64,000 nucleotides of DNA from a virus. The notes under the pieces were generated by a model. It did no database searches and had not been told where the DNA came from. It saw nothing but the letters and a program-made list of their open reading frames with translations. Of this stretch, positions 1 through 64,000 are shown piece after piece. The position numbers were made by a program, and so were the translations under genes. Location of the stretch: IMG/VR virus record IMGVR_UViG_3300027782_000035, one strand, 5' to 3'. Numbering within the stretch: the first letter of the stretch is position 1; the number at the start of each line of letters is the position of its first letter.

Positions 1-108
1 TTTTGTTTCTTCCAAAAAGATTTTCTCAAGAATGAACTGAAACGTATCATCGTTTACTTTAATAACATCAACTTTCATTCTATAGAAATCATTAAAGTCA
101 ATGATCAT
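1..108 (-). CDS. hypothetical protein, truncated by window edge (MIIDFNDFYRMK...)
   Basis: ATG at 106-108 overlaps the upstream stop (ATGA); frame open to window end. Confidence 0.5.
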   Translation of the reverse strand, partial: MIIDFNDFYRMKVDVIKVNDDTFQFILEKIFLEETK

Positions 109-332
109 GTGAAATCCCTTACGACATTCACTTTGATGATTTGTTGATCGCCAGCATATGCTTTTGCTGAGGACTCCTTAGGGAAGACCTTAACAACTAC
201 ATGCGACATATCATTTTCAAATTCAGAGAGAATCATGTATCCCTTCTGAAGACCTTTTGTCAAGGTTGTTGTTACCTCATCGGTGGCTGTAAATTTAGCT
301 TTTAGCAACGCTGGTACCTGCCTTTCTATCAT
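105..332 (-). CDS. hypothetical early protein
   Basis: 75 aa ORF with GGAG RBS directly downstream of the promoter at 364-392. Confidence 0.65.
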   Translation of the reverse strand: MIERQVPALLKAKFTATDEVTTTLTKGLQKGYMILSEFENDMSHVVVKVFPKESSAKAYAGDQQIIKVNVVRDFT

Positions 333-363
333 AATAAAATAACTCCAATTAGTTAATGATATA

Positions 364-392
364 ATTTTATATAAAATACGAATATTTGTACA
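364..392 (-). promoter_or_regulatory. phage early-type promoter TGTACA-N17-TAAAAT with AATATTCG after the -35
   Basis: Same motif and 17-nt spacing as about 10 other copies in the window. Confidence 0.7.
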
Positions 393-402
393 CCGAAATA
401 TT

Positions 403-1305
403 CTAAAGTATTCTAACTCCTATGCCAGTTATAGTATCTTCTTTAAAGATTTCTACAAAGTCTTTCGCCGTTATAGGAGAAGTAGTCTTTATCTTGTGAG
501 ATTCTCCACTTGGTTGTGGCATTTCAGCTGGCGCTTCTTGAACTTCTATTGGATCTTTTTTATTATATGAAAGTGTTTGATTTACAGCAACGAACATCAA
601 TACGGCAAGTGGATCAAACACAAACACTATGAGAAGAATCATAAGCCTGACGGCTTTTTCTAATATTGCGGCGTCAGGGTTATCTTCATATATTAACGCT
701 GCGATGTATTTGATCGGACCGACTTCGGCTTCGACTTTACGGAGTTCGACTGCAATTGGGGCTTTCTCGTCGTTAAGGGCTGCGATGGCTTTTTGGGCTG
801 TGGCGATCTCTTCGACGATACGGGTTCTCTCACGGGCTTGACCTCTTCTAATTGAGGCTGAACGATCGGCTCCTGCTTCACTGGTACTTCGATCGAGGGC
901 CGCGTTAACTTGTGAATCCAGTTGAGAAATTGTCTTACGAGCTGCATGTATGTTCTCCTTTTGAATATTGATTTTTTCGTCGATGATTGCAACCTTTGCT
1001 ACAACATCACCACTTGTTACACCTTGATCTAAATGTGCTTTAGACAAGAAACCAAATATACCCATGCTTGTTAATAGCATGAGAATTGCGATCGCACTTA
1101 CGAAGTAAGTTTTTAGTAATATCGTAGTGCGATACCAATTTTGATACAGCCATGACGTAACTACGATCTTAGATAGACCTAGTACTCCGCCCATGATTGC
1201 GATTGAATAAGGTGCGCCTGAGAAGATTGCCATCAATCCCATGATGGCATAATACTCTGCAATTGCTGAGAGTGATAGCGCGCTAAAGAATAGTAGATAT
1301 GTCAT
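403..1305 (-). CDS. membrane protein with N-terminal TM helices, long coiled coil and a C-terminal TM helix
   Basis: Hydrophobic segments plus heptad region; start MTYLLFF overlaps the upstream stop (ATGA). Confidence 0.7.
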   Translation of the reverse strand: MTYLLFFSALSLSAIAEYYAIMGLMAIFSGAPYSIAIMGGVLGLSKIVVTSWLYQNWYRTTILLKTYFVSAIAILMLLTSMGIFGFLSKAHLDQGVTSGDVVAKVAIIDEKINIQKENIHAARKTISQLDSQVNAALDRSTSEAGADRSASIRRGQARERTRIVEEIATAQKAIAALNDEKAPIAVELRKVEAEVGPIKYIAALIYEDNPDAAILEKAVRLMILLIVFVFDPLAVLMFVAVNQTLSYNKKDPIEVQEAPAEMPQPSGESHKIKTTSPITAKDFVEIFKEDTITGIGVRIL

Positions 1306-1700
1306 AACTTTACGTGTGTCCTGTGTATTTTGCATTGTATGATGCCATTATACCACAAATCTGGAAATTCTAGCACTCTGCGTGAAAATTGCTCACGTGC
1401 TTCCAGATATGACATAGTGCCTTTGTTAGCACACAAATATAGAATCTCTCGAGTGAAGTTCTCTTCACCAAGATTAATGACATCATTCTTCAGTTGTTCT
1501 GAAGATGACCAATATGTTTGCCAATCGGAAAGAGCTTTTTCTTTTTTCTTTTTGCCCTTAACTGTTCTAGTCTTGGAGAACCAAAAAAGTTTCTTTCCAA
1601 TGTACTGTCTATTATTTAGTTTATTAGTGATTAGATAAACATAGCCTATGTTTTTGTCTATATCACTTTCAGTAAATTCTTTATTTTGATAGATCCACAT
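1302..1700 (-). CDS. stand-alone GIY-YIG endonuclease
   Basis: GYVYLITN...YIGKK, later E and YN motifs; 132 aa catalytic domain only. Confidence 0.8.
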   Translation of the reverse strand: MWIYQNKEFTESDIDKNIGYVYLITNKLNNRQYIGKKLFWFSKTRTVKGKKKKEKALSDWQTYWSSSEQLKNDVINLGEENFTREILYLCANKGTMSYLEAREQFSRRVLEFPDLWYNGIIQCKIHRTHVKL

Positions 1701-1989
1701 TTATACCATTACTAATTCCTGTAATAGTATATTTATAATCAGATCCTGCAACGAAGTTATAGGTACCTTCAGAAGGCGTACTACCACAAGTTATTGTGAA
1801 TGGCGGCTCCCAATATGGCTTTGTTGTAACTGGCGAATACTCTTTGATCTTATAGTAGTCTGGTCTTAGATCAGGCCACGGAGCTGGAGTTTTATCTTCT
1901 TGATTCTGTGTATCAGAAACGCCAGTTTTAATTTCTTCGTATGTTCCATCGTCATAGTAGATTGTTACCTTATTGATCTTCTTCGACAT
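1681..1989 (-). CDS. hypothetical protein
   Basis: ORF; start moved to MSKKINK. Confidence 0.55.
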   Translation of the reverse strand: MSKKINKVTIYYDDGTYEEIKTGVSDTQNQEDKTPAPWPDLRPDYYKIKEYSPVTTKPYWEPPFTITCGSTPSEGTYNFVAGSDYKYTITGISNGINVDLSK

Positions 1990-2131
1990 CTTCGTACTCC
2001 TCTTCTTCAAAAATATCACTTCCACAGAAAGGACAATACGCTACATCAGATGTTCTAAATTGATCATCAGCTTTAAACGTAATCTTACCGTGGGCTCCAC
2101 AATTATCGCAATCAAAGTGTTTTAGTGCCAT
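1970..2131 (-). CDS. small zinc-ribbon protein with acidic tail (53 aa, not in ORF track)
   Basis: MALKHFDCDNCGAHG...YCPFCGSDIFEEEEYEDVEEDQ; two CxxC; TAATG overlap with nrdB stop. Confidence 0.75.
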   Translation of the reverse strand: MALKHFDCDNCGAHGKITFKADDQFRTSDVAYCPFCGSDIFEEEEYEDVEEDQ

Positions 2132-3120
2132 TATGCTGCTCTCCCCCAAACGTCATTCCATGATCCCCCTAGAGCTCCTTTAGCGTAATCAGTTACGCGG
2201 TTCTCAAAGAAGTTACCATGAATTGGTGCATTAATCATTTCCTCTACCCAAGGTAGAGGATTCTTTTTCACTTTGAAGATACCCTTCATTCCAAGACCGA
2301 TTAGACGACGATCAGCAATATAACGAATATAGTGCTTAACATCTTCCTTTGTCAGATCTTGCATAGGACCCATAGCAAATGCTAGATCAATGAAATTGTC
2401 TTCTAGTTCGACCATCTTCTCAGCAATAGTATATATCTTGCCTTTCAACGAGTCATTCCAGATCTCTGGATTCTCCTTGATATACTCTTTAAAGAGTTTA
2501 ATCATAGATTCAGTATGTTGAGTTTCATCTACAATAGACCAAGTTACGATCTGGCCCATACCTTTCATCTTGCCATGACGAGGAAAGTTTAATAGCATAA
2601 TGAATGAACTGAACAGTTGCATACCTTCAGTAAATGCTGAGAATACTGCGATATGTGTTGCAGTAGATTCTACGGTTGTATTTTTAGAAGAGATGTCCAT
2701 GATGTAATCATGTTTGTCTTTCATTTCCTGATACGCAAGGAATTCGTTGTATGTAGTATCAGGTAAGCCAAGTGTTTCAATGAGGTGAGAGTATGCTGCA
2801 ATGTGAAGTGCTTCACGTGCTGCAAATCCTAATAGCATCATTCTTACTTCAGGCTGAGGGAAGTAAGGTAGATAATTACGTACATAACCACCAGCTACGT
2901 CGATGTCACCTTGTGTAAAGAAGCGGAAGATGTGTGTAAGAAACTTCTTTTCTTCGCTAGTTAGTTTCTTTTTCCAGTCTTTAACATCTTCTGCCATTGG
3001 AACTTCAGTGTGAAGCCAATGACTTTGTTCATGCTTTAACCATGCATCATATGCCCACGGATAGTTAAATGGTTTGAACGTATTACGTTCTGATAATAGA
3101 TTACTTTTTTCTCTAGCCAT
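2131..3120 (-). CDS. nrdB: ribonucleotide reductase class Ia beta subunit
   Basis: FFTQGD, EALHIAAYS, EGMQLFSSF, DETQH and NFFE motifs. Confidence 0.97.
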   Translation of the reverse strand: MAREKSNLLSERNTFKPFNYPWAYDAWLKHEQSHWLHTEVPMAEDVKDWKKKLTSEEKKFLTHIFRFFTQGDIDVAGGYVRNYLPYFPQPEVRMMLLGFAAREALHIAAYSHLIETLGLPDTTYNEFLAYQEMKDKHDYIMDISSKNTTVESTATHIAVFSAFTEGMQLFSSFIMLLNFPRHGKMKGMGQIVTWSIVDETQHTESMIKLFKEYIKENPEIWNDSLKGKIYTIAEKMVELEDNFIDLAFAMGPMQDLTKEDVKHYIRYIADRRLIGLGMKGIFKVKKNPLPWVEEMINAPIHGNFFENRVTDYAKGALGGSWNDVWGRAA

Positions 3121-3439
3121 TTATAATCTCTCTTGATTGTTTTTGAGCGTCATTCATAATCTCTCTTAATTCTTTTCGTGTGCCATTTATAAACTCCCTC
3201 AATTGTTCTTGTGTTAAAGATCCAGTAATTCTTCTTGTTTCAGTCGACTCGGCGTTACGGCCTGACATCATTATGAGTGTAGGAACAGTTCTTATATTAA
3301 ACTGCTTTGCCATCTCTATGTTGTCATCTATGTCAATTTCGATAAACTCAGTATCAAGATCGTTAGTATTCTTAACAACTTCCGAAAGAGATTTACATGG
3401 TGCGCACCATGATGCTTGAAATTTGTATACGATTTTCAT
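3113..3439 (-). CDS. thioredoxin
   Basis: WCAPC active site, cis-Pro motif TVPT; lies between nrdA and nrdB. Confidence 0.9.
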   Translation of the reverse strand: MKIVYKFQASWCAPCKSLSEVVKNTNDLDTEFIEIDIDDNIEMAKQFNIRTVPTLIMMSGRNAESTETRRITGSLTQEQLREFINGTRKELREIMNDAQKQSREIING

Positions 3440-3631
3440 TTACCAGTTCCTTATAGTGTTGGCTATAATAAAGAAACATGTGATAACATGTATTATAACC
3501 CAAAATGTTTTTAGTGCCAAAGCTACGTGAGCTTCTTTAAGAGTAAGGATAGGAACATCTGGTCTATCCTTATCATCTTGTCCCATTAGATGGCCAGTAG
3601 CTCTGGCCCATATTTTCCAGTATTTCATCAT
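3440..3631 (-). CDS. small membrane protein
   Basis: 63 aa with C-terminal hydrophobic helix; coupled to nrdA stop. Confidence 0.6.
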   Translation of the reverse strand: MMKYWKIWARATGHLMGQDDKDRPDVPILTLKEAHVALALKTFWVIIHVITCFFIIANTIRNW

Positions 3632-5436
3632 CCCTCACATGCAATACAATCGTTGCCTTGGGCGATTGCCGCTAGATCAAGCTCTTTGATGATTTCTCTT
3701 TCCACTTTTCTTGCAACCTTATCGGCCTTGCCGATCTTTTCAGAACGGCAGTAATATAGTGTCTTGAGCTTTTTCTTCCATGCTAAGAAATGAACACTAT
3801 GAATATATTTGATGTGCGAGTCTGGTCGAAAGAATATATTAATAGACTGAGCTTGATCTATATATTGTTGTCTATCAGCAGCATGTTCAATGACCCAGCG
3901 CTGATCAATTTCCATAGAAGTCTTAAACACTTCCTTAGTATGCTCATCCATCCAATCTAAGTGTTGAACACTACCATCATTGGCGATAATTGAAGACCAG
4001 ATATCATTGTAATCATTTTGTGATATTGTTCCACTATCGCTAGACAAGTGATTCTGAATAACTTTATCAAGCCAACGATTCTTGTTTAGGTGAGAACCCG
4101 AAAGAGTATCTTGCCTATAAGCATTGGCGCGATAAGGTTCAACGCTAGGACTAGTGTTGCCCATAAGAATGGAAGAAGAAGCATTGGGAGCAATAGCCAT
4201 AAGATGACTAAACCTATTCCCAGTACCCACTGCATCAGGCGCTTCACCTCTTTCCAATCCCAACTGCTTGTTCGCTTCATCTAACTTCTCTCTTATATTT
4301 TTGAATATTCTATTATTCAAAGATTTTGCTACCACTGATTCCCATGCGATGTTATTCTTTTGCAGTAGTGCATGCCAGCCCAAAGCACCGATACCAATGC
4401 TGCGCTCACAACTGGCAGAATACTTTGCACGCTTAATAGCGGAAGGAGCATTATCAATAAAATACTGAAGAACATTATCAAGCATTTCAGCAATATCACG
4501 CAAAAATAGAGGATGGTCTTTCCATTCATCGTAATACTCTAAATTTAGAGATGACAGACAACATACTGCAGTACGCTTTTCGTTTGTTGGAAGAATAATT
4601 TCAGAACAAAGATTTGACTGGTGAATCTTTAATCCTTTGTCCTTAAGCCATTGCGGAAGTTTTCTGTTAGACTCATCGATGAAATGAATGTATGGTTCAC
4701 CTGTCATCATTCGCAATTCTAGTATCTGTTGCCATAAGTGTTTAGCTGATACAACTTCACGCACTTCATTACTTGCTGGATCAATAAGTTGCCAATCGTC
4801 ATTAGCATCAGGATCGATCATGCACTTTTCAATAATTTCCATGAATCGATCTGGAATATTAACGCCATGATGAAGATTCAGAGTACGCATGTTTTGATCG
4901 CCTGTTGGCTTACGCATTTCTAAAAAGTTGATGATGTCTGGGTGATCAATAGACAGATAAGCAGCATAACTGCCACGACGGGTGCGACCCTGACGGTATG
5001 CCAAACTAGATGCGTCATACATTTTGAGGTGAGGCATAACGCCAGTACTTTTATCGTCAGCCGAACGAATACCAAAGCCAATCCCAACACCACCGCCCAA
5101 CATACTAAGCCAATTTGTTTCAGATAGATTATCAACTAGACCCTCCGCAGTATCTTCAATAAAGTTGAGAAAACATGAGATAGGTAAGCCACGCTTACTG
5201 CGCCCATAACTAAGAATAGGAGTGCTATAAGATAACCAATGTTTACTGCTATACTCATATAGACGCAGAGCGTGAGCCCCATCGGTTCCGAAAGTCGATG
5301 AAACATATGCAAACCTTTCTTGAGGCGAAACCTCTTCATCCTTCATATAAGATTCTTTTAATCTAATTCTACCCAATTCATCAAATAGATTATCACGTGT
5401 ATAATCCACCTTGATGCCGTGTACAACGTCATCCAT
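3628..5436 (-). CDS. nrdA: ribonucleotide reductase class Ia alpha subunit (short, no obvious ATP-cone)
   Basis: SNLCSEI, APNASSS, TLYY and C-terminal CIAC motifs. Confidence 0.97.
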   Translation of the reverse strand: MDDVVHGIKVDYTRDNLFDELGRIRLKESYMKDEEVSPQERFAYVSSTFGTDGAHALRLYEYSSKHWLSYSTPILSYGRSKRGLPISCFLNFIEDTAEGLVDNLSETNWLSMLGGGVGIGFGIRSADDKSTGVMPHLKMYDASSLAYRQGRTRRGSYAAYLSIDHPDIINFLEMRKPTGDQNMRTLNLHHGVNIPDRFMEIIEKCMIDPDANDDWQLIDPASNEVREVVSAKHLWQQILELRMMTGEPYIHFIDESNRKLPQWLKDKGLKIHQSNLCSEIILPTNEKRTAVCCLSSLNLEYYDEWKDHPLFLRDIAEMLDNVLQYFIDNAPSAIKRAKYSASCERSIGIGALGWHALLQKNNIAWESVVAKSLNNRIFKNIREKLDEANKQLGLERGEAPDAVGTGNRFSHLMAIAPNASSSILMGNTSPSVEPYRANAYRQDTLSGSHLNKNRWLDKVIQNHLSSDSGTISQNDYNDIWSSIIANDGSVQHLDWMDEHTKEVFKTSMEIDQRWVIEHAADRQQYIDQAQSINIFFRPDSHIKYIHSVHFLAWKKKLKTLYYCRSEKIGKADKVARKVEREIIKELDLAAIAQGNDCIACEG

Positions 5437-5447
5437 ATTTCTTTCCC

Positions 5448-6131
5448 TTATTGTGTTATATAATTATTGGCTAGAGGAAATACTTCCGCGATAACCTTAG
5501 CACATTCTAGTGCAACGAGTCTGTGTTCTTTTTGTGTGCCATTACCTGAGCGTAGTTGGATAAAGTGTATCCACGATCTCAGTGTACCATTCATATATAG
5601 GCGACTTACCGTGTTACCTTCCGGTAATACAGCTCTAGCCTGTTCTTTAGCTATGCCATTATCAATTGCCCATTGATAAGCATTCTTTGCTTCTTCAATG
5701 ACTCGCTTTTGCATGTTTTCCCATTGATAAGCAACAAATCTATCCTTATCTGTTTCTAAATTAAAGTCTACGCTGTTCTGTCGATTCTTGCTATCTTGGT
5801 AACGTGGCTCTCTTAGTACGAAATTCAGATCCTTGGTAGGATCTGCGTATCGTTGAGAGAATTCTTGAAAGGAAAAGCTGCGATGACGTAGCATCTGCCG
5901 TGCAATGTCTCGAGTAGTTTCTATCTCGAGACATGCTGAAACCATTTCGAGTGGAGACCAGTGTTGATGCTTAACCAAATAATTGATTAGCTTTTCTGAT
6001 GTTTCTGTGTTGAATTGATTCGAAGGATTAGACACTCTAGCACAAAAAGCAATAAGTTCTTGCACATCATAAAGACCTTCAGATATCAATTCTTTAGAAG
6101 GTTTAGAAAAAGAAATTAATTTAACTTGCAC
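5448..6131 (-). CDS. thyX: flavin-dependent thymidylate synthase
   Basis: RHRSFSFQEFSQRY signature; GTG start after GGAG. Confidence 0.96.
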   Translation of the reverse strand: MQVKLISFSKPSKELISEGLYDVQELIAFCARVSNPSNQFNTETSEKLINYLVKHQHWSPLEMVSACLEIETTRDIARQMLRHRSFSFQEFSQRYADPTKDLNFVLREPRYQDSKNRQNSVDFNLETDKDRFVAYQWENMQKRVIEEAKNAYQWAIDNGIAKEQARAVLPEGNTVSRLYMNGTLRSWIHFIQLRSGNGTQKEHRLVALECAKVIAEVFPLANNYITQ

Positions 6132-6162
6132 CGTATCTCCGTTTAATATAGTCACCTGGTTG

Positions 6163-6191
6163 ATTATATATTAAACGCGTGATCTAGTACA
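6163..6191 (-). promoter_or_regulatory. promoter TGTACT-N17-TATAAT for thyX-nrdA-trx-nrdB
   Basis: Motif and spacing match the phage promoter family. Confidence 0.75.
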
Positions 6192-6195
6192 ATTT

Positions 6196-6525
6196 TTATT
6201 TTAAAATTCTATCTAACAAATTTATATGTGACAATAGATAACCAATTGCTATAGCGCCGCCTACGATCATCCATTTCCAACGCTCTAAAAGATCTACACG
6301 ATCATTGATCGCATCAATTTTTTTCGACATTGCAGCATGTTGATCTGCGTCACTACGTGCTAAAGCATCAATTTTATTGTCAATATGGTCTGTAATCTCG
6401 CGCGTCGTGGTAGTTACACGCGAGTGTAGTTCTTTGATGTCTTGCTTTACAGCGGCAACATCTTCTTTAACGCCTTCTACGTGTGCTTCCATTTTAGCAA
6501 TTCTTTCTGACAATTCCATAATCAT
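6196..6525 (-). CDS. coiled-coil protein with C-terminal TM (XhlA/holin-like)
   Basis: Heptads then WKWMIVGGAIAIGYLL; end of lysis cluster. Confidence 0.6.
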   Translation of the reverse strand: MIMELSERIAKMEAHVEGVKEDVAAVKQDIKELHSRVTTTTREITDHIDNKIDALARSDADQHAAMSKKIDAINDRVDLLERWKWMIVGGAIAIGYLLSHINLLDRILK

Positions 6526-6731
6526 TACTTCTTATCTGGAACTTTCGTTCCTTCTAATTTATTATGGACTTTCATTTCCTTGCAATTCTGCTTTACGTTG
6601 CCCTTGGCATCTTTAACAGGTTTGCCCTCTTTGTCTTTAACATCAACGCAAACTTTTGTTTTTTCAGCATCAGCATAAACTGCTGTTGACATACCAAACA
6701 ATAAAGCGATGGATAATACTACTGATTTCAT
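6525..6731 (-). CDS. small secreted protein with two Cys
   Basis: Signal peptide ending AVYA; Lys-rich mature part. Confidence 0.6.
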   Translation of the reverse strand: MKSVVLSIALLFGMSTAVYADAEKTKVCVDVKDKEGKPVKDAKGNVKQNCKEMKVHNKLEGTKVPDKK

Positions 6732-6733
6732 TT

Positions 6734-6949
6734 TTATTCCTTTTTAGTGAATTTTTCGGATGCTGTAAAACCTAAGCCCGCTATTACAATGTACATCATC
6801 GAATCAAAAATCTTTGAATCTATTGGGTGGCCATATACCATAGCAATGTACCCACCACCACACAATAAAAATGCGAGAAGCGTGACTACTCTTTTGCTAG
6901 AAACGGTATTGTTAGTACCATCTGATAACACACTTAATATGAAATTCAT
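6734..6949 (-). CDS. two-TM holin-like protein
   Basis: 71 aa, SSKR then two TM helices and a charged tail. Confidence 0.55.
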   Translation of the reverse strand: MNFILSVLSDGTNNTVSSKRVVTLLAFLLCGGGYIAMVYGHPIDSKIFDSMMYIVIAGLGFTASEKFTKKE

Positions 6950-7450
6950 TTATAACTCTGGTTGAAAGGCTGGAGCAGGTGCGGGTTTACCTCCGAAGCC
7001 TGTGACAATTTGAGGCTGAGATACGCTTCCAAAGCTATTTCCGCCTCCCATTGGTTGCGATCCAAAACTGTTTGTTGGCGTAGAAAAGCTAGATGTTGTA
7101 GAGAGGCCTGGTGTAGAGGATGTCGTTGGTGCATTTGGTGGTGGTCCTGAAACTACTGGTGGTTTATTAGCCGCATCAAGTGCTTTTGCTCTCAAGTCTT
7201 TATCGTTACCAGCCAACATAATACCAGATAAAGTACCAGTTAAAAATGTCGCAATTGGAATAATCAACTCAAAAAATTTCTGGTCAATAGGACTAATGGC
7301 ATTCAATGGTTGTGTCACAAAGATTAACGAATATAGTACAACAAATACAATGCCAAATAATGTCAATGATAGACAAATGCCGATAAAGAATTTTAATCGA
7401 GCCATTAGTTGCTCTTCAGTATACATAATGTCGGGTTGATTATTTTCCAC
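6950..7450 (-). CDS. two-TM membrane protein with Pro/Ser/Thr-rich tail
   Basis: GTG start after AAGGAG; two hydrophobic helices. Confidence 0.65.
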   Translation of the reverse strand: MENNQPDIMYTEEQLMARLKFFIGICLSLTLFGIVFVVLYSLIFVTQPLNAISPIDQKFFELIIPIATFLTGTLSGIMLAGNDKDLRAKALDAANKPPVVSGPPPNAPTTSSTPGLSTTSSFSTPTNSFGSQPMGGGNSFGSVSQPQIVTGFGGKPAPAPAFQPEL

Positions 7451-7757
7451 AGTTTGCTCCTTGTGATGTAGGCGCTGCCACACACGCTGGAGTGGCTGGC
7501 GTAAATGATTGTACAGGTGTTTGAGTTGATCCATCTTTTGGGGGTCCTAATCTTGGGTCACGTTGACCTTTAAAAATGTGTTCGGGACATTCTCTTCGAA
7601 CATCACATGTAGGCATTTTGCACATATCCTTATCCCAATTTGCAGGATCCTGACATGGATAGCGGAATCTATCACCGCTGAATATTGCTAAGGTTAATGG
7701 CAATAATAGTAATAGAAACAACCATCTTACTAATTTAATATCGTTATGAGATGACAT
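7440..7757 (-). CDS. membrane-anchored Cys-rich exported protein
   Basis: N-terminal hydrophobic helix then RYPCQDPANW..C...C.....CP. Confidence 0.65.
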   Translation of the reverse strand: MSSHNDIKLVRWLFLLLLLPLTLAIFSGDRFRYPCQDPANWDKDMCKMPTCDVRRECPEHIFKGQRDPRLGPPKDGSTQTPVQSFTPATPACVAAPTSQGANCGK

Positions 7758-7762
7758 ATGTA

Positions 7763-8386
7763 TTAAACTCCTAAAACGTGTAAGGCGTGTTCATAATGTT
7801 TAATACGATCTTCAAGTCCAATGGTACCGCCGTTGATTCGTTTTGTCAATGTAACGATATCGCCTTTGTCGGCCCATTGATTTAAATTGTTTGTTTCCCA
7901 GAACCAGCAAGCTGATTGGGCTGCACCTTCAAATGTAGCCATGTACTCTGCGGCTTCTTCTACAGAAATTTGTAGTGAGCCAGCAAAGAATGTATAATTA
8001 TCTTTACCAGTCAACTGAATTAGACCACGACCACGGTATCTGTATCCATCACCAGAAGATTCATCGCCATTGCCCATGCGTGATGCATAGATTTTGTTTG
8101 CGATAGCTTCTTGTTTGTTTGGCTTAGAGCAATACTGTGTCGCAATCTCATCATTAGGAAAATACTTAGCAAACAACTTGCGTAGAGTTGGTGGCTTATA
8201 GTTTAGATTTTCTTGTAGTGCAGTAAAACCACCAGATTCATGTGAACATTGCGCAATGAAAGCTGCAATGCGTTTTGCATTATTGATTTCGTAATCTGGT
8301 AGCAATTGTGAAAGCGCATGATGCCAATGCTCTACGTATGGATTTTTTGGCAATAGCTGCTTTAGTTGTTCTAATGTTAATTCCAT
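7763..8386 (-). CDS. endolysin, glycoside hydrolase family 19
   Basis: FIAQCSHESG, YRGRGLIQLTG, TKRINGG motifs. Confidence 0.92.
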   Translation of the reverse strand: MELTLEQLKQLLPKNPYVEHWHHALSQLLPDYEINNAKRIAAFIAQCSHESGGFTALQENLNYKPPTLRKLFAKYFPNDEIATQYCSKPNKQEAIANKIYASRMGNGDESSGDGYRYRGRGLIQLTGKDNYTFFAGSLQISVEEAAEYMATFEGAAQSACWFWETNNLNQWADKGDIVTLTKRINGGTIGLEDRIKHYEHALHVLGV

Positions 8387-8394
8387 GGCAATCC

Positions 8395-8664
8395 TTATTT
8401 GTTAAATACTTCATCATGTATCGCCTTTTGATCGTTGATCCATTTCACGAGTAAATCGTGTTTTGCCGCACAATCGTAGTAAAGCGAGTAGTTTTTAGTA
8501 ACTGCTTTCAAAAATTCAGTTAATTGTTCTTCATTCTCATTAAGTTTATATAAATCAATGCATTTCTCTGAAATTACTTCAGGAAGTTTTGGAAATTGGT
8601 GTTTGACTGGTGTAGCAACACAACCAGCCAATAAAAATAAGCAAGCAATTAAACTATATTTCAT
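8395..8664 (-). CDS. o-spanin (Rz1-like lipoprotein)
   Basis: Lipobox LAGC; overlaps the upstream i-spanin; next to endolysin. Confidence 0.75.
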   Translation of the reverse strand: MKYSLIACLFLLAGCVATPVKHQFPKLPEVISEKCIDLYKLNENEEQLTEFLKAVTKNYSLYYDCAAKHDLLVKWINDQKAIHDEVFNK

Positions 8665-9098
8665 TTCGGGGCCTTTGCTGCTTCATTATGTAGTGTAATC
8701 ACTTCCTTTGGCAGTTTACAAACTTCATTATACTTAGTGATTTCACGATCTATATATCGAATTTGTTCTTCGCCTTTTTCGCGTATAACTTCTCGTTTCG
8801 TAATATATTTAGTAACTACTTCAGTGCTAACTTTCTCAGACTTAACTTGAGATTCGGCGTATTGTTTTTCTAGTTCAGCTACGCGATCTTTCCACTTCTG
8901 TTCATTTGCAATAACACCTGACATATAAACGCCAAGTGCGATCATTGCTACAGACGCTAACTGAATAGGAGTCTTGTAGATAAAGATCGCAGGAATAGGA
9001 ATAAAGCGAAGAAAATAAGTTACAACTAAGCCTACTAAACCCATGCTTAGTATTGCGTAAAAAATCCAGTCAGGAAGTAATTGTAATACCCATAACAT
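8661..9098 (-). CDS. i-spanin (Rz-like)
   Basis: N-terminal TM, coiled coil, C-terminal Cys and HNEAA. Confidence 0.72.
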   Translation of the reverse strand: MLWVLQLLPDWIFYAILSMGLVGLVVTYFLRFIPIPAIFIYKTPIQLASVAMIALGVYMSGVIANEQKWKDRVAELEKQYAESQVKSEKVSTEVVTKYITKREVIREKGEEQIRYIDREITKYNEVCKLPKEVITLHNEAAKAPK

Positions 9099-9109
9099 GT
9101 CTTATTCCA

Positions 9110-9604
9110 TTATTTCTTAGAGTCGTTATCAAACTGTTTGAAAGTTGCTTTCATGATACCTTTGAAACGCTTATGGCCTAGATCATATTTTCCAGCTTTA
9201 TCTGCAGCTGTAGCAGCCATACCAGCTTTTTCTTTGTAACGAGCTAATAAGTCAGAAGACAATTCATTAACTGATTCTTCTTCCACTGTTTTTTGCGAGT
9301 ACATATAATCACATGCTGTTTGCACATAATCTTGTGCTAAAGTAATTTTAGATTGAACCCACTCAGGAAGATTATCGTTTTTGCTTAATTGATCATGCAA
9401 TTCTTGTGCATGGTAGATAATAGTACGTAGCTGTGCCATGACCATATCGCCTTCTTGGTCATATTCACCAGCATCTTTAGCTTCTACTACAGCTTTCTTT
9501 TTTTCTTTCTTTTTAGCATCATCAGCTTTCTTTTGACGAGCTTGAATAGATTGATCGTATTTTGGTTCATCCATAGGTCTAAAGGATTCTTTAAATGTTT
9601 TCAT
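9110..9604 (-). CDS. probable internal head protein
   Basis: N-terminus MKTFKES resembles T4 capsid-targeting sequence; LPEWVQSKIT motif; (L/V)xE sites. Confidence 0.6.
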   Translation of the reverse strand: MKTFKESFRPMDEPKYDQSIQARQKKADDAKKKEKKKAVVEAKDAGEYDQEGDMVMAQLRTIIYHAQELHDQLSKNDNLPEWVQSKITLAQDYVQTACDYMYSQKTVEEESVNELSSDLLARYKEKAGMAATAADKAGKYDLGHKRFKGIMKATFKQFDNDSKK

Positions 9605-10146
9605 TGTCCCACCTGTACGTTCTTTTTTCTACGAACCATGTAGTCTGGAATTCCTACGATTCCAGATATAGGTTTATTCTTTTTTAACTTAATCGCAGCT
9701 TGATCTGTTGAAGTAGAAGTGCCTGTAGTATTTACTATAGCGCCATCTTCATGGAGTTTCATAAACTTTTCTATAAGAATCTCTTCTTCTACTAAAGTAA
9801 TATTACTACCTTCTAGAAGATCGATTGTTTCTTGCAGTTCACCTTGAGTTATTTTTCTTCCATTGACATAAGACTCTTTGATAAGCCAATACGCTGCGAC
9901 AAGACTCTTAAGTTTATTGTCACCACCAGGAAGTTTAGCAAGGATGCGCTTTAAAGAAAACACTAGTTTGTCGAGTTGAGTATAGGAATCTTTTTCATCT
10001 TCGGTTTTAAGATCGCGCGTCTTCTTAAGAGGCTTACCATCCTTATCGATGATCCCGTATTTGTATGCTTGCGTTTTCTCGAATGGAGTAACGAGCATAT
10101 ACAAAATCTTAAAAGCTATAAGATTATTGATAATTCTACCAGCCAT
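9601..10146 (-). CDS. conserved T4-like phage hypothetical protein
   Basis: AYKYGIIDKDGK motif; translationally coupled to neighbours. Confidence 0.7.
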   Translation of the reverse strand: MAGRIINNLIAFKILYMLVTPFEKTQAYKYGIIDKDGKPLKKTRDLKTEDEKDSYTQLDKLVFSLKRILAKLPGGDNKLKSLVAAYWLIKESYVNGRKITQGELQETIDLLEGSNITLVEEEILIEKFMKLHEDGAIVNTTGTSTSTDQAAIKLKKNKPISGIVGIPDYMVRRKKNVQVGQ

Positions 10147-10517
10147 TAAAGTTTCCTTAAAGCTATTACTACATCTTTGTCTAAAACAATGTTAGACAAC
10201 TTAATTCCACATTCTTCTATCTCGTCGGGCATTCTATTAAGATATACTAGAAAGGTGACTAATATAGGCCAGTCTTCTTCATCTATCTTTAAGAATAACA
10301 TCTTGGTGAGAGCATCGCCAAACAAATTATAAAGAACTATAATATGATTGAGAATAAGTCTTTCTCTTAGTTCTGCACTGCTCTTATATCTTGAAAATAA
10401 TTTCTTAAGATATAAGAGCCTTTTCAGATCTTCTTCAAATTCTTGTACGCTATGACACTGCGGATTATCATAGTGATGCATAGCATACAAGAGAAAATTA
10501 CCATCATTCAATTTCAT
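10146..10517 (-). CDS. conserved T4-like phage hypothetical protein
   Basis: YAMHHYDNPQC...ERLILNHIIVLYN family pattern. Confidence 0.7.
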   Translation of the reverse strand: MKLNDGNFLLYAMHHYDNPQCHSVQEFEEDLKRLLYLKKLFSRYKSSAELRERLILNHIIVLYNLFGDALTKMLFLKIDEEDWPILVTFLVYLNRMPDEIEECGIKLSNIVLDKDVVIALRKL

Positions 10518-10523
10518 AATAAG

Positions 10524-10541
10524 TAGGGACCGAAGCCCCTA
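10524..10541 (-). terminator. UUCG-capped intergenic stem-loop (terminator or stabiliser)
   Basis: TAGGGGC-TTCG-GTCCCTA; U tract weak. Confidence 0.5.
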
Positions 10542-10544
10542 TAA

Positions 10545-11105
10545 TTAGGTACCGAATGTTAATGTTGCTGCGTCGGAATTAACCTTAACTGCACCAGTTG
10601 TAGAAGATACTACTACACGATATTGAGAAGCGCTATCGGCAGAAACTTGTCCTGTTAAAGCAAGTGTAGCATTGGTTGCGCTAGCAACGTTAGCCCAGCG
10701 TGCTGTTGAGCTAGCACGCTTTTGCCATTGATACGTCGGTGAACCTGTAGAAGAAGTTGCAGTAACTCCAAAGGTTGCTCCACCTGAGCTTGTTGTTTGA
10801 TTAGCCGGTTGTACGCTAATAGTGATAGATACTTCTGTATCAGCGACGATAGTATCGTCAGCTGCATCACCTGATGTTGCATTAGCAACTGACATTGCAA
10901 TTAGCAATTCAGATTTATAGCGTGATTCGCCATTAGAACCTTTGTATTCATCGACTAACCACCAACCCGCGCCAAGGATACCCTTGTCTTTGTTAGTCTT
11001 TAGTAGTGCTTCTTCTCTAGAAACGAATACTGCTTTTGCTTTGTCTGCAGTAGATAGGTACTTTGGTTTGCTACCTGTTGCGTCTGTGTTTCCCCATAGT
11101 GGCAT
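10545..11105 (-). CDS. virion protein with C-terminal Ig-like domain
   Basis: MPLWG N-terminus; ISVQPANQT...TYQWQK...YRVVVS Ig pattern. Confidence 0.75.
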   Translation of the reverse strand: MPLWGNTDATGSKPKYLSTADKAKAVFVSREEALLKTNKDKGILGAGWWLVDEYKGSNGESRYKSELLIAMSVANATSGDAADDTIVADTEVSITISVQPANQTTSSGGATFGVTATSSTGSPTYQWQKRASSTARWANVASATNATLALTGQVSADSASQYRVVVSSTTGAVKVNSDAATLTFGT

Positions 11106-11120
11106 GGTTTTCTCCTTGAA

Positions 11121-12341
11121 TTATTTGGTTAATTTATTAATCGCTTGGTCGACGCCTTCACGACGCTTCCAAGATTTAGCTTTATACTTATCAGCAAGTG
11201 ATGTAGAGGCAGCTTTCATTCCAGGGCTTCTTGCTTTCTTTGCCTGATTTTCAAAATCAGCTCCTATTTTACGAGTAATCGTAGAATCACGTGATGCTTT
11301 CTTAGCATAATCACCTAATGTCGTTTTGCTTAGTTCATCTAATTGCTCATATTGTTCCATGAAAGAATCAAATCCTTCTTCCATTATAGAGTCAAATGTT
11401 TCTTCATCTAATGCAATTAGGAACTCTACAGCCTCGGCGAACTTATCTTTCTTTGGACGTCCTCTACCGCGCTTTGGTTCATCCTTTGCTTTCTCAGCAG
11501 TATCATTATCGGCGAATCTGCGTGTTGCGACTACGCCTGTAGAAGTTTTCTTGATATCGTGACGAGCACCAGCACCAGTTACACGATCAGTATCAAATTT
11601 CTTTTTATACTCTGGTGTTCCTGGCCATAAAGCTTCGTCAACAGTATCTTCTTTACGAAGAAGTTTAAAGTCGTGTTTGTCAAGCTTGCCGTTCTTATTT
11701 TTGTCAAGATCGTGTTGATTGCCCTTAAGTTCTTCTTTCGTAGTGTGCTGTTCAATAAAAGATTTATACGATTTCTTTTCTTCCTTCATTTCTTCTTCTC
11801 CTTTGTTGAAGATGATTTTGTGAGCTTTGTGCTTGCGGCCCTTTTTGTCTAGTTTATAGTCATCGCTATCTTGTTCAGTCTCTTCATTGAAGTGACTATG
11901 AGCCACTGTTGTTTTTGTTGAAGAAGTCTTTGGGCGTGTTAAGTGAACTTTGTCACCTTCACGATGTGCATGAACATTACTATTAGTCTCATCTTTAAAA
12001 GAAGTCTTTTCGCCATCTTTTAATTTCTTAATAGCGCTTTGATGTTCTGGATGTAGAGGATATGATGTACTTGAACCATGATGTACAGTTACCATCTTAC
12101 CCCAGCTATACTTATCTTTCTTGACAGTTACTGCTTCATCTAGTTCAATCTCTTCATTGGCTTTACGAAGAGCTTTCTGTATTGCGGGATGATCAGATAG
12201 ACCGGGCTTTAGTTTATCCATAGCCTTAGTGGCACCTGTCATATTTCCACCAACATAACGTTTGTCATTAGCAATACCAATGCCCTGTTTGACATCTTTT
12301 TGAGTCATGCGTTTTTCTAAAATTTTTGTTATAACCGACAT
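11121..12341 (-). CDS. probable internal head protein, mosaic, with EF-hand-like and AT-hook motifs
   Basis: DKNKNGKLDKHDF, KRGRGRPKK and several LDE/VDE sites. Confidence 0.6.
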   Translation of the reverse strand: MSVITKILEKRMTQKDVKQGIGIANDKRYVGGNMTGATKAMDKLKPGLSDHPAIQKALRKANEEIELDEAVTVKKDKYSWGKMVTVHHGSSTSYPLHPEHQSAIKKLKDGEKTSFKDETNSNVHAHREGDKVHLTRPKTSSTKTTVAHSHFNEETEQDSDDYKLDKKGRKHKAHKIIFNKGEEEMKEEKKSYKSFIEQHTTKEELKGNQHDLDKNKNGKLDKHDFKLLRKEDTVDEALWPGTPEYKKKFDTDRVTGAGARHDIKKTSTGVVATRRFADNDTAEKAKDEPKRGRGRPKKDKFAEAVEFLIALDEETFDSIMEEGFDSFMEQYEQLDELSKTTLGDYAKKASRDSTITRKIGADFENQAKKARSPGMKAASTSLADKYKAKSWKRREGVDQAINKLTK

Positions 12342-12794
12342 TTATACTCCTTTTAAGGATGCTGTTATCATCCATGCGTGTTTTTTATGCGTATCAATTC
12401 TTTCGGCAATGAAATTGGCCAAGCCTTGTTCATTAGCTGAAGATGCAAGCGCAAATGTTTTGTTGAGACAATCAATAACTTCGTTATTGTCTGTTGCTAA
12501 ACTATTTAGCATATCTTTCACGGTATTGTCTACAATAGCTGTATTTTCAGTTAAAGTAGAATATGTATATAATTCTGTTAAGCTCCTTGGAGCATATGCT
12601 CCAAGCTTTCTAATATTTTCTGCAAATGGATCTATGGCGTCATATAAGTCAAGGTAGAGATTGCCAAAGAAATCGTGATACTGGCTGAAGTGTATTCCTT
12701 CAACGTTCCAGTGAAAACCTTGTGTCTTATAATGCATTACAGCTGTATTCGCCAGACAGCTTTTAAGTGAATTCGTTAGTTCATTCATTTTCAA
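12342..12794 (-). CDS. dps: Dps mini-ferritin
   Basis: HWNV.G..F..YH, D..AE.IR and K.AWM motifs. Confidence 0.93.
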   Translation of the reverse strand: MKMNELTNSLKSCLANTAVMHYKTQGFHWNVEGIHFSQYHDFFGNLYLDLYDAIDPFAENIRKLGAYAPRSLTELYTYSTLTENTAIVDNTVKDMLNSLATDNNEVIDCLNKTFALASSANEQGLANFIAERIDTHKKHAWMITASLKGV

Positions 12795-12800
12795 TACCTA

Positions 12801-14543
12801 TTATTTGGTGTACGTTTTGTGTGTTAAACGATCATTCTCTACTCTGCGTACTCTTGGTACTAGCTTCATAGCAATTCTATTTAATACTGTTTTTCTTTTT
12901 TGAATTGTACGTTCAATTCTTTCCTTCTCTGCAACAGATAATGTACTTAGAGGTTTTCTTGCTAATCTTTGTTTCATTAGATTAACAGCAAGTCTACGTG
13001 CTCTATTATTAATTACCTTATTACTGGAGCGCATATTTAGTGCAATCTTTTGTCTACGAGTGCGCTTAGCTTGCGTCTTTGCAAATCTCATTTTTGCTTT
13101 AATTCTTTCGCTACGGGAAAGAACTTCCATGATGACTTCTTCTTTAACGTCAATTATATGCTCTCCAGTTTCATCATCAATGATTGACAGTTCTTCGTCA
13201 TCGTATGCTTCTAGATAATCATCATCAGTCATACTGCTTATCATATCATCAATGTCTTTATCTTGGAAACCAGATTCGCCTTCGCCAACATCAGCGCCAA
13301 TATCTATATCATCTTCTGTACCAAGTGAAGCTTCACCTAGCTTGTATTTAATTTTCATTCTGCGGTGAGTATCTGTATTTCCGCTAAGCGATGAACCTAC
13401 TTTAGTATGACCTTCTTTATCAGAATGTTCTGCTTCTTGATCAGACTCATTATCCTTTACAGTATTCTTTGTAGCAACTTCTTCTGCTACTTTACCTGCT
13501 ACTATTTTACGATCGTATTTGATTCCAGCATCAGTAGCCATCTGTAACATATTGCTAATGATAGACCATGCTTCTGGTGTAAGGCGCTTGTTTTTAATTG
13601 CACGCAATCCTTGATTGACCATGTTTTCTGGTCCGCTCTTTTCATCTACATCTGTTACTCCCAGTGATGATGCCACTATTCGAGCGACTTTAATTTTATC
13701 TGCTGGAGAGAATTTCATTTCTTGTAATCCCTGTTTGAATTGTTTGTCAGACATTTGAATATCCTGCGGCCACTTGCTTATTAATTCACCTTGTTCATTC
13801 TGAAGTAGCAAGTGGTTTGAACCGCGTTTAACTATCTTATATACCACGCCTTCAGACTCTACTATCTCATCAATATGAAATATCTCGCCAGCAAAATACT
13901 TTTCGCGAAGTTCATTAGTTTCAAACTTAACTTGTTCTTTTACTGCTTCTACGCCCATGCCTTCGCGAATCTCATTCATTAAACGCTTGCCGTCTAAATC
14001 AGTAAGTGTATGAGGTAAGCCTTTTTTGAAGGAAGTATAATCACCTTTCTTTGCAGCTTCTCTCATCTTAGTGCCTGACATACCTGAAGCAGTGTCAGCA
14101 TCTGGATCACGTTCTCCAGCAGATACTACTTCTACCGTATCAAAGTTGAATACATCGCCGTTATACTTGTTAAGAAGTTTAGTATACTCTGGAACGCGAT
14201 CAGAACCAGCGATCATTACTAAATTTTTATATTTTTTGGAAAGAAACTTTGCTGCTTCCATGAATGTTCTAATCTCTTCGCTTGCTGCAGCAAAGTTAGT
14301 CCTAGGAAACATTCTTTTAAGGTAATATACCTTACGATCTACTGGAAGTGGATTGGATTTTTTGTCATGAGTTCGTGATGCGAATATGACATGATCTGCC
14401 TTCTGTGCAGAGGCAATTCTTTTGACTGCATTAACTAGTAGTTCATGCCCTGTAGTAGGAGGTTGAAATCTACCAAATGCAAATACGACTTTTTTAGAGG
14501 GCAACTCTTTAACGAGTTGTCTATATTTTTTCATATGCTCCAT
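12801..14543 (-). CDS. cytidylyltransferase-like (HIGH-class, NMNAT-like) nucleotidyltransferase with acidic and basic C-terminal regions
   Basis: FGRFQPPTTGH (T/HxGH), GSDR, MSGTKMR. Confidence 0.85.
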   Translation of the reverse strand: MEHMKKYRQLVKELPSKKVVFAFGRFQPPTTGHELLVNAVKRIASAQKADHVIFASRTHDKKSNPLPVDRKVYYLKRMFPRTNFAAASEEIRTFMEAAKFLSKKYKNLVMIAGSDRVPEYTKLLNKYNGDVFNFDTVEVVSAGERDPDADTASGMSGTKMREAAKKGDYTSFKKGLPHTLTDLDGKRLMNEIREGMGVEAVKEQVKFETNELREKYFAGEIFHIDEIVESEGVVYKIVKRGSNHLLLQNEQGELISKWPQDIQMSDKQFKQGLQEMKFSPADKIKVARIVASSLGVTDVDEKSGPENMVNQGLRAIKNKRLTPEAWSIISNMLQMATDAGIKYDRKIVAGKVAEEVATKNTVKDNESDQEAEHSDKEGHTKVGSSLSGNTDTHRRMKIKYKLGEASLGTEDDIDIGADVGEGESGFQDKDIDDMISSMTDDDYLEAYDDEELSIIDDETGEHIIDVKEEVIMEVLSRSERIKAKMRFAKTQAKRTRRQKIALNMRSSNKVINNRARRLAVNLMKQRLARKPLSTLSVAEKERIERTIQKRKTVLNRIAMKLVPRVRRVENDRLTHKTYTK

Positions 14544-14563
14544 CAATTATTAAACTGTACTAC

Positions 14564-14800
14564 TTATTTATTCTTTTCGTGTTCTTGGTTATCAAAATCA
14601 GGTAACATCTTTGGAGTTACCGGTGACTCACCTGGAGTCATCTTCTTACGATGTAGGGTAAGTTTATCAGTGCCTTCATAACCAATGTTATTTTCTTCTT
14701 TTATACAAGAACCCGGAGCGCATGGCTTAGTTCCCGGCTTACGCTTGTAGTTTTTCCAACAATCGCAAGCTTCTTTAAAAAAATGTTTAAACGCTAACAT
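14564..14800 (-). CDS. small probable internal head protein
   Basis: MLAFKHFFKE start coupled by TAATG; CW..Y...GTK...PGSC motif. Confidence 0.55.
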   Translation of the reverse strand: MLAFKHFFKEACDCWKNYKRKPGTKPCAPGSCIKEENNIGYEGTDKLTLHRKKMTPGESPVTPKMLPDFDNQEHEKNK

Positions 14801-15729
14801 TAGCAATTCCACTTTCTAAGAGCTTTATTAATTCTAGAATCAGGATCTTTGGCAGTCTTAGCAGAAGTTAGCTTACTCTTCATACCACCCATTCTAGCAC
14901 AGAAAGACTTACGACGATTTGCTGCTTTGCTACCAGCTTTTAATTCTGATGGTGGAGTGGTGACTGGTGCTTGTAAGTGAGCACCTTTAGCATTGTATGC
15001 GTCACGACCTTTTTGTGTTAGACCACCAGTAGAACTTTTGTGTCCCTTAGCGTCAACTGCAGCTTCGTATAACTCTTCATCATCAATTGACTCAAACTTT
15101 TCCCAAATGACTTCTGGGTCAATGTTATGCTTGTTTGCTAACTCTGTAACCATTTCTTCGATAAGGTCAAACTGCTCATCAGCTGATAGTTCTTCTTTAA
15201 TGTTTTTACCATAGATAACTTTTGATGATGATTTCATTGGCTTCTTCCACTTTGCATTATAAGCATCACGACTCATAGCACCCTTCATCATCTTTTCAAA
15301 ATCCATCTTTTGTTGTGGAGTTTGTGCTTCGTCTAGTTCTTCAGATAACCCCATAGCTGTGGCTACCTTTTTGTCGCCATGCTTGTGTCGTAGATATGCT
15401 GAAATTGCATGATCTTTAGTACGATATTCTGAAGTGTCGACTATCTTTTGTTGCCCTTTGATCATGGTACGTAAAGTCTTAATGTCATGTTGCTTCAATG
15501 CTTTGTATTCTTTTGCGACTGGATGCTCCGGATCTATCGCTTCACCAAGATCAAATTGTTCTTTAACTTTGGTCTGAGATGCTTTAAAGTCAGCAGCAGT
15601 TGGACGACCCTTTTCACCGGGTTTACGCATACGTTCGCCAGAACCAGCTTTAATTCTTTTACGTTTAGCGTGAATATTATCCCATAATCCACGCTCACCT
15701 TCTTCTAGGTAACTTTTAAACGATATCAT
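14800..15729 (-). CDS. probable internal head protein (basic modules, DUF6321-like C-terminus from recall)
   Basis: MISFKSYLEE start; GLWDNIHAKRKR and RRKSFCARM...ALRKWNC. Confidence 0.65.
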   Translation of the reverse strand: MISFKSYLEEGERGLWDNIHAKRKRIKAGSGERMRKPGEKGRPTAADFKASQTKVKEQFDLGEAIDPEHPVAKEYKALKQHDIKTLRTMIKGQQKIVDTSEYRTKDHAISAYLRHKHGDKKVATAMGLSEELDEAQTPQQKMDFEKMMKGAMSRDAYNAKWKKPMKSSSKVIYGKNIKEELSADEQFDLIEEMVTELANKHNIDPEVIWEKFESIDDEELYEAAVDAKGHKSSTGGLTQKGRDAYNAKGAHLQAPVTTPPSELKAGSKAANRRKSFCARMGGMKSKLTSAKTAKDPDSRINKALRKWNC

Positions 15730-16955
15730 CTTTGCCATCCTTTTATTATGTCGGCTGAGAAATTAGCCTTACTGAATTCCATACGATCTACGATCTTTAC
15801 TGCTCCACCGGTGAGGTGATCAATAGCAACAAATCCTTCTACGCCAGTTGTTTTAAATCCACTTGCTGTTCTAAGGAAAGTACTAATGTGACCAGCTTGA
15901 TTCATTTTATTTATGATCATTGCTTTTGCTTCAACTAATACATTGACTAAATCGAATATAGCTACGATCTGATTTTGGTCATGATGTGCAAAGAAGTTTA
16001 AGACTTTCTTTCTCTTATCGTCTTGTGCTTTCTTTCCTGCTGGTGTTGATCGCTTTTCAATTTCTTTTTCATACTTGTCGTGAATATAGTGAAATAGTTC
16101 ACGCACATGGGTTTTAGTATCAACAATTTGTTCTGACTTTTTAATCTTAGAATTGTTGAACGTTTTAACTGCAAGTAGTAAGTCTTCATCGCCGCTTATC
16201 CCATTTAGAGTTGGTGCGCTGATAGAACTAAATAACTTACCAGCACGTGACAAAACTTCTGTTACCTTCTTCGTTTCTTCAGCAGTAAAGGTAGCAGTAC
16301 CGGAATAATCATGATAGTTTGCGTCGTCCATCCATATACTCGGAACGGCTGTAAACTTGTCTACAATCGTTTTGCCAAAGCTAGCGCTCATAGATTCAAA
16401 TGAATTACCTGTATATGTAGTATGCCATACTACTCCAATCTTGGCAGAACGTATCTTCTTGCCAAGTTCCGAGTTAAATGGAACTGCATATACAATAGTG
16501 TTTGGGTGGAAGGTGATATACTTTTCACCATCGATAGTCTCAGTCTTCTTATCATTAGTAAACATCAAGTCACCTTGATATACACCTGATTTTATACCGA
16601 GTTTTGAAAGTTCTTTTAATGCTGTCTTAAACTTCTCGGCTAAATCGCCAGAAGTATCTGCATCAATTTCTTTTGGTGTCTTGTAGATTTTAGGTTCTTT
16701 GTTAAAGACGCCCTTCTTAGCAACAAAGAATTTTCCATCGCGTGGATCTATACCAGCGAAAATAGCAGGAGCTCCGTCCCACTTTACCGTTGCAGTAATT
16801 TTACTTTTGCTATGACCAGCAAGCATGTCGCGAAGAGATAGAAGGAATGCAATCGCTTTGCGCGTACCAGTTACACCTTCGTTGAAGACGAGATCTTCAA
16901 CGTGTTCCATGTGCGTATTTTTTTCTTCTTTTATGAACTCTTTTAATTTTAGCAT
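15726..16955 (-). CDS. conserved phage protein (DUF6267-like from recall) with covalent nucleotidyltransferase/ligase motifs
   Basis: KWDG (I), QGD (III), EGFV (IV), VKIV (V); N-terminus MLKLKEFIKE. Confidence 0.65.
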   Translation of the reverse strand: MLKLKEFIKEEKNTHMEHVEDLVFNEGVTGTRKAIAFLLSLRDMLAGHSKSKITATVKWDGAPAIFAGIDPRDGKFFVAKKGVFNKEPKIYKTPKEIDADTSGDLAEKFKTALKELSKLGIKSGVYQGDLMFTNDKKTETIDGEKYITFHPNTIVYAVPFNSELGKKIRSAKIGVVWHTTYTGNSFESMSASFGKTIVDKFTAVPSIWMDDANYHDYSGTATFTAEETKKVTEVLSRAGKLFSSISAPTLNGISGDEDLLLAVKTFNNSKIKKSEQIVDTKTHVRELFHYIHDKYEKEIEKRSTPAGKKAQDDKRKKVLNFFAHHDQNQIVAIFDLVNVLVEAKAMIINKMNQAGHISTFLRTASGFKTTGVEGFVAIDHLTGGAVKIVDRMEFSKANFSADIIKGWQR

Positions 16956-16972
16956 TTTGTCTTTATAGTATT

Positions 16973-17001
16973 ATTATACCACAAATTTGATTTATTGTAC
17001 A
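16973..17001 (-). promoter_or_regulatory. promoter TGTACA-N17-TATAAT
   Basis: Exact family match upstream of 16955. Confidence 0.75.
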
Positions 17002-17029
17002 TATAGAACTAAAGTAATACTTTAACATA

Positions 17030-17761
17030 TTAGATACTTACTATTACGCCAGTTGAAGCAACTTTATCAGTAACAACAATTCGTCCAGCCGAGTCACCTC
17101 TAGAAGGACTTACTCCATATATCTTTGGAACTCCAGATTTGTCTTTTGCAAGTGGATCAAAACGCTGATCTTCACGACGTGCTCTAAGTCTAAAATAGAG
17201 TTCATGTTCTTGAGCATATTGTTTTGCTGGTATTAATTGACCATTTGAAAGTGTCAACACATTAGTTTTAGGATCATATTTATGAGAGACATCCATTTTA
17301 CCAATGTACATAAAGTCAATAGGTCCACCCATTAGAACATTGCCAATAACAATTTTTAATTTATTGTTACCAGAAATTTTTCCAAATACGTCTGGAACTT
17401 TGTCTCCAGGATTAAGCATTGTGTTGAGTTTAGCATGAGATGTTTTTAAAAACTTAGCAGCAATTCCAGGTACAGCTAATTCTAAGCCTTTCAATCCACC
17501 ACCAGCTAAAGAAGGTGCAGATTCACCTTTTAGCGAACAATTTATAGGCTTAGCTTTTTTGTCGTGCAAAAATATTTGCACGTCAGTGTACGGTTCAGAT
17601 CCACCCTCTTGTCGTCCAGTAAACTTCTCTGCGTTAATTACTCCAGTGATTTTAGTCTTTCCGGCTATTATAGTAATGGGATTACCTTTGTTTGTTTTAA
17701 CTGCTAGTTTAATAGCATTAACTACGCCGGTTTCTTGTCTTTCTGCTGATGCACCTGCCAT
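17030..17761 (-). CDS. hypothetical late protein, possible PD-(D/E)xK nuclease fold
   Basis: QE helix, TD, then SLK pattern; late promoter upstream. Confidence 0.45.
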   Translation of the reverse strand: MAGASAERQETGVVNAIKLAVKTNKGNPITIIAGKTKITGVINAEKFTGRQEGGSEPYTDVQIFLHDKKAKPINCSLKGESAPSLAGGGLKGLELAVPGIAAKFLKTSHAKLNTMLNPGDKVPDVFGKISGNNKLKIVIGNVLMGGPIDFMYIGKMDVSHKYDPKTNVLTLSNGQLIPAKQYAQEHELYFRLRARREDQRFDPLAKDKSGVPKIYGVSPSRGDSAGRIVVTDKVASTGVIVSI

Positions 17762-17788
17762 ACAAACTCCATCTATAAAGTAATAATA

Positions 17789-17796
17789 TATTTATA
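17789..17796 (-). promoter_or_regulatory. T4-type late promoter TATAAATA
   Basis: Exact gp55 consensus in an intergenic gap. Confidence 0.75.
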
Positions 17797-17824
17797 AAAC
17801 TAAAATCGCCCCGAAGGGCGATTT
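17797..17824 (-). terminator. rho-independent terminator ending the modification operon
   Basis: AAATCGCCC-TTCG-GGGCGATTT followed by TAGTTTT. Confidence 0.8.
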
Positions 17825-17825
17825 G

Positions 17826-19010
17826 TTAGAAGAAACTTTCTAGACTTGGTATATCTACCTTATCTCGGACTTCATAAGTTTTTTGGCCATTAAACTGATA
17901 GACAAGATTAGCATTAAGTCTATCTCGCTTACCTTCAAGTGCAGCCTTTACTTCATTGGCCATGTCTGTAGCAGTTCCTACTGGTACGTTTTGACATACG
18001 TGGTTTAGATTTCTTGAAGGATTTAGCATTTCAAAGTCTTCAGGTAGGCCCATGATACTCATAGCCTCACGATAAGTCAGGTATCTATCTTCGGTAGGAT
18101 GAGTCAATAGATTCGGATAGTGCCCAACAAAAGCTCCAATATGACCTTTTGGCACAGTCGTAAGTCTTCGCATGATATTACCCTCACCTTGTAACTTGGC
18201 AAAGATTCTATCACATCTTTCCGCTGCTCGATCAAGACTTTGCGACCTCATCCAATCACCTACTTCATCGTACTTCTTACCTTTACGCTCGAGCCAATCC
18301 ATAGCATTATCGGTTTTCTCAATAATATTGTAAAAGTCTTTATGAGTGATACCGCCTTCTAGTTCTTCCAAAACATAACGATACATAGGATCCCACTTGC
18401 TTGGAATCTTCTCGTTAGTAACTACTTGCTGAGAAGCATTCTTAGACACACCATAGAACACGCTCTCGATTGTATTAAGAGGTTTATCAAAGTAGTTAAA
18501 CAGAGGAACAGTCTTACCTTTCCAAAAGAAATAGAAAGATCGTTCACGAATCTGAGGAACACCGTGCAACAATGACTTAGTCCTGTAGATAGACATTGTA
18601 TAACCATTGCGAGTAGCAATGTCATGTAGTTTATCTACAATAGGTTTACCAAGTTTACCTGCGAATCCTGGTGCATTCTCTCCCCATAATACCATAGGCT
18701 TAATTTGTTCAAGCACATATGTAGTTGTAGTATACATCCATTCATTGGCTGCAGCATCAGAACTAGCATATCCGCTAAGTGAAGATAATCCTGCGCAAGG
18801 ACATGTAGTTCCAACAACATCTACGTAGTGAGGATGTTTTCCACCTTCATCAAGTAGGATATATGGTACATCATTGTAGTGATTAACTAAATGAGAATCA
18901 TTTGATGTAAACGGAGTATATGAAAGTAGATAATCAGGTCTACTTCCAAATGCTGCGGTTTGACCAAGAGCTTGACCGCCAATCAAAGGGACGATAAAAG
19001 CGTGCTTCAT
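17826..19010 (-). CDS. atypical DNA cytosine-C5 methyltransferase homologue
   Basis: PC (TCPCAGLS), ENA, PQIRER, RYLTYRE motifs present; motif I degenerate (VPLIGG). Confidence 0.8.
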   Translation of the reverse strand: MKHAFIVPLIGGQALGQTAAFGSRPDYLLSYTPFTSNDSHLVNHYNDVPYILLDEGGKHPHYVDVVGTTCPCAGLSSLSGYASSDAAANEWMYTTTTYVLEQIKPMVLWGENAPGFAGKLGKPIVDKLHDIATRNGYTMSIYRTKSLLHGVPQIRERSFYFFWKGKTVPLFNYFDKPLNTIESVFYGVSKNASQQVVTNEKIPSKWDPMYRYVLEELEGGITHKDFYNIIEKTDNAMDWLERKGKKYDEVGDWMRSQSLDRAAERCDRIFAKLQGEGNIMRRLTTVPKGHIGAFVGHYPNLLTHPTEDRYLTYREAMSIMGLPEDFEMLNPSRNLNHVCQNVPVGTATDMANEVKAALEGKRDRLNANLVYQFNGQKTYEVRDKVDIPSLESFF

Positions 19011-20212
19011 AGGTTATCCTTTATCTTCTGCATCATTTCAGCAAAAGTATTCTCAGAGTCTTGATGTTGTTTATAGAATTCAAAAGCCATGTTGCGGTAT
19101 TCATCTCGCATAACACTATCCTTAGACAATTTAGCTATGAGATCATATGCTGGTTGCATATCATTATCATCAAGCCATACAGTGCCATTATCTTTGCAGT
19201 CGATTAGCTTGTCTCCATATTTACGATGAGTACAACGTTCACCATATGACTTACGGAACACTGGTACTACGCCAGTACATGCTACTTCACAATGAGTATA
19301 CTCAATAGAGCGTTGAATGTATCGTTCATCTAATACAGATAATTGATAACCAAATCCAACTCGTGACATACGTTCAAGCATTTCATCATTGATGAAGGGG
19401 CCAAACACATATGCTGGTTGATTATTTTCAAGATTAGTTGAGGCAATGTTCTTATCAATCATACCGTGGAACTCTGATAATTCGCGAAAGGCAAGATATG
19501 CTGGAGACTTTTCAATTCCTTCGAACGTAGTGATGCATCCATTGGGACGCAGAAATTCATTATGGAACTTAAACATCTGAACATACCCTTTCCAAGAAGT
19601 AGTACGGCCAATCCATTTATGCATAATTGGATCAGTGTAATAAATGTCTTTCCAATACTTATCTCTTACTGAATCGAAGTCCATTCCTGGTTGAAAGTTT
19701 AAAATAGTCTTAGAGTTATCCTCTTCAAAGAATGCTGTAAGACCACCACCTTCAGTTACCTTAGATACGTACTTAGCGAAATCGTTGCTAGTGCTATGGC
19801 CAAAAAGAATGCTAGCTTTTCCAATAGCGTCATCGATTGCAGCATTACGCTTGATTGAAAGAGATGAGTGATCGTGTTGAATGAGAACGATTGGTTTGAC
19901 AATTTCATTCAATGCTCGCTTAAATTGATTAATGCATTCCTCAGTGTGACCGACCGAGGGAAGACTATTAATAATAACTACATCGGCTTTGTTACAGCCT
20001 TCAATCATCTTATTAGTTTCTTCAGGTTTTGCAAACTTTAATTGTACAACATTAGAAACATCATGAGCATTCTTGCGAGTCCATGATTTATCCTTAGATG
20101 AAAAGACTACAAAGTCATAACCATTCTTGGTCATCCATTTAGTCTGTTCAACTGTAAACTTGGTAACACCACATCCTTCAATGCCCCGTCCCATAATGAT
20201 TGCTATTTTCAT
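19007..20212 (-). CDS. agt: DNA alpha-glucosyltransferase
   Basis: RGIEGCGVTKF, QHDHS, NFQP, WIGRTT.WKG, EYTH match T4 a-gt along its length. Confidence 0.93.
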   Translation of the reverse strand: MKIAIIMGRGIEGCGVTKFTVEQTKWMTKNGYDFVVFSSKDKSWTRKNAHDVSNVVQLKFAKPEETNKMIEGCNKADVVIINSLPSVGHTEECINQFKRALNEIVKPIVLIQHDHSSLSIKRNAAIDDAIGKASILFGHSTSNDFAKYVSKVTEGGGLTAFFEEDNSKTILNFQPGMDFDSVRDKYWKDIYYTDPIMHKWIGRTTSWKGYVQMFKFHNEFLRPNGCITTFEGIEKSPAYLAFRELSEFHGMIDKNIASTNLENNQPAYVFGPFINDEMLERMSRVGFGYQLSVLDERYIQRSIEYTHCEVACTGVVPVFRKSYGERCTHRKYGDKLIDCKDNGTVWLDDNDMQPAYDLIAKLSKDSVMRDEYRNMAFEFYKQHQDSENTFAEMMQKIKDNL

Positions 20213-20757
20213 TCTTCTTCGCTCCATTCTCCAGTTTTGTTTCTTTCATGAGCTGCATCTTTGCCATAGACTTCATCAGCATGAGTATCACATAGAGTTG
20301 TATGCCAACGCTGATAATAAGTACGTCCAGGAGAACCGCACTTTTCACACGTGCGATAACTCATACTTTCAGCAAAGGAAATGTAATTATAATGCTCGGG
20401 AGTTGCTGATTGAACATAGAATCGAAGACCACCAAACTTTTCTTTAATCTGAGAAGCAATTGGAACTAGTTCTTTTTCTTCTTCCATTTTTTGCTTTGCT
20501 TCGTCAAGATCTTCTTGCGTTATTGTTCTTGTTCCATAAAGAATACCGCCAACACCCACTTCTGCACGATAGTCATATCGTTCTTTGGCTTGATTATATT
20601 TGTTAGTCAACAAACCACAGAGAGTATCAATGATAGTAAACCACCCATCACCGCAATCAAATCCCCAGCACATAGCTGTTTGAGTCATTGGCGCATTTCG
20701 ATCTTTAAAGATCAGAGGGTACTTTGCACACAATAGTTCATCAAGTTCTTGTTTCAT
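20209..20757 (-). CDS. hypothetical protein with zinc-binding C-terminus
   Basis: QIKEKFGGLRFY and CEKCG...TLCDTH. Confidence 0.65.
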   Translation of the reverse strand: MKQELDELLCAKYPLIFKDRNAPMTQTAMCWGFDCGDGWFTIIDTLCGLLTNKYNQAKERYDYRAEVGVGGILYGTRTITQEDLDEAKQKMEEEKELVPIASQIKEKFGGLRFYVQSATPEHYNYISFAESMSYRTCEKCGSPGRTYYQRWHTTLCDTHADEVYGKDAAHERNKTGEWSEEE

Positions 20758-20775
20758 TTCAAAATAATCCTTAAA

Positions 20776-21228
20776 TTAAGATTGGATCCATTCACAATAT
20801 ATTCCAGCTTCTTTAAACATATCCCGCGTTAACTCAAATGCTTCTGTCCAAATTGCTGGTACCGCATCATCTGTATATATGAAAACTTTTTTAATACCAA
20901 CTTGGATGATACCCTTAGCGCATTCAGAGCATACTGGAAGACCGTATACGTACAACGATGCACCATCTAGCGATACGCCATTAAATGTAGCATTATAGAT
21001 GACGTTCATTTCTGCATGAACTACTAACTTATATTTTGTAGGACGATCGCTATAACGATCAGCACTATCAAGAATTCCTCGAGGGAAACCATTAAAGCCT
21101 TGTGATAAAATTTGACCTTTAGATCCTACTGCAACTGCACCAATCTTTCTACTTGGATCTTTACTCCAAGTAGAAACTTGCTTTGCTAAATCAAGATACC
21201 GCTGTTGCCATACCATAACGTTTGTCAT
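20776..21228 (-). CDS. cd: dCMP deaminase
   Basis: SKDP, GFNG, HAEMN, CSECAK. Confidence 0.92.
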   Translation of the reverse strand: MTNVMVWQQRYLDLAKQVSTWSKDPSRKIGAVAVGSKGQILSQGFNGFPRGILDSADRYSDRPTKYKLVVHAEMNVIYNATFNGVSLDGASLYVYGLPVCSECAKGIIQVGIKKVFIYTDDAVPAIWTEAFELTRDMFKEAGIYCEWIQS

Positions 21229-21934
21229 ATTCTTCTTTAGTAATAGTTAGTTCGCGTGTATTTAGATAATGATCTAAAAGATAGAATTGACGTTCATAAA
21301 TGTGAAGTGATCCTGCATTCCAATAGATCTCACCACGGTCATAGCTTTTTCCACGATAGCAAAGTTCCTGTACTACTTCTTCTAGTATATACTGTTGCCA
21401 AGCATAATCATTACGATAACCAGCCCAAGCATCATTGCTACGCATACTTACAACAGCATGAACTCGATTGTTTCGAATCATATATTGTACTGTATTAGTA
21501 CACATAAAATCTGAACGACCATTCTCGTTATGATCACCCCACATAGTAGGACGAGTGTAAATCATAGTTGCACGGCGTGAATCTGGACGATCTTCAAGTT
21601 CAGTTATAACATGAGCAAACTGATTATTGTTTTCATCAGAGTATACACACCAACCATAATTAGAATTGATGTAACCATCTTTATCGGCAACTTGTTTCCA
21701 GATCGCTGGAGGTCCACCGGGAATATCATTAACATTCAATGATTGAGACTTATACCAATCAAGTTCACGCTTAACATAATCTTCGTTAACAGCACCAAAG
21801 ATTAGAGGTGAGTTAGCCCAGAAGGACGCACCCATAATTTCAACAGTCTTTACACCTGACTTATCGGTTACAAACTTTTGTGCGCGATATAGGCGTGCAA
21901 ACTCTTGGCGGATTTCATGTACAGTATTCATCAT
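21191..21934 (-). CDS. gp42: dCMP hydroxymethylase
   Basis: DKSGVKT.EI, NSNYG, DFMCTN, MRSND, RNDYAW (Asp specifying dCMP), GSLH.Y as in T4 gp42. Confidence 0.95.
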   Translation of the reverse strand: MMNTVHEIRQEFARLYRAQKFVTDKSGVKTVEIMGASFWANSPLIFGAVNEDYVKRELDWYKSQSLNVNDIPGGPPAIWKQVADKDGYINSNYGWCVYSDENNNQFAHVITELEDRPDSRRATMIYTRPTMWGDHNENGRSDFMCTNTVQYMIRNNRVHAVVSMRSNDAWAGYRNDYAWQQYILEEVVQELCYRGKSYDRGEIYWNAGSLHIYERQFYLLDHYLNTRELTITKEEYDKRYGMATAVS

Positions 21935-22326
21935 TGCTTAAACTTTGAAGGAGTTAAATCAGTTGTTGGATGAGTTTCTTTGCTTATACGACGATTAAAG
22001 ATATCTTTGTTAGGTTCTTGACCATCAATATCGCCACGCATATATGCAACAAGGAATGAGGCATAATTAATCATGTCAATTGCAGAATCTTCAACCGATT
22101 CAAAGTTGACGTTACCACCTGCTTCCATAGTTTCCAATACAGAATACATACGAAGCATCTTACCATTAATGGTATCCAGAATAGTATATACGCCACGTGG
22201 ATAGTGATCGGCTTGGCGTACTCGGCTCAAAGGATTCTGATAATCCTGACCTTTACGTTCTTGAAGTGCAGCAGCTTCCAATAGAATGTTTGCTGATTCA
22301 CGAGTAAATTGTTTACCTTCTTTCAT
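21931..22326 (-). CDS. nucleotide-modification-associated all-alpha (MazG-like) protein
   Basis: KGQDY...K..R...ESVEDS.ID..NY pattern. Confidence 0.65.
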   Translation of the reverse strand: MKEGKQFTRESANILLEAAALQERKGQDYQNPLSRVRQADHYPRGVYTILDTINGKMLRMYSVLETMEAGGNVNFESVEDSAIDMINYASFLVAYMRGDIDGQEPNKDIFNRRISKETHPTTDLTPSKFKQ

Positions 22327-22328
22327 TT

Positions 22329-22937
22329 TCAGTCCTTAATTAATTTAATACAAACGCCGTCAAACACGGCTTTTTGCCAATCAAAAATATAACTATCGTA
22401 TTGACTATTAGGTGCTTTCTTAATGTACTTAGAATCATGTGCAATCACTGATTTCATGTCCATTAAGAATGCTGGTTGATACTCATAGACAAGATGAGCC
22501 TTTTCACGATAACCACCTAACATAAGATGTTCGTTGAAAGGAGCACTACGTAATAGAGACAATAGTTGTTGGTAACTAATATACCATTGTAAACCAGAAT
22601 ACTTTAGATTGAAAGTTTTTTGTTGTCCAAAACAACTTTCGCCCACAAGATATTTGTAATCACGCATACGATCAATAAAGTTTAACTCCATTGCATCATC
22701 AACAATTTCGCTTACTTCACCAAAGTAAGGCAGTGTCAATAGAACTTTTTCAAATCCTAGACCCATTGCCGTATGCATTTTTACGGTATCATAGTCACGT
22801 TTACCACGGCGCTTCTTTTCTTGCTTCCAATTATTTTCTGTCATTTTCGACAAATCGTCTTTGTACTCTGCATTGAAGTCTACAGTAACTCGTAAGTTAC
22901 TTAACTCTTCCATGATTTCAGGAGAATAAACTTTCAC
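22329..22937 (-). CDS. hypothetical protein in modification operon
   Basis: 202 aa ORF coupled to neighbours. Confidence 0.6.
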   Translation of the reverse strand: MKVYSPEIMEELSNLRVTVDFNAEYKDDLSKMTENNWKQEKKRRGKRDYDTVKMHTAMGLGFEKVLLTLPYFGEVSEIVDDAMELNFIDRMRDYKYLVGESCFGQQKTFNLKYSGLQWYISYQQLLSLLRSAPFNEHLMLGGYREKAHLVYEYQPAFLMDMKSVIAHDSKYIKKAPNSQYDSYIFDWQKAVFDGVCIKLIKD

Positions 22938-23152
22938 AGCATGAACTTTCTCAACACTTGGTTAGCTTGAGTAATGTCTTCTATGACATCACTAAACTCA
23001 AGTTCTTTAAGAGCTAATTCTGTTTTACGTTTTGCAAAAAGTTCTAATGCATAGTCAACATCGTCTTCGTCGGCCTGGTCAAACCAATCTTCAAAAACTT
23101 CGGGACTTACGGTTAAAAGAAAATTAAGATTATTGCGGTCTTCATCATTCAT
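22934..23152 (-). CDS. small acidic hypothetical protein
   Basis: Start MNDEDRNN after GGAG, downstream of promoter. Confidence 0.6.
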   Translation of the reverse strand: MNDEDRNNLNFLLTVSPEVFEDWFDQADEDDVDYALELFAKRKTELALKELEFSDVIEDITQANQVLRKFML

Positions 23153-23177
23153 AACAAATCTCCAATGTTGTAGTATT

Positions 23178-23206
23178 ATTATATCAAATAGACGAATATT
23201 TGTACA
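23178..23206 (-). promoter_or_regulatory. early promoter TGTACA-AATATTCG..-TATAAT heading the modification operon
   Basis: Exact motif, 17-nt spacer. Confidence 0.8.
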
Positions 23207-23228
23207 GGGTTTTACGAATATTCTTGCC

Positions 23229-24197
23229 TTATAGAGCATTCTTATAGGCAAATTCTATGGCTCGAGAAGCCTCTACGTTAAGTGGTCTCTTGGCGTATCT
23301 ATTTGCGGTATCACGATCGAGCTGTCTCACAAGATCTACAATCTCATACTCAGTGATAGGATACTTATTCTTAATAGCATTACATGCAATTGATGTCATA
23401 ATCTTATAAATCATTGAGTAACGACCAGAACCATCTACTCCTGATATTTGCTTATACTCACTTACAAGTTTACGATTCACGAATGGACAATCGCCATATG
23501 ACTTCCATTCATAAGTTCTCTTATTACTCTGAAGCTGTTGCTGACGATGAGCTATGACTTCCTTTTGAATCTCAACAGGAAGCCTGTCAATAAAACTATT
23601 AGAAGAAGAGTTGTCATTGTATTCATGCTTTCTTAGAAGATCATCAACGTTAAGATACCCATTTGCGCGATGAGTAAAAATAAAATTGTAAGCATTAGGG
23701 TATTGCGCTGGGACGTAATACATCCTAGACAAATCTTTAGTCTGTCTATCTCCCACCATGCCAAATTCTGTGTTGAGTGCAAACCAAAAGTGTCGAATTT
23801 CTTCTCCCCTAACAGCTCTTGTAAGTGGGAACACCAAGCGGAACTTCGGCGCACTACGACTACTACTAGCAGTTGAATAGCAAATAAAATAGATATTAGG
23901 GTAAAGCCTAGCCAATTCATCTTCAAGATCTCCATCATATGTTGTACTGTCTACATCTAGTGCGGCCCAATTTGCCCACTCGATTACGTTAACGTTTGCT
24001 CTAGTTGTATTAGATTTATAAATCGCTGGAGAAATTAGAGGCGATGCTTTGTTAGTAAACTCACCGCGCTTAGCTTTATATCCAGGAAGAGTAGACAGAT
24101 GATACAACGACTTCTCTAATTTCTCGAAAGAATCGAAGTCAACTCGTGTATCTGTCTTGTTATCAAAGATAGACTTAAAGACGGTGAGGCTATACAT
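23229..24197 (-). CDS. AEP-superfamily primase/primase-polymerase
   Basis: ALDVD (DxD), YSTASS..PKFRLVFPL, D..SRMYYVP; near gp41. Confidence 0.7.
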   Translation of the reverse strand: MYSLTVFKSIFDNKTDTRVDFDSFEKLEKSLYHLSTLPGYKAKRGEFTNKASPLISPAIYKSNTTRANVNVIEWANWAALDVDSTTYDGDLEDELARLYPNIYFICYSTASSSRSAPKFRLVFPLTRAVRGEEIRHFWFALNTEFGMVGDRQTKDLSRMYYVPAQYPNAYNFIFTHRANGYLNVDDLLRKHEYNDNSSSNSFIDRLPVEIQKEVIAHRQQQLQSNKRTYEWKSYGDCPFVNRKLVSEYKQISGVDGSGRYSMIYKIMTSIACNAIKNKYPITEYEIVDLVRQLDRDTANRYAKRPLNVEASRAIEFAYKNAL

Positions 24198-24595
24198 TAA
24201 AATACCTTTGCCAATAATCCTACGTTATCTGCATGAGTTGGTGCAATCCAACCTTCCGGTTTAATTAGATCTGGAAGACCTAGTGGATTAGGACGAGAAG
24301 GTTTAATGCCAATTTCCTTTGCCATGTTTGCGTCTAATACACGATTCCATGCTTTAAGAGAATCAACTTGATATGCATCAAGAGTTCCAATGGCAACCAC
24401 GCAAAGATCGATCAATGCATCAACTACGTCATCTGCATTAGTTGCACCTTTCATTTCATCAAGTTCTTCTTGTAAGAACTTAATTCGAAATTCCAAAAAC
24501 TTTTCAAGTTTTTCTTTATCAAAAGTTTCAATCACATCACGTACACCATATTTACCGTGCATACGTTCCATATCCCAAACCCAATTCATACTCAT
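24197..24595 (-). CDS. MazG-like dNTP pyrophosphohydrolase (probable dCTPase/dUTPase)
   Basis: EELDE...DALID...ANMAK...KPEGW. Confidence 0.8.
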   Translation of the reverse strand: MSMNWVWDMERMHGKYGVRDVIETFDKEKLEKFLEFRIKFLQEELDEMKGATNADDVVDALIDLCVVAIGTLDAYQVDSLKAWNRVLDANMAKEIGIKPSRPNPLGLPDLIKPEGWIAPTHADNVGLLAKVF

Positions 24596-24632
24596 AACAT
24601 ATCTCCAAAATTAAATTATAACACACTTATGA

Positions 24633-26027
24633 TTAAAAGTTAAATCCATCTCCAGCTTGTTTCATCTTTTGCCCAAAGGAAGTCTTATCAAAAGATGATC
24701 CATTATTTTGTCCAGAATCTGCAATGTTCTTTTGTGCAGTATCTTCAACATCATAGAGTTTCATCCTAGAACGGTCAACGCCAATGACGAAACGCTTATA
24801 ATAAGAAGGATCATTGTAGCGATTCTTAAGCTGTTTAACCATGATCTGGTTAAGATTTTCAAGCTCTTCAGTTGAAATAAGGGCGAACATAAAATCCACA
24901 GTAGCAGGCAAGCCAAAAGACTCGGAGGTATCAGTAAGGTCCACGTCGGTATTATCATATCCACCTCGAGTTGTTTGTGTTGCTGAAAGAACCGGAACAT
25001 TATACTCTACGCCAAGACCACGAAGTTCTTCAGCGATAGACTTAACATATGTATAGGAATTAACACCTGAGCCATGTTTGATTCGAGATGATGCACAGAT
25101 GTTTAGATAATCGATAACAATAAGATCTGGCTTGAAGTTACGCTTCATCTTAAGTTCTTCAAGCAAAGCTTTAAAGTGTCCTGCATGAGCTGATGCAGTT
25201 GGATATTCTTTAACGATTAGTTTACCAGCAGTCTTCTTGATTAACTTACTAACTCGAGATTCATAAGCATCCTTATCAACTTTGCCAAGTTCATCCATCG
25301 TCATGTTAAGAAGGTTTGCATCAATACGTTCCGCAATTCTTTCCTCAGCCATTTCCAATGTGATATACAAAACATTTTTACCTTGCATCAAAGATGATGC
25401 TGCGTAATGACACATGAATAATGACTTACCAACACCAGTTCCTGCAAGAATTACATTAAGAGTTTTCCTAGATAAACCACCCTTTGTAATCTTATTAAGT
25501 AAGTCTAGATCGAATTCTAGCTTTTCCTCTTGGCGATGATAGAAGTCATAGCGTTCTGCGAAGTCTTCGAGATAATCATGGCCAATAGCATTATCAAAGG
25601 ATACTGCAAGGGCGTCTGAAAGCAATGAGGGGATTGCGTCTTGAGTTCTGTTTTTATCTTTTCCGTCAATGATCTCAATAGAACTAATGATAGCATTGTA
25701 AACAGCACGATCTTTGCAAAACTTTTCAGTGTGCTTATAAAGCCAATCATTGTTGTCTGTTTTATATGTGAGTTCATTGATATAAGACTCTATTTGATTC
25801 AGTTGCTCATGACGAAGATCCTTACGATTTCCAAGTTGAATTGCAAGGATCTCAAGCGATGCTGGTTTGTTATACTCAGTAAAGAACGTTATAAGTTCTT
25901 GAGCTATCACATTTTCAAAGTGATCAGAAAAATATTCTGTTTTTAGAAATGGTACAGTCTTTCGACAAAATTCCTCATTGTGAATTAGATTCGAAAGGAT
26001 GGTCTGTTCTATTCTCTTTGTCATCAA
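24633..26027 (-). CDS. gp41: replicative DNA helicase
   Basis: AGTGVGKS, LEMAEE, DYLN, SESFGLPAT, KQLKNRY. Confidence 0.97.
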   Translation of the reverse strand: MMTKRIEQTILSNLIHNEEFCRKTVPFLKTEYFSDHFENVIAQELITFFTEYNKPASLEILAIQLGNRKDLRHEQLNQIESYINELTYKTDNNDWLYKHTEKFCKDRAVYNAIISSIEIIDGKDKNRTQDAIPSLLSDALAVSFDNAIGHDYLEDFAERYDFYHRQEEKLEFDLDLLNKITKGGLSRKTLNVILAGTGVGKSLFMCHYAASSLMQGKNVLYITLEMAEERIAERIDANLLNMTMDELGKVDKDAYESRVSKLIKKTAGKLIVKEYPTASAHAGHFKALLEELKMKRNFKPDLIVIDYLNICASSRIKHGSGVNSYTYVKSIAEELRGLGVEYNVPVLSATQTTRGGYDNTDVDLTDTSESFGLPATVDFMFALISTEELENLNQIMVKQLKNRYNDPSYYKRFVIGVDRSRMKLYDVEDTAQKNIADSGQNNGSSFDKTSFGQKMKQAGDGFNF

Positions 26028-26322
26028 TAAATCCTAGTTTATCACGTTCAAGTCCATAATGTAGTAATTCTACCACAAAGTCACCGAGTTCTTTTTCAAA
26101 AGCTTCTTTATTATATCCATAACATTCTTTTGGAACATCGTGAACATAATACTCGAATCCAACTACAAGTTTATCATGCTCGGTGTCTTCTTTAAAGCTA
26201 ACATTAGTGTATGTAAAAACGATGTTAGCAAACTCGCCAGTTTCAAAACACAAAGCGTGCTGGTCACCATCGTGTCCAGGTCTTCCAAGAACTTTATGCG
26301 GCCGCAGCGGTGTCGTCTTCAT
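25975..26322 (-). CDS. hypothetical protein at the gp40 position
   Basis: Between uvsX and gp41. Confidence 0.55.
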   Translation of the reverse strand: MKTTPLRPHKVLGRPGHDGDQHALCFETGEFANIVFTYTNVSFKEDTEHDKLVVGFEYYVHDVPKECYGYNKEAFEKELGDFVVELLHYGLERDKLGFIDDKENRTDHPFESNSQ

Positions 26323-27376
26323 ATGATTGCATTTCCTCTATGATCTCTTCATCATGAATAATATCGCCGTGAGCGATTGCATACTTATTTTGTACGTATT
26401 CGTTGAATGACTTTGACGTTACAATAGACATCCAAAAGTCTTTAGTATCAGTATCTTTAACACGATACTTCTTATCTGAGATCTCGCCAGTTTCTTTATC
26501 TACTTTCGAATACCAACCATTGCTAGGCTTGATAACATGTCCGGATTCGAGAGCAATATCAAGTAAGCCAGACCATTTGCTAATACCACCATCAAAAGAG
26601 ACAGTAACAGGGATTTTAGATTTCTCTTTAACATATCTAGATTTTTCCACATTGATGATAAAATTATATCCAACAATCTCAGTTCCTTCTTTTTCTTGTT
26701 GTCGACCGATAATGAAAATATTATCAGCAGAATAGTACGAGCCGGTGCCACCACCAATAATTGCTTTAGGGAACATACCAATTTCCATGTATGTGTGATT
26801 CACTACAATCATTGGTATGTCTTTTAAATTCAAGTGAGGTGTAACCATACGGAACAAACTCTTTACTTGTTTTGCTCTGGACATATCAGCAACTGATTTG
26901 CCATCAAGTGCATCATCAACTTCTTTCTTGGATGCAAGATTGCCAATGGAATCAATCACAATAATTAAATGTTCACCACGCTCAAGAGCAGTCAGTTGTT
27001 GCATTATGTCGAACTTGAGTTGTTCAATATCTGTAAGAGGAGTATGGAGCACCCTGTCTGTGTCAATACCAAAGCTATCGAAATAAGACTGCGGAGTACC
27101 AAACTCCGAATCGTAAAAGAGAAGTGCTGCATCTGGATACTTATCTAAATATGATCTTGCCATAAGCAAGCTGAACGCTGTTTTGAAATGTTTAGAAGGA
27201 CCTGCCCACATTGTAAGGCCTGGAGTAAGTCCACCATCTAGTCTTCCACTTAACGCAATGTTTATCGCTGGGATAGAAGTAGAAATCATGTCCTTCTTAG
27301 TGAAGAACTTAGACTGCGAAAGAATTGCTGATTCTTTAATCGTACTATTCTTTTTAATTTTATCTAATATGCTCAT
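26294..27376 (-). CDS. uvsX: RecA-like recombinase
   Basis: AGPSKHFKT, YDSEFG, DSIGNLAS, ADMSRAK. Confidence 0.97.
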   Translation of the reverse strand: MSILDKIKKNSTIKESAILSQSKFFTKKDMISTSIPAINIALSGRLDGGLTPGLTMWAGPSKHFKTAFSLLMARSYLDKYPDAALLFYDSEFGTPQSYFDSFGIDTDRVLHTPLTDIEQLKFDIMQQLTALERGEHLIIVIDSIGNLASKKEVDDALDGKSVADMSRAKQVKSLFRMVTPHLNLKDIPMIVVNHTYMEIGMFPKAIIGGGTGSYYSADNIFIIGRQQEKEGTEIVGYNFIINVEKSRYVKEKSKIPVTVSFDGGISKWSGLLDIALESGHVIKPSNGWYSKVDKETGEISDKKYRVKDTDTKDFWMSIVTSKSFNEYVQNKYAIAHGDIIHDEEIIEEMQSYEDDTAAAA

Positions 27377-27384
27377 TATTTCTC

Positions 27385-27957
27385 CTATGTGTAATGCAGG
27401 TATGTTGATAGAATATATTTGTCATTGCTAATTGGCTTTCTTCCTTTATGAGGATACATCCACATAGGCGGGAATACCACCATTCTACCACACTTTGGTT
27501 TTACAAGACAATCTATTTCGAATTCTGTTTCTCCTCCTTTTTCAACATCATTCAGATAAGCAAACATTACCAGATATCTTGATGCTGATGGTCTATCACC
27601 TACATCTACATGCCAACCAAATTGATCATAGTCATTATTGAAATATCTTTTTAGTCTTGCGTCTTCAAATGCAAACTTAGGAGGAAAGAATTCTGTGCCA
27701 GTTACTTGTTTATAATGTTCGTAAACGTTTTTCATTCTTGCATAATAGTCTTCAATAAATTCTTTGAATGACTCTTCAGCAGTAATGTTAACTTCTACAA
27801 ATGATCTATAATCTTTTTCCCAGCTATATTTTGATTCTCGTCGAGAATTAAATTCATTTTGTTTTTCATTAAAGATGTCAATCATCTTCTTACATGTATC
27901 TGGTTCTAATACATCATCATACACTCTAACGTAATGACTTAGGCTTTGTGTGTTCAT
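27385..27957 (-). CDS. 2OG-Fe(II) oxygenase
   Basis: WHVD...YLNDV..GGET.F...PH.G...KY. Confidence 0.85.
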   Translation of the reverse strand: MNTQSLSHYVRVYDDVLEPDTCKKMIDIFNEKQNEFNSRRESKYSWEKDYRSFVEVNITAEESFKEFIEDYYARMKNVYEHYKQVTGTEFFPPKFAFEDARLKRYFNNDYDQFGWHVDVGDRPSASRYLVMFAYLNDVEKGGETEFEIDCLVKPKCGRMVVFPPMWMYPHKGRKPISNDKYILSTYLHYT

Positions 27958-30467
27958 GCGAAGAAATCCTCTAGTGTTGCTTCTTCTTCTGCCTTCCAAC
28001 CAATAGCATTCAGAATAATCTTAGCTGGGTCGAGGAATGATTTTTCAAACTGTGTGTCATTATCAATATAACGATGCAAGCCAAATTCAGCTGGAAGGAC
28101 TTGTGTGAATGCAATAACATCTTCGCGAATAGGATTCTTTGGATCAAGATATATGTACTTAATCTTCTCACCTTCTTTGATCATTTCATATGTATTTTCA
28201 AGACCGTGTTGCTTTAGCAAGTGATTATACAGCAGTGCTGCACGGGAATTCATTGGAGTTCCCTTCCTGTAGATTATTTTGGGATCCGAATATTGCTTGA
28301 GAGAGGATACACCGCGTGGGAAGGCTTTCTCTTCGACGGGTAAACTGTCAAAGGTATTCCTAAAGTCTCGTATAAACGATTGAGTTTCAAGCTCAGTACC
28401 ACTAATGAGAATCTTGAAGAGTTTCTCCATAGCTTCTCTACACGGCGCTGGAGTAGACGATTTGATCGCCTCGATCCCCATGATTTTAAGTTTCGGTTTA
28501 GAATATCTAACTCCTTCATTGTCCCATACATTAAGTATGTATCTTTTCTTAGCAGTCCAGATTCCACGATCTGCAATGCTTTCACGCTTCATTCCGATTC
28601 TGTGTTTGAATACATTGAGGTTTGTGCCGAGCTGGTGGAATGCGGTGTCGAAGACGTCCGTCTCGATCTTCTTACAGACCTTGTCGAGGAAGTCAACTTT
28701 CTTTGCTGTGGTTGCGTCGGGGACGACTGCATCAACCAAGTTTGAGAAGTTTGCATAAATTGAGTCAGTATCGATTGCGATAACATAGTCTTTATTACTT
28801 TTTAGTGCTTTATTGAGATACTCATTAATATATTTCTCACCCCACTTGATAATCAATTGACCAGTCAGGGTAATACCTTCTGCAATCTCCATCGTGAAGT
28901 AACGGAAGTACTTGTTGCCAAGTGCACCATAAAGCGAGTTAAGAAGAATCTTAATTGCTAGTTGTTGATTTTCGTAATGATTGATGTCACGTTCGATTCT
29001 ATAGATCTCAGCCTTGTTACTCTTATCAGCTAGTTCAAGTTCTTGTTTAGCGACAAGCATCTTCTTCTTGATTGCAGAACGTTCATCATACATTTCTTCA
29101 ATGATCTTTGGCATGAAGCCTTGCTTTTGCTTTGAGAAGAATTGACCAGTTGCAGCCATACACTTGTCACTGTTATTAGTCAAACCAACAAGACATTTAT
29201 CTACTGTAACACTAGGTTGAATATCACCTTTCAGGATTGTCTCAGGACTCATGTTCCATTGAACAATGATGTTAGGATATAGTGAGTTAACGTCAAAAGA
29301 ACATACCCAGTCGTGAATGCCACACTGAGGTTCCTTAACATATCCACCATCATACTCTCGCTTAAAACTATTATTGTTTGGAGGCACAATAATATTCTGC
29401 GCCATAAGAGTTCTGTGAATAAGAGAATCCCATATCGCAACAGTGCCCATCGTATCAGAATAGTTTACTCCAGCTTTATAAGCCATAGTTAGAGTAAGTG
29501 TAATCATAGCGATCTTATCTTCCATTCGGTCGACAAGGTCTACGTCTTTAATGTTATAGTCAATAAACTTTTGGTGATCCGTTTGATACAGAGTATGCAG
29601 TGTTCCATCGTAAGCAAGTTTGCGTTCACCGAGTACTACATATGCAATGTGATCAAGACGATATGATTCTTGCGGACCAAAAGAATAACCAAACTTCATG
29701 AATAGATCCATGTAGTCAAGTTGTGCAATGCCAATCAAATCATAAATCTGAACTTGGCCTTTACGCATTGTGACCATACGTTCTTCAACTAATCCCCAAG
29801 GTGAAAGCTTCTTCACATCATCTTCACCAAGCATACGATTAATTCGGTTTACAAGATATGGAATATCAAATGTACGAATGTTCCATCCAGTAATTGCATC
29901 AGGGCAAGTGAATTCATCATGCCAAAATGCAATGAGCTGCTTCAACAGATCTTGTTCATCCTTGCATTTAGTATATCGAACCTGAGAAGTTTTCATGATA
30001 GTCTTCTCAACATCGTAATCGCCTAGTGCCCACACAAAGTATGTGTCAAGGATACTATCCTTAATTGCAATAGAGATTACTGGATGTAGTGCTTCGTGTG
30101 GTTGAGGGAATCCTTGATCAGAAGCAACCTCAATATCGATTGTATGAACACGAATCTTGTTGCGTTCAAACTTAATTTCATTTGGAAATTCTTGTGCGAT
30201 GAATTGCGCAATATAGTTTGCATTACCATAGACATTAAAGTTCTCAACGTCTGAGTATCTTTCTACAAACTCCTTTGCTTCGCGCATAGAGTCGAACTCG
30301 ATAGAATCAACATTAACTCCATCGAGCGATGTGAACTTAGAGTTGCCTTTACCTTTCACATAGAGTGTAGGCTTAAAGGCAATCTTTTTCTTGATGCGAC
30401 GACCGTCTTGATATCCACGATATAAGAGGTTGTTGCCATAACGATTGACAGATGTATAGAATCGCAT
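27954..30467 (-). CDS. gp43: family B DNA polymerase
   Basis: DIE exonuclease, SFDVNSLYP, KILLNSLYG, DTDS, KKRY. Confidence 0.98.
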   Translation of the reverse strand: MRFYTSVNRYGNNLLYRGYQDGRRIKKKIAFKPTLYVKGKGNSKFTSLDGVNVDSIEFDSMREAKEFVERYSDVENFNVYGNANYIAQFIAQEFPNEIKFERNKIRVHTIDIEVASDQGFPQPHEALHPVISIAIKDSILDTYFVWALGDYDVEKTIMKTSQVRYTKCKDEQDLLKQLIAFWHDEFTCPDAITGWNIRTFDIPYLVNRINRMLGEDDVKKLSPWGLVEERMVTMRKGQVQIYDLIGIAQLDYMDLFMKFGYSFGPQESYRLDHIAYVVLGERKLAYDGTLHTLYQTDHQKFIDYNIKDVDLVDRMEDKIAMITLTLTMAYKAGVNYSDTMGTVAIWDSLIHRTLMAQNIIVPPNNNSFKREYDGGYVKEPQCGIHDWVCSFDVNSLYPNIIVQWNMSPETILKGDIQPSVTVDKCLVGLTNNSDKCMAATGQFFSKQKQGFMPKIIEEMYDERSAIKKKMLVAKQELELADKSNKAEIYRIERDINHYENQQLAIKILLNSLYGALGNKYFRYFTMEIAEGITLTGQLIIKWGEKYINEYLNKALKSNKDYVIAIDTDSIYANFSNLVDAVVPDATTAKKVDFLDKVCKKIETDVFDTAFHQLGTNLNVFKHRIGMKRESIADRGIWTAKKRYILNVWDNEGVRYSKPKLKIMGIEAIKSSTPAPCREAMEKLFKILISGTELETQSFIRDFRNTFDSLPVEEKAFPRGVSSLKQYSDPKIIYRKGTPMNSRAALLYNHLLKQHGLENTYEMIKEGEKIKYIYLDPKNPIREDVIAFTQVLPAEFGLHRYIDNDTQFEKSFLDPAKIILNAIGWKAEEEATLEDFFA

Positions 30468-30493
30468 AATAAAATTGAAAATGGGATATAGTA

Positions 30494-30522
30494 ATTATAT
30501 CCCATTTATGATTAAAAGTACA
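30494..30522 (-). promoter_or_regulatory. gp43 promoter TGTACT-N17-TATAAT overlapped by a 12-bp inverted repeat
   Basis: Family match; IR arms 30479-30490 and 30496-30507. Confidence 0.7.
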
Positions 30523-30527
30523 ATATT

Positions 30528-30638
30528 TTATATATTTTTATACTTTTCAGCCTTTGATTTCTTGATCAATTCTACAACTTCTTGTGTCATTTCAATCCAG
30601 AACAAGATAGCATTCTTAAAGAGATTCAGTAATTTCAT
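30528..30638 (-). CDS. 36 aa peptide (not in ORF track)
   Basis: MKLLNLFKNAILFWIEMTQ...; GAGGAG RBS; overlaps hsp20 end. Confidence 0.45.
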   Translation of the reverse strand: MKLLNLFKNAILFWIEMTQEVVELIKKSKAEKYKNI

Positions 30639-31122
30639 TTTTACGCTCCTCGGTTAGGAGTTGTTTTTTACCGCCCTCTTTAACAGCGATCTTCTTAGGC
30701 TTCTTGTATTCAGGAATAATACGCTCAAGGAATACCTTTAGCATACCATTAAACAACTCTGCATCTTTAATTTCAATCTGATCTTCAAGAGCGAAGGTAC
30801 GAGTGAAGTTGCGAGCTGCGATGCCTTTGAATAGATAATTAGTATCATCTTCTTCAGCATTCTTAACATTACCCTTAACAATAAGTTGACCACCTTGAAT
30901 TTCAATGTCAATGTCTTGCTGAGCAAAACCTGCTACAGCAATTTCAATAGTGTATTGATTATCACCGATCTTCTTAATATTATAAGGAGGATAGTTAGGA
31001 ATAGATTTAGTTATATCATCGTGAATCTTGGCTAGTCGATTGAACTGATCGTCAAATCCTACGTAGAATTTATCGAAGTCTTTAAAGACATCACGGCCAA
31101 ATACATCTTTAATGTATGTCAT
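30616..31122 (-). CDS. hsp20: small heat shock protein
   Basis: NYPPYNI, AVAGF, GIA.R.F.R.F.L, A.L.NGML (IbpA-like). Confidence 0.95.
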   Translation of the reverse strand: MTYIKDVFGRDVFKDFDKFYVGFDDQFNRLAKIHDDITKSIPNYPPYNIKKIGDNQYTIEIAVAGFAQQDIDIEIQGGQLIVKGNVKNAEEDDTNYLFKGIAARNFTRTFALEDQIEIKDAELFNGMLKVFLERIIPEYKKPKKIAVKEGGKKQLLTEERKNEITESL

Positions 31123-31132
31123 AGTTAACTCC

Positions 31133-31357
31133 TTATTTCTTAGCGTAAGCTTTTTTAGCGTCAAAAGTATATGCAGCAAGACCAAGAGTTGTAAAAAACT
31201 TAGATGCTTCTGCAGCTACAACTTTAGCGTAATCGCTTTGTGCTTGAATAAAGGTGTTGAAGGGTTTTGCCAGTTCTTCATTCGTGACGAATGTTTTGAC
31301 GAACTGAGTTTTGGCGTTTTGAAATGTATCAATAGCCGTGTTAATGTTTTGCAACAT
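31133..31357 (-). CDS. small amphipathic helical protein (weakly phasin-like)
   Basis: 74 aa, AGGAG RBS inside a hairpin. Confidence 0.55.
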   Translation of the reverse strand: MLQNINTAIDTFQNAKTQFVKTFVTNEELAKPFNTFIQAQSDYAKVVAAEASKFFTTLGLAAYTFDAKKAYAKK

Positions 31358-31512
31358 AGTTTGCTCCTATTAAGCGAGTAAAATAAAAATGACACCCCAA
31401 AGGCATGCCGGTTAAATCCTGCTTACTGGTTACAGGGGCAGCTTATCGTACTGCCAGCCTTAACGCTCCTAAGGTAGAAGAGTTCCTACGTTCCCATCCC
31501 GAGGGATAAAAC
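31358..31512 (-). ncRNA. structured 5' leader ending in a ROSE-like RBS hairpin
   Basis: Five hairpins plus CTCGCT-TAAT-AGGAG (bulged G opposite the SD). Confidence 0.6.
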
Positions 31513-31520
31513 TATTTATA
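31513..31520 (-). promoter_or_regulatory. late promoter TATAAATA
   Basis: Exact consensus immediately upstream of the structured leader. Confidence 0.7.
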
Positions 31521-31745
31521 TTAGTTTACGGCTTCTGCTTGAATTTTTTCTGCAGGTGCTACTACAGATGCTGCAGCAGCCTTAGCTTCTGCTTCGGCCT
31601 TCATCTTAGCTTCTAGAGCTGGAAGTTGAGGTTGAGCTTGTTCTTGGATTTTGGTAATAAGGCTTGCCACTATGTCAAATGGCTGCTTGCCTAAAGAACC
31701 AAGAATTGTGTTAGCTTCATCAAGTGTCAATTCAAATTTTAACAT
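31521..31745 (-). CDS. hypothetical protein
   Basis: GGAG RBS; L..IL..L...P...V..LI.KI..QA pattern. Confidence 0.6.
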   Translation of the reverse strand: MLKFELTLDEANTILGSLGKQPFDIVASLITKIQEQAQPQLPALEAKMKAEAEAKAAAASVVAPAEKIQAEAVN

Positions 31746-31756
31746 TTATTTCTCCA

Positions 31757-32179
31757 TTACTTAGTTTTTTTGTTGCCAATATTATATTTGGCGGTTAGTG
31801 TCCAATCGGTCTTTTCCTTAAAGGATACAACCTTGATTTGAGACAAAGAAACTCGCTGTTCCGCTTTAGTCGGTACAACGATTTTTAACAATCCCCAGTC
31901 TGATAAAAGACCGGTGATAGTATTCCTACGCTCTATATCTCCACTTGTAAGGTTTGCTTCTTTACCATCAAGCGCAAACAATTCTTTAAAGTGAACGATA
32001 AAATATCTACCTTGCTTATGCAAAATATGGCAAGATTGATACAGTGTTTTATCTTTACGGGAAGCCACTCCGATACGAGTGAGTGTTTCACGAACCTTTA
32101 GAAAGTTATCAGGTTCAGGCAAAATCACCTCAAGCATTGAATCAGGAGTCCAATCGTAATATATTAATTCTACAGTCAT
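31757..32179 (-). CDS. regA: translational repressor RegA
   Basis: FLKVRETLTRIG, LYQSCHILHKQG.Y.IVHFKE. Confidence 0.97.
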   Translation of the reverse strand: MTVELIYYDWTPDSMLEVILPEPDNFLKVRETLTRIGVASRKDKTLYQSCHILHKQGRYFIVHFKELFALDGKEANLTSGDIERRNTITGLLSDWGLLKIVVPTKAEQRVSLSQIKVVSFKEKTDWTLTAKYNIGNKKTK

Positions 32180-32228
32180 TTTCACTACCTCTTATATTTA
32201 TTGTCATAATATTTGAATTAGACTGTAA

Positions 32229-32236
32229 TATTTATA
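32229..32236 (-). promoter_or_regulatory. late promoter TATAAATA upstream of regA
   Basis: Exact consensus, intergenic. Confidence 0.6.
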
Positions 32237-32239
32237 CGC

Positions 32240-32626
32240 TTATCTACCTCCGGTTTTGTACTTTTCCTTAAGAGTTTTAACTTGTTCTTCAGTAAGTAAC
32301 TCTAAAGCTCTAGCAGCTTTTTCAGAGGAGTAACCATACTCTTTCATAACAATTTTAATTTCATCAGTAGCTTGATCTTTTTTATGCCACTTTGAAAAGC
32401 GTTTCTTTTTCGCTATACCAATTCTATAAAAATCAAATTGCCAGTTTTTATTGATAGAAGAATACGAGTTCATTTCGTTCGCAAACATAACAGTGTCTGC
32501 AAAGTAAGATAACCCGCGATTAACCATGAATGGAATGTAATCCTTTTCATTCTGAGGATCTTCCTTCATTAGGTCAACCTTAGTATCGTTTATAGCATTT
32601 AGAAAATCAAAGAATGATGTTGTCAT
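32240..32626 (-). CDS. gp62: clamp loader small subunit
   Basis: YIPFMVNRGLSYF.D...ANEMN, KRFSKW; synteny. Confidence 0.93.
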   Translation of the reverse strand: MTTSFFDFLNAINDTKVDLMKEDPQNEKDYIPFMVNRGLSYFADTVMFANEMNSYSSINKNWQFDFYRIGIAKKKRFSKWHKKDQATDEIKIVMKEYGYSSEKAARALELLTEEQVKTLKEKYKTGGR

Positions 32627-32931
32627 TTGCTTAATTTCAAAAGATCTTGTGGCGATGCTGCAAAGATTTTATCTGGAAACTTTTCCACTAGCATTTTTTC
32701 TATAACCTCATGATCTTTACCGTGAGCAAGATATTGAAGAGTATCTCTTTCGTAAATAAAAATCATATCATCTTTTATATCTACAATGATTTGTACTCGA
32801 CTAAAGTCTTTCTCTTCTTCTTCATATGAAACGTTTTTTCTTAGCCAAAGATATGCGCGCAACTCTCGGCAATTCCAGCCTAGCCAGAAGAAGAAACCAT
32901 ATGTTAAAAAATCTAGAAAAATTGGGTCCAT
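32623..32931 (-). CDS. hypothetical protein with N-terminal TM
   Basis: Coupled insertion between gp44 and gp62. Confidence 0.55.
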   Translation of the reverse strand: MDPIFLDFLTYGFFFWLGWNCRELRAYLWLRKNVSYEEEEKDFSRVQIIVDIKDDMIFIYERDTLQYLAHGKDHEVIEKMLVEKFPDKIFAASPQDLLKLSK

Positions 32932-33869
32932 TACTTAAACTTCAGTTGGGCCATACATTCAGTGAGTGCAGCCATCGTATTAATTTCACGATCTGCAACG
33001 AACGCCGCCTTATATTGATATTCAGCGAGTATCAAAACGAGTTGAGGAATAGAAGACTGCTCGAGATAATCAACAGCTTTATCATAGAGTTTGCGGAAAA
33101 GTTCAGTGGATTCAATATCACTATATCTTCCTACCCACTTACGCACTTCAGTGAAGTTCTTAGCTTTAAGATTCTTAACAAGTTCTATGTAAGATTCATC
33201 ACCTAGATTAACGAGAAGACCCGAATCAATAACACCACTCACAGAATATCGCTGCAGTTCATTTAAGATTCTACGATAGTCTGGAAAGTATTTAGTGATT
33301 AGTTCAGCTACAACCTTTGAGTCTGATTCAACACCTTCGGTTTGAAGGATAGTCTTAACACGCTTAAAGAAGTCGCCAGCGATCTTCGGCTTTTCAGAAT
33401 TATCGATCTTAAATTCAACAACTGCACAACGAGAGTGTAGAGGTTCAATGATGCGATTCTTAAAGTTACATGTAAAGATGAATCTACAATTACTACTGAA
33501 CTCTTCGATGAACCCACGCAGAGCTGGTTGAGTGCTATTAGCATTAAGATAATCAGCCTCGTCAAGAATAACAACTTTCTTTGAATCTGTTAGAGAAACA
33601 GATGATGCAAAGTTCTTAATCTTGCTACGAAGAATATCAATACCCGATTCTTCTGAGCCATTGATGAATAGATATTCAGCACCAATCTCATTACATAGCG
33701 CTTTTGCAACTGTAGTCTTACCTACACCTGCTCCGCCACAAAACAAGAAGTTAGGAAGTTCACCAGAGTTGATAAATTCCCTAAACGTCTTCTTCATCGA
33801 ATCGGGCAGAATACATTCATCGATAGTCTGAGGACGATACTTCTCGACCCACAAATATTGGTTACTCAT
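32931..33869 (-). CDS. gp44: clamp loader large subunit
   Basis: WVEKYRP, GVGKTT, LDEAD, SRC. Confidence 0.97.
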   Translation of the reverse strand: MSNQYLWVEKYRPQTIDECILPDSMKKTFREFINSGELPNFLFCGGAGVGKTTVAKALCNEIGAEYLFINGSEESGIDILRSKIKNFASSVSLTDSKKVVILDEADYLNANSTQPALRGFIEEFSSNCRFIFTCNFKNRIIEPLHSRCAVVEFKIDNSEKPKIAGDFFKRVKTILQTEGVESDSKVVAELITKYFPDYRRILNELQRYSVSGVIDSGLLVNLGDESYIELVKNLKAKNFTEVRKWVGRYSDIESTELFRKLYDKAVDYLEQSSIPQLVLILAEYQYKAAFVADREINTMAALTECMAQLKFK

Positions 33870-34529
33870 TTAGAACTCCGAGTCAGCCTCGATTGCAACG
33901 TAGTAAGTTAGATCAGATGCAGTATGCTTGAAGCGAGAGATCTTCTTCTTAGAGATTGCTACATCGTAATCATTAGGAAGCATCTTCAGATTTTCAACCT
34001 TGATGTTTGCTTTAAATTCTTCAGAAGTCTGGCCGATCGTAACTTCATAAGCATTAGATGTTGCGTTTTTCTTATCGGATACAAGAACTTTAAGCTCAGT
34101 TCCATCACCAACGATTGACACATCACTTGCTTTAAGTACAGATGAAGTACGTTGAATCATTGCAAGTTGGGATGCATCTAGTCGAAAGGTTACATCTTCA
34201 CTTGGAAACTTTACAGTGTTTGGTGCAGATTTTACAAGACCTTCACCAGCAGCAAAATATTTAATCTTGCTAGTTCCACCATCAGAGACCATCACTTGCT
34301 TCTCTGAGAAGTCAAGATTCGTAGTAGTGAATAGCGATATTACATTTAGAAATTCACCTAGATCATAGATAGGAAAATCCATAGGCAGAGTTTCAGCGAT
34401 AGTCGCCTCGGCCATTACGTTCTTGCCTTCAGAGATCGTAGCCAATTTGTTTCCTTGCTTTAGAATAATGCTGCCATTAATGCTAGCAAAATTCTTTATA
34501 AGCGCAAGTGTTTCTTTACTTAGTTCCAT
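33870..34529 (-). CDS. gp45: sliding clamp
   Basis: LSKETL..IKNFASIN, IYDL.EFL, YVAIE.DS. Confidence 0.95.
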   Translation of the reverse strand: MELSKETLALIKNFASINGSIILKQGNKLATISEGKNVMAEATIAETLPMDFPIYDLGEFLNVISLFTTTNLDFSEKQVMVSDGGTSKIKYFAAGEGLVKSAPNTVKFPSEDVTFRLDASQLAMIQRTSSVLKASDVSIVGDGTELKVLVSDKKNATSNAYEVTIGQTSEEFKANIKVENLKMLPNDYDVAISKKKISRFKHTASDLTYYVAIEADSEF

Positions 34530-34869
34530 TGATATTCTCCTTAGAATATTTAACATCGTGTTCATATAAGAAAGCAAGACAACACATAGCATGTGCTAGG
34601 TGATTGATACCACTTTCAGGATCTATCTGCTCTCCCATTTTCCACGCCCAGATATGTCTTTCTAGAGCATCGAAATATCGATTAAGCGAATCTGGTACTT
34701 TCTTCCAGTTGTCTGGCTCGTATTTCTCTGCACCAAAAGTGAGAACCTTCACCATTTCAGCCTGAGCTAGAGGAGGTATCAATCCATAACGAAGCTTGCC
34801 ACCATCGAACTTTCGTCCGCCGGTAGTAGCATTTTGTGATTTCTTTATATCGGTTTTAGTTGCTGCCAT
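34516..34869 (-). CDS. dATP/dGTP diphosphohydrolase-like protein (DUF5664-like from recall)
   Basis: G.KFD.GK.RY.LIP, FGAEKY..NW, DPESG..HLAHA. Confidence 0.8.
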   Translation of the reverse strand: MAATKTDIKKSQNATTGGRKFDGGKLRYGLIPPLAQAEMVKVLTFGAEKYEPDNWKKVPDSLNRYFDALERHIWAWKMGEQIDPESGINHLAHAMCCLAFLYEHDVKYSKENINGTK

Positions 34870-34880
34870 AGTTCATTAAT

Positions 34881-34916
34881 AAAAGAAGGCTCAGGTTATA
34901 ATCTGAGCCCTCTTCT
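34881..34916 (-). terminator. rho-independent terminator
   Basis: GGCTCAG/CTGAGCC stem followed by TTCTTTT. Confidence 0.65.
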
Positions 34917-34929
34917 AAGTACAAATCAA

Positions 34930-35175
34930 TTAAGCAAACAGACCAAGTGAGTGTGCTACTTGAATCATGGTCTTAGTAGGACGACCAACTGCGTACTTAG
35001 TAGTACGCTCGCCAGTGCTTAGAGTAGCTTGGTTTGCATAAACACAAACACCTTTGCTACGCAATGCATGAATAGCAGCAGTAGGGTTAGAGATACCAAA
35101 CATACCAGTGATCTGGCGTGGAGTAGCGGTGGAACCTGAATTCAGGTATTTTTCAAGACGTGCAAGTTTAGACAT
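34930..35175 (-). CDS. winged helix-turn-helix protein
   Basis: MSKL...YL.SG...T..QI...FGI.N..A.I..LR..G; GGAG RBS. Confidence 0.7.
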   Translation of the reverse strand: MSKLARLEKYLNSGSTATPRQITGMFGISNPTAAIHALRSKGVCVYANQATLSTGERTTKYAVGRPTKTMIQVAHSLGLFA

Positions 35176-35190
35176 AGTGTCTCCATAGTA

Positions 35191-35239
35191 TAACCATCTG
35201 ACGAAAAAAGGAGTGCAGCGATGGTTAAGCCGCACTCCT
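35191..35239 (-). promoter_or_regulatory. terminator-like hairpin with potential H-type pseudoknot
   Basis: 11-bp stem plus U tract; loop TAACCATC complementary to downstream GATGGTTA. Confidence 0.65.
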
Positions 35240-35256
35240 AGGAATGACTTAATTGC

Positions 35257-35610
35257 TTAAGCTGTTTCCATAATACCATAGTCTTTAAGGTTTGTAAAAA
35301 ATTCTTTTTCTTCTTCGTCAACTTTCACGCTAGAAGCAGAGACTTTAGATTTAGAAGCAGTCTTTCCCGAAGCAGTATCAAGTTTGGGAGCAGGGAATTG
35401 ATATACGCCACGAGAGATCTTGTCACCTTTGACAAGCCACATAGGGTAACCAATTTTAGATCCACCTTTTGCACGGTTTGCATGCAAATTGAAGAATAGT
35501 TCTTCAACTTCTGGACGAGTGATTGTAGCCTGAGACTCAAGCTTAGGATTAAGCTCGATGAAAGCATCAATACAACGCTTTTGAGTTTTGTTGAGATCGG
35601 AGTAGTTCAT
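35257..35610 (-). CDS. stand-alone paralogue of the CobS N-terminal domain
   Basis: YPMWLVKGDKISRGVYQFP versus YPMWIMENRVSRGLYAVP in the neighbouring ATPase. Confidence 0.65.
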   Translation of the reverse strand: MNYSDLNKTQKRCIDAFIELNPKLESQATITRPEVEELFFNLHANRAKGGSKIGYPMWLVKGDKISRGVYQFPAPKLDTASGKTASKSKVSASSVKVDEEEKEFFTNLKDYGIMETA

Positions 35611-35641
35611 AATATATTTCCTTATAAAGTTTTCAAATAAA

Positions 35642-35670
35642 ATTATATCACATTCGTGAATATTTGTACA
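35642..35670 (-). promoter_or_regulatory. early promoter TGTACA-AATATTC..-TATAAT
   Basis: Exact motif, 17-nt spacer. Confidence 0.78.
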
Positions 35671-35673
35671 GGG

Positions 35674-36774
35674 TTAGAATGGAATTTCTTCCTTTGGTGA
35701 AGGCGCTTGAGCTTCTACTTCAACTGCTTCAGGCATGGTAACCTTTTCAAACAGATCAGCGAAGGCATTTCTAGTTATATCGTCAAATCGATTAATACAC
35801 AACTCGATTGCTTTCTTTTTATCTTTGAAGATAGAGAAAGCTCGTACGATGTGTACTAGTCGACGAGTGGTAATGGTTTCATCCACACCACCATCTGCAA
35901 AAGTCCTACGAATTGCATCAGCCCATTTAACTAGGTTGTTTGCAAATTCCTCATCTTCACATGAGTAAGACTTCATTAGATTCATAACAATTTTCTTTTC
36001 AACTGTAGCTGAAGGATAGTCTTGGTTGAAAGTGATTGCGAAACGTTCAAGGAATGCTTCATTAAGAACATTCGTACCGATGTAACGGCCGTCATCGGAA
36101 CCCTTACCCTTAGTGTTAGCAGTAGCAAATACTGTAAATCCAGCTGCTGGATACACGAGTTCATTTTTAAGTTTGAAGTAGTAAGGCTTACCTTCAAGGA
36201 TAGGTTGCAAGCAAAGGAGAGTGTTTGCAGAACCTGCATCAATTTCATCAAGCAGAAGTGGAATACCCATTCGCATTGCAATCAAAACTGGACCTTCTAT
36301 AATTTGTACGTTGCCATCAACCAATGTCTTAGATCCAATGAGCTGATCTTCATCAGTCATCATATTCAAGTTAACGCGAATCAAAGGGAGTTTATTCTTA
36401 GCGCAACATTGTTCAACAGTAGTAGACTTACCATTGCCAGTAGGACCACTTATATATGCTGGATAGAATTGACGTGACTTAATGATAATGTCAATGTCTT
36501 TGTGATTACCAAAGGCCACATAGTTGGGGTCAATCTTTGGCACTAGCGAAGTGTCTTTTTCTGTAGGTTGTTGCATTGTGTCTTCTACTGTATCAATAGC
36601 ACGGCCTGGAACTGCATAGAGACCACGACTGACTCGATTCTCCATAATCCACATAGGATATTTAGTCGTTCCAAGCTTTTGCATTACGCCAACGATTTGT
36701 GCTCGATTTACTATGCCAGTAGAACCTACATCGGGGTAAGTTTCAACCAGCACATCAAGAAATTTCTGATCCAT
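35674..36774 (-). CDS. CobS/MoxR-family AAA+ ATPase
   Basis: GPTGNGKS, LLLDEID, TANTKG, LNEAFLERF, TRRLV. Confidence 0.92.
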   Translation of the reverse strand: MDQKFLDVLVETYPDVGSTGIVNRAQIVGVMQKLGTTKYPMWIMENRVSRGLYAVPGRAIDTVEDTMQQPTEKDTSLVPKIDPNYVAFGNHKDIDIIIKSRQFYPAYISGPTGNGKSTTVEQCCAKNKLPLIRVNLNMMTDEDQLIGSKTLVDGNVQIIEGPVLIAMRMGIPLLLDEIDAGSANTLLCLQPILEGKPYYFKLKNELVYPAAGFTVFATANTKGKGSDDGRYIGTNVLNEAFLERFAITFNQDYPSATVEKKIVMNLMKSYSCEDEEFANNLVKWADAIRRTFADGGVDETITTRRLVHIVRAFSIFKDKKKAIELCINRFDDITRNAFADLFEKVTMPEAVEVEAQAPSPKEEIPF

Positions 36775-36807
36775 AATATAGGTACTCCATCAAGTTGTTG
36801 TATAGTA

Positions 36808-36836
36808 ATTATATTCAATAGACGAATATTTGTACA
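36808..36836 (-). promoter_or_regulatory. early promoter whose -35 sits in a 10-bp-arm palindrome
   Basis: TGTACA-N17-TATAAT; arms AATAGACGAA 36817-36826 and TTCGTCTATT 36840-36849. Confidence 0.8.
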
Positions 36837-36870
36837 TAGTTCGTCTATTATTTTTTGAATACTTTTGTTT
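36820..36870. repeat. 51-bp direct repeat, copy 1
   Basis: agacgaatatttgtacatagttcgtctattattttttgaatacttttgttt, identical to 39055-39105. Confidence 0.92.
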
Positions 36871-39017
36871 TAGGCCACTATACCGACGAATTTATTCAAA
36901 ACGATCCTAGAAGTTTTGCGCGAGTTGAAGACCTTTCCAAGTGCTTTTGACATTTGGGTTGACGACATAGTTGTATTCACATCATTAAGATTACTATCTT
37001 CAATCTTAGCTTTAGAACTTAGAAGATAATATTCATCACGTCCTGCAATATTATTCAGAATGCAATACTTTTGTTTTCTAAGAGATGAAGTGATAGTCTC
37101 CATCATCGAATATACGTTATTAGTATCTGCAAGAGTATTAGACATGTTATTGCGAATAAACGTATTTGCTTGACGCGTAGTCGCTGACATTACATAGAAG
37201 CCAATGTTATTCACATTGTATCTATCTTTAATGATGTTTAGTAATACACCAGTTTGTTGCTGACCGTTATCATCAATTTCGTAATCTTTCTTGGTCAGAG
37301 GATCACGCATATAGTTTTTAACATTAACTTTACAAGCCTTACCTTCGGCGTTATATCTCCAAATGATACCATTAGAGAGTCGCTTACTGTTCGAATAAAG
37401 TCCACTACCTTCACCGTCAGTAAGAGTAATGAATGACATTTTTTCAACAGAATTATTCTTGATGAACTTACCAATGTAGTCTGTCATATAAAGCAGAGCT
37501 TCATTGAGAGGTGTTCCATTCAAGCCATAGCCTGGAACATTCCATGGATTAGACAACATGATTTCGATCATCTTGTTGAATTCAGTTGTCGACATCTTAT
37601 TCGAGAATAGTTCGAGTAGAAAGAAATTATTGAGGTTAGACAAACCATTTTCGTTTATAGGACCAGTATGAGCGTATTTGTCACATGATTCTCGAGATTC
37701 GTCGATATATCCATCTGTAAATGCAAAGACCTGATAAGGAATTTGAATTCGCTGACAGAACATTGCAAGATTCATAACCTGTTCAAGAGTTTCACGAATG
37801 TATTCACCCATAGAACCTGACCAATCTAGAAGAAACACCATTCCATGTTTCTTACCATCTTTAACTTGCATGATTTGACGGAACAGATCATCCTTAAGTT
37901 TATACGCATAAAGCTTACGACTATCGAGTTGACCGAGCTTAGCGATTTTAGCTCTTTTCATAGCAGAAGCAGACTTACGCATCTCGAATTCTTTCACTAG
38001 ATAACTCACTACTGGCGAGTTAGTAGTCTTAAACTTAAGAGCACTTTCTTTATTTAGATAAGTTTTGTAATCTAACATCTCTTTCATTATACGCTTGTAG
38101 CCGATGATAGGATCCTTGTCATTACCATACTCAAATTGAGGAGTGAAATATTGGATCTCAAGATTTTCATCAGCAAATTGATTCAGAGTTTCTTCAAACT
38201 TATTTGCAGTAACTGATTCTAGTTGATTTTCATCTTGTTCATCTTCATCATGTGAAGTATGAACAGTATGAGCTGCTCTAGGTTTTTCGTCGGTTTTTTC
38301 TTCACGAGCTTCTGCATCTTCGCTATCTTCAGTATCCCATTCGTCGATGTCCTCCATGTCCAAGTCTTCATTGTCTAAGTCGTCGTACTCATCTTCCTCT
38401 TCTTGAAGTTCTTGTTGCAGTGCGTTTTTCATTGATTGAACTAACTTCTTACGCTGTTCACGATCAGACTTACTATAGTCATAGATGTCTTGGGCGAGTT
38501 GAATTACATCCTCTTCGGTGTCACACGAATCAACACGACGAATAAACATTTGTTCTTCAGGTGTAAACTTTACACCACAGTTAAATCCTACTTTGTAGTA
38601 GAGATTAATGCGGTCAATGAGAAGAAGTTGCGATAAATCGACTTTCTTAACACCGAAGAAGTCACGTTCGTTTAGCTCGCGATAGCCAATATTAAAAGAC
38701 TTTCGAGAACCAGGATAACGATCCTTCATTTTCTTTTCGATACGAACGTCTTCAATAACGTTTGCATATGTCTTAAGATGTTTCTTCTCATCGAAGACTA
38801 TGCTATAGGTATCAACTCCAGTGAAGAGAGCATGACCAACTTCATGTAGCATGAGCATTTCTTCAACAGTAGAACTCATTTCCTTCCAACGAGGGAGGAT
38901 CAGTCGACGATTGAGAATGTCAAACATAGCAGTACGAACTCGACCACGTACAATGTCGATATTCTCTGTGGCTAGCAGACGAGCCAGCATGTCCTGTGAT
39001 TGGGATTGAATATTCAT
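36870..39017 (-). CDS. CobT-like protein: HExxH metallopeptidase domain, acidic linker, VWA domain
   Basis: LHEVGH, EDVRIE, DWSGSM MIDAS, GTPL, LTDGE. Confidence 0.88.
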   Translation of the reverse strand: MNIQSQSQDMLARLLATENIDIVRGRVRTAMFDILNRRLILPRWKEMSSTVEEMLMLHEVGHALFTGVDTYSIVFDEKKHLKTYANVIEDVRIEKKMKDRYPGSRKSFNIGYRELNERDFFGVKKVDLSQLLLIDRINLYYKVGFNCGVKFTPEEQMFIRRVDSCDTEEDVIQLAQDIYDYSKSDREQRKKLVQSMKNALQQELQEEEDEYDDLDNEDLDMEDIDEWDTEDSEDAEAREEKTDEKPRAAHTVHTSHDEDEQDENQLESVTANKFEETLNQFADENLEIQYFTPQFEYGNDKDPIIGYKRIMKEMLDYKTYLNKESALKFKTTNSPVVSYLVKEFEMRKSASAMKRAKIAKLGQLDSRKLYAYKLKDDLFRQIMQVKDGKKHGMVFLLDWSGSMGEYIRETLEQVMNLAMFCQRIQIPYQVFAFTDGYIDESRESCDKYAHTGPINENGLSNLNNFFLLELFSNKMSTTEFNKMIEIMLSNPWNVPGYGLNGTPLNEALLYMTDYIGKFIKNNSVEKMSFITLTDGEGSGLYSNSKRLSNGIIWRYNAEGKACKVNVKNYMRDPLTKKDYEIDDNGQQQTGVLLNIIKDRYNVNNIGFYVMSATTRQANTFIRNNMSNTLADTNNVYSMMETITSSLRKQKYCILNNIAGRDEYYLLSSKAKIEDSNLNDVNTTMSSTQMSKALGKVFNSRKTSRIVLNKFVGIVA

Positions 39018-39042
39018 AGAACCTTTCCTAATTTGTAGGTTA

Positions 39043-39071
39043 ATTCTATCTATAAGACGAATATTTGTACA
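39043..39071 (-). promoter_or_regulatory. early promoter TGTACA-N17-TAGAAT
   Basis: Family match overlapping repeat copy 2. Confidence 0.75.
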
Positions 39072-39105
39072 TAGTTCGTCTATTATTTTTTGAATACTTT
39101 TGTTT
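39055..39105. repeat. 51-bp direct repeat, copy 2
   Basis: Identical to 36820-36870. Confidence 0.92.
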
Positions 39106-40816
39106 ACACTATAGTTGAAAAATCGTTTTTCTTCTCGAATTTGACGACAGAATGGAACTTGTCAAAAAGTTGATCGCCTTTATGTGATATCACAAAGATG
39201 TTTGACTTTTCACCGAGTGCGTTCATCATAGAGAGAAAGTAGTCTGTTCCAGTATTGTCTAAACTTGAGTCAAAAATCTCGTCAAGAATTAAAAGATTTG
39301 TATTAACGCTGTTCTTCATTTTTGCAATCTGACGCCATGTGAAAAGTATTGCTAGATCTATTCTCATCTTTTCGCCTTCAGAGAAAGATGCATAAGTAAA
39401 TTCATCTCTGAATCTAGACTTAATCTTTTCATTGAATGCTTCATCTAGTTCAAAGTGAACATAGAAGTCCATAGAAGTAAGGTAACCATTGATAACTTTA
39501 TTCATTACTGGTAAGTACTCTTTAATGATAGCAGTCTTGATTCCAGTATCTTTTAGTAGAATAGCAGACACATCATGTATTTGCTTTTCTTGATACAATT
39601 GATTCTTTCTATCAATAAGGATTAAAGCCTCATCTGCAATATCTTTCAGTTTTGCTTTTTCAACATCAATGTTAGTAGTGTCTTCATTAGCAGATTGAAT
39701 ATCCATTTCTAACTTCTTATTTTGTTTCGATAACATTAAGTTAGCACTATTGATTGCGTTACATTGAGCGTTAAGCGTAAGAAGTTCTTTATTAATTTTG
39801 TTGAGCGTTTCTTGGCGTTCAGCTAATTTAGTATGTGCTTCAGCAATAACCATAAGACTATTATCAATCTCAACTAAGTCTTCATTTAGTTTAGTAACGA
39901 TTTCGTTCTTATGTTCATGAGGAATACCTTGAGAACAAGAAGGACATACTTCATTATTAAGAAAGAACGAAAGATTTTCTTCAGTCTGATCTTTAGTGTG
40001 TACGAATTTACTTTTTGCTTTTACTGCTGCGAAAATATATTGTTCAAGCTCTTTAGCATTCTCAGCATCAGCCATGATAGTATTCATCTGATCAGTGAGA
40101 ACCTCCCAACGTTCCTCATTCGAAGCAATCTCTGTTTCATTATCTGCAATTTGCTTACGTATCTGTGCCACCTGATCCCTTTTAGAATTAACCAATGTCC
40201 CAATAAGTTTCTTCTGTACCTCACCGTTATTTTTCGCGATCGTGATCTTATTGTCGATTGAAATGAGTTGATCTTTGTTCTCATTGATGTGTCCTTTAAG
40301 AATTTGATTCATTGTAGAAAATACGCCAATATCAAGAATATCTTCAATAACTTCACGACGTTGCCATGCTGGTAGTTGCATGAACGGAACAAACGACGCA
40401 GATCCAAGTATAACGACTTGAGTGAAGGTCTTATAGTTAAGACGTAGAATCTGTTGCTCTAGTACCTTCTGATAATCTTTTGCAGCAGCATCTTGATTGA
40501 TCATCGTATCATTACACCATATCTCAAAGATGTTTGGCTTGATACCACGTATGATTTTATATTCAGCAGTACCAATAGAAAATTCTATAGTAACTATACA
40601 ATTCTTTTGATTGATAGAATTGATTAACTGAGGCTTATTAATATTGCGAAATGGCTTGCCAAATAGTGCAAAGGTGAGAGCGTCAAGCATGGTCGACTTA
40701 CCTTCACCATTACGACCCACTACTAAAGTGCTTTGTGATTTATCTAGAAGAAGTGTATTAGGTGAACTGCCAGTAGATAAAAAGTTTTTCCACGATAAAG
40801 TTTTAAATATAATCAT
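39104..40816 (-). CDS. gp46: recombination ATPase, SbcC/Rad50-like
   Basis: NGEGKST, CPSC hook, FSEGEK, LDEIFD. Confidence 0.97.
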   Translation of the reverse strand: MIIFKTLSWKNFLSTGSSPNTLLLDKSQSTLVVGRNGEGKSTMLDALTFALFGKPFRNINKPQLINSINQKNCIVTIEFSIGTAEYKIIRGIKPNIFEIWCNDTMINQDAAAKDYQKVLEQQILRLNYKTFTQVVILGSASFVPFMQLPAWQRREVIEDILDIGVFSTMNQILKGHINENKDQLISIDNKITIAKNNGEVQKKLIGTLVNSKRDQVAQIRKQIADNETEIASNEERWEVLTDQMNTIMADAENAKELEQYIFAAVKAKSKFVHTKDQTEENLSFFLNNEVCPSCSQGIPHEHKNEIVTKLNEDLVEIDNSLMVIAEAHTKLAERQETLNKINKELLTLNAQCNAINSANLMLSKQNKKLEMDIQSANEDTTNIDVEKAKLKDIADEALILIDRKNQLYQEKQIHDVSAILLKDTGIKTAIIKEYLPVMNKVINGYLTSMDFYVHFELDEAFNEKIKSRFRDEFTYASFSEGEKMRIDLAILFTWRQIAKMKNSVNTNLLILDEIFDSSLDNTGTDYFLSMMNALGEKSNIFVISHKGDQLFDKFHSVVKFEKKNDFSTIV

Positions 40817-41115
40817 TCGGCTTTCCATTTCATACCCATAGACTTATAAATGAACTTCATTATAAAATTGGGTTTGTTTTTAGAGATAATAGTAATTGGA
40901 CATTGATCAACATTAATAGTAAAGGATGGGCTACCTAGATTAGTAGACATTGTAATGTAACCAGTACTAGTACCATTCCAATCACTAAGAGTGTAACCAG
41001 TATAATTTTGTTTCTTACGCTGTTCTTCAGCATAGTCAGTACAGGGTTTAAAATCCAACTCAAGTAGAATCTGTTCTGTCAGTGCAAAGAAATACTCTAT
41101 ATTAAGTTGTTGCAT
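40813..41115 (-). CDS. hypothetical protein
   Basis: ORF between gp47 and gp46; start MQQLNIE. Confidence 0.5.
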   Translation of the reverse strand: MQQLNIEYFFALTEQILLELDFKPCTDYAEEQRKKQNYTGYTLSDWNGTSTGYITMSTNLGSPSFTINVDQCPITIISKNKPNFIMKFIYKSMGMKWKAE

Positions 41116-41272
41116 GTTCAATTCTCTTCTCAAAATCTTCATCAGATTCAATAATAATTTTCTTACCTTTGTTTATCGCTTCAATAATACTCTTTAGCAA
41201 TAAACCTTCCCATAGTGTTAGGTTGTCACAATTAAATGTAACATCTCTTTTATAACTGTTAGGTTGTGTCAT
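41102..41272 (-). CDS. 56 aa hypothetical protein (not in ORF track)
   Basis: MTQPNSYKRD...; ATGA overlap with gp47 stop. Confidence 0.5.
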   Translation of the reverse strand: MTQPNSYKRDVTFNCDNLTLWEGLLLKSIIEAINKGKKIIIESDEDFEKRIEHATT

Positions 41273-42321
41273 ACTACCTCGATGTTCACGGCTTCAGTGT
41301 AAAGTGATTTCATAAAATTCTTGATGCGTTCTTTGTCTAAATCAGTCTCAAGCGAATCAATATAATTAGACAACACGCTTGACGTATCCTCGAGGTTTAT
41401 TGTATCATCTACTTGGCCTTCTGTAAACTCTGAAAAATCTTCTATGATTTTAACTTCAAGAGGATTAGCATTATATAAGTTAGTAATGAACTTGTCGAAC
41501 TTATGATAATCAGTCTTATTAACGACAACCACCTTAACATACTTATCTTTAAAGTTTACAAAGAGTGGATCTTCTTCATCAAGTGTATCATCATATTCAT
41601 ATCGTTCAAATAGACTATAAGGATTTTGAATAAACTCTAGTTTACGAGTCTGAAGATCAAAAAGATGAAAACCGCGTGGATCGTTATAGTCTTGCCACGT
41701 TAATTCATAAGGATTCCCGAGATAATAAATATGCCCGTCGTCAGAGCGATGATGGTAATGTCCTGAAAATACCATATCAAATTTGTTGAAAGCGTCTTTA
41801 GATAATCCATCATGTGATTCTACTCCTCTATACATTGCAAAGCCTGCGATCTCAAGGTGACCCATACATAGGTCAGCCTTAGTGTTCTTGATTTCATTCA
41901 TTGAATCTTGGTAATTGTCTGCGCATATCCAAGGTAAGAAACATACTGGAATTCCATGAATAGGAACTGTTTCTGGTCGTGTAACTATAATGATGTTAAT
42001 ATATTCTGCCAGTGTTAGCTCAGGACTATTAACGTCGTTAGTGTTCTTATAGTATGTGTCATGATTACCTGCAATCATGGTAATCATCATATCATTATCG
42101 TATGCTACATCAAAGAACATCTTCTTTGCACGTGCAAGACTATTGAAGTTTATATACTTGCGTCGATCGAATGTATCACCTAGAATTAAGATAGTGGTGA
42201 TACCTTGTTCTTTAAGTTTTGGAAAGAAGACATTCTTATAAAATTGTTCGTAATAATCTAAACATTGAGTACTATCATTACGAGCACCAAAGTGCTGGTC
42301 TGTAATAATTGCTACTTTCAT
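41269..42321 (-). CDS. gp47: recombination nuclease, SbcD/Mre11-like
   Basis: DQHFG, GDTFD, GNHD, SGHYH. Confidence 0.96.
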   Translation of the reverse strand: MKVAIITDQHFGARNDSTQCLDYYEQFYKNVFFPKLKEQGITTILILGDTFDRRKYINFNSLARAKKMFFDVAYDNDMMITMIAGNHDTYYKNTNDVNSPELTLAEYINIIIVTRPETVPIHGIPVCFLPWICADNYQDSMNEIKNTKADLCMGHLEIAGFAMYRGVESHDGLSKDAFNKFDMVFSGHYHHRSDDGHIYYLGNPYELTWQDYNDPRGFHLFDLQTRKLEFIQNPYSLFERYEYDDTLDEEDPLFVNFKDKYVKVVVVNKTDYHKFDKFITNLYNANPLEVKIIEDFSEFTEGQVDDTINLEDTSSVLSNYIDSLETDLDKERIKNFMKSLYTEAVNIEVV

Positions 42322-42473
42322 TTATTACTCCTCAATTTTAATAACTCTCTGTAACCATAAACCTTGAAAAGGTATTCTATAAATTTGTCAATTTCTTCTT
42401 CATTCACATCAGGTGATTCACAATAGACTGATGCGGCTAGTGCGACTTTATCTAACCAATCACGATCATTCAT
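42318..42473 (-). CDS. hypothetical protein
   Basis: Small ORF between gp55 and gp47. Confidence 0.5.
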   Translation of the reverse strand: MNDRDWLDKVALAASVYCESPDVNEEEIDKFIEYLFKVYGYRELLKLRSNK

Positions 42474-43011
42474 CTTTAGGATCTTTTTCAATGAAGTTTT
42501 CAAGTGATTGTTCTTGTTTGATTTTCTTTTTCTTTTCTTTATTCTTTATAAAAGAATCATCGAATGTCGAGTTAGCTTGCATGAATGCAGCATAAGCATT
42601 CCTAAAATCGCCATCGTCATCATGGTCTTGTAATTCAAAGCTTTCAAATGCCATGTCTTGAATAAGCTTACCTTTAATATAAGACTGTTTCTTTTCCTTT
42701 GCAATTCTGCGAAGGAATGCAAAGTAGATAACTTGAGTAAAATACGAGAAAGGGTTTGAAGATTTATCGGGATCAAAACTGTTCATACACTGAATACAGT
42801 TTTCAATTCCATCTAGAACCATATCATCACGATATGAATAGTTGATAAAGTTTGATTTATGAGATAGTCTATTAGCTATCATCAGTACACACTTACCTAG
42901 ATACTCTGGAATTCTCGGTTCAGTAGTACCGTTATCTCGAGCATCCTTCAATCGTGTTTTGTATGTTTTAATAGCCTCGAGCATCTCGGCGTTGTTGACA
43001 TAATGGGCCAT
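42466..43011 (-). CDS. gp55: late sigma factor
   Basis: HYVNN, NFINYSYRDDM, NPFSYFTQ..YFAFLRRI.KE. Confidence 0.96.
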   Translation of the reverse strand: MAHYVNNAEMLEAIKTYKTRLKDARDNGTTEPRIPEYLGKCVLMIANRLSHKSNFINYSYRDDMVLDGIENCIQCMNSFDPDKSSNPFSYFTQVIYFAFLRRIAKEKKQSYIKGKLIQDMAFESFELQDHDDDGDFRNAYAAFMQANSTFDDSFIKNKEKKKKIKQEQSLENFIEKDPKDE

Positions 43012-43036
43012 TGTACCTCCGTAATTATTTTGTTCG

Positions 43037-43065
43037 ATTATACACTATTTACGGGCTATTGTAAA
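43037..43065 (-). promoter_or_regulatory. gp55 promoter TTTACA-N17-TATAAT
   Basis: sigma70-like spacing. Confidence 0.7.
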
Positions 43066-43090
43066 ATTTTTATGTATTGAAAAAATAGAT

Positions 43091-43119
43091 TGTACTGCTT
43101 TCGAAGGCGATAGTATAAT
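43091..43119 (+). promoter_or_regulatory. divergent antisense promoter TGTACT-N17-TATAAT
   Basis: Family match on the + strand with no gene downstream. Confidence 0.6.
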
Positions 43120-43140
43120 AGTTCTTCGGGTTACAAACTA

Positions 43141-43497
43141 TTAGTGGTAATTAACCTTTTGTACTTCTTCTTCTGGTTCTGGATCAGTTTCAATCATTTC
43201 CGTTCTTTCTTCTATCATCACCAACTGCTTCACCGATCTTCTATAGAACGGAATCATCTTGTGATGAAGATCTTTACAGAAGATCACATTCTTTCTATCT
43301 AGAACAAATTGCTTGTCTTCTGTAAATTGGCCAAAGGAACTGAGCACAGCCTTTTCTACTAGATCACCATCCTGCATAATAGGAATCATTTTTATATGAA
43401 TAGGATTTAAGATAACAACGCCATCATCTGTCTCGTTGAGAAGTCGAGCAAATAGTTGTTCACCAGAAATTAATTTAAGTACTACGTAGTCATTCAA
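43141..43497 (-). CDS. Sm/LSm-like fold hypothetical protein
   Basis: VLKLISGEQLFA...LNP pattern; follows uvsW. Confidence 0.6.
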   Translation of the reverse strand: MNDYVVLKLISGEQLFARLLNETDDGVVILNPIHIKMIPIMQDGDLVEKAVLSSFGQFTEDKQFVLDRKNVIFCKDLHHKMIPFYRRSVKQLVMIEERTEMIETDPEPEEEVQKVNYH

Positions 43498-44971
43498 GAT
43501 CTACCTCCACAATCTTGTAACTAAATTTTTCTTCTGAATACGTCTTAAGTCTTTCTGCAAAGTGACCAAGGGTATGATTCTTCCATGACTTCCATTGTAG
43601 ATCATCTGATATGTCATATAGATTACAATGAGTCTTTCCTTCTTTAAGACGTAACCCTCTTCCTATCGATTGAAGATTGCGAATCTTTGATTTACTAGGA
43701 GATGCAAAGATAACATTTTCGATAGATGGTATATTTATTCCTGTAGAAAATACACCAAAGGAAGCGATTGCTATAGCATCATTCTCATGTTCCATCAACT
43801 TACGAGCTTCTTCACGAGCTTCTGTATCTGTTCCGCCATATATAAAGAACACTTTTCTTTTATCATGGACTTTGTCCTTTATCATATCAAACAATACTTT
43901 ACCATGTTTTTCAACGTATTGAAATAACACTAGTGTATTACCCTCTGAATTTACAGCAAGGTTACGAATGAATTTATTTCGTTTCTCGTGTTTGACTATA
44001 TAGTCCATCTCTTCTTGATACGTAGACTTGTTAACGATTTTGCGAGTTACATCGTCATACTTTAGAACAAGACATGTGATTTCTAGATTAGCAACTTGAT
44101 TACTATCCATCAATTCTTTTGTCGTAATTACTCGATAAATGGGTCCAAAGATTCCTTCTAACACAAGTTTATGTACCTTCTTGTTATCGAGTGTACCTGT
44201 AGTACCTATACGATATCGTACATTAGTCATCTTCTCCATCACTGTAGTGAGTGATTTAGCTTTGAAATTGTGTGCTTCATCTCCAAAGATGACATCAAAT
44301 TGATTGAACCAAGTAGCAGGTTGTTTATAGATCGACTGCCACGTTGTAATCAATACATCACTGGTAAAATCACGAGTGAAACCACTATACAGTTTTTGGC
44401 AGTGACGATCTACTCTCCATCCATTAACACTAGAGTAATCTTGAAAGTCTGCATACATCTGTTCAACTAAAGATGTAGTCGGAACTACGAGTATACACTT
44501 TCTGCCTTCTTCAAGGTGATGTCTCATAGTAGTATAAATGATGAGCGATTTACCAGATGCGGTAGGAGATAAGAGTACTGTTCTTTCGGATGTTAGTGCT
44601 TTATGAATAGCATCTACTTGATAGTCTCTGATTTGGATTGGCTTACCTCTTCCTTGTAGATTTAGCCAAGTTGCGTATTCTAAAATATCTTCTCGTGATA
44701 TTCGTGTGTTAGAAACGACGTCATTCTGATAAGTGATGCTGTATCCATTACGTTCAGCAAAGTCTTGAACGTATTTGAGTAAGCCAAGATAGAGTGTCTT
44801 TCTATGAAGATCAAACATGCGGATCTTCCCATCCCAGATTCTTGCTTTGAATGCTGGTGTAAATCTTGCTCCAGGAACTTCAAATGTAAAGAACTCTGAT
44901 AGTTCTTGTGCGATAGATGGATCTGTATAGATCCTTATATAAACTTCGTTTATCTTCTCAATAGTTATCAT
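43490..44971 (-). CDS. uvsW: SF2 DNA/RNA helicase
   Basis: PTASGKS, GDEAH, TGT, QSIGRGLR. Confidence 0.96.
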   Translation of the reverse strand: MITIEKINEVYIRIYTDPSIAQELSEFFTFEVPGARFTPAFKARIWDGKIRMFDLHRKTLYLGLLKYVQDFAERNGYSITYQNDVVSNTRISREDILEYATWLNLQGRGKPIQIRDYQVDAIHKALTSERTVLLSPTASGKSLIIYTTMRHHLEEGRKCILVVPTTSLVEQMYADFQDYSSVNGWRVDRHCQKLYSGFTRDFTSDVLITTWQSIYKQPATWFNQFDVIFGDEAHNFKAKSLTTVMEKMTNVRYRIGTTGTLDNKKVHKLVLEGIFGPIYRVITTKELMDSNQVANLEITCLVLKYDDVTRKIVNKSTYQEEMDYIVKHEKRNKFIRNLAVNSEGNTLVLFQYVEKHGKVLFDMIKDKVHDKRKVFFIYGGTDTEAREEARKLMEHENDAIAIASFGVFSTGINIPSIENVIFASPSKSKIRNLQSIGRGLRLKEGKTHCNLYDISDDLQWKSWKNHTLGHFAERLKTYSEEKFSYKIVEVDLE

Positions 44972-45408
44972 CACGATCCTGCTATAAATTGCTTCCACTG
45001 AATTGCATTACGAATCTGCCAATCTCTAGCTTTAATTTGTCCAAGTATAGACTCTAACGCTTCAATTATACCTTTTATATATTCACACTTTATATTGATC
45101 TTGTTTAAGTCTGAGTCTCCTTCAAGGAACTCATCCATCTCATTCTTCAATGGTTTATTACCCTGCCATTGATTCCAACTAAGTTCTTCTAGTTCTTGCT
45201 TTCCCATTTCACCACGATAGTAGCGAAACTTTCTTTGACGCATTATGTTGTATTCAGTACGAAGCGCAGCATGTTTCATCTTATGTTGAATAAGAAAGCG
45301 TATGTATTTTGCGTGCAGATTGGGAGTCTTAACTGATTCACGATCGAGGTGATCGTCGTTGATCTTGCAGTCTTCTTGCCATAGATCTAGTAAATCTTCA
45401 AGTGTCAT
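44971..45408 (-). CDS. uvsY: recombination mediator
   Basis: W..D..I...LD.ES...P.LHAKY, YYRG, R.WQI.NAI.W. Confidence 0.92.
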   Translation of the reverse strand: MTLEDLLDLWQEDCKINDDHLDRESVKTPNLHAKYIRFLIQHKMKHAALRTEYNIMRQRKFRYYRGEMGKQELEELSWNQWQGNKPLKNEMDEFLEGDSDLNKINIKCEYIKGIIEALESILGQIKARDWQIRNAIQWKQFIAGS

Positions 45409-45429
45409 AATATATCTCCAAATTAATCT

Positions 45430-45458
45430 ATTATATCATAGACTAATAAGATTGTACA
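45430..45458 (-). promoter_or_regulatory. uvsY promoter TGTACA-N17-TATAAT
   Basis: Exact family match. Confidence 0.78.
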
Positions 45459-45459
45459 A

Positions 45460-45996
45460 TTAAATGAATTTGTAGTAAGTGTATCTGAAAGAAGCACGTC
45501 CAACTAAGTACTGAACGTCTTGAGAAGTTGAAGTGAATGTTAAACTTCCAAGTGATATTGGAACCATGTCAATGAATTGAATAGTTTGTATAGGATTAGA
45601 CATATTGTCTAATACGATTAGAGTACCATCAGAGTGAATCTTTGCTGTATCTGAAATGTCAGGCTGAGTCGATGTATCCAATAAATCTTGATACTGTTTG
45701 TTATCTTGAGGGAATCCTAATCCAACTATCCAGTTATGTATAGCTTTATAATTAGACATTTTATTATCGACTAGAAAAGTTACCTCTAAAGGACTATAGG
45801 CAACCTGATCTCCAGGAAGAGCAATGTTTGTAAGAGGGTTAGCTTGTAATATATCACCTAGAATTAAATCTGGTAATTGAACCTCTTGGCAAAAATAACT
45901 TAGTTCAGCGATTTTCTGAATAGAGAACCTATAGCCATTAGGTGATAATGGACTAAGATTTTCTGGGAATGGGCAAGAAAGTATTCTGTTTGTCAT
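45460..45996 (-). CDS. gp3: tail completion/terminator protein
   Basis: LSP.GY.F, FLVD..M.NY..I.NW, F.YTYY; synteny after gp23. Confidence 0.85.
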   Translation of the reverse strand: MTNRILSCPFPENLSPLSPNGYRFSIQKIAELSYFCQEVQLPDLILGDILQANPLTNIALPGDQVAYSPLEVTFLVDNKMSNYKAIHNWIVGLGFPQDNKQYQDLLDTSTQPDISDTAKIHSDGTLIVLDNMSNPIQTIQFIDMVPISLGSLTFTSTSQDVQYLVGRASFRYTYYKFI

Positions 45997-46001
45997 ATTA
46001 C

Positions 46002-46009
46002 TATTTATA
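46002..46009 (-). promoter_or_regulatory. late promoter TATAAATA, 5 nt before gp3 ATG
   Basis: Exact consensus. Confidence 0.7.
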
Positions 46010-46010
46010 A

Positions 46011-46055
46011 AATAAAAAGGGAGGCCGAAGCCTCCCACAAACAACCCGAAGGTTG
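46011..46055 (-). terminator. tandem UUCG hairpins and terminator after gp23
   Basis: CAACC-TTCG-GGTTG then GGGAGGC-TTCG-GCCTCCC-TTTTT. Confidence 0.85.
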
Positions 46056-46066
46056 AACCACATCAA

Positions 46067-47350
46067 TTACATGATGTTGGTAACTGCTACTTTGCGATAG
46101 TAGATGTTTGCGCCAGAAGACAAGCTAGTGAATGGGTTTGCAACCATACCATAACGTGTTTTGAAACCAATCTTTGGTTGGAAAGTTGCTGGGTCGATAG
46201 CACGTACTTTCTCTAGTGGAACGTATGGGCAATAGAATAGACCAGCATCAAACGCTGAAGTTCCTTTGTAACCAACAACAAAGAATTGTGTTGCATTAGA
46301 AGCATTAGCATTTGCAGAGTATGGATCAACATACACTTTATACTTACCGTTTAGTACACCAGCGAAAGTGGTGCTTGATTCGTCAACATTTAAACCAGTG
46401 CTCAATGCTGGAGCATAGTCTAGAACACCAGCCATTGCCAATGCACTTGCAACATCTGAAGAACAGATGATGAAGTTACCACGGCCACGACGTGTTGTTT
46501 GTGCGATAGCATTTGCTTCACGTTCGATTTGGAACATTAGGCCCTTAAACTTCTCAACAGACCAGCGGCCATTAGAGTCAACGTCTAGGTCAAAGGTACC
46601 AGCAGCTGCTGTACCTGCTTGTGCACCAGTTTTAGCAGAGGTATATACAGTACGAACAACTTCACGATTGATCTCACCAAGAATTTCGCTTGAGAGAATG
46701 TTGCTTAGTTCGCCTTCAGCATCAAGACCATGAACTGCTTTCAAGTCTTGTGCAAGTTCAACTGAATATTCTGCCTTTAAAGCGCGTGTTTTAGCAGTAA
46801 CAGTTGTCTTTTCGATACTGAATGCCATCTGACCGAATGCAGTGCCAGCGCCAAGATCTTCAGCAGTTGCTGTAGTTAGACCAACACCAGTTGTATAAGT
46901 ACCAGAAACTGGGTTAGCACCTGCGTGAGCTGGAGAAGCTGCACCGGAGAAGTCAGTATCTGCTTCGTTGAACAATGCTTCTGTACCGTCTTGAGTAGCA
47001 TAACGGCTCTTCATTGCGAAGATAAGACCAGTTGGTTGTGTCATTGGTTGAACACCAGCGATATCATAAGCGATCATCTGTGGAGCTGAACGACGTACTA
47101 GGGAGATTAGAACTGGGTCGTAACCTGCCATGTTTGCGTTAGTACCTGCACCACCTAAGCTAATACCATCACCACCGGAGTTGGTTGGAACTGCTTCGTT
47201 AAGAGCTTGTGCGCCTTCGCGCATTGCGCGCTCTTGGTTTTCTAGAAGAACCGCAGTTACTTCTTTGCGATACGAATCCTTAATTGGAGAAGCGCCTTGT
47301 GCTTCTAAAATAGGACCCCATTTTTTAACTAATTCAGGACGTGTAGTCAT
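46067..47350 (-). CDS. gp23: major capsid protein
   Basis: KKW..IL, LLENQ, GVQPMT.PTGLIFAM, ELAQDLKAVHG, FQPKIGFKTRYG. Confidence 0.99.
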   Translation of the reverse strand: MTTRPELVKKWGPILEAQGASPIKDSYRKEVTAVLLENQERAMREGAQALNEAVPTNSGGDGISLGGAGTNANMAGYDPVLISLVRRSAPQMIAYDIAGVQPMTQPTGLIFAMKSRYATQDGTEALFNEADTDFSGAASPAHAGANPVSGTYTTGVGLTTATAEDLGAGTAFGQMAFSIEKTTVTAKTRALKAEYSVELAQDLKAVHGLDAEGELSNILSSEILGEINREVVRTVYTSAKTGAQAGTAAAGTFDLDVDSNGRWSVEKFKGLMFQIEREANAIAQTTRRGRGNFIICSSDVASALAMAGVLDYAPALSTGLNVDESSTTFAGVLNGKYKVYVDPYSANANASNATQFFVVGYKGTSAFDAGLFYCPYVPLEKVRAIDPATFQPKIGFKTRYGMVANPFTSLSSGANIYYRKVAVTNIM

Positions 47351-47375
47351 TTTATTTTCCTTTAATTGTGGATGT

Positions 47376-48308
47376 TTATTTCTTGCCCAACAAACGAAGA
47401 GTTGCTGCAAATTCTGGAGACACTACAGTTTCTTCTGTTAGGGATACTGGTTCATCGGTTACAACTGAACTAATGTTAGATGTAGCCTTCTTACCAAAAT
47501 AATTTTCTTTAATGGTTTGAAGTTTTACCTTGAAAGATTCAGCATCGTCATATGCAAGTTCTTCAGCTAAGCCTTTGAACTTTTCTGCATCTGTATCTGC
47601 CATATCAGTCGAGAATTCTATAATCTCTGCAACACGCTTCATTTCATTGATCTGTTTGGTCAACTCAACGTTAGCAGCTAATTGCTCATCAAGCTTAGCC
47701 TTGGTAGACTCTGCTTCTTCTTGCAATTCTGCTAGAACATCGAACTTTTCTTCTGGAACGTCGATGTGGTGTTGTTCGAAAAGACCTTTCATACCAGCAA
47801 TAAAGCTTTCAGTAATTTCAGTCTTCATACCATTTTCAAGGGCAAGCTCATTATCTGTCATCCACTGCTCAACTACGTAGTTGAGATATCCATCAACTTT
47901 TTCAACAATACCCTCTTTGATTGATTCTACTTGCTCTGCAAGTTTTTCATCAAACTCTTCTTCGAGTTTAGCAATCTCTTGCTTTACTCGTGTAACTACT
48001 GCGGCTTCAAAAATTGTAGCAGCCTTAGTTTTAAATTCTTCTGATAGTTCTTCGCCGTTAATAAGAGCAGCAACATCTTCAGAGACATCAACTGTTAACT
48101 CTTCTTTAACTTCTTTAACTTCTTCAGATTCTTCTTTCATAGCCTTTTTGTTATAACATGAAGAAGCTTCGTCTAATTCGTATTCAGACTGTTCTTCTTC
48201 CGAAAGAGCTTTAAATTCTTCTTCGGTTAAACCTTCGGCTACTAATTCTTCTGCTTGTAACTTCTTTGATTCCTCAAGAAGTTGGGCAATTTTTTCTTCG
48301 ATTGACAT
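47376..48308 (-). CDS. gp22: prohead core scaffold protein
   Basis: Acidic; LSEEFK.KA.TIFEAAV, YLNYVVEQW. Confidence 0.93.
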   Translation of the reverse strand: MSIEEKIAQLLEESKKLQAEELVAEGLTEEEFKALSEEEQSEYELDEASSCYNKKAMKEESEEVKEVKEELTVDVSEDVAALINGEELSEEFKTKAATIFEAAVVTRVKQEIAKLEEEFDEKLAEQVESIKEGIVEKVDGYLNYVVEQWMTDNELALENGMKTEITESFIAGMKGLFEQHHIDVPEEKFDVLAELQEEAESTKAKLDEQLAANVELTKQINEMKRVAEIIEFSTDMADTDAEKFKGLAEELAYDDAESFKVKLQTIKENYFGKKATSNISSVVTDEPVSLTEETVVSPEFAATLRLLGKK

Positions 48309-48357
48309 CGTGTTCTCCTAATAACTGGATGAGTTCTATAATTATTTATCTATTTAT

Positions 48358-49011
48358 TTATTTCAGATTTTTTAGAAAATTCTGAAAAGCCGCGATAGAG
48401 GCTTCATTTAATTTCTTAGATGGAGTACGTTGAATAAACTTCTTAGTATCCTCTATCTGTCTTTGTTCAAATTTTCCATCAATAAAAACCCATTCCACCG
48501 ACTCCATAATACCTCTTACGAAAGCATCTGGAGCAGAAGGGTCGGCGACGATGTCTGCTGCAGTTGCCAGCATAAAATCGTCTTGAACAATTTGAACTCC
48601 TTCGTTGTTAGACTTTAGAGATCCAAGTGCTCGACTGGAAACACCGAGATTTGCTCCGCCATCTAAAAGACCGCGTGCAATATTTCCCATTGGTGTTTCC
48701 ATAATCTTTGCCTTACCAATCCAATTGGTACCTTCTTTACGAAGATCGACGATAAGGTGTGAAACACGATCTAAATTAATAGAAGGTGTATCTGGGTGTC
48801 CTAGTTCACCATAAGCACGATTTTGCTTAACAAGTGATTCCATGTAACGACCAACTTCCTTGTCCATTACAGACTCAGGATACATACGGCCATTACGATT
48901 TTGTAATTCTGACTGAAGGAATACTCCTTCAATAAAATATTCTTTACCCTTACCGAGTTTATTCTCAGTAATGAATTTAGTTTGTTCTACGGTTTCTCTA
49001 ATTAGATACAT
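48358..49011 (-). CDS. gp21: prohead protease
   Basis: NRNGRMY, GELGHP, GVSSRALGS, DPSAPDA. Confidence 0.97.
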   Translation of the reverse strand: MYLIRETVEQTKFITENKLGKGKEYFIEGVFLQSELQNRNGRMYPESVMDKEVGRYMESLVKQNRAYGELGHPDTPSINLDRVSHLIVDLRKEGTNWIGKAKIMETPMGNIARGLLDGGANLGVSSRALGSLKSNNEGVQIVQDDFMLATAADIVADPSAPDAFVRGIMESVEWVFIDGKFEQRQIEDTKKFIQRTPSKKLNEASIAAFQNFLKNLK

Positions 49012-49013
49012 GG

Positions 49014-49427
49014 TTAGCTTCCTACTACTGCGGTGTTATCATAAACACTAAACTGTGCAGTTTCAATCTTGCTAGAATAACCAGATTGCTTTCTCAATAA
49101 CAACCATACTTCCATCTGACCCGTAGTTGCCACTACGATATTTGAAGTGTTTTCAATATTATCAACAAAGTCTGCATCGTTGAATAATAATTCACCTCCG
49201 GCAGCACCTAATAATGTTGCAATGACTACACTGTTTCGTGTAATAGTAGCAACACCAGCTGCAGCTCCCGTCCAATGTAAAGCAAGAATATTAACTGCTG
49301 GAGTGCCGTCAACGACTTCAGTAGTGTGCAAGCAATCGGTTGCAAGTGAAATGGTTTCACTCACTCCACTGCCATATACTTTTATTGCAACTTTCTGAGG
49401 TGTTTTTCTTAAAATTGTTTTTGCCAT
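49014..49427 (-). CDS. probable virion protein
   Basis: Beta-rich ORF within the head operon. Confidence 0.55.
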   Translation of the reverse strand: MAKTILRKTPQKVAIKVYGSGVSETISLATDCLHTTEVVDGTPAVNILALHWTGAAAGVATITRNSVVIATLLGAAGGELLFNDADFVDNIENTSNIVVATTGQMEVWLLLRKQSGYSSKIETAQFSVYDNTAVVGS

Positions 49428-49428
49428 C

Positions 49429-49971
49429 TTATTCCCCGATTTGCTTTATTACATACATAAAGTTATTTTTTGATTCACGCATATAATCTATTATCTCATA
49501 TTTATTCTTTAATAGTGTACTTAAGTTACTTTGAGTCTCTTCATCAATAGCAACTACACTTCCATCATTTAACGTGTACTCTAACTTATTATTAAAGTTT
49601 CCCACGGTCTGTCGCTTAATCTCGGTTATAACGGGATCAATTGAAAACATATTAGAAGAAGCAAGTTCAATATAGGATTCTACTAATGTATCGGTAATTT
49701 TATTAACTTTGTGATATTTTCTTATTAACGTAGCTATCTTTTCTTCTGGAATTATATTGTCTATATCGTTTACTAATTTATTATTCTTGATATAACTTAC
49801 TATATCTTCCCTTGCTTCTTCCAAACTCTCTATAACCAAATCAGTTTTCTTATTATTAACGTATACAGCTAAGTCATTAGTTATAGCAATGCGATCTCCT
49901 TGATATACAAAGCTATCAAGGAGATTGTTTTCTGCTAATACATTTAACTTAAGCTTGCTGTACGTTATCAT
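49429..49971 (-). CDS. hypothetical protein at the gp68 prohead-core position
   Basis: Synteny only. Confidence 0.5.
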   Translation of the reverse strand: MITYSKLKLNVLAENNLLDSFVYQGDRIAITNDLAVYVNNKKTDLVIESLEEAREDIVSYIKNNKLVNDIDNIIPEEKIATLIRKYHKVNKITDTLVESYIELASSNMFSIDPVITEIKRQTVGNFNNKLEYTLNDGSVVAIDEETQSNLSTLLKNKYEIIDYMRESKNNFMYVIKQIGE

Positions 49972-50128
49972 CGACTTCTGGTTCTTGTACGTTAAACATA
50001 CTCTGTGCTACTTTAACTCTATAATCATCAAGAGCCGATGAAACCCTTTGCGATATCGCACTATTAAAGGTGTTCTCGATTGCAATAGAATCTCCTGCTA
50101 CTAGGGCATCAACTAATTCACGTGTCAT
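49949..50128 (-). CDS. gp67: small prohead core protein, gp67-like (59 aa, not in ORF track)
   Basis: MTRELVDAL..GD......F...I..RV...LD......AQSMF; ATGA overlap with gp20 stop. Confidence 0.65.
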   Translation of the reverse strand: MTRELVDALVAGDSIAIENTFNSAISQRVSSALDDYRVKVAQSMFNVQEPEVDDNVQQA

Positions 50129-51690
50129 TGTTTATCTCCATACTTTTGATCAATTTGTGCTGACATTTCAGCCGATTGCGCATTCACTTCGGCTTGGGCT
50201 GCGCCCTTAGCTTTAATGTTTTCAACTTCACCTTGTAGCTGTTCAGCGTTATGTTCTTCGTTTTCTGCATCAATTTCTTTGATATCTTCTTCACTTAGGC
50301 GAAGAATATGCTTCTTAATATACGAAGGAGAATAATACTTACCAACAAAAGGATCAATCGTTGCAAGTAAGTTCATTCTTGCTTGCATGATTTCGCTATC
50401 TTTGATTTCGGCAAAGTGATTATCCTTAACGAAGTCAAACCTAATATCTTTTGATATTTCATCCCAGTCATCTACATTTATAACACCTTTAAGAACCAAT
50501 TGTATCTTTAGAGTGTCTAGGAATAACATCGCAAATTTCTTACGAATTCTTTGTACAAACTTAGTAAACTTAATTTCATCACGAGTAATCTCTGATGAGC
50601 GACCAAGGTTGAAAGTGCTATCTGACTTTAATCTACTAGCTGGAACATTGAGTGCTTGATATAACTTATCTTGGAAATACTCAATGTCTTCAATCTGTCC
50701 AAGGGTTTGTCCACCTGGAAGTGTTGTGATCTCTGTGCCTTTACCGCCTTCACGGCGTGGCATCCAAAAATCTTCCATAAGAGACATATGTTTACGATCA
50801 TCTCTTACTTCGCCTGTTGTAGCATCATAAACAACTTTATTACGGAATTTGTTCATAATATCGTTAACGTATTGTTCTGCCTTTTGTTTTGGCAGATTAC
50901 CTACATCAACATAAAAAATTCTGCGCTCTGGTGCTCTACTAATTCTATAGATAACCAACGCGTCTTCCATCATCTTTAATTGATTAACTATCTTAATTGC
51001 CTTATGCAAATAGGATAACATTAATCCAGAATTAGAATCTGTTACACCTGATGGTGCATAAACGATAGAGTCTAAAGGAAGTTTAATTCCTTGCATTCCG
51101 CCTTCACTAATTCCTTTATCATTATAAAGATAATATTCTTCTATACTTTTAATGATATCTACACCAGTGGCGTTCTTTTCTTTCTGAACGTTTTTGATCT
51201 TACGAATCTTTCGTGGATCAACTTGGCGTAATTCGGCAATACCATTTTTTGGTTTAGTTTCGTCTACTAAAATCTGATAATATAATCTACCGTCAATATA
51301 CCATGATCTAAATATATCATGTCCTCTTTGACTAAACTTTAATAAAGACAAAACTTGATTAAATTCATCAGTGATCTTTGTCTTTATAGATGCAGATAAT
51401 TTCACATCATCTAAGACGATTTCAACTGGTGCGGTATCTTCTTCTGAAACAATAGCTTCATTCGTAATATCATCGATTGCACTATCACAATCAGAGTATT
51501 GTGATATCTCTCTGTATCTACGAATAAGATCATTCTCATTCTTAATTTGAGCCTCAAGGCTCATCACTTGTGCATAATAACCAGACGCAGACGAAGAGAC
51601 AACAGTTGAACCATCATCTTGCGATGGTGATACAACTGTCGCTTGATGAGGCTGTTTTTTACGCTTTATCTCAAAACCAAAAACCTGCAT
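50125..51690 (-). CDS. gp20: portal protein
   Basis: WYIDG, IYRISRAPERRIFY.DVGN, EDFWMPRREGG. Confidence 0.98.
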   Translation of the reverse strand: MQVFGFEIKRKKQPHQATVVSPSQDDGSTVVSSSASGYYAQVMSLEAQIKNENDLIRRYREISQYSDCDSAIDDITNEAIVSEEDTAPVEIVLDDVKLSASIKTKITDEFNQVLSLLKFSQRGHDIFRSWYIDGRLYYQILVDETKPKNGIAELRQVDPRKIRKIKNVQKEKNATGVDIIKSIEEYYLYNDKGISEGGMQGIKLPLDSIVYAPSGVTDSNSGLMLSYLHKAIKIVNQLKMMEDALVIYRISRAPERRIFYVDVGNLPKQKAEQYVNDIMNKFRNKVVYDATTGEVRDDRKHMSLMEDFWMPRREGGKGTEITTLPGGQTLGQIEDIEYFQDKLYQALNVPASRLKSDSTFNLGRSSEITRDEIKFTKFVQRIRKKFAMLFLDTLKIQLVLKGVINVDDWDEISKDIRFDFVKDNHFAEIKDSEIMQARMNLLATIDPFVGKYYSPSYIKKHILRLSEEDIKEIDAENEEHNAEQLQGEVENIKAKGAAQAEVNAQSAEMSAQIDQKYGDKQ

Positions 51691-51706
51691 TATATAATCC
51701 GATTAA

Positions 51707-52294
51707 TTATAGAGGGAACGATCCAATTGGAGTGTCAATGCTTACATTAACTCCAAACCCTGCTCCTTCAGCTGTATTAGATGTCCAATAGTTGTACTGG
51801 AATGTAACATCAAAAGTTTCGATAGTATTAGCTGAATCGAAATCGAGAGCAATCGCACCAATTTCAGTTGGATAAGCATCAACAAACTTATAGGTCTTAA
51901 CGATTGCGCCGTTACGATCTAGTTGATGTACTAATAGATCCACCTGATAATCACGTGGATTTACGCGGCCATTTGTTGAGGTTAGATTCTGAACACCATT
52001 AGACCAATTTTCCATAGCGTTACGAATTGCAAAATCCGTATCATTATATACTGTAATAGCCCAAGGTGCGAATGTGCGCTCACCAGCGATGTTTACTGCA
52101 CGTCCACGATATTGAAGTGGAACGTTTTCAATAGTAGAAGCTGGAAGTTGTGCAGCCTTGCAAAGGAATTGGCTTTTAATACCAACTATTGGTCCTGCAG
52201 CTACGTATGTAGGGAAAGCTAACTCTACTCTAAATTGATTGGCACGAGCACCGCCACCAATTAGCTGAGCTTTAAAATCTGAAATATTAGCCAT
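51707..52294 (-). CDS. gp19: tail tube protein
   Basis: GGARANQF, AAQLP, GERTF..W. Confidence 0.95.
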   Translation of the reverse strand: MANISDFKAQLIGGGARANQFRVELAFPTYVAAGPIVGIKSQFLCKAAQLPASTIENVPLQYRGRAVNIAGERTFAPWAITVYNDTDFAIRNAMENWSNGVQNLTSTNGRVNPRDYQVDLLVHQLDRNGAIVKTYKFVDAYPTEIGAIALDFDSANTIETFDVTFQYNYWTSNTAEGAGFGVNVSIDTPIGSFPL

Positions 52295-52317
52295 TAATGA
52301 CTCCTTGTTGTTCTTAA

Positions 52318-52325
52318 TATTTATA
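52318..52325 (-). promoter_or_regulatory. late promoter TATAAATA for gp19
   Basis: Exact consensus. Confidence 0.75.
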
Positions 52326-52327
52326 AG

Positions 52328-52354
52328 ATTGGCGAGAGGATTAGTCTCGCCAAT
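52328..52354 (-). terminator. stem-loop after gp18
   Basis: ATTGGCGAGA/TCTCGCCAAT 10-bp stem. Confidence 0.55.
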
Positions 52355-52357
52355 TTA

Positions 52358-54721
52358 TTAACCACCAATTTCGTCAAAGCTTACACTTGAGCGAGCAGCG
52401 ATGAAGTTAAGTGTGATGAAGTTGATAGAACGGTTTGGCTTGATAAAGATATCAGCAATGAATTCGTTGCGATCGATAACTTCACCAGTGTTGTTAGACT
52501 CATCACACTTAACACGGAAGTCGGTTACACCGCGACGACCCTGTACATCACGTAAGAATGGTTCAACCAAGTTCTTAAACTGTGCACGCGTAAAGGAATC
52601 ATTGAATTCAAACATCTGATAACGTGCTGCAGTTGCAATAGATTTTTCTAGAACTACAAACAAGCGACGTACGTTAATACGATCAAACGCACTTGGTCTT
52701 GCCAACATTGTCTTATCGCCGTAAAGGATAGTTCCTTGACCTGGGAATGCTGTAACTGGATTAATACCATTCTGATATAATATATCACGATCTGCTTGAC
52801 TTGGGTTGAATCCAAGTTTAACGATATTCTTAATCTGACCACGATTGAAACCACCTGGAGAGAACCAAGGATCAGCGGTGTAATCAGTACGAGCACATAA
52901 ACCAGCTACGTCTCCGTTTAATGGAATCCAACGATATGAGTCATTATAACGATCGTATTGATACTTAAATCCAGAATCCATTACTGCATAAGAACTATTA
53001 ATTGAAGTTGCATTCTTATAGGTAATCATTGCACTTGTCGCAGTAGAACCTAGAGAAGTGATAGGTGCTCCAGATGTATTTGGAGAAATAAACACAATAC
53101 AGTCTTTACGCGGCTCTAATAGATCTAAAATCTGTTTAGCAGTTGTAGCTGATACATTACCAACCGGAACTAAAGAGATATCATATTGTTCTGAATTAGT
53201 TAATGGAGTATATGCAGCTACAATATTTGCAGGTGAAGATTCGTAATCATCTACACCGCCTGATAGTGTTACATCATTTGTTATAGCGTTTGTTACGAAT
53301 GGAACCATAACCGCAACAGCTTTAGAAGATGTTGCTGCTACTTGTGCACGGGTTAAACCCCATCCGCTTTTAGCTACAGAAGTTAATTGTAAATTAACAA
53401 CGCTTTCGTTTGTTAATCCTTCAACTATTTTAATAGTGTAACCTGTAATAGTTGGGCTACCGGTTGTCGTGATACTTACAATTGTATAAGTTCCGTTATT
53501 AATAACTGATCCGGAGAGCAGCAACTTACGTGATGTTTTATCTGGTGCCAAATCGTACCATGCTTTATAAGCAGCTAGTGTAGTGAAACCATCGCTGTCT
53601 GTAATGGTAATACTTCCACCTACACCAGTTTCATTACCTATTGCTGCCAAAGTACCAGCTACGCCAGTTGCTGCAGTAATTACTGAACTATTTGGTTCTG
53701 ATGTTGTATCACTTGCGTGATCCATCCACCAGATGTATCTAGAACTAGAGTTGATAACACTCTTATAATAGTTGTTAGAACCATCCGAATTCTTAGCATC
53801 AGATAGTTTAGATAAGAATGAATATTTTTCTAAGACTGATCCAGGTACACCACTGAAATCGCCTCTATCATTATCGTATATTACTACGTGTATCTCATCA
53901 TTTGTGACACCCATTTGATTCGCGTATACACTCGTTCCAGGAATGCCTTGGAATAAAGCTTTAATTCCAGTAGTTGCGCTAGCCCAGTTACCAGCATCTA
54001 GACGTACAACGCGTAATCCATTTCCTTTAGTACCAGGAAACTTAGCAGCCCATGTACCAGATGTACCAGAGCCATCGTTATATGATTCTAGATATTGATT
54101 GACGTTCTTAATCTTTGGGGCGGCCGCTGCAATAAGTGCTTGTGCTGTTGCGCGTTGCCCAGAAGTTGGTGCTGAAATAGTAATTGTTGGAGCAGCAGTA
54201 TAACCACTACCTGGTGTTAGAATTGTAACGCCCGTGATAGTACGTGTTCCAGTTTGACTAGGAGCAGTACCAGTAACGTTATCTGTAAATGTAACGATTG
54301 CGGTTGGCTTAACACCTCCAGCAATTTGCGGATCGGTGAATCCAACCGTTGGAAGTTCACCGGTTTGACTATTCATAGCTGGAGCATACCCGCTACCTGC
54401 TGTGAAGTTAAAAACTCCAGTTACGCCGCCGCTTGCGACTGAAACTGCGTTTCTTAAACCAGAAGCATCACTTCTTACAATTAGCATGTTGTTAGTATAT
54501 GCTAAGAAATTAGCAGCTGTAAAGAAAGACTGATAATTATAATCAGTTGGCGTACCGAATCTCGATACTAAATCGGTTTCTGAAGAAACTCTAACCGGAT
54601 CTTCAACCGGACCCCAAGCAAATGGTCCAGCGAAGGCTCCAGCCGAAGAAGAAACTGCTGGCACAATTGAAGAAAAATCTTTTTCTACAACGGCTACTCC
54701 TGGGCTTAGTTGAAAAGGCAT
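52358..54721 (-). CDS. gp18: tail sheath protein with inserted domains
   Basis: QLSPGV...E.D, F.WGP, SAFDRINVRRLF, SINFITLNF. Confidence 0.97.
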   Translation of the reverse strand: MPFQLSPGVAVVEKDFSSIVPAVSSSAGAFAGPFAWGPVEDPVRVSSETDLVSRFGTPTDYNYQSFFTAANFLAYTNNMLIVRSDASGLRNAVSVASGGVTGVFNFTAGSGYAPAMNSQTGELPTVGFTDPQIAGGVKPTAIVTFTDNVTGTAPSQTGTRTITGVTILTPGSGYTAAPTITISAPTSGQRATAQALIAAAAPKIKNVNQYLESYNDGSGTSGTWAAKFPGTKGNGLRVVRLDAGNWASATTGIKALFQGIPGTSVYANQMGVTNDEIHVVIYDNDRGDFSGVPGSVLEKYSFLSKLSDAKNSDGSNNYYKSVINSSSRYIWWMDHASDTTSEPNSSVITAATGVAGTLAAIGNETGVGGSITITDSDGFTTLAAYKAWYDLAPDKTSRKLLLSGSVINNGTYTIVSITTTGSPTITGYTIKIVEGLTNESVVNLQLTSVAKSGWGLTRAQVAATSSKAVAVMVPFVTNAITNDVTLSGGVDDYESSPANIVAAYTPLTNSEQYDISLVPVGNVSATTAKQILDLLEPRKDCIVFISPNTSGAPITSLGSTATSAMITYKNATSINSSYAVMDSGFKYQYDRYNDSYRWIPLNGDVAGLCARTDYTADPWFSPGGFNRGQIKNIVKLGFNPSQADRDILYQNGINPVTAFPGQGTILYGDKTMLARPSAFDRINVRRLFVVLEKSIATAARYQMFEFNDSFTRAQFKNLVEPFLRDVQGRRGVTDFRVKCDESNNTGEVIDRNEFIADIFIKPNRSINFITLNFIAARSSVSFDEIGG

Positions 54722-54788
54722 GTTAAAACTCCTGTTATTATGCAATAAACACCTTGTGATGTCTATTTTATTTATCTATAATCAGTTT

Positions 54789-56399
54789 TTAGAAGTTAGC
54801 AAGTACTTGCTCACTGTCTGTATTTCCATCATTATAAAATCCGAATGGTGTTAGCTGATCCTCGATCATCTTAATTTTATTTTCGTATATCACTTGTCTA
54901 ATATTTATATTACTTAATTCTTTGAAATATGAATTAGTCGTTGCCCACGAAAATAAAACAAGAGGCATAACTAAATCATCATGGTATCCATCATCTGCTT
55001 CAAATGAATTCTTCTTTTGTATGAAAGTCGAGATTTCGGATATGATATCAGCATCAGGAATTAGAAGTTTCTTTTCCTCAACCAAAGTCTTGAAGTTAGA
55101 ACATCCAATTCTTTTAACTTTCTTGTCAGTAGTAACTCCAAACTGAGTTTTACCTCCACCAAATCCGCCAGATATTACTTGTCCGTCTGTGTTTCTGTTT
55201 ACCATTATCAAATTGTCATATTCATACTCATTATATAGAATGTCTGCAACCTGCTCTGAGCTATTAATTTCTACAAGAACATATGCGTTATTATATTCCT
55301 TTGCGACGGTGTATATGACCGTTGGGTATAGCAAAGGACTAATCTTATTATCACGATATTTTCCTACAACCTTATAAGGCATGGTTGTCATATCTATTAT
55401 AACAAATGCTGAATAGTCTCCATCTACTCCTTTTGCAGTATCTGCAACTATACAGTATGCCTTGTCTTCTCCATCAGAAGCTCTAGCAGGCTTTTCATAA
55501 ACATCCAATCCGTCCTTACTATATATGATGTCTCCAGGAGACATTTGTGATATAGCATTAGCTGATACGAGCGTAAGACTAGAGCCAAGGAACTTACATA
55601 ATACCTCTTGGTTAAACTTAAGATCACCTAGAAGTTTATGTTGTTCAGTCGCCCATTTTTCATCACGCCCAGGAATGTCGGTATAAGGAATAAACAATGT
55701 GACAAATCCATTACGTCCTTTCTCAGCATCATTCCAGAATTTCCAAAAGTGATTATAGCCAAGAGGTGTAGAACTTAATAGAATCTTTGTAGTTTGACCT
55801 GCAGAAATTGTAGGATAAACAGAAGTAAAGAATTGCTCAGCAACCGTGTTTGGAATAATTGCAGCTTCGTCAACATACAACATGTTTACAGATTTACCAC
55901 GAATACCAGATGTAGTAGTTGCTGAAGTGAATACCTTAGATCCATTCTCTAATTCAATGTCACCTTTATTCCAAGTTACAACACCTTGCTGCATCCACTT
56001 TGGAAGCATTTCATACATCACTTGATAACGATCAAGAACTTCTCGAGCTGCACTTGCTTTGTTAGCAAGAATAGCAACTGACTTATTTGCTTGAAACAAT
56101 GTATACCAAAGAATGTATGCAGCAGAGGAAGTCGTCTTACCTTGTTGGCGTCCTTCCATGAGGATAACCATACGATTACTATGTATAACATTAATCTTAT
56201 TGACTTGACATGGGTACAACTTAAACAACTGTAGACCATTATCAAGAGTTACGATATAGCAATAGTTCTCGATGAAGTAGATTGGATCTTCCGCACACTT
56301 CATGTACTCTTCAAGTTGATCCTTGTCAAAGGATATGACTTGACCAGCACTCTTTAGATTAGAGTTAGAATTATAAAACTTTACATCATTGATTGCCAT
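54789..56399 (-). CDS. gp17: terminase large subunit
   Basis: RQQGKTT, YVDEAA, STP.G.NHF, HDDLVM. Confidence 0.97.
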   Translation of the reverse strand: MAINDVKFYNSNSNLKSAGQVISFDKDQLEEYMKCAEDPIYFIENYCYIVTLDNGLQLFKLYPCQVNKINVIHSNRMVILMEGRQQGKTTSSAAYILWYTLFQANKSVAILANKASAAREVLDRYQVMYEMLPKWMQQGVVTWNKGDIELENGSKVFTSATTTSGIRGKSVNMLYVDEAAIIPNTVAEQFFTSVYPTISAGQTTKILLSSTPLGYNHFWKFWNDAEKGRNGFVTLFIPYTDIPGRDEKWATEQHKLLGDLKFNQEVLCKFLGSSLTLVSANAISQMSPGDIIYSKDGLDVYEKPARASDGEDKAYCIVADTAKGVDGDYSAFVIIDMTTMPYKVVGKYRDNKISPLLYPTVIYTVAKEYNNAYVLVEINSSEQVADILYNEYEYDNLIMVNRNTDGQVISGGFGGGKTQFGVTTDKKVKRIGCSNFKTLVEEKKLLIPDADIISEISTFIQKKNSFEADDGYHDDLVMPLVLFSWATTNSYFKELSNINIRQVIYENKIKMIEDQLTPFGFYNDGNTDSEQVLANF

Positions 56400-56405
56400 G
56401 CTATA

Positions 56406-57128
56406 TTAATATTCATCCCAGGAATTTGTCGTATTTCCCGTAGTAGTATTACCCTGTTGTTCTAAAGCAGCAAGAGACGTTAAGTCAGTATTATTAGTAT
56501 TGACAAATATAGTCTTAACGATATCGCCATTTTGAACTGGTCCGTACATCCATGCCTTGATAGTAAAGTTGAATGTATATGTTACGAATCTTCTAGTCTG
56601 AAAGTCGCCATCGTATTCATCACTCATAGTTACAGAATTCAATATAACTGGAACATCACTTTTGATATTCGAATCAGGAATTACATTAATAACCATTGTT
56701 AATTCTGGAGAGAAGTACGGAACTATTTGTTCCATAATCTGAAGACCATCTTCTGATGTCTTAGCGAGGGCATATAAACTTATCTCAATATTATATGGTA
56801 CTGGAGCATAAGTCTTCTTAGTAAGATTAGGAGTAGAACATGTTATAAATGATGTTCTATTAAACTTACGTTGAGCATCATAACTAAATCCTGTAATTTC
56901 AAATGCCATTCTTGGTAATACTGTATATACATGATTCTCAAGAGAAGAATCTTGTTCAATTCTGACTAACCATTTTTCCTTTGGTGCATACGTAATAGGC
57001 ACTGCTATCGTCTGTTGCTGACTCTTATCGGCATTCTCACGCTTGATTTTGATGTCACTAAATAAACTACCAAATGCTACAATAGTTTTTCTTGTAATGC
57101 CGTGATAAAAAATATCATTGTTCAACAT
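56406..57128 (-). CDS. gp15: tail sheath stabiliser
   Basis: FG.LF.DI, VP..YAPKEK, LPRM.FE, QI.EQI.PYF.P. Confidence 0.92.
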   Translation of the reverse strand: MLNNDIFYHGITRKTIVAFGSLFSDIKIKRENADKSQQQTIAVPITYAPKEKWLVRIEQDSSLENHVYTVLPRMAFEITGFSYDAQRKFNRTSFITCSTPNLTKKTYAPVPYNIEISLYALAKTSEDGLQIMEQIVPYFSPELTMVINVIPDSNIKSDVPVILNSVTMSDEYDGDFQTRRFVTYTFNFTIKAWMYGPVQNGDIVKTIFVNTNNTDLTSLAALEQQGNTTTGNTTNSWDEY

Positions 57129-57131
57129 GTG

Positions 57132-58040
57132 TTAATCTCCAAACGGATTAGAGGTATCAAACACATGAGTTATAGCTTCTTGTTTGAACGATGTATTGCT
57201 GCCAAATGAATTTGGATTATCTACATTAATATGTATTGTTGCTACAGCTACAGCTGTAACTCCTGATGCTGGAGATGATATCGTCACAGTTGGAATAGAA
57301 GTATATTGAGATCCCGCATTAGTGATGGTAATTGCAATTACTTTTCCAGCATTAGATCCAGTTCCTAAAGTTGCCACTGCAGTAGCACCTAAACCTCCTC
57401 CATCACTTATCGTTACAGTTGGAATAGAAGTATAACCAGAACCATTATTAGTTACATTTATGCTCAACACTTCACCATATACAGATCTTGTGACATCAGT
57501 GGAAAAAGTTTTAAGAGATTCGAAAGTATCAATATCCGCATTACCAGTCTCAATTTTCTCAGAGCTATACTGGAACAACTCTACTTGTAAGCGATATACG
57601 TATAGTTTCTTGAGTTGATAAAATGGATCTTGGTGATCTACAAACTTAATCTCAAATAAACCTCTTGTTAATGGGAAATATAATAGATCACCTTCAGCTG
57701 GACGATTAGGCAAGATGATGTCATTGTGCTTTCCTACAAACCTTTCCCATGTCCTACGTGCAACAGTAAGTGTTGCAGACTGTTCCATCATCAGACCAAA
57801 CTTTTGAATGAATGCGCCTTGACCCGCAAATCCATCTACTGTCTCAAGATACATATCGATAGGATACGCGTCTTGAAACTTCGACATACGGTCTTCTCCG
57901 AGAATCTCGTCTTTAGCTACTAGAGTTCTAGGAATGTAAAACATTTCCTGACCATAGATAGAGATTGACTCTATCGTAAGATCTTCTAGTAGGTACTGTT
58001 CGTTCTTAGTACCGTGAGAAAAATAAACGTTACGTGCCAT
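57132..58040 (-). CDS. gp14: neck protein with C-terminal repeat insertion
   Basis: ESI.IYG..M.YIPR, P.EGDL.YFP, PFYQL, NPFG end. Confidence 0.92.
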
Positions 58041-58041
58041 A

Positions 58042-58782
58042 TTAGCCCATGAAGAATTCTAAAGGAGCTGACTTTGTTAATAAGTTATCTTCTAGTTTTT
58101 CTATTTCTGTAACAGCTTCTTGATATAACCTATCTCCATCGATAGTTACACCACCTGGAAGTTGCATTCCCTGAAACTTCTTGATGTTAGTGGCCCATTG
58201 CTTTTTAATCAAAGCAGTCGTATAGTGCTTCAACCACGAATCACCATACATTCTTGGTGCATCAGTTGGATCTAAAACTCTATAACACTCTACAAGAAGA
58301 AAGGTACCAGGTTGAATATTTTCTTGCCATTGTTCTTCAATATAAAGCTTATTTGTTAATCGATTGAAACGATATAATGGATGGCCGTTAAGTGTTAAAT
58401 CTAATAGCGAAAGATGAGCCATCACTTGTGTATAATAAATGACTGACGTAGCAGTCAGATCATATAAATCGTTTAGTCTTAATTGATACTGTAGATCAAA
58501 AATAGACTTAGATGTTGAGGTCCCTGATGCAATTGGGAATACGCGAGTTACGCCATAAACCAAATCTGGCACTGGAATATATCTATTAGTCACATCTGTT
58601 GTAGTGACAAGATGTTTTAGATAAACTTTCTCGATACCATCGAAGTGATACTGTCGGAAATACTCAATAGCCTCATCTACTCTATCTTCGACCTGAGCAT
58701 CGTCAATATTAATCTCGACAACAGGTTCACCTAATTCTCTTAGGCACCAGTCGATTAATCCTTGTCTTGTTGTTACGGCCAT
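58042..58782 (-). CDS. gp13: neck protein
   Basis: LG.PV.EIN...Q.EDR, WL..Y.TALIK.QW..N..KF.G.QLPGG. Confidence 0.95.
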
Positions 58783-58805
58783 GTTCTTCCTTAGTTATCT
58801 TATAT

Positions 58806-61800
58806 TTATTGTGCTTCAGATATCAACTTATTAATTAAAGTGCTGCCAAATATACTATCTAATGTTCTTCCAGAACCATTGTATACCATAGAAGCATTAG
58901 CATTTGTCGTAGTAGTCGCATAAATTACTATGACAGAACCGGTTAGCAGCAATGTTGCTTGCGATATATCACCTGCACGAGTTGCATACATATTCGCTAT
59001 ATTAATTGTGTAATCACCACCTGAATATGTTACTCTAGATCCTGCAAATATTGTAAACTGACTTGTAGTAACAGTCATTGTCACAGCACTTCCATTTGTA
59101 GTAGATACTACAGTAAATGAATTATATCCATTCGTACTAGATATTTTTACGCTTTGTGCTCCACTGGTGTACGCAGTTCCATTTATAGTAATAGAACCAC
59201 CACCACTTGGAGTGATAGTTATATTTTGTCCAACATAATAACTATGATTAGAAGTTGTAATCGTTCCAGTAGATGTTATGTTACTAGCAGTAACAATACT
59301 TCCATTTATCATTTCTGATGTTAGTGAACTGCCGTTTATAGTTTTCAGAAGAGATAGATCTACTCTATCTCCTGCGTTCGCGCTAACATCTAACATCTTT
59401 GTTTTAGAAATACCAGAACTTGCGCCAATACCACCAGCAACAATTAGCACGTCATCATTAGTGCCGCTAGTCATATTAACACCAACGCCGTCTGTTACAC
59501 TCATAACAGACGCATTGACTAAAATATCTGAATCGGTGCTAGCACTTAAAAGTATTGGGTATATAGAATCATATACACCAACTGCTAATAAAGAGTCACT
59601 TCCTACTTGACTATAAAGTCTAGGTGCTGTTGCACTATTAGTAGCATAGGATATTTTGCTATTGTCGCGATAAACAATAAGTTTATCTGGTTGATCGAAA
59701 AAAGCGACTACTGCCAAACCTACGCGACCATATAAGGTTACTGTAATCCCTACGTATGTCGCATTACTATTTGAATCAAAATAATAAGAGCTTATGTTAA
59801 TACCCGTTAAAGAAGCTGCAGCAATTCCTGGTTCTAAGTATAATCCAAATTTATCGCCTCGTGGCGCCCCCAGCGTCGGGCCTACTGCTTCTACTGAAGG
59901 CGCTGTTGCACCTGCATAATACTTTGTGATATAAACAATATCATCATTTGCTATTTGATTAAACGCATCTTGAATTGTGGAATAACCACCAGCACCAACT
60001 ATGCGCACTCTTAGTGTACTAGTAATTTGCAAATATGAAATACCACTTATTGAACTACTTACTCCAGTAAATGGATTTGTGTAAATTATTTTTTCAGTGC
60101 CATTATCGATATACGAAACTAAAATCTTATCAAGATTATTAGGTACTGGTTTAATTTGTTTCTTTGAGAAAATACCATGAACATGTCGCTGACCAATAGA
60201 TAATGAAGTAAATGACTGCGGAATATTAATTAGTTGCGGAGTAGAATAACCACATCTATAACTATACTCGTAATCAAGAGGTATAGATGTAGTAGAAACC
60301 CATGTATCATAAGTGGTAACATACGTCGGAGTTGGAACGTCAAATTTATTAAAGATATTCATGGCTGTCTTTCGACATTCACCTATGTCATGCTCTACAA
60401 CCGAACCCCACATATATACAGAACCAGATGTCGTTAATGCGCCAGCTAAATATTTTCCATTACTGTACACTTCATTCCAGTTTGTAGCTGTTCCTATCTG
60501 TGTAAATGACGTTACGCTATACGGTGTATCCCCAAGACCTAGGGTTCCATTTTGACCCCATCCAATTCCCCATAGCGTACCATTTTTCTTTACAGCAAGA
60601 ATACATCGCGAACATACTGCTATAGACTTCCATCCTATAGCGTCAGTAGCAAGAATTACAAATCCATCTTTTCTTGTTACTCCTGCTGCAGTGCCGCTAT
60701 TATGAATACTTAAATACTGGTAAGTTATTCCAATGCCAGCTTTGAGGCCATTATAATATATCTGCGTGCCATCTTTAGAAATAGCTACATGCATATTATT
60801 ATTATGCTTTACTGTGAGCCAATCTATAGGATCATCATAATCATCGTAAAAAGTATAAGAGTTATTTACTATAACCCAATAGCCGTCTTTCAGTGGACTA
60901 GTTGAAAAAGGAGTTCCAGTTGTAGCTTCGCCAGCAGCGCCAAAATCTTTAGGACCCCATACAGCATAGGCGTAACCAGAAGGATACTCTGTGGTTTGAT
61001 AAAGAACACTACTTTTTGCATTAAAATGAATTACTGCTGCGTGTGTATCTATTAATTTTACGTATGTTCCATTATATGTACTGCTATAGTAAAAAAAGCT
61101 AGCGAAGAGAGTTGGTGTTTTCATAACCATAGTACCATACGAAGAAGTGATAACTTCGTTACTTCTATCGCAGCCAAATGCTAAACCTGGCGTAGCTGCC
61201 GATAACATGCCAGTTCTATAAATTTGCCCATTGTTTTTAAGAAGTGTACTAGTTCCTCTGCACAAATACTTGTCTATTCCGGACCACCAAAATGTTCCAT
61301 TTTGGTTTATATCTGATGCAGCTATTGGGTAATTGCTAGTATCAATAGTTCGGGCAGTATATGGGAAATCTGTATCTTGTAGAGATAATCTTTTAGAAGA
61401 CATTCTAGACGTTCCAGCTATAACATCTTCCCAATCATAACTAGTACCAATTTGTGTTGGAGTAAATTTATCTTCAAATACATCATAAAAAATCTTGCTT
61501 GAATTATATGATAAGAATGCAAACACACTAGAATCTAAACTTATGTTTCCTCCAGTGGATGAATAACTGTGCTCAGGATATGAATCTCTTCTATATGGCC
61601 ATCCCGAAGAACTTAAAGATGAGTGAACATTATTAAAACAAAATAGATTAGTAATTTGACCATTATCACCGACTATATGGCTAACTGCTGCTGATATAGT
61701 AGATGTTGCTGGTAAACCTATTGTTGTAGGATCTATTTTTGTAAAAATAGAAGTTGCAGCGTCATACTTTACCATGCAACCGCCGTCTCCACTCATGTAT

Positions 61801-63140
61801 AATATTCCAGTCATAGAATCATGTACAACTGAACGAAGACTTCTACATGATAATGTAGCTATATTTATTTCAGTCCAAGTTACGCCAAGGTCGTCACTAT
61901 ATACTAACACGGCTTGAATTTCAAGCGAAGAGGTAGTATTAGAACCTACTGCATAAAGTCTATTGCGGTTTTGATCCCATGTTATGCTTTTAAAATGGTA
62001 ATTTCCATAAGGATCTAACATAGTAAACGTAGTTTTATCAGTCCATGTGACTCCGTCATTAGTAGAATATTTAATAGTATTAGAGTCACCGACCATAATA
62101 AATCTAGATATAGATGTTGGATTTACTGACACATCGCCAGTTGCACCAGTAGGTCTTTTGTTTGATATTGCAATGACTTGATTTAAATTTACAAACCCAA
62201 CTTGAGATGCCGAGAATCCAGGATTGCTATTGGCTGTACCAGCTGCAACTTGTCCAGCAATATTGGAGCATCTTATAACTTGTCCAACATTTCCAACTAA
62301 AATTAAAGAACCATTATCCAGTGCAGCTGCTGAATTAACACTCTGTGTTAAATCATTCGCACCCCACGTAGTCCATTGACCAGCAGAAGCAGATGCTACA
62401 GGATCAAATGTGAAAGCATTGCTCTCATTAATATTACTACTTAGCGAGATAAGACCTCTGCCAAAAACACCGGCGTTAACACCTGAGTTAAAACCATATG
62501 CAACATATCTCATGTTATACTTGGTTCTATAATCACTACTAGTATTAATTTTTATTATACCTTTGAAGTTAATGCCGCTCGTGTTATGATAACCATAATT
62601 AAATGCCGTTGTTACATCTGTTTTAGTAGGTATTGTGCGAATAGTATTTCCAGGATTACGATAACTTTGGAAAATTAAACCATTAGTCCCAACTCCAACT
62701 ATAGATTCATCGTGAGGATCACTGTGTATTCCATATGTAACTCCAGTAGCAACACCGCTAGTGAATGTTAATGACTTAGTACCAATAGTTTTATCAGTGC
62801 CAAGTTCTCCATGTTTATTACTTCCCCATCCCCACAAGCTTCCATCAGTTGCAATTGCGTGAGTGTGGTTACTTCCTGCAGAAATTTTCTTAAACTTTGT
62901 AGTCTTTCCAACACCTGAAGGAACTACAGATTGCGGGTATGAAGTAGAAGAGTTTGTACCATAAACATTATCTATAGAAGAACTGTTTGTAAGTTGTCCG
63001 CAGTCATTACGACCCCACGAATACACCAGGTTATTTGTGGAAATCTTATCAACGCTAAGCGTTAAGTCGTCAATAGACATGGTGTATTCCGAAGGAACAT
63101 ATCCTGCTACTGAAAAGGTTTTCTTTAAATTAGAAGTCAT
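58806..63140 (-). CDS. large probable virion protein with RCC1-like and Asp-box propeller repeats
   Basis: WGRN..GQL, DGSLWGWGSN..GELG, YSTNDGVTW, YSDDLGVTW. Confidence 0.75.
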   Translation of the reverse strand: MTSNLKKTFSVAGYVPSEYTMSIDDLTLSVDKISTNNLVYSWGRNDCGQLTNSSSIDNVYGTNSSTSYPQSVVPSGVGKTTKFKKISAGSNHTHAIATDGSLWGWGSNKHGELGTDKTIGTKSLTFTSGVATGVTYGIHSDPHDESIVGVGTNGLIFQSYRNPGNTIRTIPTKTDVTTAFNYGYHNTSGINFKGIIKINTSSDYRTKYNMRYVAYGFNSGVNAGVFGRGLISLSSNINESNAFTFDPVASASAGQWTTWGANDLTQSVNSAAALDNGSLILVGNVGQVIRCSNIAGQVAAGTANSNPGFSASQVGFVNLNQVIAISNKRPTGATGDVSVNPTSISRFIMVGDSNTIKYSTNDGVTWTDKTTFTMLDPYGNYHFKSITWDQNRNRLYAVGSNTTSSLEIQAVLVYSDDLGVTWTEINIATLSCRSLRSVVHDSMTGILYMSGDGGCMVKYDAATSIFTKIDPTTIGLPATSTISAAVSHIVGDNGQITNLFCFNNVHSSLSSSGWPYRRDSYPEHSYSSTGGNISLDSSVFAFLSYNSSKIFYDVFEDKFTPTQIGTSYDWEDVIAGTSRMSSKRLSLQDTDFPYTARTIDTSNYPIAASDINQNGTFWWSGIDKYLCRGTSTLLKNNGQIYRTGMLSAATPGLAFGCDRSNEVITSSYGTMVMKTPTLFASFFYYSSTYNGTYVKLIDTHAAVIHFNAKSSVLYQTTEYPSGYAYAVWGPKDFGAAGEATTGTPFSTSPLKDGYWVIVNNSYTFYDDYDDPIDWLTVKHNNNMHVAISKDGTQIYYNGLKAGIGITYQYLSIHNSGTAAGVTRKDGFVILATDAIGWKSIAVCSRCILAVKKNGTLWGIGWGQNGTLGLGDTPYSVTSFTQIGTATNWNEVYSNGKYLAGALTTSGSVYMWGSVVEHDIGECRKTAMNIFNKFDVPTPTYVTTYDTWVSTTSIPLDYEYSYRCGYSTPQLINIPQSFTSLSIGQRHVHGIFSKKQIKPVPNNLDKILVSYIDNGTEKIIYTNPFTGVSSSISGISYLQITSTLRVRIVGAGGYSTIQDAFNQIANDDIVYITKYYAGATAPSVEAVGPTLGAPRGDKFGLYLEPGIAAASLTGINISSYYFDSNSNATYVGITVTLYGRVGLAVVAFFDQPDKLIVYRDNSKISYATNSATAPRLYSQVGSDSLLAVGVYDSIYPILLSASTDSDILVNASVMSVTDGVGVNMTSGTNDDVLIVAGGIGASSGISKTKMLDVSANAGDRVDLSLLKTINGSSLTSEMINGSIVTASNITSTGTITTSNHSYYVGQNITITPSGGGSITINGTAYTSGAQSVKISSTNGYNSFTVVSTTNGSAVTMTVTTSQFTIFAGSRVTYSGGDYTINIANMYATRAGDISQATLLLTGSVIVIYATTTTNANASMVYNGSGRTLDSIFGSTLINKLISEAQ

Positions 63141-63150
63141 TATATTCTCA

Positions 63151-64000
63151 TTAAATAATAGAATCTAATCTATTTAGCAATACTACGTTATAGTCTGGTA
63201 AGAAATCACCTGCAACAATAATTCCATCTATTGTAGAAGGTACTGATTTTCGCGTTTTCTTCCCAGCAAATCCATTACTAAGAGGAGTTGCTTCCCACCA
63301 TGAACCGGCAGCATCGGCCCAAATCATGGTGTGTCCATCGTGTCTTATACCTATCGTTTGTCCTGGCGCGCATAAAATTTTCTTAAATACACCCATTGTG
63401 CTAGACACAGATTCAATTAGAGTAGGTGCGGATGTGTTTGCGGCACCTAACAAAGTGCCAGGTCTATCTAATCCCCATGCATATAACTGACCATTTTTAT
63501 TAATTGCATAAGAACCGCCAATAGTTCCATATATGCTTTCCCAATCTGTACTAGTTCCAATTTGCGTAGGAACGTTTGCTATTGCAGCAGTCGCTGCAGT
63601 TCTTCCTAATACACTTCCGCTACTAGAAGGAGTGTAATATGCAGAAAATCTTTGTGCTCCCCAACTCCACAATGTTCCATTTGCTTTAATTGCTAGTGAG
63701 TGAAATTCACCACATGCAATATCACTCCAATCATTAGCAGTTCCTATTTGAATAGGTTGATAATTATTTGCTCCAGCTGTAGCTCTTCCAAGTAAATCAC
63801 ATCCAGTTTCGTCAGATAACGCGCCTCTACCCCACGTCCATAGCGTTCCATCATCTCGTATTGCAACGTTGTGATAATATGCACACGCGACTTTCTTCCA
63901 TCCATATGCTGCAGGGTATACTATTTGATTTGGTATATTACGGATTGCACCACCTGCAACACCAGCTTCTCCATAACCGTTAAGACCCCAAACCCACAAA
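63151..64000 (-). CDS. RCC1-repeat protein, 5' part outside window
   Basis: Repeated DGTLW.WG...P.QIGT..DW units. Confidence 0.8.
   Translation of the reverse strand, partial: LWVWGLNGYGEAGVAGGAIRNIPNQIVYPAAYGWKKVACAYYHNVAIRDDGTLWTWGRGALSDETGCDLLGRATAGANNYQPIQIGTANDWSDIACGEFHSLAIKANGTLWSWGAQRFSAYYTPSSSGSVLGRTAATAAIANVPTQIGTSTDWESIYGTIGGSYAINKNGQLYAWGLDRPGTLLGAANTSAPTLIESVSSTMGVFKKILCAPGQTIGIRHDGHTMIWADAAGSWWEATPLSNGFAGKKTRKSVPSTIDGIIVAGDFLPDYNVVLLNRLDSII

Follow-up and report, generated by a model that had tools for sequence, protein, structure and literature searches.

A virus-only family of predicted DNA cytosine C5-methyltransferase-fold enzymes with altered cofactor-pocket motifs closes a phage cytosine-replacement operon

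DNA cytosine C5-methyltransferases are among the best-understood DNA enzymes. All of them flip the target base and attack its C6 with a cysteine, and enzymes as distant as those of bacteria and humans share a conserved SAM pocket. Eukaryotic DNMT1 binds PCNA and carries a CXXC finger; the CXXC zinc finger binds unmethylated CpG. Phages offer two described departures from the ordinary enzyme. CmoX of Synechococcus phage S-B43 (PDB 8YF3) is a natural DNA cytosine C5-carboxymethyltransferase (PMC12783734). In phage C5-MT/TET (5mYOX) clusters, a methylase reported to keep its signature motifs makes 5mC, and TET then oxidizes this to hydroxymethylcytosine (hmC) after replication (PMC8256090). In addition, the atypical reactivity of M.HhaI has been exploited to hydroxymethylate GCGC sites (PMC7176277).

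Here, we analyzed a gene for a protein of this fold (MT) in a 64,000-nucleotide stretch of viral DNA (IMG/VR record IMGVR_UViG_3300027782_000035, referred to as the window). The DNA belongs to a T4-like phage, not yet cultured, in whose genome glycosylated hmC is incorporated. Among the virus records compared, the nearest to the window is a 51-kb fragment that lacks the MT gene. The cytosine-replacement genes lie on the minus strand. Reading downstream, they encode a MazG-like NTP pyrophosphohydrolase that is a candidate dCTPase (21931..22326; phrog_1485 and phrog_18404), a dCMP hydroxymethylase of the T4 gp42 type (21191..21934; E 1e-87 to PDB 1B49/1B5D), a dCMP deaminase (20776..21228; PF00383, phrog_174), a 182-residue product with no family match that is kept only in the closest relatives (20209..20757), an AGT-family DNA alpha-glucosyltransferase (19007..20227; PF11440 at 319 bits, phrog_2888), and MT (P0001; 17826..19010). 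The hydroxymethylase keeps the Asp of RSND...RNDYAW at the base-specificity position, and the MazG-like gene adjoins the hydroxymethylase gene in most relatives. From the hydroxymethylase to MT, the five genes follow each other on one strand with overlaps or gaps of at most 18 bases. An earlier reading made from the sequence alone (the sequence-only reading) had coupled MT to agt and named both gp42-type and AGT neighbors; both identities hold, and the glucosyltransferase stop overlaps the MT start as ATGA. MT is the final gene of this operon, with a strong intrinsic terminator (17803..17824, minus strand; a 9-bp stem with five G-C pairs, a TTCG loop, and a T-rich tail) right after its stop codon. 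Behind the terminator, the box TATAAATA (17789..17796, minus strand) opens the next transcription unit and resembles a T4 late promoter.

The operon therefore holds a T4-type hmC module, with an Asp-type gp42 hydroxymethylase and a DNA hmC glycosyltransferase in one transcription unit. The 5-hydroxycytosine pathway of the RB69/DLP3 type (PMC13326640) was considered and set aside as less likely. The window's hydroxymethylase scores 297 bits to T4 gp42 and about 24 bits to three other “thymidylate synthase” entries, and an AGT-family glucosyltransferase lies alongside, so hmC is the better reading. Like the methylases of C5-MT/TET clusters, MT is a phage C5-methyltransferase-fold protein beside DNA glycosyltransferases in a cytosine hypermodification cassette. 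Unlike in those clusters, hmC in this phage is made by a gp42-type enzyme before replication. A TET/5mYOX partner was also rejected: the sole 2OG oxygenase of the window (27385-27999) has a general PF13640 match and no TET/JBP family match, and the gp42-type enzyme explains the hmC supply.

The 394-residue MT product is predicted to fold as a complete C5-cytosine methyltransferase. The AF2 model (pLDDT 95.7) has both domains, including a large target-recognition domain, and matches M.HaeIII (1DCT) with a Z score of 26.1 and an R.M.S.D. of 3.3 over 279 residues. The comparison with M.HhaI that had been proposed as a check recovers the full fold (Z score of 25, about 290 residues aligned). Residues 1..358 of the model align with 1..324 of M.HaeIII, and residues 1..361 with 12..325 of M.HhaI; the model is no nearer to DNMT1 than to the bacterial enzymes. 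Profile matches are less complete. PF00145 scores 53.1 bits (cut-off 22) with an alignment only from residue 60 on, and NCBIfam dcm (TIGR00675) scores 27.8 bits against a cut-off of 100.65. A profile of residues 1-80 found no match among solved chains even at E ≤ 10, and megablast of the MT region found none among phage records.

The sequence-only reading held that the catalytic motifs are kept, and the translation bears this out. Motif IV is C70-P71-C72 (18795..18803), with Cys72 the predicted nucleophile after the Pro typical of these enzymes. Motif VI is E111-N112-A113 (18672..18680), with the expected Glu-Asn. Motif VIII is Q153-I-R155-E-R157 (18540..18554), a QxRxR, and motif IX reads R309-YLTYREAMSIMGLPEDF. 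All of these coordinates are on the minus strand. C72, E111, R155, and R157 are invariant among 109 diverged relatives. Together with Q153, they do not vary across relatives down to 30% identity, and P71 is nearly invariant. ENAP of motif VI is invariant in 168 relatives. Most family members carry an extra Cys ahead of the PC of motif IV.

The cofactor side differs from known enzymes. MT shares with M.HaeIII, M.HhaI, and E. coli Dcm (all PF00145) the two-domain fold, motifs IV, VI (EN), VIII, and IX, and the Asn of motif X. However, it has VPLIGG for FxGxGG, QNVP for GNxVP, and no conserved acid after strand 2, three changes noted at first reading and all present in the translation. Motif I (residues 5-12; 18975..18998, minus strand) reads F5-I-V-P-L-I-G-G12 where xLFxGxGG is canonical. 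Aligned to Dcm with hhalign, FIVPLIGG pairs with DLFAGIGG, which places V7 at the Phe of FxGxG, L9 at its first Gly, and G11-G12 at the GG; the structural offsets agree. The FxGxG(G) SAM loop is thus replaced by V7-P8-L9-I10-G11-G12. A mis-called start hiding a canonical motif I was rejected, as all homologues have their start at most a few residues away from a shared MKHA.IVPLIGG and the alignment with M.HaeIII includes residue 1 of that enzyme. Strand 2 in the model is L28-L29-S30, followed by Y31-T32-P33-F34. Where motif II would supply a ribose-binding acid, MT reads S30-Y31-T32, and the first acid is D38. In motif X (C339-Q340-N341-V-P343, with Q340 to P343 at 17982..17993, minus strand), the Gly is replaced by Q340 and the Asn is kept as N341.

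These changes are shared throughout the family. All 168 distinct relatives have P8, L9, G11, and G12 as well as QNVP, and an acid is conserved at the relocated site, D/E38. Among 109 relatives, 27 have an acid at position 32 and 13 have Lys; we rejected this position as a marker for lost SAM binding in hmC-linked clades, as it varies in all clades. Since the new residues are nearly invariant in more than 150 diverged relatives, the motif changes do not represent decay. To our knowledge, the pocket is unlike that of every characterized C5-methyltransferase. The earlier claim of a remodelled SAM pocket stands as far as the motif changes go, which are real and conserved. VPLIGG itself is a family-wide conserved state and does not by itself prove loss of SAM binding.

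When solved chains were searched with the family profile, CmoX ranked third (E 3.9e-13), and it matches the MT model with a Z score of 24.2. MT may resemble it as a phage enzyme of this fold repurposed for a non-methyl group. However, CmoX keeps the canonical adenine and ribose ligands (Phe25, Glu47, Phe48, and Asp69), and its one change is in motif X, where Arg350 takes the place of the Asn. MT keeps that Asn (N341), is changed at the other positions, and lacks the Phe and Glu ligands. Moreover, CmoX travels with CmoA, whereas tblastn with E. coli CmoA (E ≤ 0.01) matched neither the window nor any of 344 related loci. On the residues and on the absence of a CmoA-like gene from these sequences, we reject a carboxy-SAM reading of MT.

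Ser30, an aromatic residue at 31, Asp/Glu38, and Asp54 are conserved across the family and might still hold an adenosyl group. This would suit an orphan C5-methyltransferase of the ordinary kind, sequence-specific and SAM-dependent but unusual in its motif I, used against host restriction or on host DNA, whose place in the operon would reflect the clustering of DNA-modification genes. The passed PF00145 threshold and the complete fold with its large target-recognition domain fit this explanation, whereas the score below the curated dcm cut-off does not. We consider it improbable, largely for reasons of genomic company.

The MT family is virus-only and large: clustering at 90% identity yields more than 2,000 clusters, and clustering at 50% yields 829. 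For two distant relatives, a search for the encoding DNA gave short contigs or none. A scan of genomes from 185,579 species gave 16 loci, all on phage-like MAG contigs and 12 with a hydroxymethylase; it gave no member in an isolate bacterial genome and no restriction-gene neighbors. Cultured carriers are TIM5-type cyanophages, whose “ThyA” has Asp, and Pseudoalteromonas phage XG4. TIM5 cyanophages are also known to encode a DNA alpha-GT (PMC10087341), in line with a link to cytosine replacement. A literature search found no paper describing the family and no assay of any member.

Thymidylate synthase (TS) homologues that adjoin family members all carry the dCMP-specific Asp at the specificity position (108/108). 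In the clade nearest to MT, a gp42-like homologue of this Asp type lies within 10 kb in all 23 loci with enough upstream flank. The corresponding counts are 15 of 17 loci for the clade at 30-39% identity and 16 of 45 for a third clade. Four whole records of the third clade were tested, and all four carry the Asp-type homologue elsewhere in the genome, beside a true ThyA. The co-occurrence with gp42 that the sequence-only reading predicted is therefore strong, in the 23 near-clade loci as in the four non-adjacent records. Homologues occurring independently of hmC genes, which it had set as a refutation, are not the pattern, as nearly all have an Asp-type TS homologue nearby or in the genome. 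The predicted co-occurrence with agt holds in part: MT always follows a DNA glycosyltransferase, which may be of any type, often with sugar-nucleotide enzymes, rather than agt as such. The gene preceding MT may encode an AGT, another GT-B glycosyltransferase, a UDP-galactopyranose mutase, an epimerase, or a UDP-glucose dehydrogenase.

This company weighs against an ordinary methyltransferase. A gp42-type enzyme, a MazG-like pyrophosphatase, and an AGT should leave few free C5 positions, the family is absent from isolate bacterial genomes with no adjoining restriction gene, and the genome-level co-occurrence holds even without adjacency. Some relatives do lie far from any TS homologue or stand in tandem as paralogues, as methylases of differing specificity do, and these speak in favor of an ordinary enzyme.

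The dependence runs one way. The family is nearly strictly dependent on dCMP-specific TS homologues, but MT is present in only 17 of 45 gp42-type cassettes with enough flank (about 40%), and T4 itself is not known to have an MT-like gene in its hmC set. The gene is thus dispensable for the hmC pathway. Such one-way dependence is what an accessory enzyme relying on the pathway product should show, and it favors the possibility that MT acts on hmC rather than C, by non-methyl chemistry. In this mechanism, Cys72 would add to C6 of a flipped hmC and the hydroxyl, or an activated form of it, would depart to leave a 5-methylene intermediate. A small nucleophile in the rebuilt pocket would then add to give a 5-(X-methyl)cytosine, or the group would be exchanged or removed. 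MT would be the natural counterpart of the SAM-free side reactions of M.HhaI. Liutkeviciute et al. reportedly described in 2009 the addition of aldehydes to DNA by C5-methyltransferases. Motifs I, II, and X have been rebuilt in concert and then conserved, which resembles a change of ligand more than drift, and the neighbors of MT always include enzymes acting on DNA hmC. One relative's cassette includes a protein with a 5-hmdU DNA kinase helical domain, a hint at leaving-group activation.

Even so, we regard action on hmC as rather unlikely. No natural example of such chemistry is known, and a gene for a dedicated nucleophile or activating enzyme is not constant beside MT. The pocket residues are constant whichever glycosyltransferase or sugar gene adjoins, so a single product would have to serve every one of these sugar systems, and MT would vie with the glycosyltransferase for the same hydroxyl. 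Finally, one relative is fused to a CXXC zinc finger, which indicates unmodified DNA.

MT also adds a C-terminal tail to the known fold. Residues 386-394 (IPSLESFF; 17829..17855, minus strand) form a predicted sliding-clamp-binding motif. An ending of the (S/T)LExFF type is common to MT (PSLESFF), to the gp43-type DNA polymerase of the phage (27954..30467, minus strand; phrog_262), which ends in ATLEDFFA, and to a gp55-like protein (42466..43011, minus strand), a probable late sigma factor from a weak Sigma70_r2 match, with QSLENFI near its C-terminus. MT thus has the (S/T)LxxF(F/L/I) tail of T4-type clamp clients in common with its cognate polymerase. Tails of this type occur in 84 of 168 family members compared to 67 of 2585 other ORFs, and many of those 67 encode polymerases or MT-adjacent glycosyltransferases. 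We co-folded MT residues 345-394 with the phage sliding clamp, a gp45 homologue (33870..34592, minus strand; PF09116). The score was 0.62 compared to 0.02 for the best of three controls, passing a mark that 58 of 80 solved complexes attain, as do 2 of 110 mismatched pairs. Contacts involve MT residues 386-391 and 393-394, and runs agree in at least 85% of contacts, with a partner pLDDT of 46-48. The pass may reflect mere likeness, because clamp-peptide complexes of T4-type phages have already been solved. With this model support, we predict that the tail should dock the enzyme on the phage sliding clamp.

DNMT1 on PCNA offers an analogy, with no implication of membership, as a C5-methyltransferase fold carried by a clamp on newly replicated DNA. 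The relative with a CXXC finger is like DNMT1 in that respect. MT differs in being single-domain, in having its clamp motif at the extreme C-terminus, and in its cofactor pocket. The tail, the constantly adjacent glycosyltransferase, and the altered pocket would also fit a clamp-bound reader of C or hmC without turnover. Such a reader might, for instance, bring in the glycosyltransferase, set its timing, or protect newly made DNA. This role is very unlikely in our view. C72, E111, Q153, R155, and R157, invariant to 30% identity, are hard to explain without catalysis, and the partner glycosyltransferases come from different families, making a specific contact with MT unlikely.

We tentatively favor, at somewhat less than an even chance, a C5 enzyme tethered to the replisome that would act on cytosines still unmodified in new DNA. 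MT would belong to a virus-only branch of the fold, work on C5 of DNA cytosine, and be made from one operon with the MazG-like pyrophosphatase, the gp42-type hydroxymethylase, the dCMP deaminase, and the DNA glucosyltransferase. Docked on the sliding clamp by its SLESFF tail, it would ride the replisome over fresh DNA and flip out cytosines, with Cys72 attacking C6 assisted by Glu111, Arg155, and Arg157. Its job would be a post-replicative back-up to the nucleotide-level pathway, placing a one-carbon group on C5 of unmodified cytosines so that no plain C remains in the new strand. If SAM, bound in the rebuilt pocket, is the donor, the product would be 5mC. A different donor could yield hmC, which the neighboring glycosyltransferase would then finish. 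Substrate, donor, and product are all things that we infer. The sequence-only reading had offered hypermodification of hmC, its dehydroxymethylation, post-replicative modification of residual C, or use of a SAM analogue. Residual C fits best because of the clamp tail, the constancy of MT beside variable tailoring genes, and the CXXC fusion, while a SAM analogue of the CmoA/CmoX type is rejected. The constant pocket beside varying neighbors marks MT as probably core rather than tailoring, and the fusion in one relative hints at unmodified C as the substrate.

Several observations count against the back-up enzyme that we favor. Val and Leu replace the Phe and first Gly of FxGxG, and Gln replaces the motif X Gly. 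Where canonical enzymes have two glycines packed against the donor, MT has large residues, and this speaks against SAM binding in the normal way. The acid after strand 2 is missing in MT and variable across the family, and no solved chain matches the first 80 residues. Any phage could profit from a plain back-up methylase, yet the family is nearly confined to those with dCMP-modifying TS homologues, a restriction that also suits an enzyme acting on hmC. Finally, only 17 of 45 gp42-type cassettes carry MT, and T4 is not known to have it.

New for this window are the position of MT at the end of the operon, the association of its relatives with glycosyltransferases and Asp-type TS homologues, and the clamp-type tail. 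The family is directly testable, given its cultured carriers and the E. coli systems that place hmC into DNA and are already in use (10.1101/2024.12.05.627091). It stands out as a large, virus-only family whose pocket has been re-fixed while the residues for covalent chemistry were kept, and it is almost confined to phages in which C5 is already filled. It is possible, if on balance doubtful, that the family provides the first case in nature of a C5-methyltransferase fold working without SAM. It would act either by clamp-borne hydroxymethylation of leftover C from a non-SAM one-carbon donor or by exchange of the hmC hydroxyl by way of a Cys-C6 adduct. The outcome would be a DNA base, or a DNA-level route to hmC, that has not been described before. 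Such SAM-free chemistry would turn a laboratory side reaction into biology and may supply new tools with which to map or rewrite C and hmC. If MT is instead a clamp-riding proof-reader of base replacement, it would show how phages attain complete substitution and would be a viral parallel to DNMT1 on PCNA.

The MT-like open reading frame (17826–19010, minus strand, 394 aa) encodes a protein with the cytosine C5-methyltransferase fold and lies at the end of a run of nucleotide and DNA modification genes. In transcription order, the neighborhood starts with a MazG-like pyrophosphatase (21931–22326), followed by a dCMP hydroxymethylase (HMase; 21191–21934; E 1e-87 against T4 gp42 structures) that retains the cytosine-specifying Asp, a dCMP deaminase (20776–21228), a 182-aa ORF of unassigned function, and a DNA α-glucosyltransferase of the AGT family (19007–20227; PF11440, 319 bits). 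The AGT stop codon overlaps the MT-like start as ATGA, and a strong hairpin terminator sits immediately 3' of the MT-like stop codon, followed by a T4-late-promoter-like element, the TATAAATA box. Therefore, the MT-like gene is the final cistron of a cytosine-replacement operon, and the coupling to agt and shared operon with HMase claimed in the sequence-only reading hold. The source is a T4-like myophage, as the window encodes a gp43-type polymerase, clamp, clamp loader, UvsX, DnaB-like helicase, major head protein, portal, sheath, and terminase, with the phage core genes all on the minus strand. Near-identical copies of the gene occur on contigs up to ~164 kb, and we consider the feature real. 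The window also carries a ThyX for dTMP (PF02511; 5448–6155) alongside the gp42-type HMase, and the primase beside the helicase (23229–24197), previously read as AEP-like, matches phrog_9765 and not a DnaG primase of the T4 gp61 type.

Profile searches assign the protein only in part. The Pfam C5-methylase model scores 53 bits with an alignment beginning at residue 60, and the NCBI curated dcm model scores 27.8 bits, below its cut-off of 100.65. The AlphaFold2 model, built from an alignment of 109 diverged relatives, is very confident (pLDDT 95.7) and superposes over its full length on M.HaeIII (Z score 26.1, R.M.S.D. 3.3, 279 residues), M.HhaI (Z score 25), DNMT1, and CmoX. The catalytic set is complete, with C70-P71-C72, E111-N112-A113, Q153-x-R155-x-R157, and motif IX. 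On the cofactor side, structural offsets and hhalign against E. coli Dcm agree that V7 replaces the Phe of FxGxG, L9 the first Gly, and that G11-G12 are the GG. S30-Y31-T32 follows strand 2 with no acid, and motif X reads Q340-N341. The cofactor side is non-canonical, and every item of the motif description in the sequence-only reading is correct. The first 80 residues, used as a profile against solved chains, gave no match even at E ≤ 10. Canonical C5-methyltransferases are the closest families, and their fold and catalytic motifs are present; however, motifs I, II, and X are not found in canonical form, and therefore we do not file the protein as an ordinary C5-methyltransferase.

The family is large, with over 2,000 clusters at 90% identity; at 50% identity, 829 representatives match at E ≤ 1e-3, and 242 still do at E ≤ 1e-30. 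Two samples, 109 representatives (identity down to 29%) and 168 distinct genes from viral contigs, share the same invariant or near-invariant positions: P8, L9, G11, G12, S30, an aromatic at 31, F34, N37, D/E38, D54 (about 88%), D64, P71, C72, A73, N89, E111-N112-A113-P114, and Q340-N341-V342-P343. The two donor-packing glycines of canonical enzymes are Leu and Gln, and position 32, the canonical Glu site, varies freely (Lys in 13 of 109 representatives). In these alignments, the altered motifs are a conserved state and not decay. The pocket is heavily constrained, so it should bind something; adenosine could still be held by Ser30, aromatic 31, and Asp54, although the Leu and Gln at the two glycine positions weigh against normal SAM binding. 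Some members are fused or duplicated. Family protein P0215 (598 aa) has a C-terminal CXXC zinc finger (PF02008, 29.7 bits), while P0191 (1462 aa), P0166 (768 aa), and P0174 (653 aa) have long C-terminal extensions without a Pfam match. Two paralogues sit in tandem at viral loci L010, L011, and L083 (10001–12668), the last with PIG-L deacetylase, WbqC-like genes, and ThyX, and no TS homologue within 10 kb.

An HMase HMM run over 245 loci found 108 thymidylate synthase (TS) homologues, all 108 with Asp at the specificity position. Such a homologue lies within 10 kb in 23/23 loci of the near clade (upstream flank of at least 6 kb), 15/17 of a clade at 30–39% identity, and 16/45 of a third clade. 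For that third clade, 4/4 whole records encode an Asp-type homologue at another place in the genome, in addition to a true Asn-type ThyA. The predicted co-occurrence with gp42 is thus borne out. In the reverse direction, the MT-like gene is present at only 17 of the 45 gp42-type loci whose downstream flank reaches 6 kb or more; its dependence on the hmC pathway is one-way. The only cultured carriers, TIM5-type cyanophages and Pseudoalteromonas phage XG4, fit this pattern. XG4 has an HMase 5 kb upstream of its family gene, and the annotated ThyA of the TIM5-type phages (L001:5114–5956, S-TIM54) reads GVPLDMFRY, with Asp at the position that Asn occupies in true thymidylate synthases, making it more likely a dCMP-modifying enzyme than a thymidylate synthase. 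TIM5-type cyanophages also encode a DNA α-glucosyltransferase (PMC10087341). A scan of 185,579 prokaryotes (one genome per species) with two peptide patterns, and hence not exhaustive, found only 16 family loci; every one lies on a MAG contig rich in phage genes, and HMase is present at 12 of them. No isolate genome or restriction-modification context was seen. This distribution and the invariant catalytic residues fit poorly with an ordinary orphan methylase, which we consider improbable, and with a non-catalytic reader, more improbable still.

Across 80 viral loci (homologues at 48–97% identity), HMase comes first, then dCMP deaminase, a variable slot, and the MT-like gene; outside the cassette, the flanks vary, with UvsX at some loci and clamp-loader genes at others. 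The slot holds at least one of AGT, a 364-aa GT-B protein, UDP-galactopyranose mutase, NAD epimerase/dehydratase, UDP-glucose dehydrogenase, an inositol-phosphate-synthase-like protein, an FkbM methyltransferase, or a 5-hmdU DNA kinase helical-domain protein. The expected co-occurrence with agt therefore stands for some loci only. In many relatives, the gene immediately preceding the MT-like gene encodes not AGT but the 364-aa protein (L032:8906–10000 and 11 homologues, alignment A7; phrog_14998). Its fold is that of a GT-B glycosyltransferase (Z scores of 13.8 to glycogen synthase, 12.4 to T4 β-GT, and 12.0 to T4 α-GT); by this model, it probably represents a so far unnamed family of DNA glycosyltransferases. 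The sugar-nucleotide genes of relatives (L070:3141–4148, L038:4181–5125, L039:5122–5967, L081:7394–9379) suggest that the hmC of aquatic T4-like phages bears non-glucose sugars, galactofuranose or uronic acids for example. Immediately 5' of its MT-like gene, the cassette at L060:2960–7260 has inositol-1-phosphate-synthase-like and FkbM-type methyltransferase genes and encodes a 424-aa protein matching the 5-hmdU DNA kinase helical domain (PF18723, E 1.3e-6); together they may direct kinase-activated hmC hypermodification. Many cassettes have a 130-aa protein between dCMP deaminase and glycosyltransferase (L032:8521–8913 and 23 homologues) with a weak, below-cut-off uracil-DNA-glycosylase superfamily match (E 6e-4); the window lacks it and has the 182-aa ORF in this place.

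The MT-like protein ends in DIPSLESFF. A similar sequence closes the DNA polymerase of this phage (ATLEDFFA), and another lies near the end of its gp55-like factor (QSLENFI). This tail type occurs in 84/168 distinct family members; among 2585 further ORFs at these loci, 67 have it, and a large share of the 67 are polymerases or glycosyltransferases preceding the MT-like gene. A co-fold of the gp45 homologue (33870–34592, PF09116) with MT-like residues 345–394 scored 0.62, against 0.02 for the best of three controls, a mark reached by 58/80 solved complexes and 2/110 mismatched pairs. Runs share at least 85% of contacts, which involve residues 386–391 and 393–394, with a partner pLDDT of 46–48. 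Structures of T4-type clamp-peptide complexes have been solved, and the pass may therefore reflect likeness to them. The modeling supports docking of the tail on the sliding clamp, and its plain reading is that the enzyme, like some adjacent glycosyltransferases, would ride the clamp across nascent DNA. Slot proteins with polymerase-like tails include L071:1102–2352 (LNLERFFS), L076:653–2062 (TTLDSFL), L168:8757–10004 (NSLEDFFS), and L034:1850–2944 (QNIEDFL); the window's AGT has no such tail. Clamp tethering may be general among post-replicative DNA modifiers of these phages. The closest functional parallel is DNMT1 carried on PCNA.

The predicted covalent chemistry (Cys72 at C6), target (freshly replicated phage DNA), and role inside the cytosine-replacement module look well supported; the group added and the base receiving it we infer. 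Tentatively, and at somewhat less than even chance, we favor modification of cytosines that entered the new strand unmodified. Cys72 would attack C6 of such a cytosine, with SAM in an atypical pocket or a non-SAM one-carbon donor supplying the group. We favor this because the gene is constant beside changing tailoring enzymes, the pocket is independent of the sugar system, the residues are shared with enzymes acting on free C5, and a CXXC finger is fused to one relative. The main rival, chemistry on hmC itself, seems rather unlikely to us, but it accounts for the one-way pathway dependence and rebuilt pocket at least equally well and has laboratory precedent in SAM-free M.HhaI reactions (Liutkeviciute et al. 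2009, as cited in PMC7176277).

In C5-MT/TET clusters, hmC is made from 5mC after replication (PMC8256090), whereas in the window's phage it is made before replication. In CmoX of phage S-B43, which requires CmoA, the adenine and ribose ligands are intact and the sole change is Arg in place of the motif X Asn (PMC12783734); the MT-like protein instead retains the motif X Asn with the other ligands altered, and no CmoA-like gene was found in the window or 344 related loci. The literature searched held no description of the family, which is an undescribed variant of C5-methyltransferase-type enzyme; there is a fair, though less than even, chance that it is something categorically new. CmoX is proof that phages repurpose the C5-methyltransferase fold.
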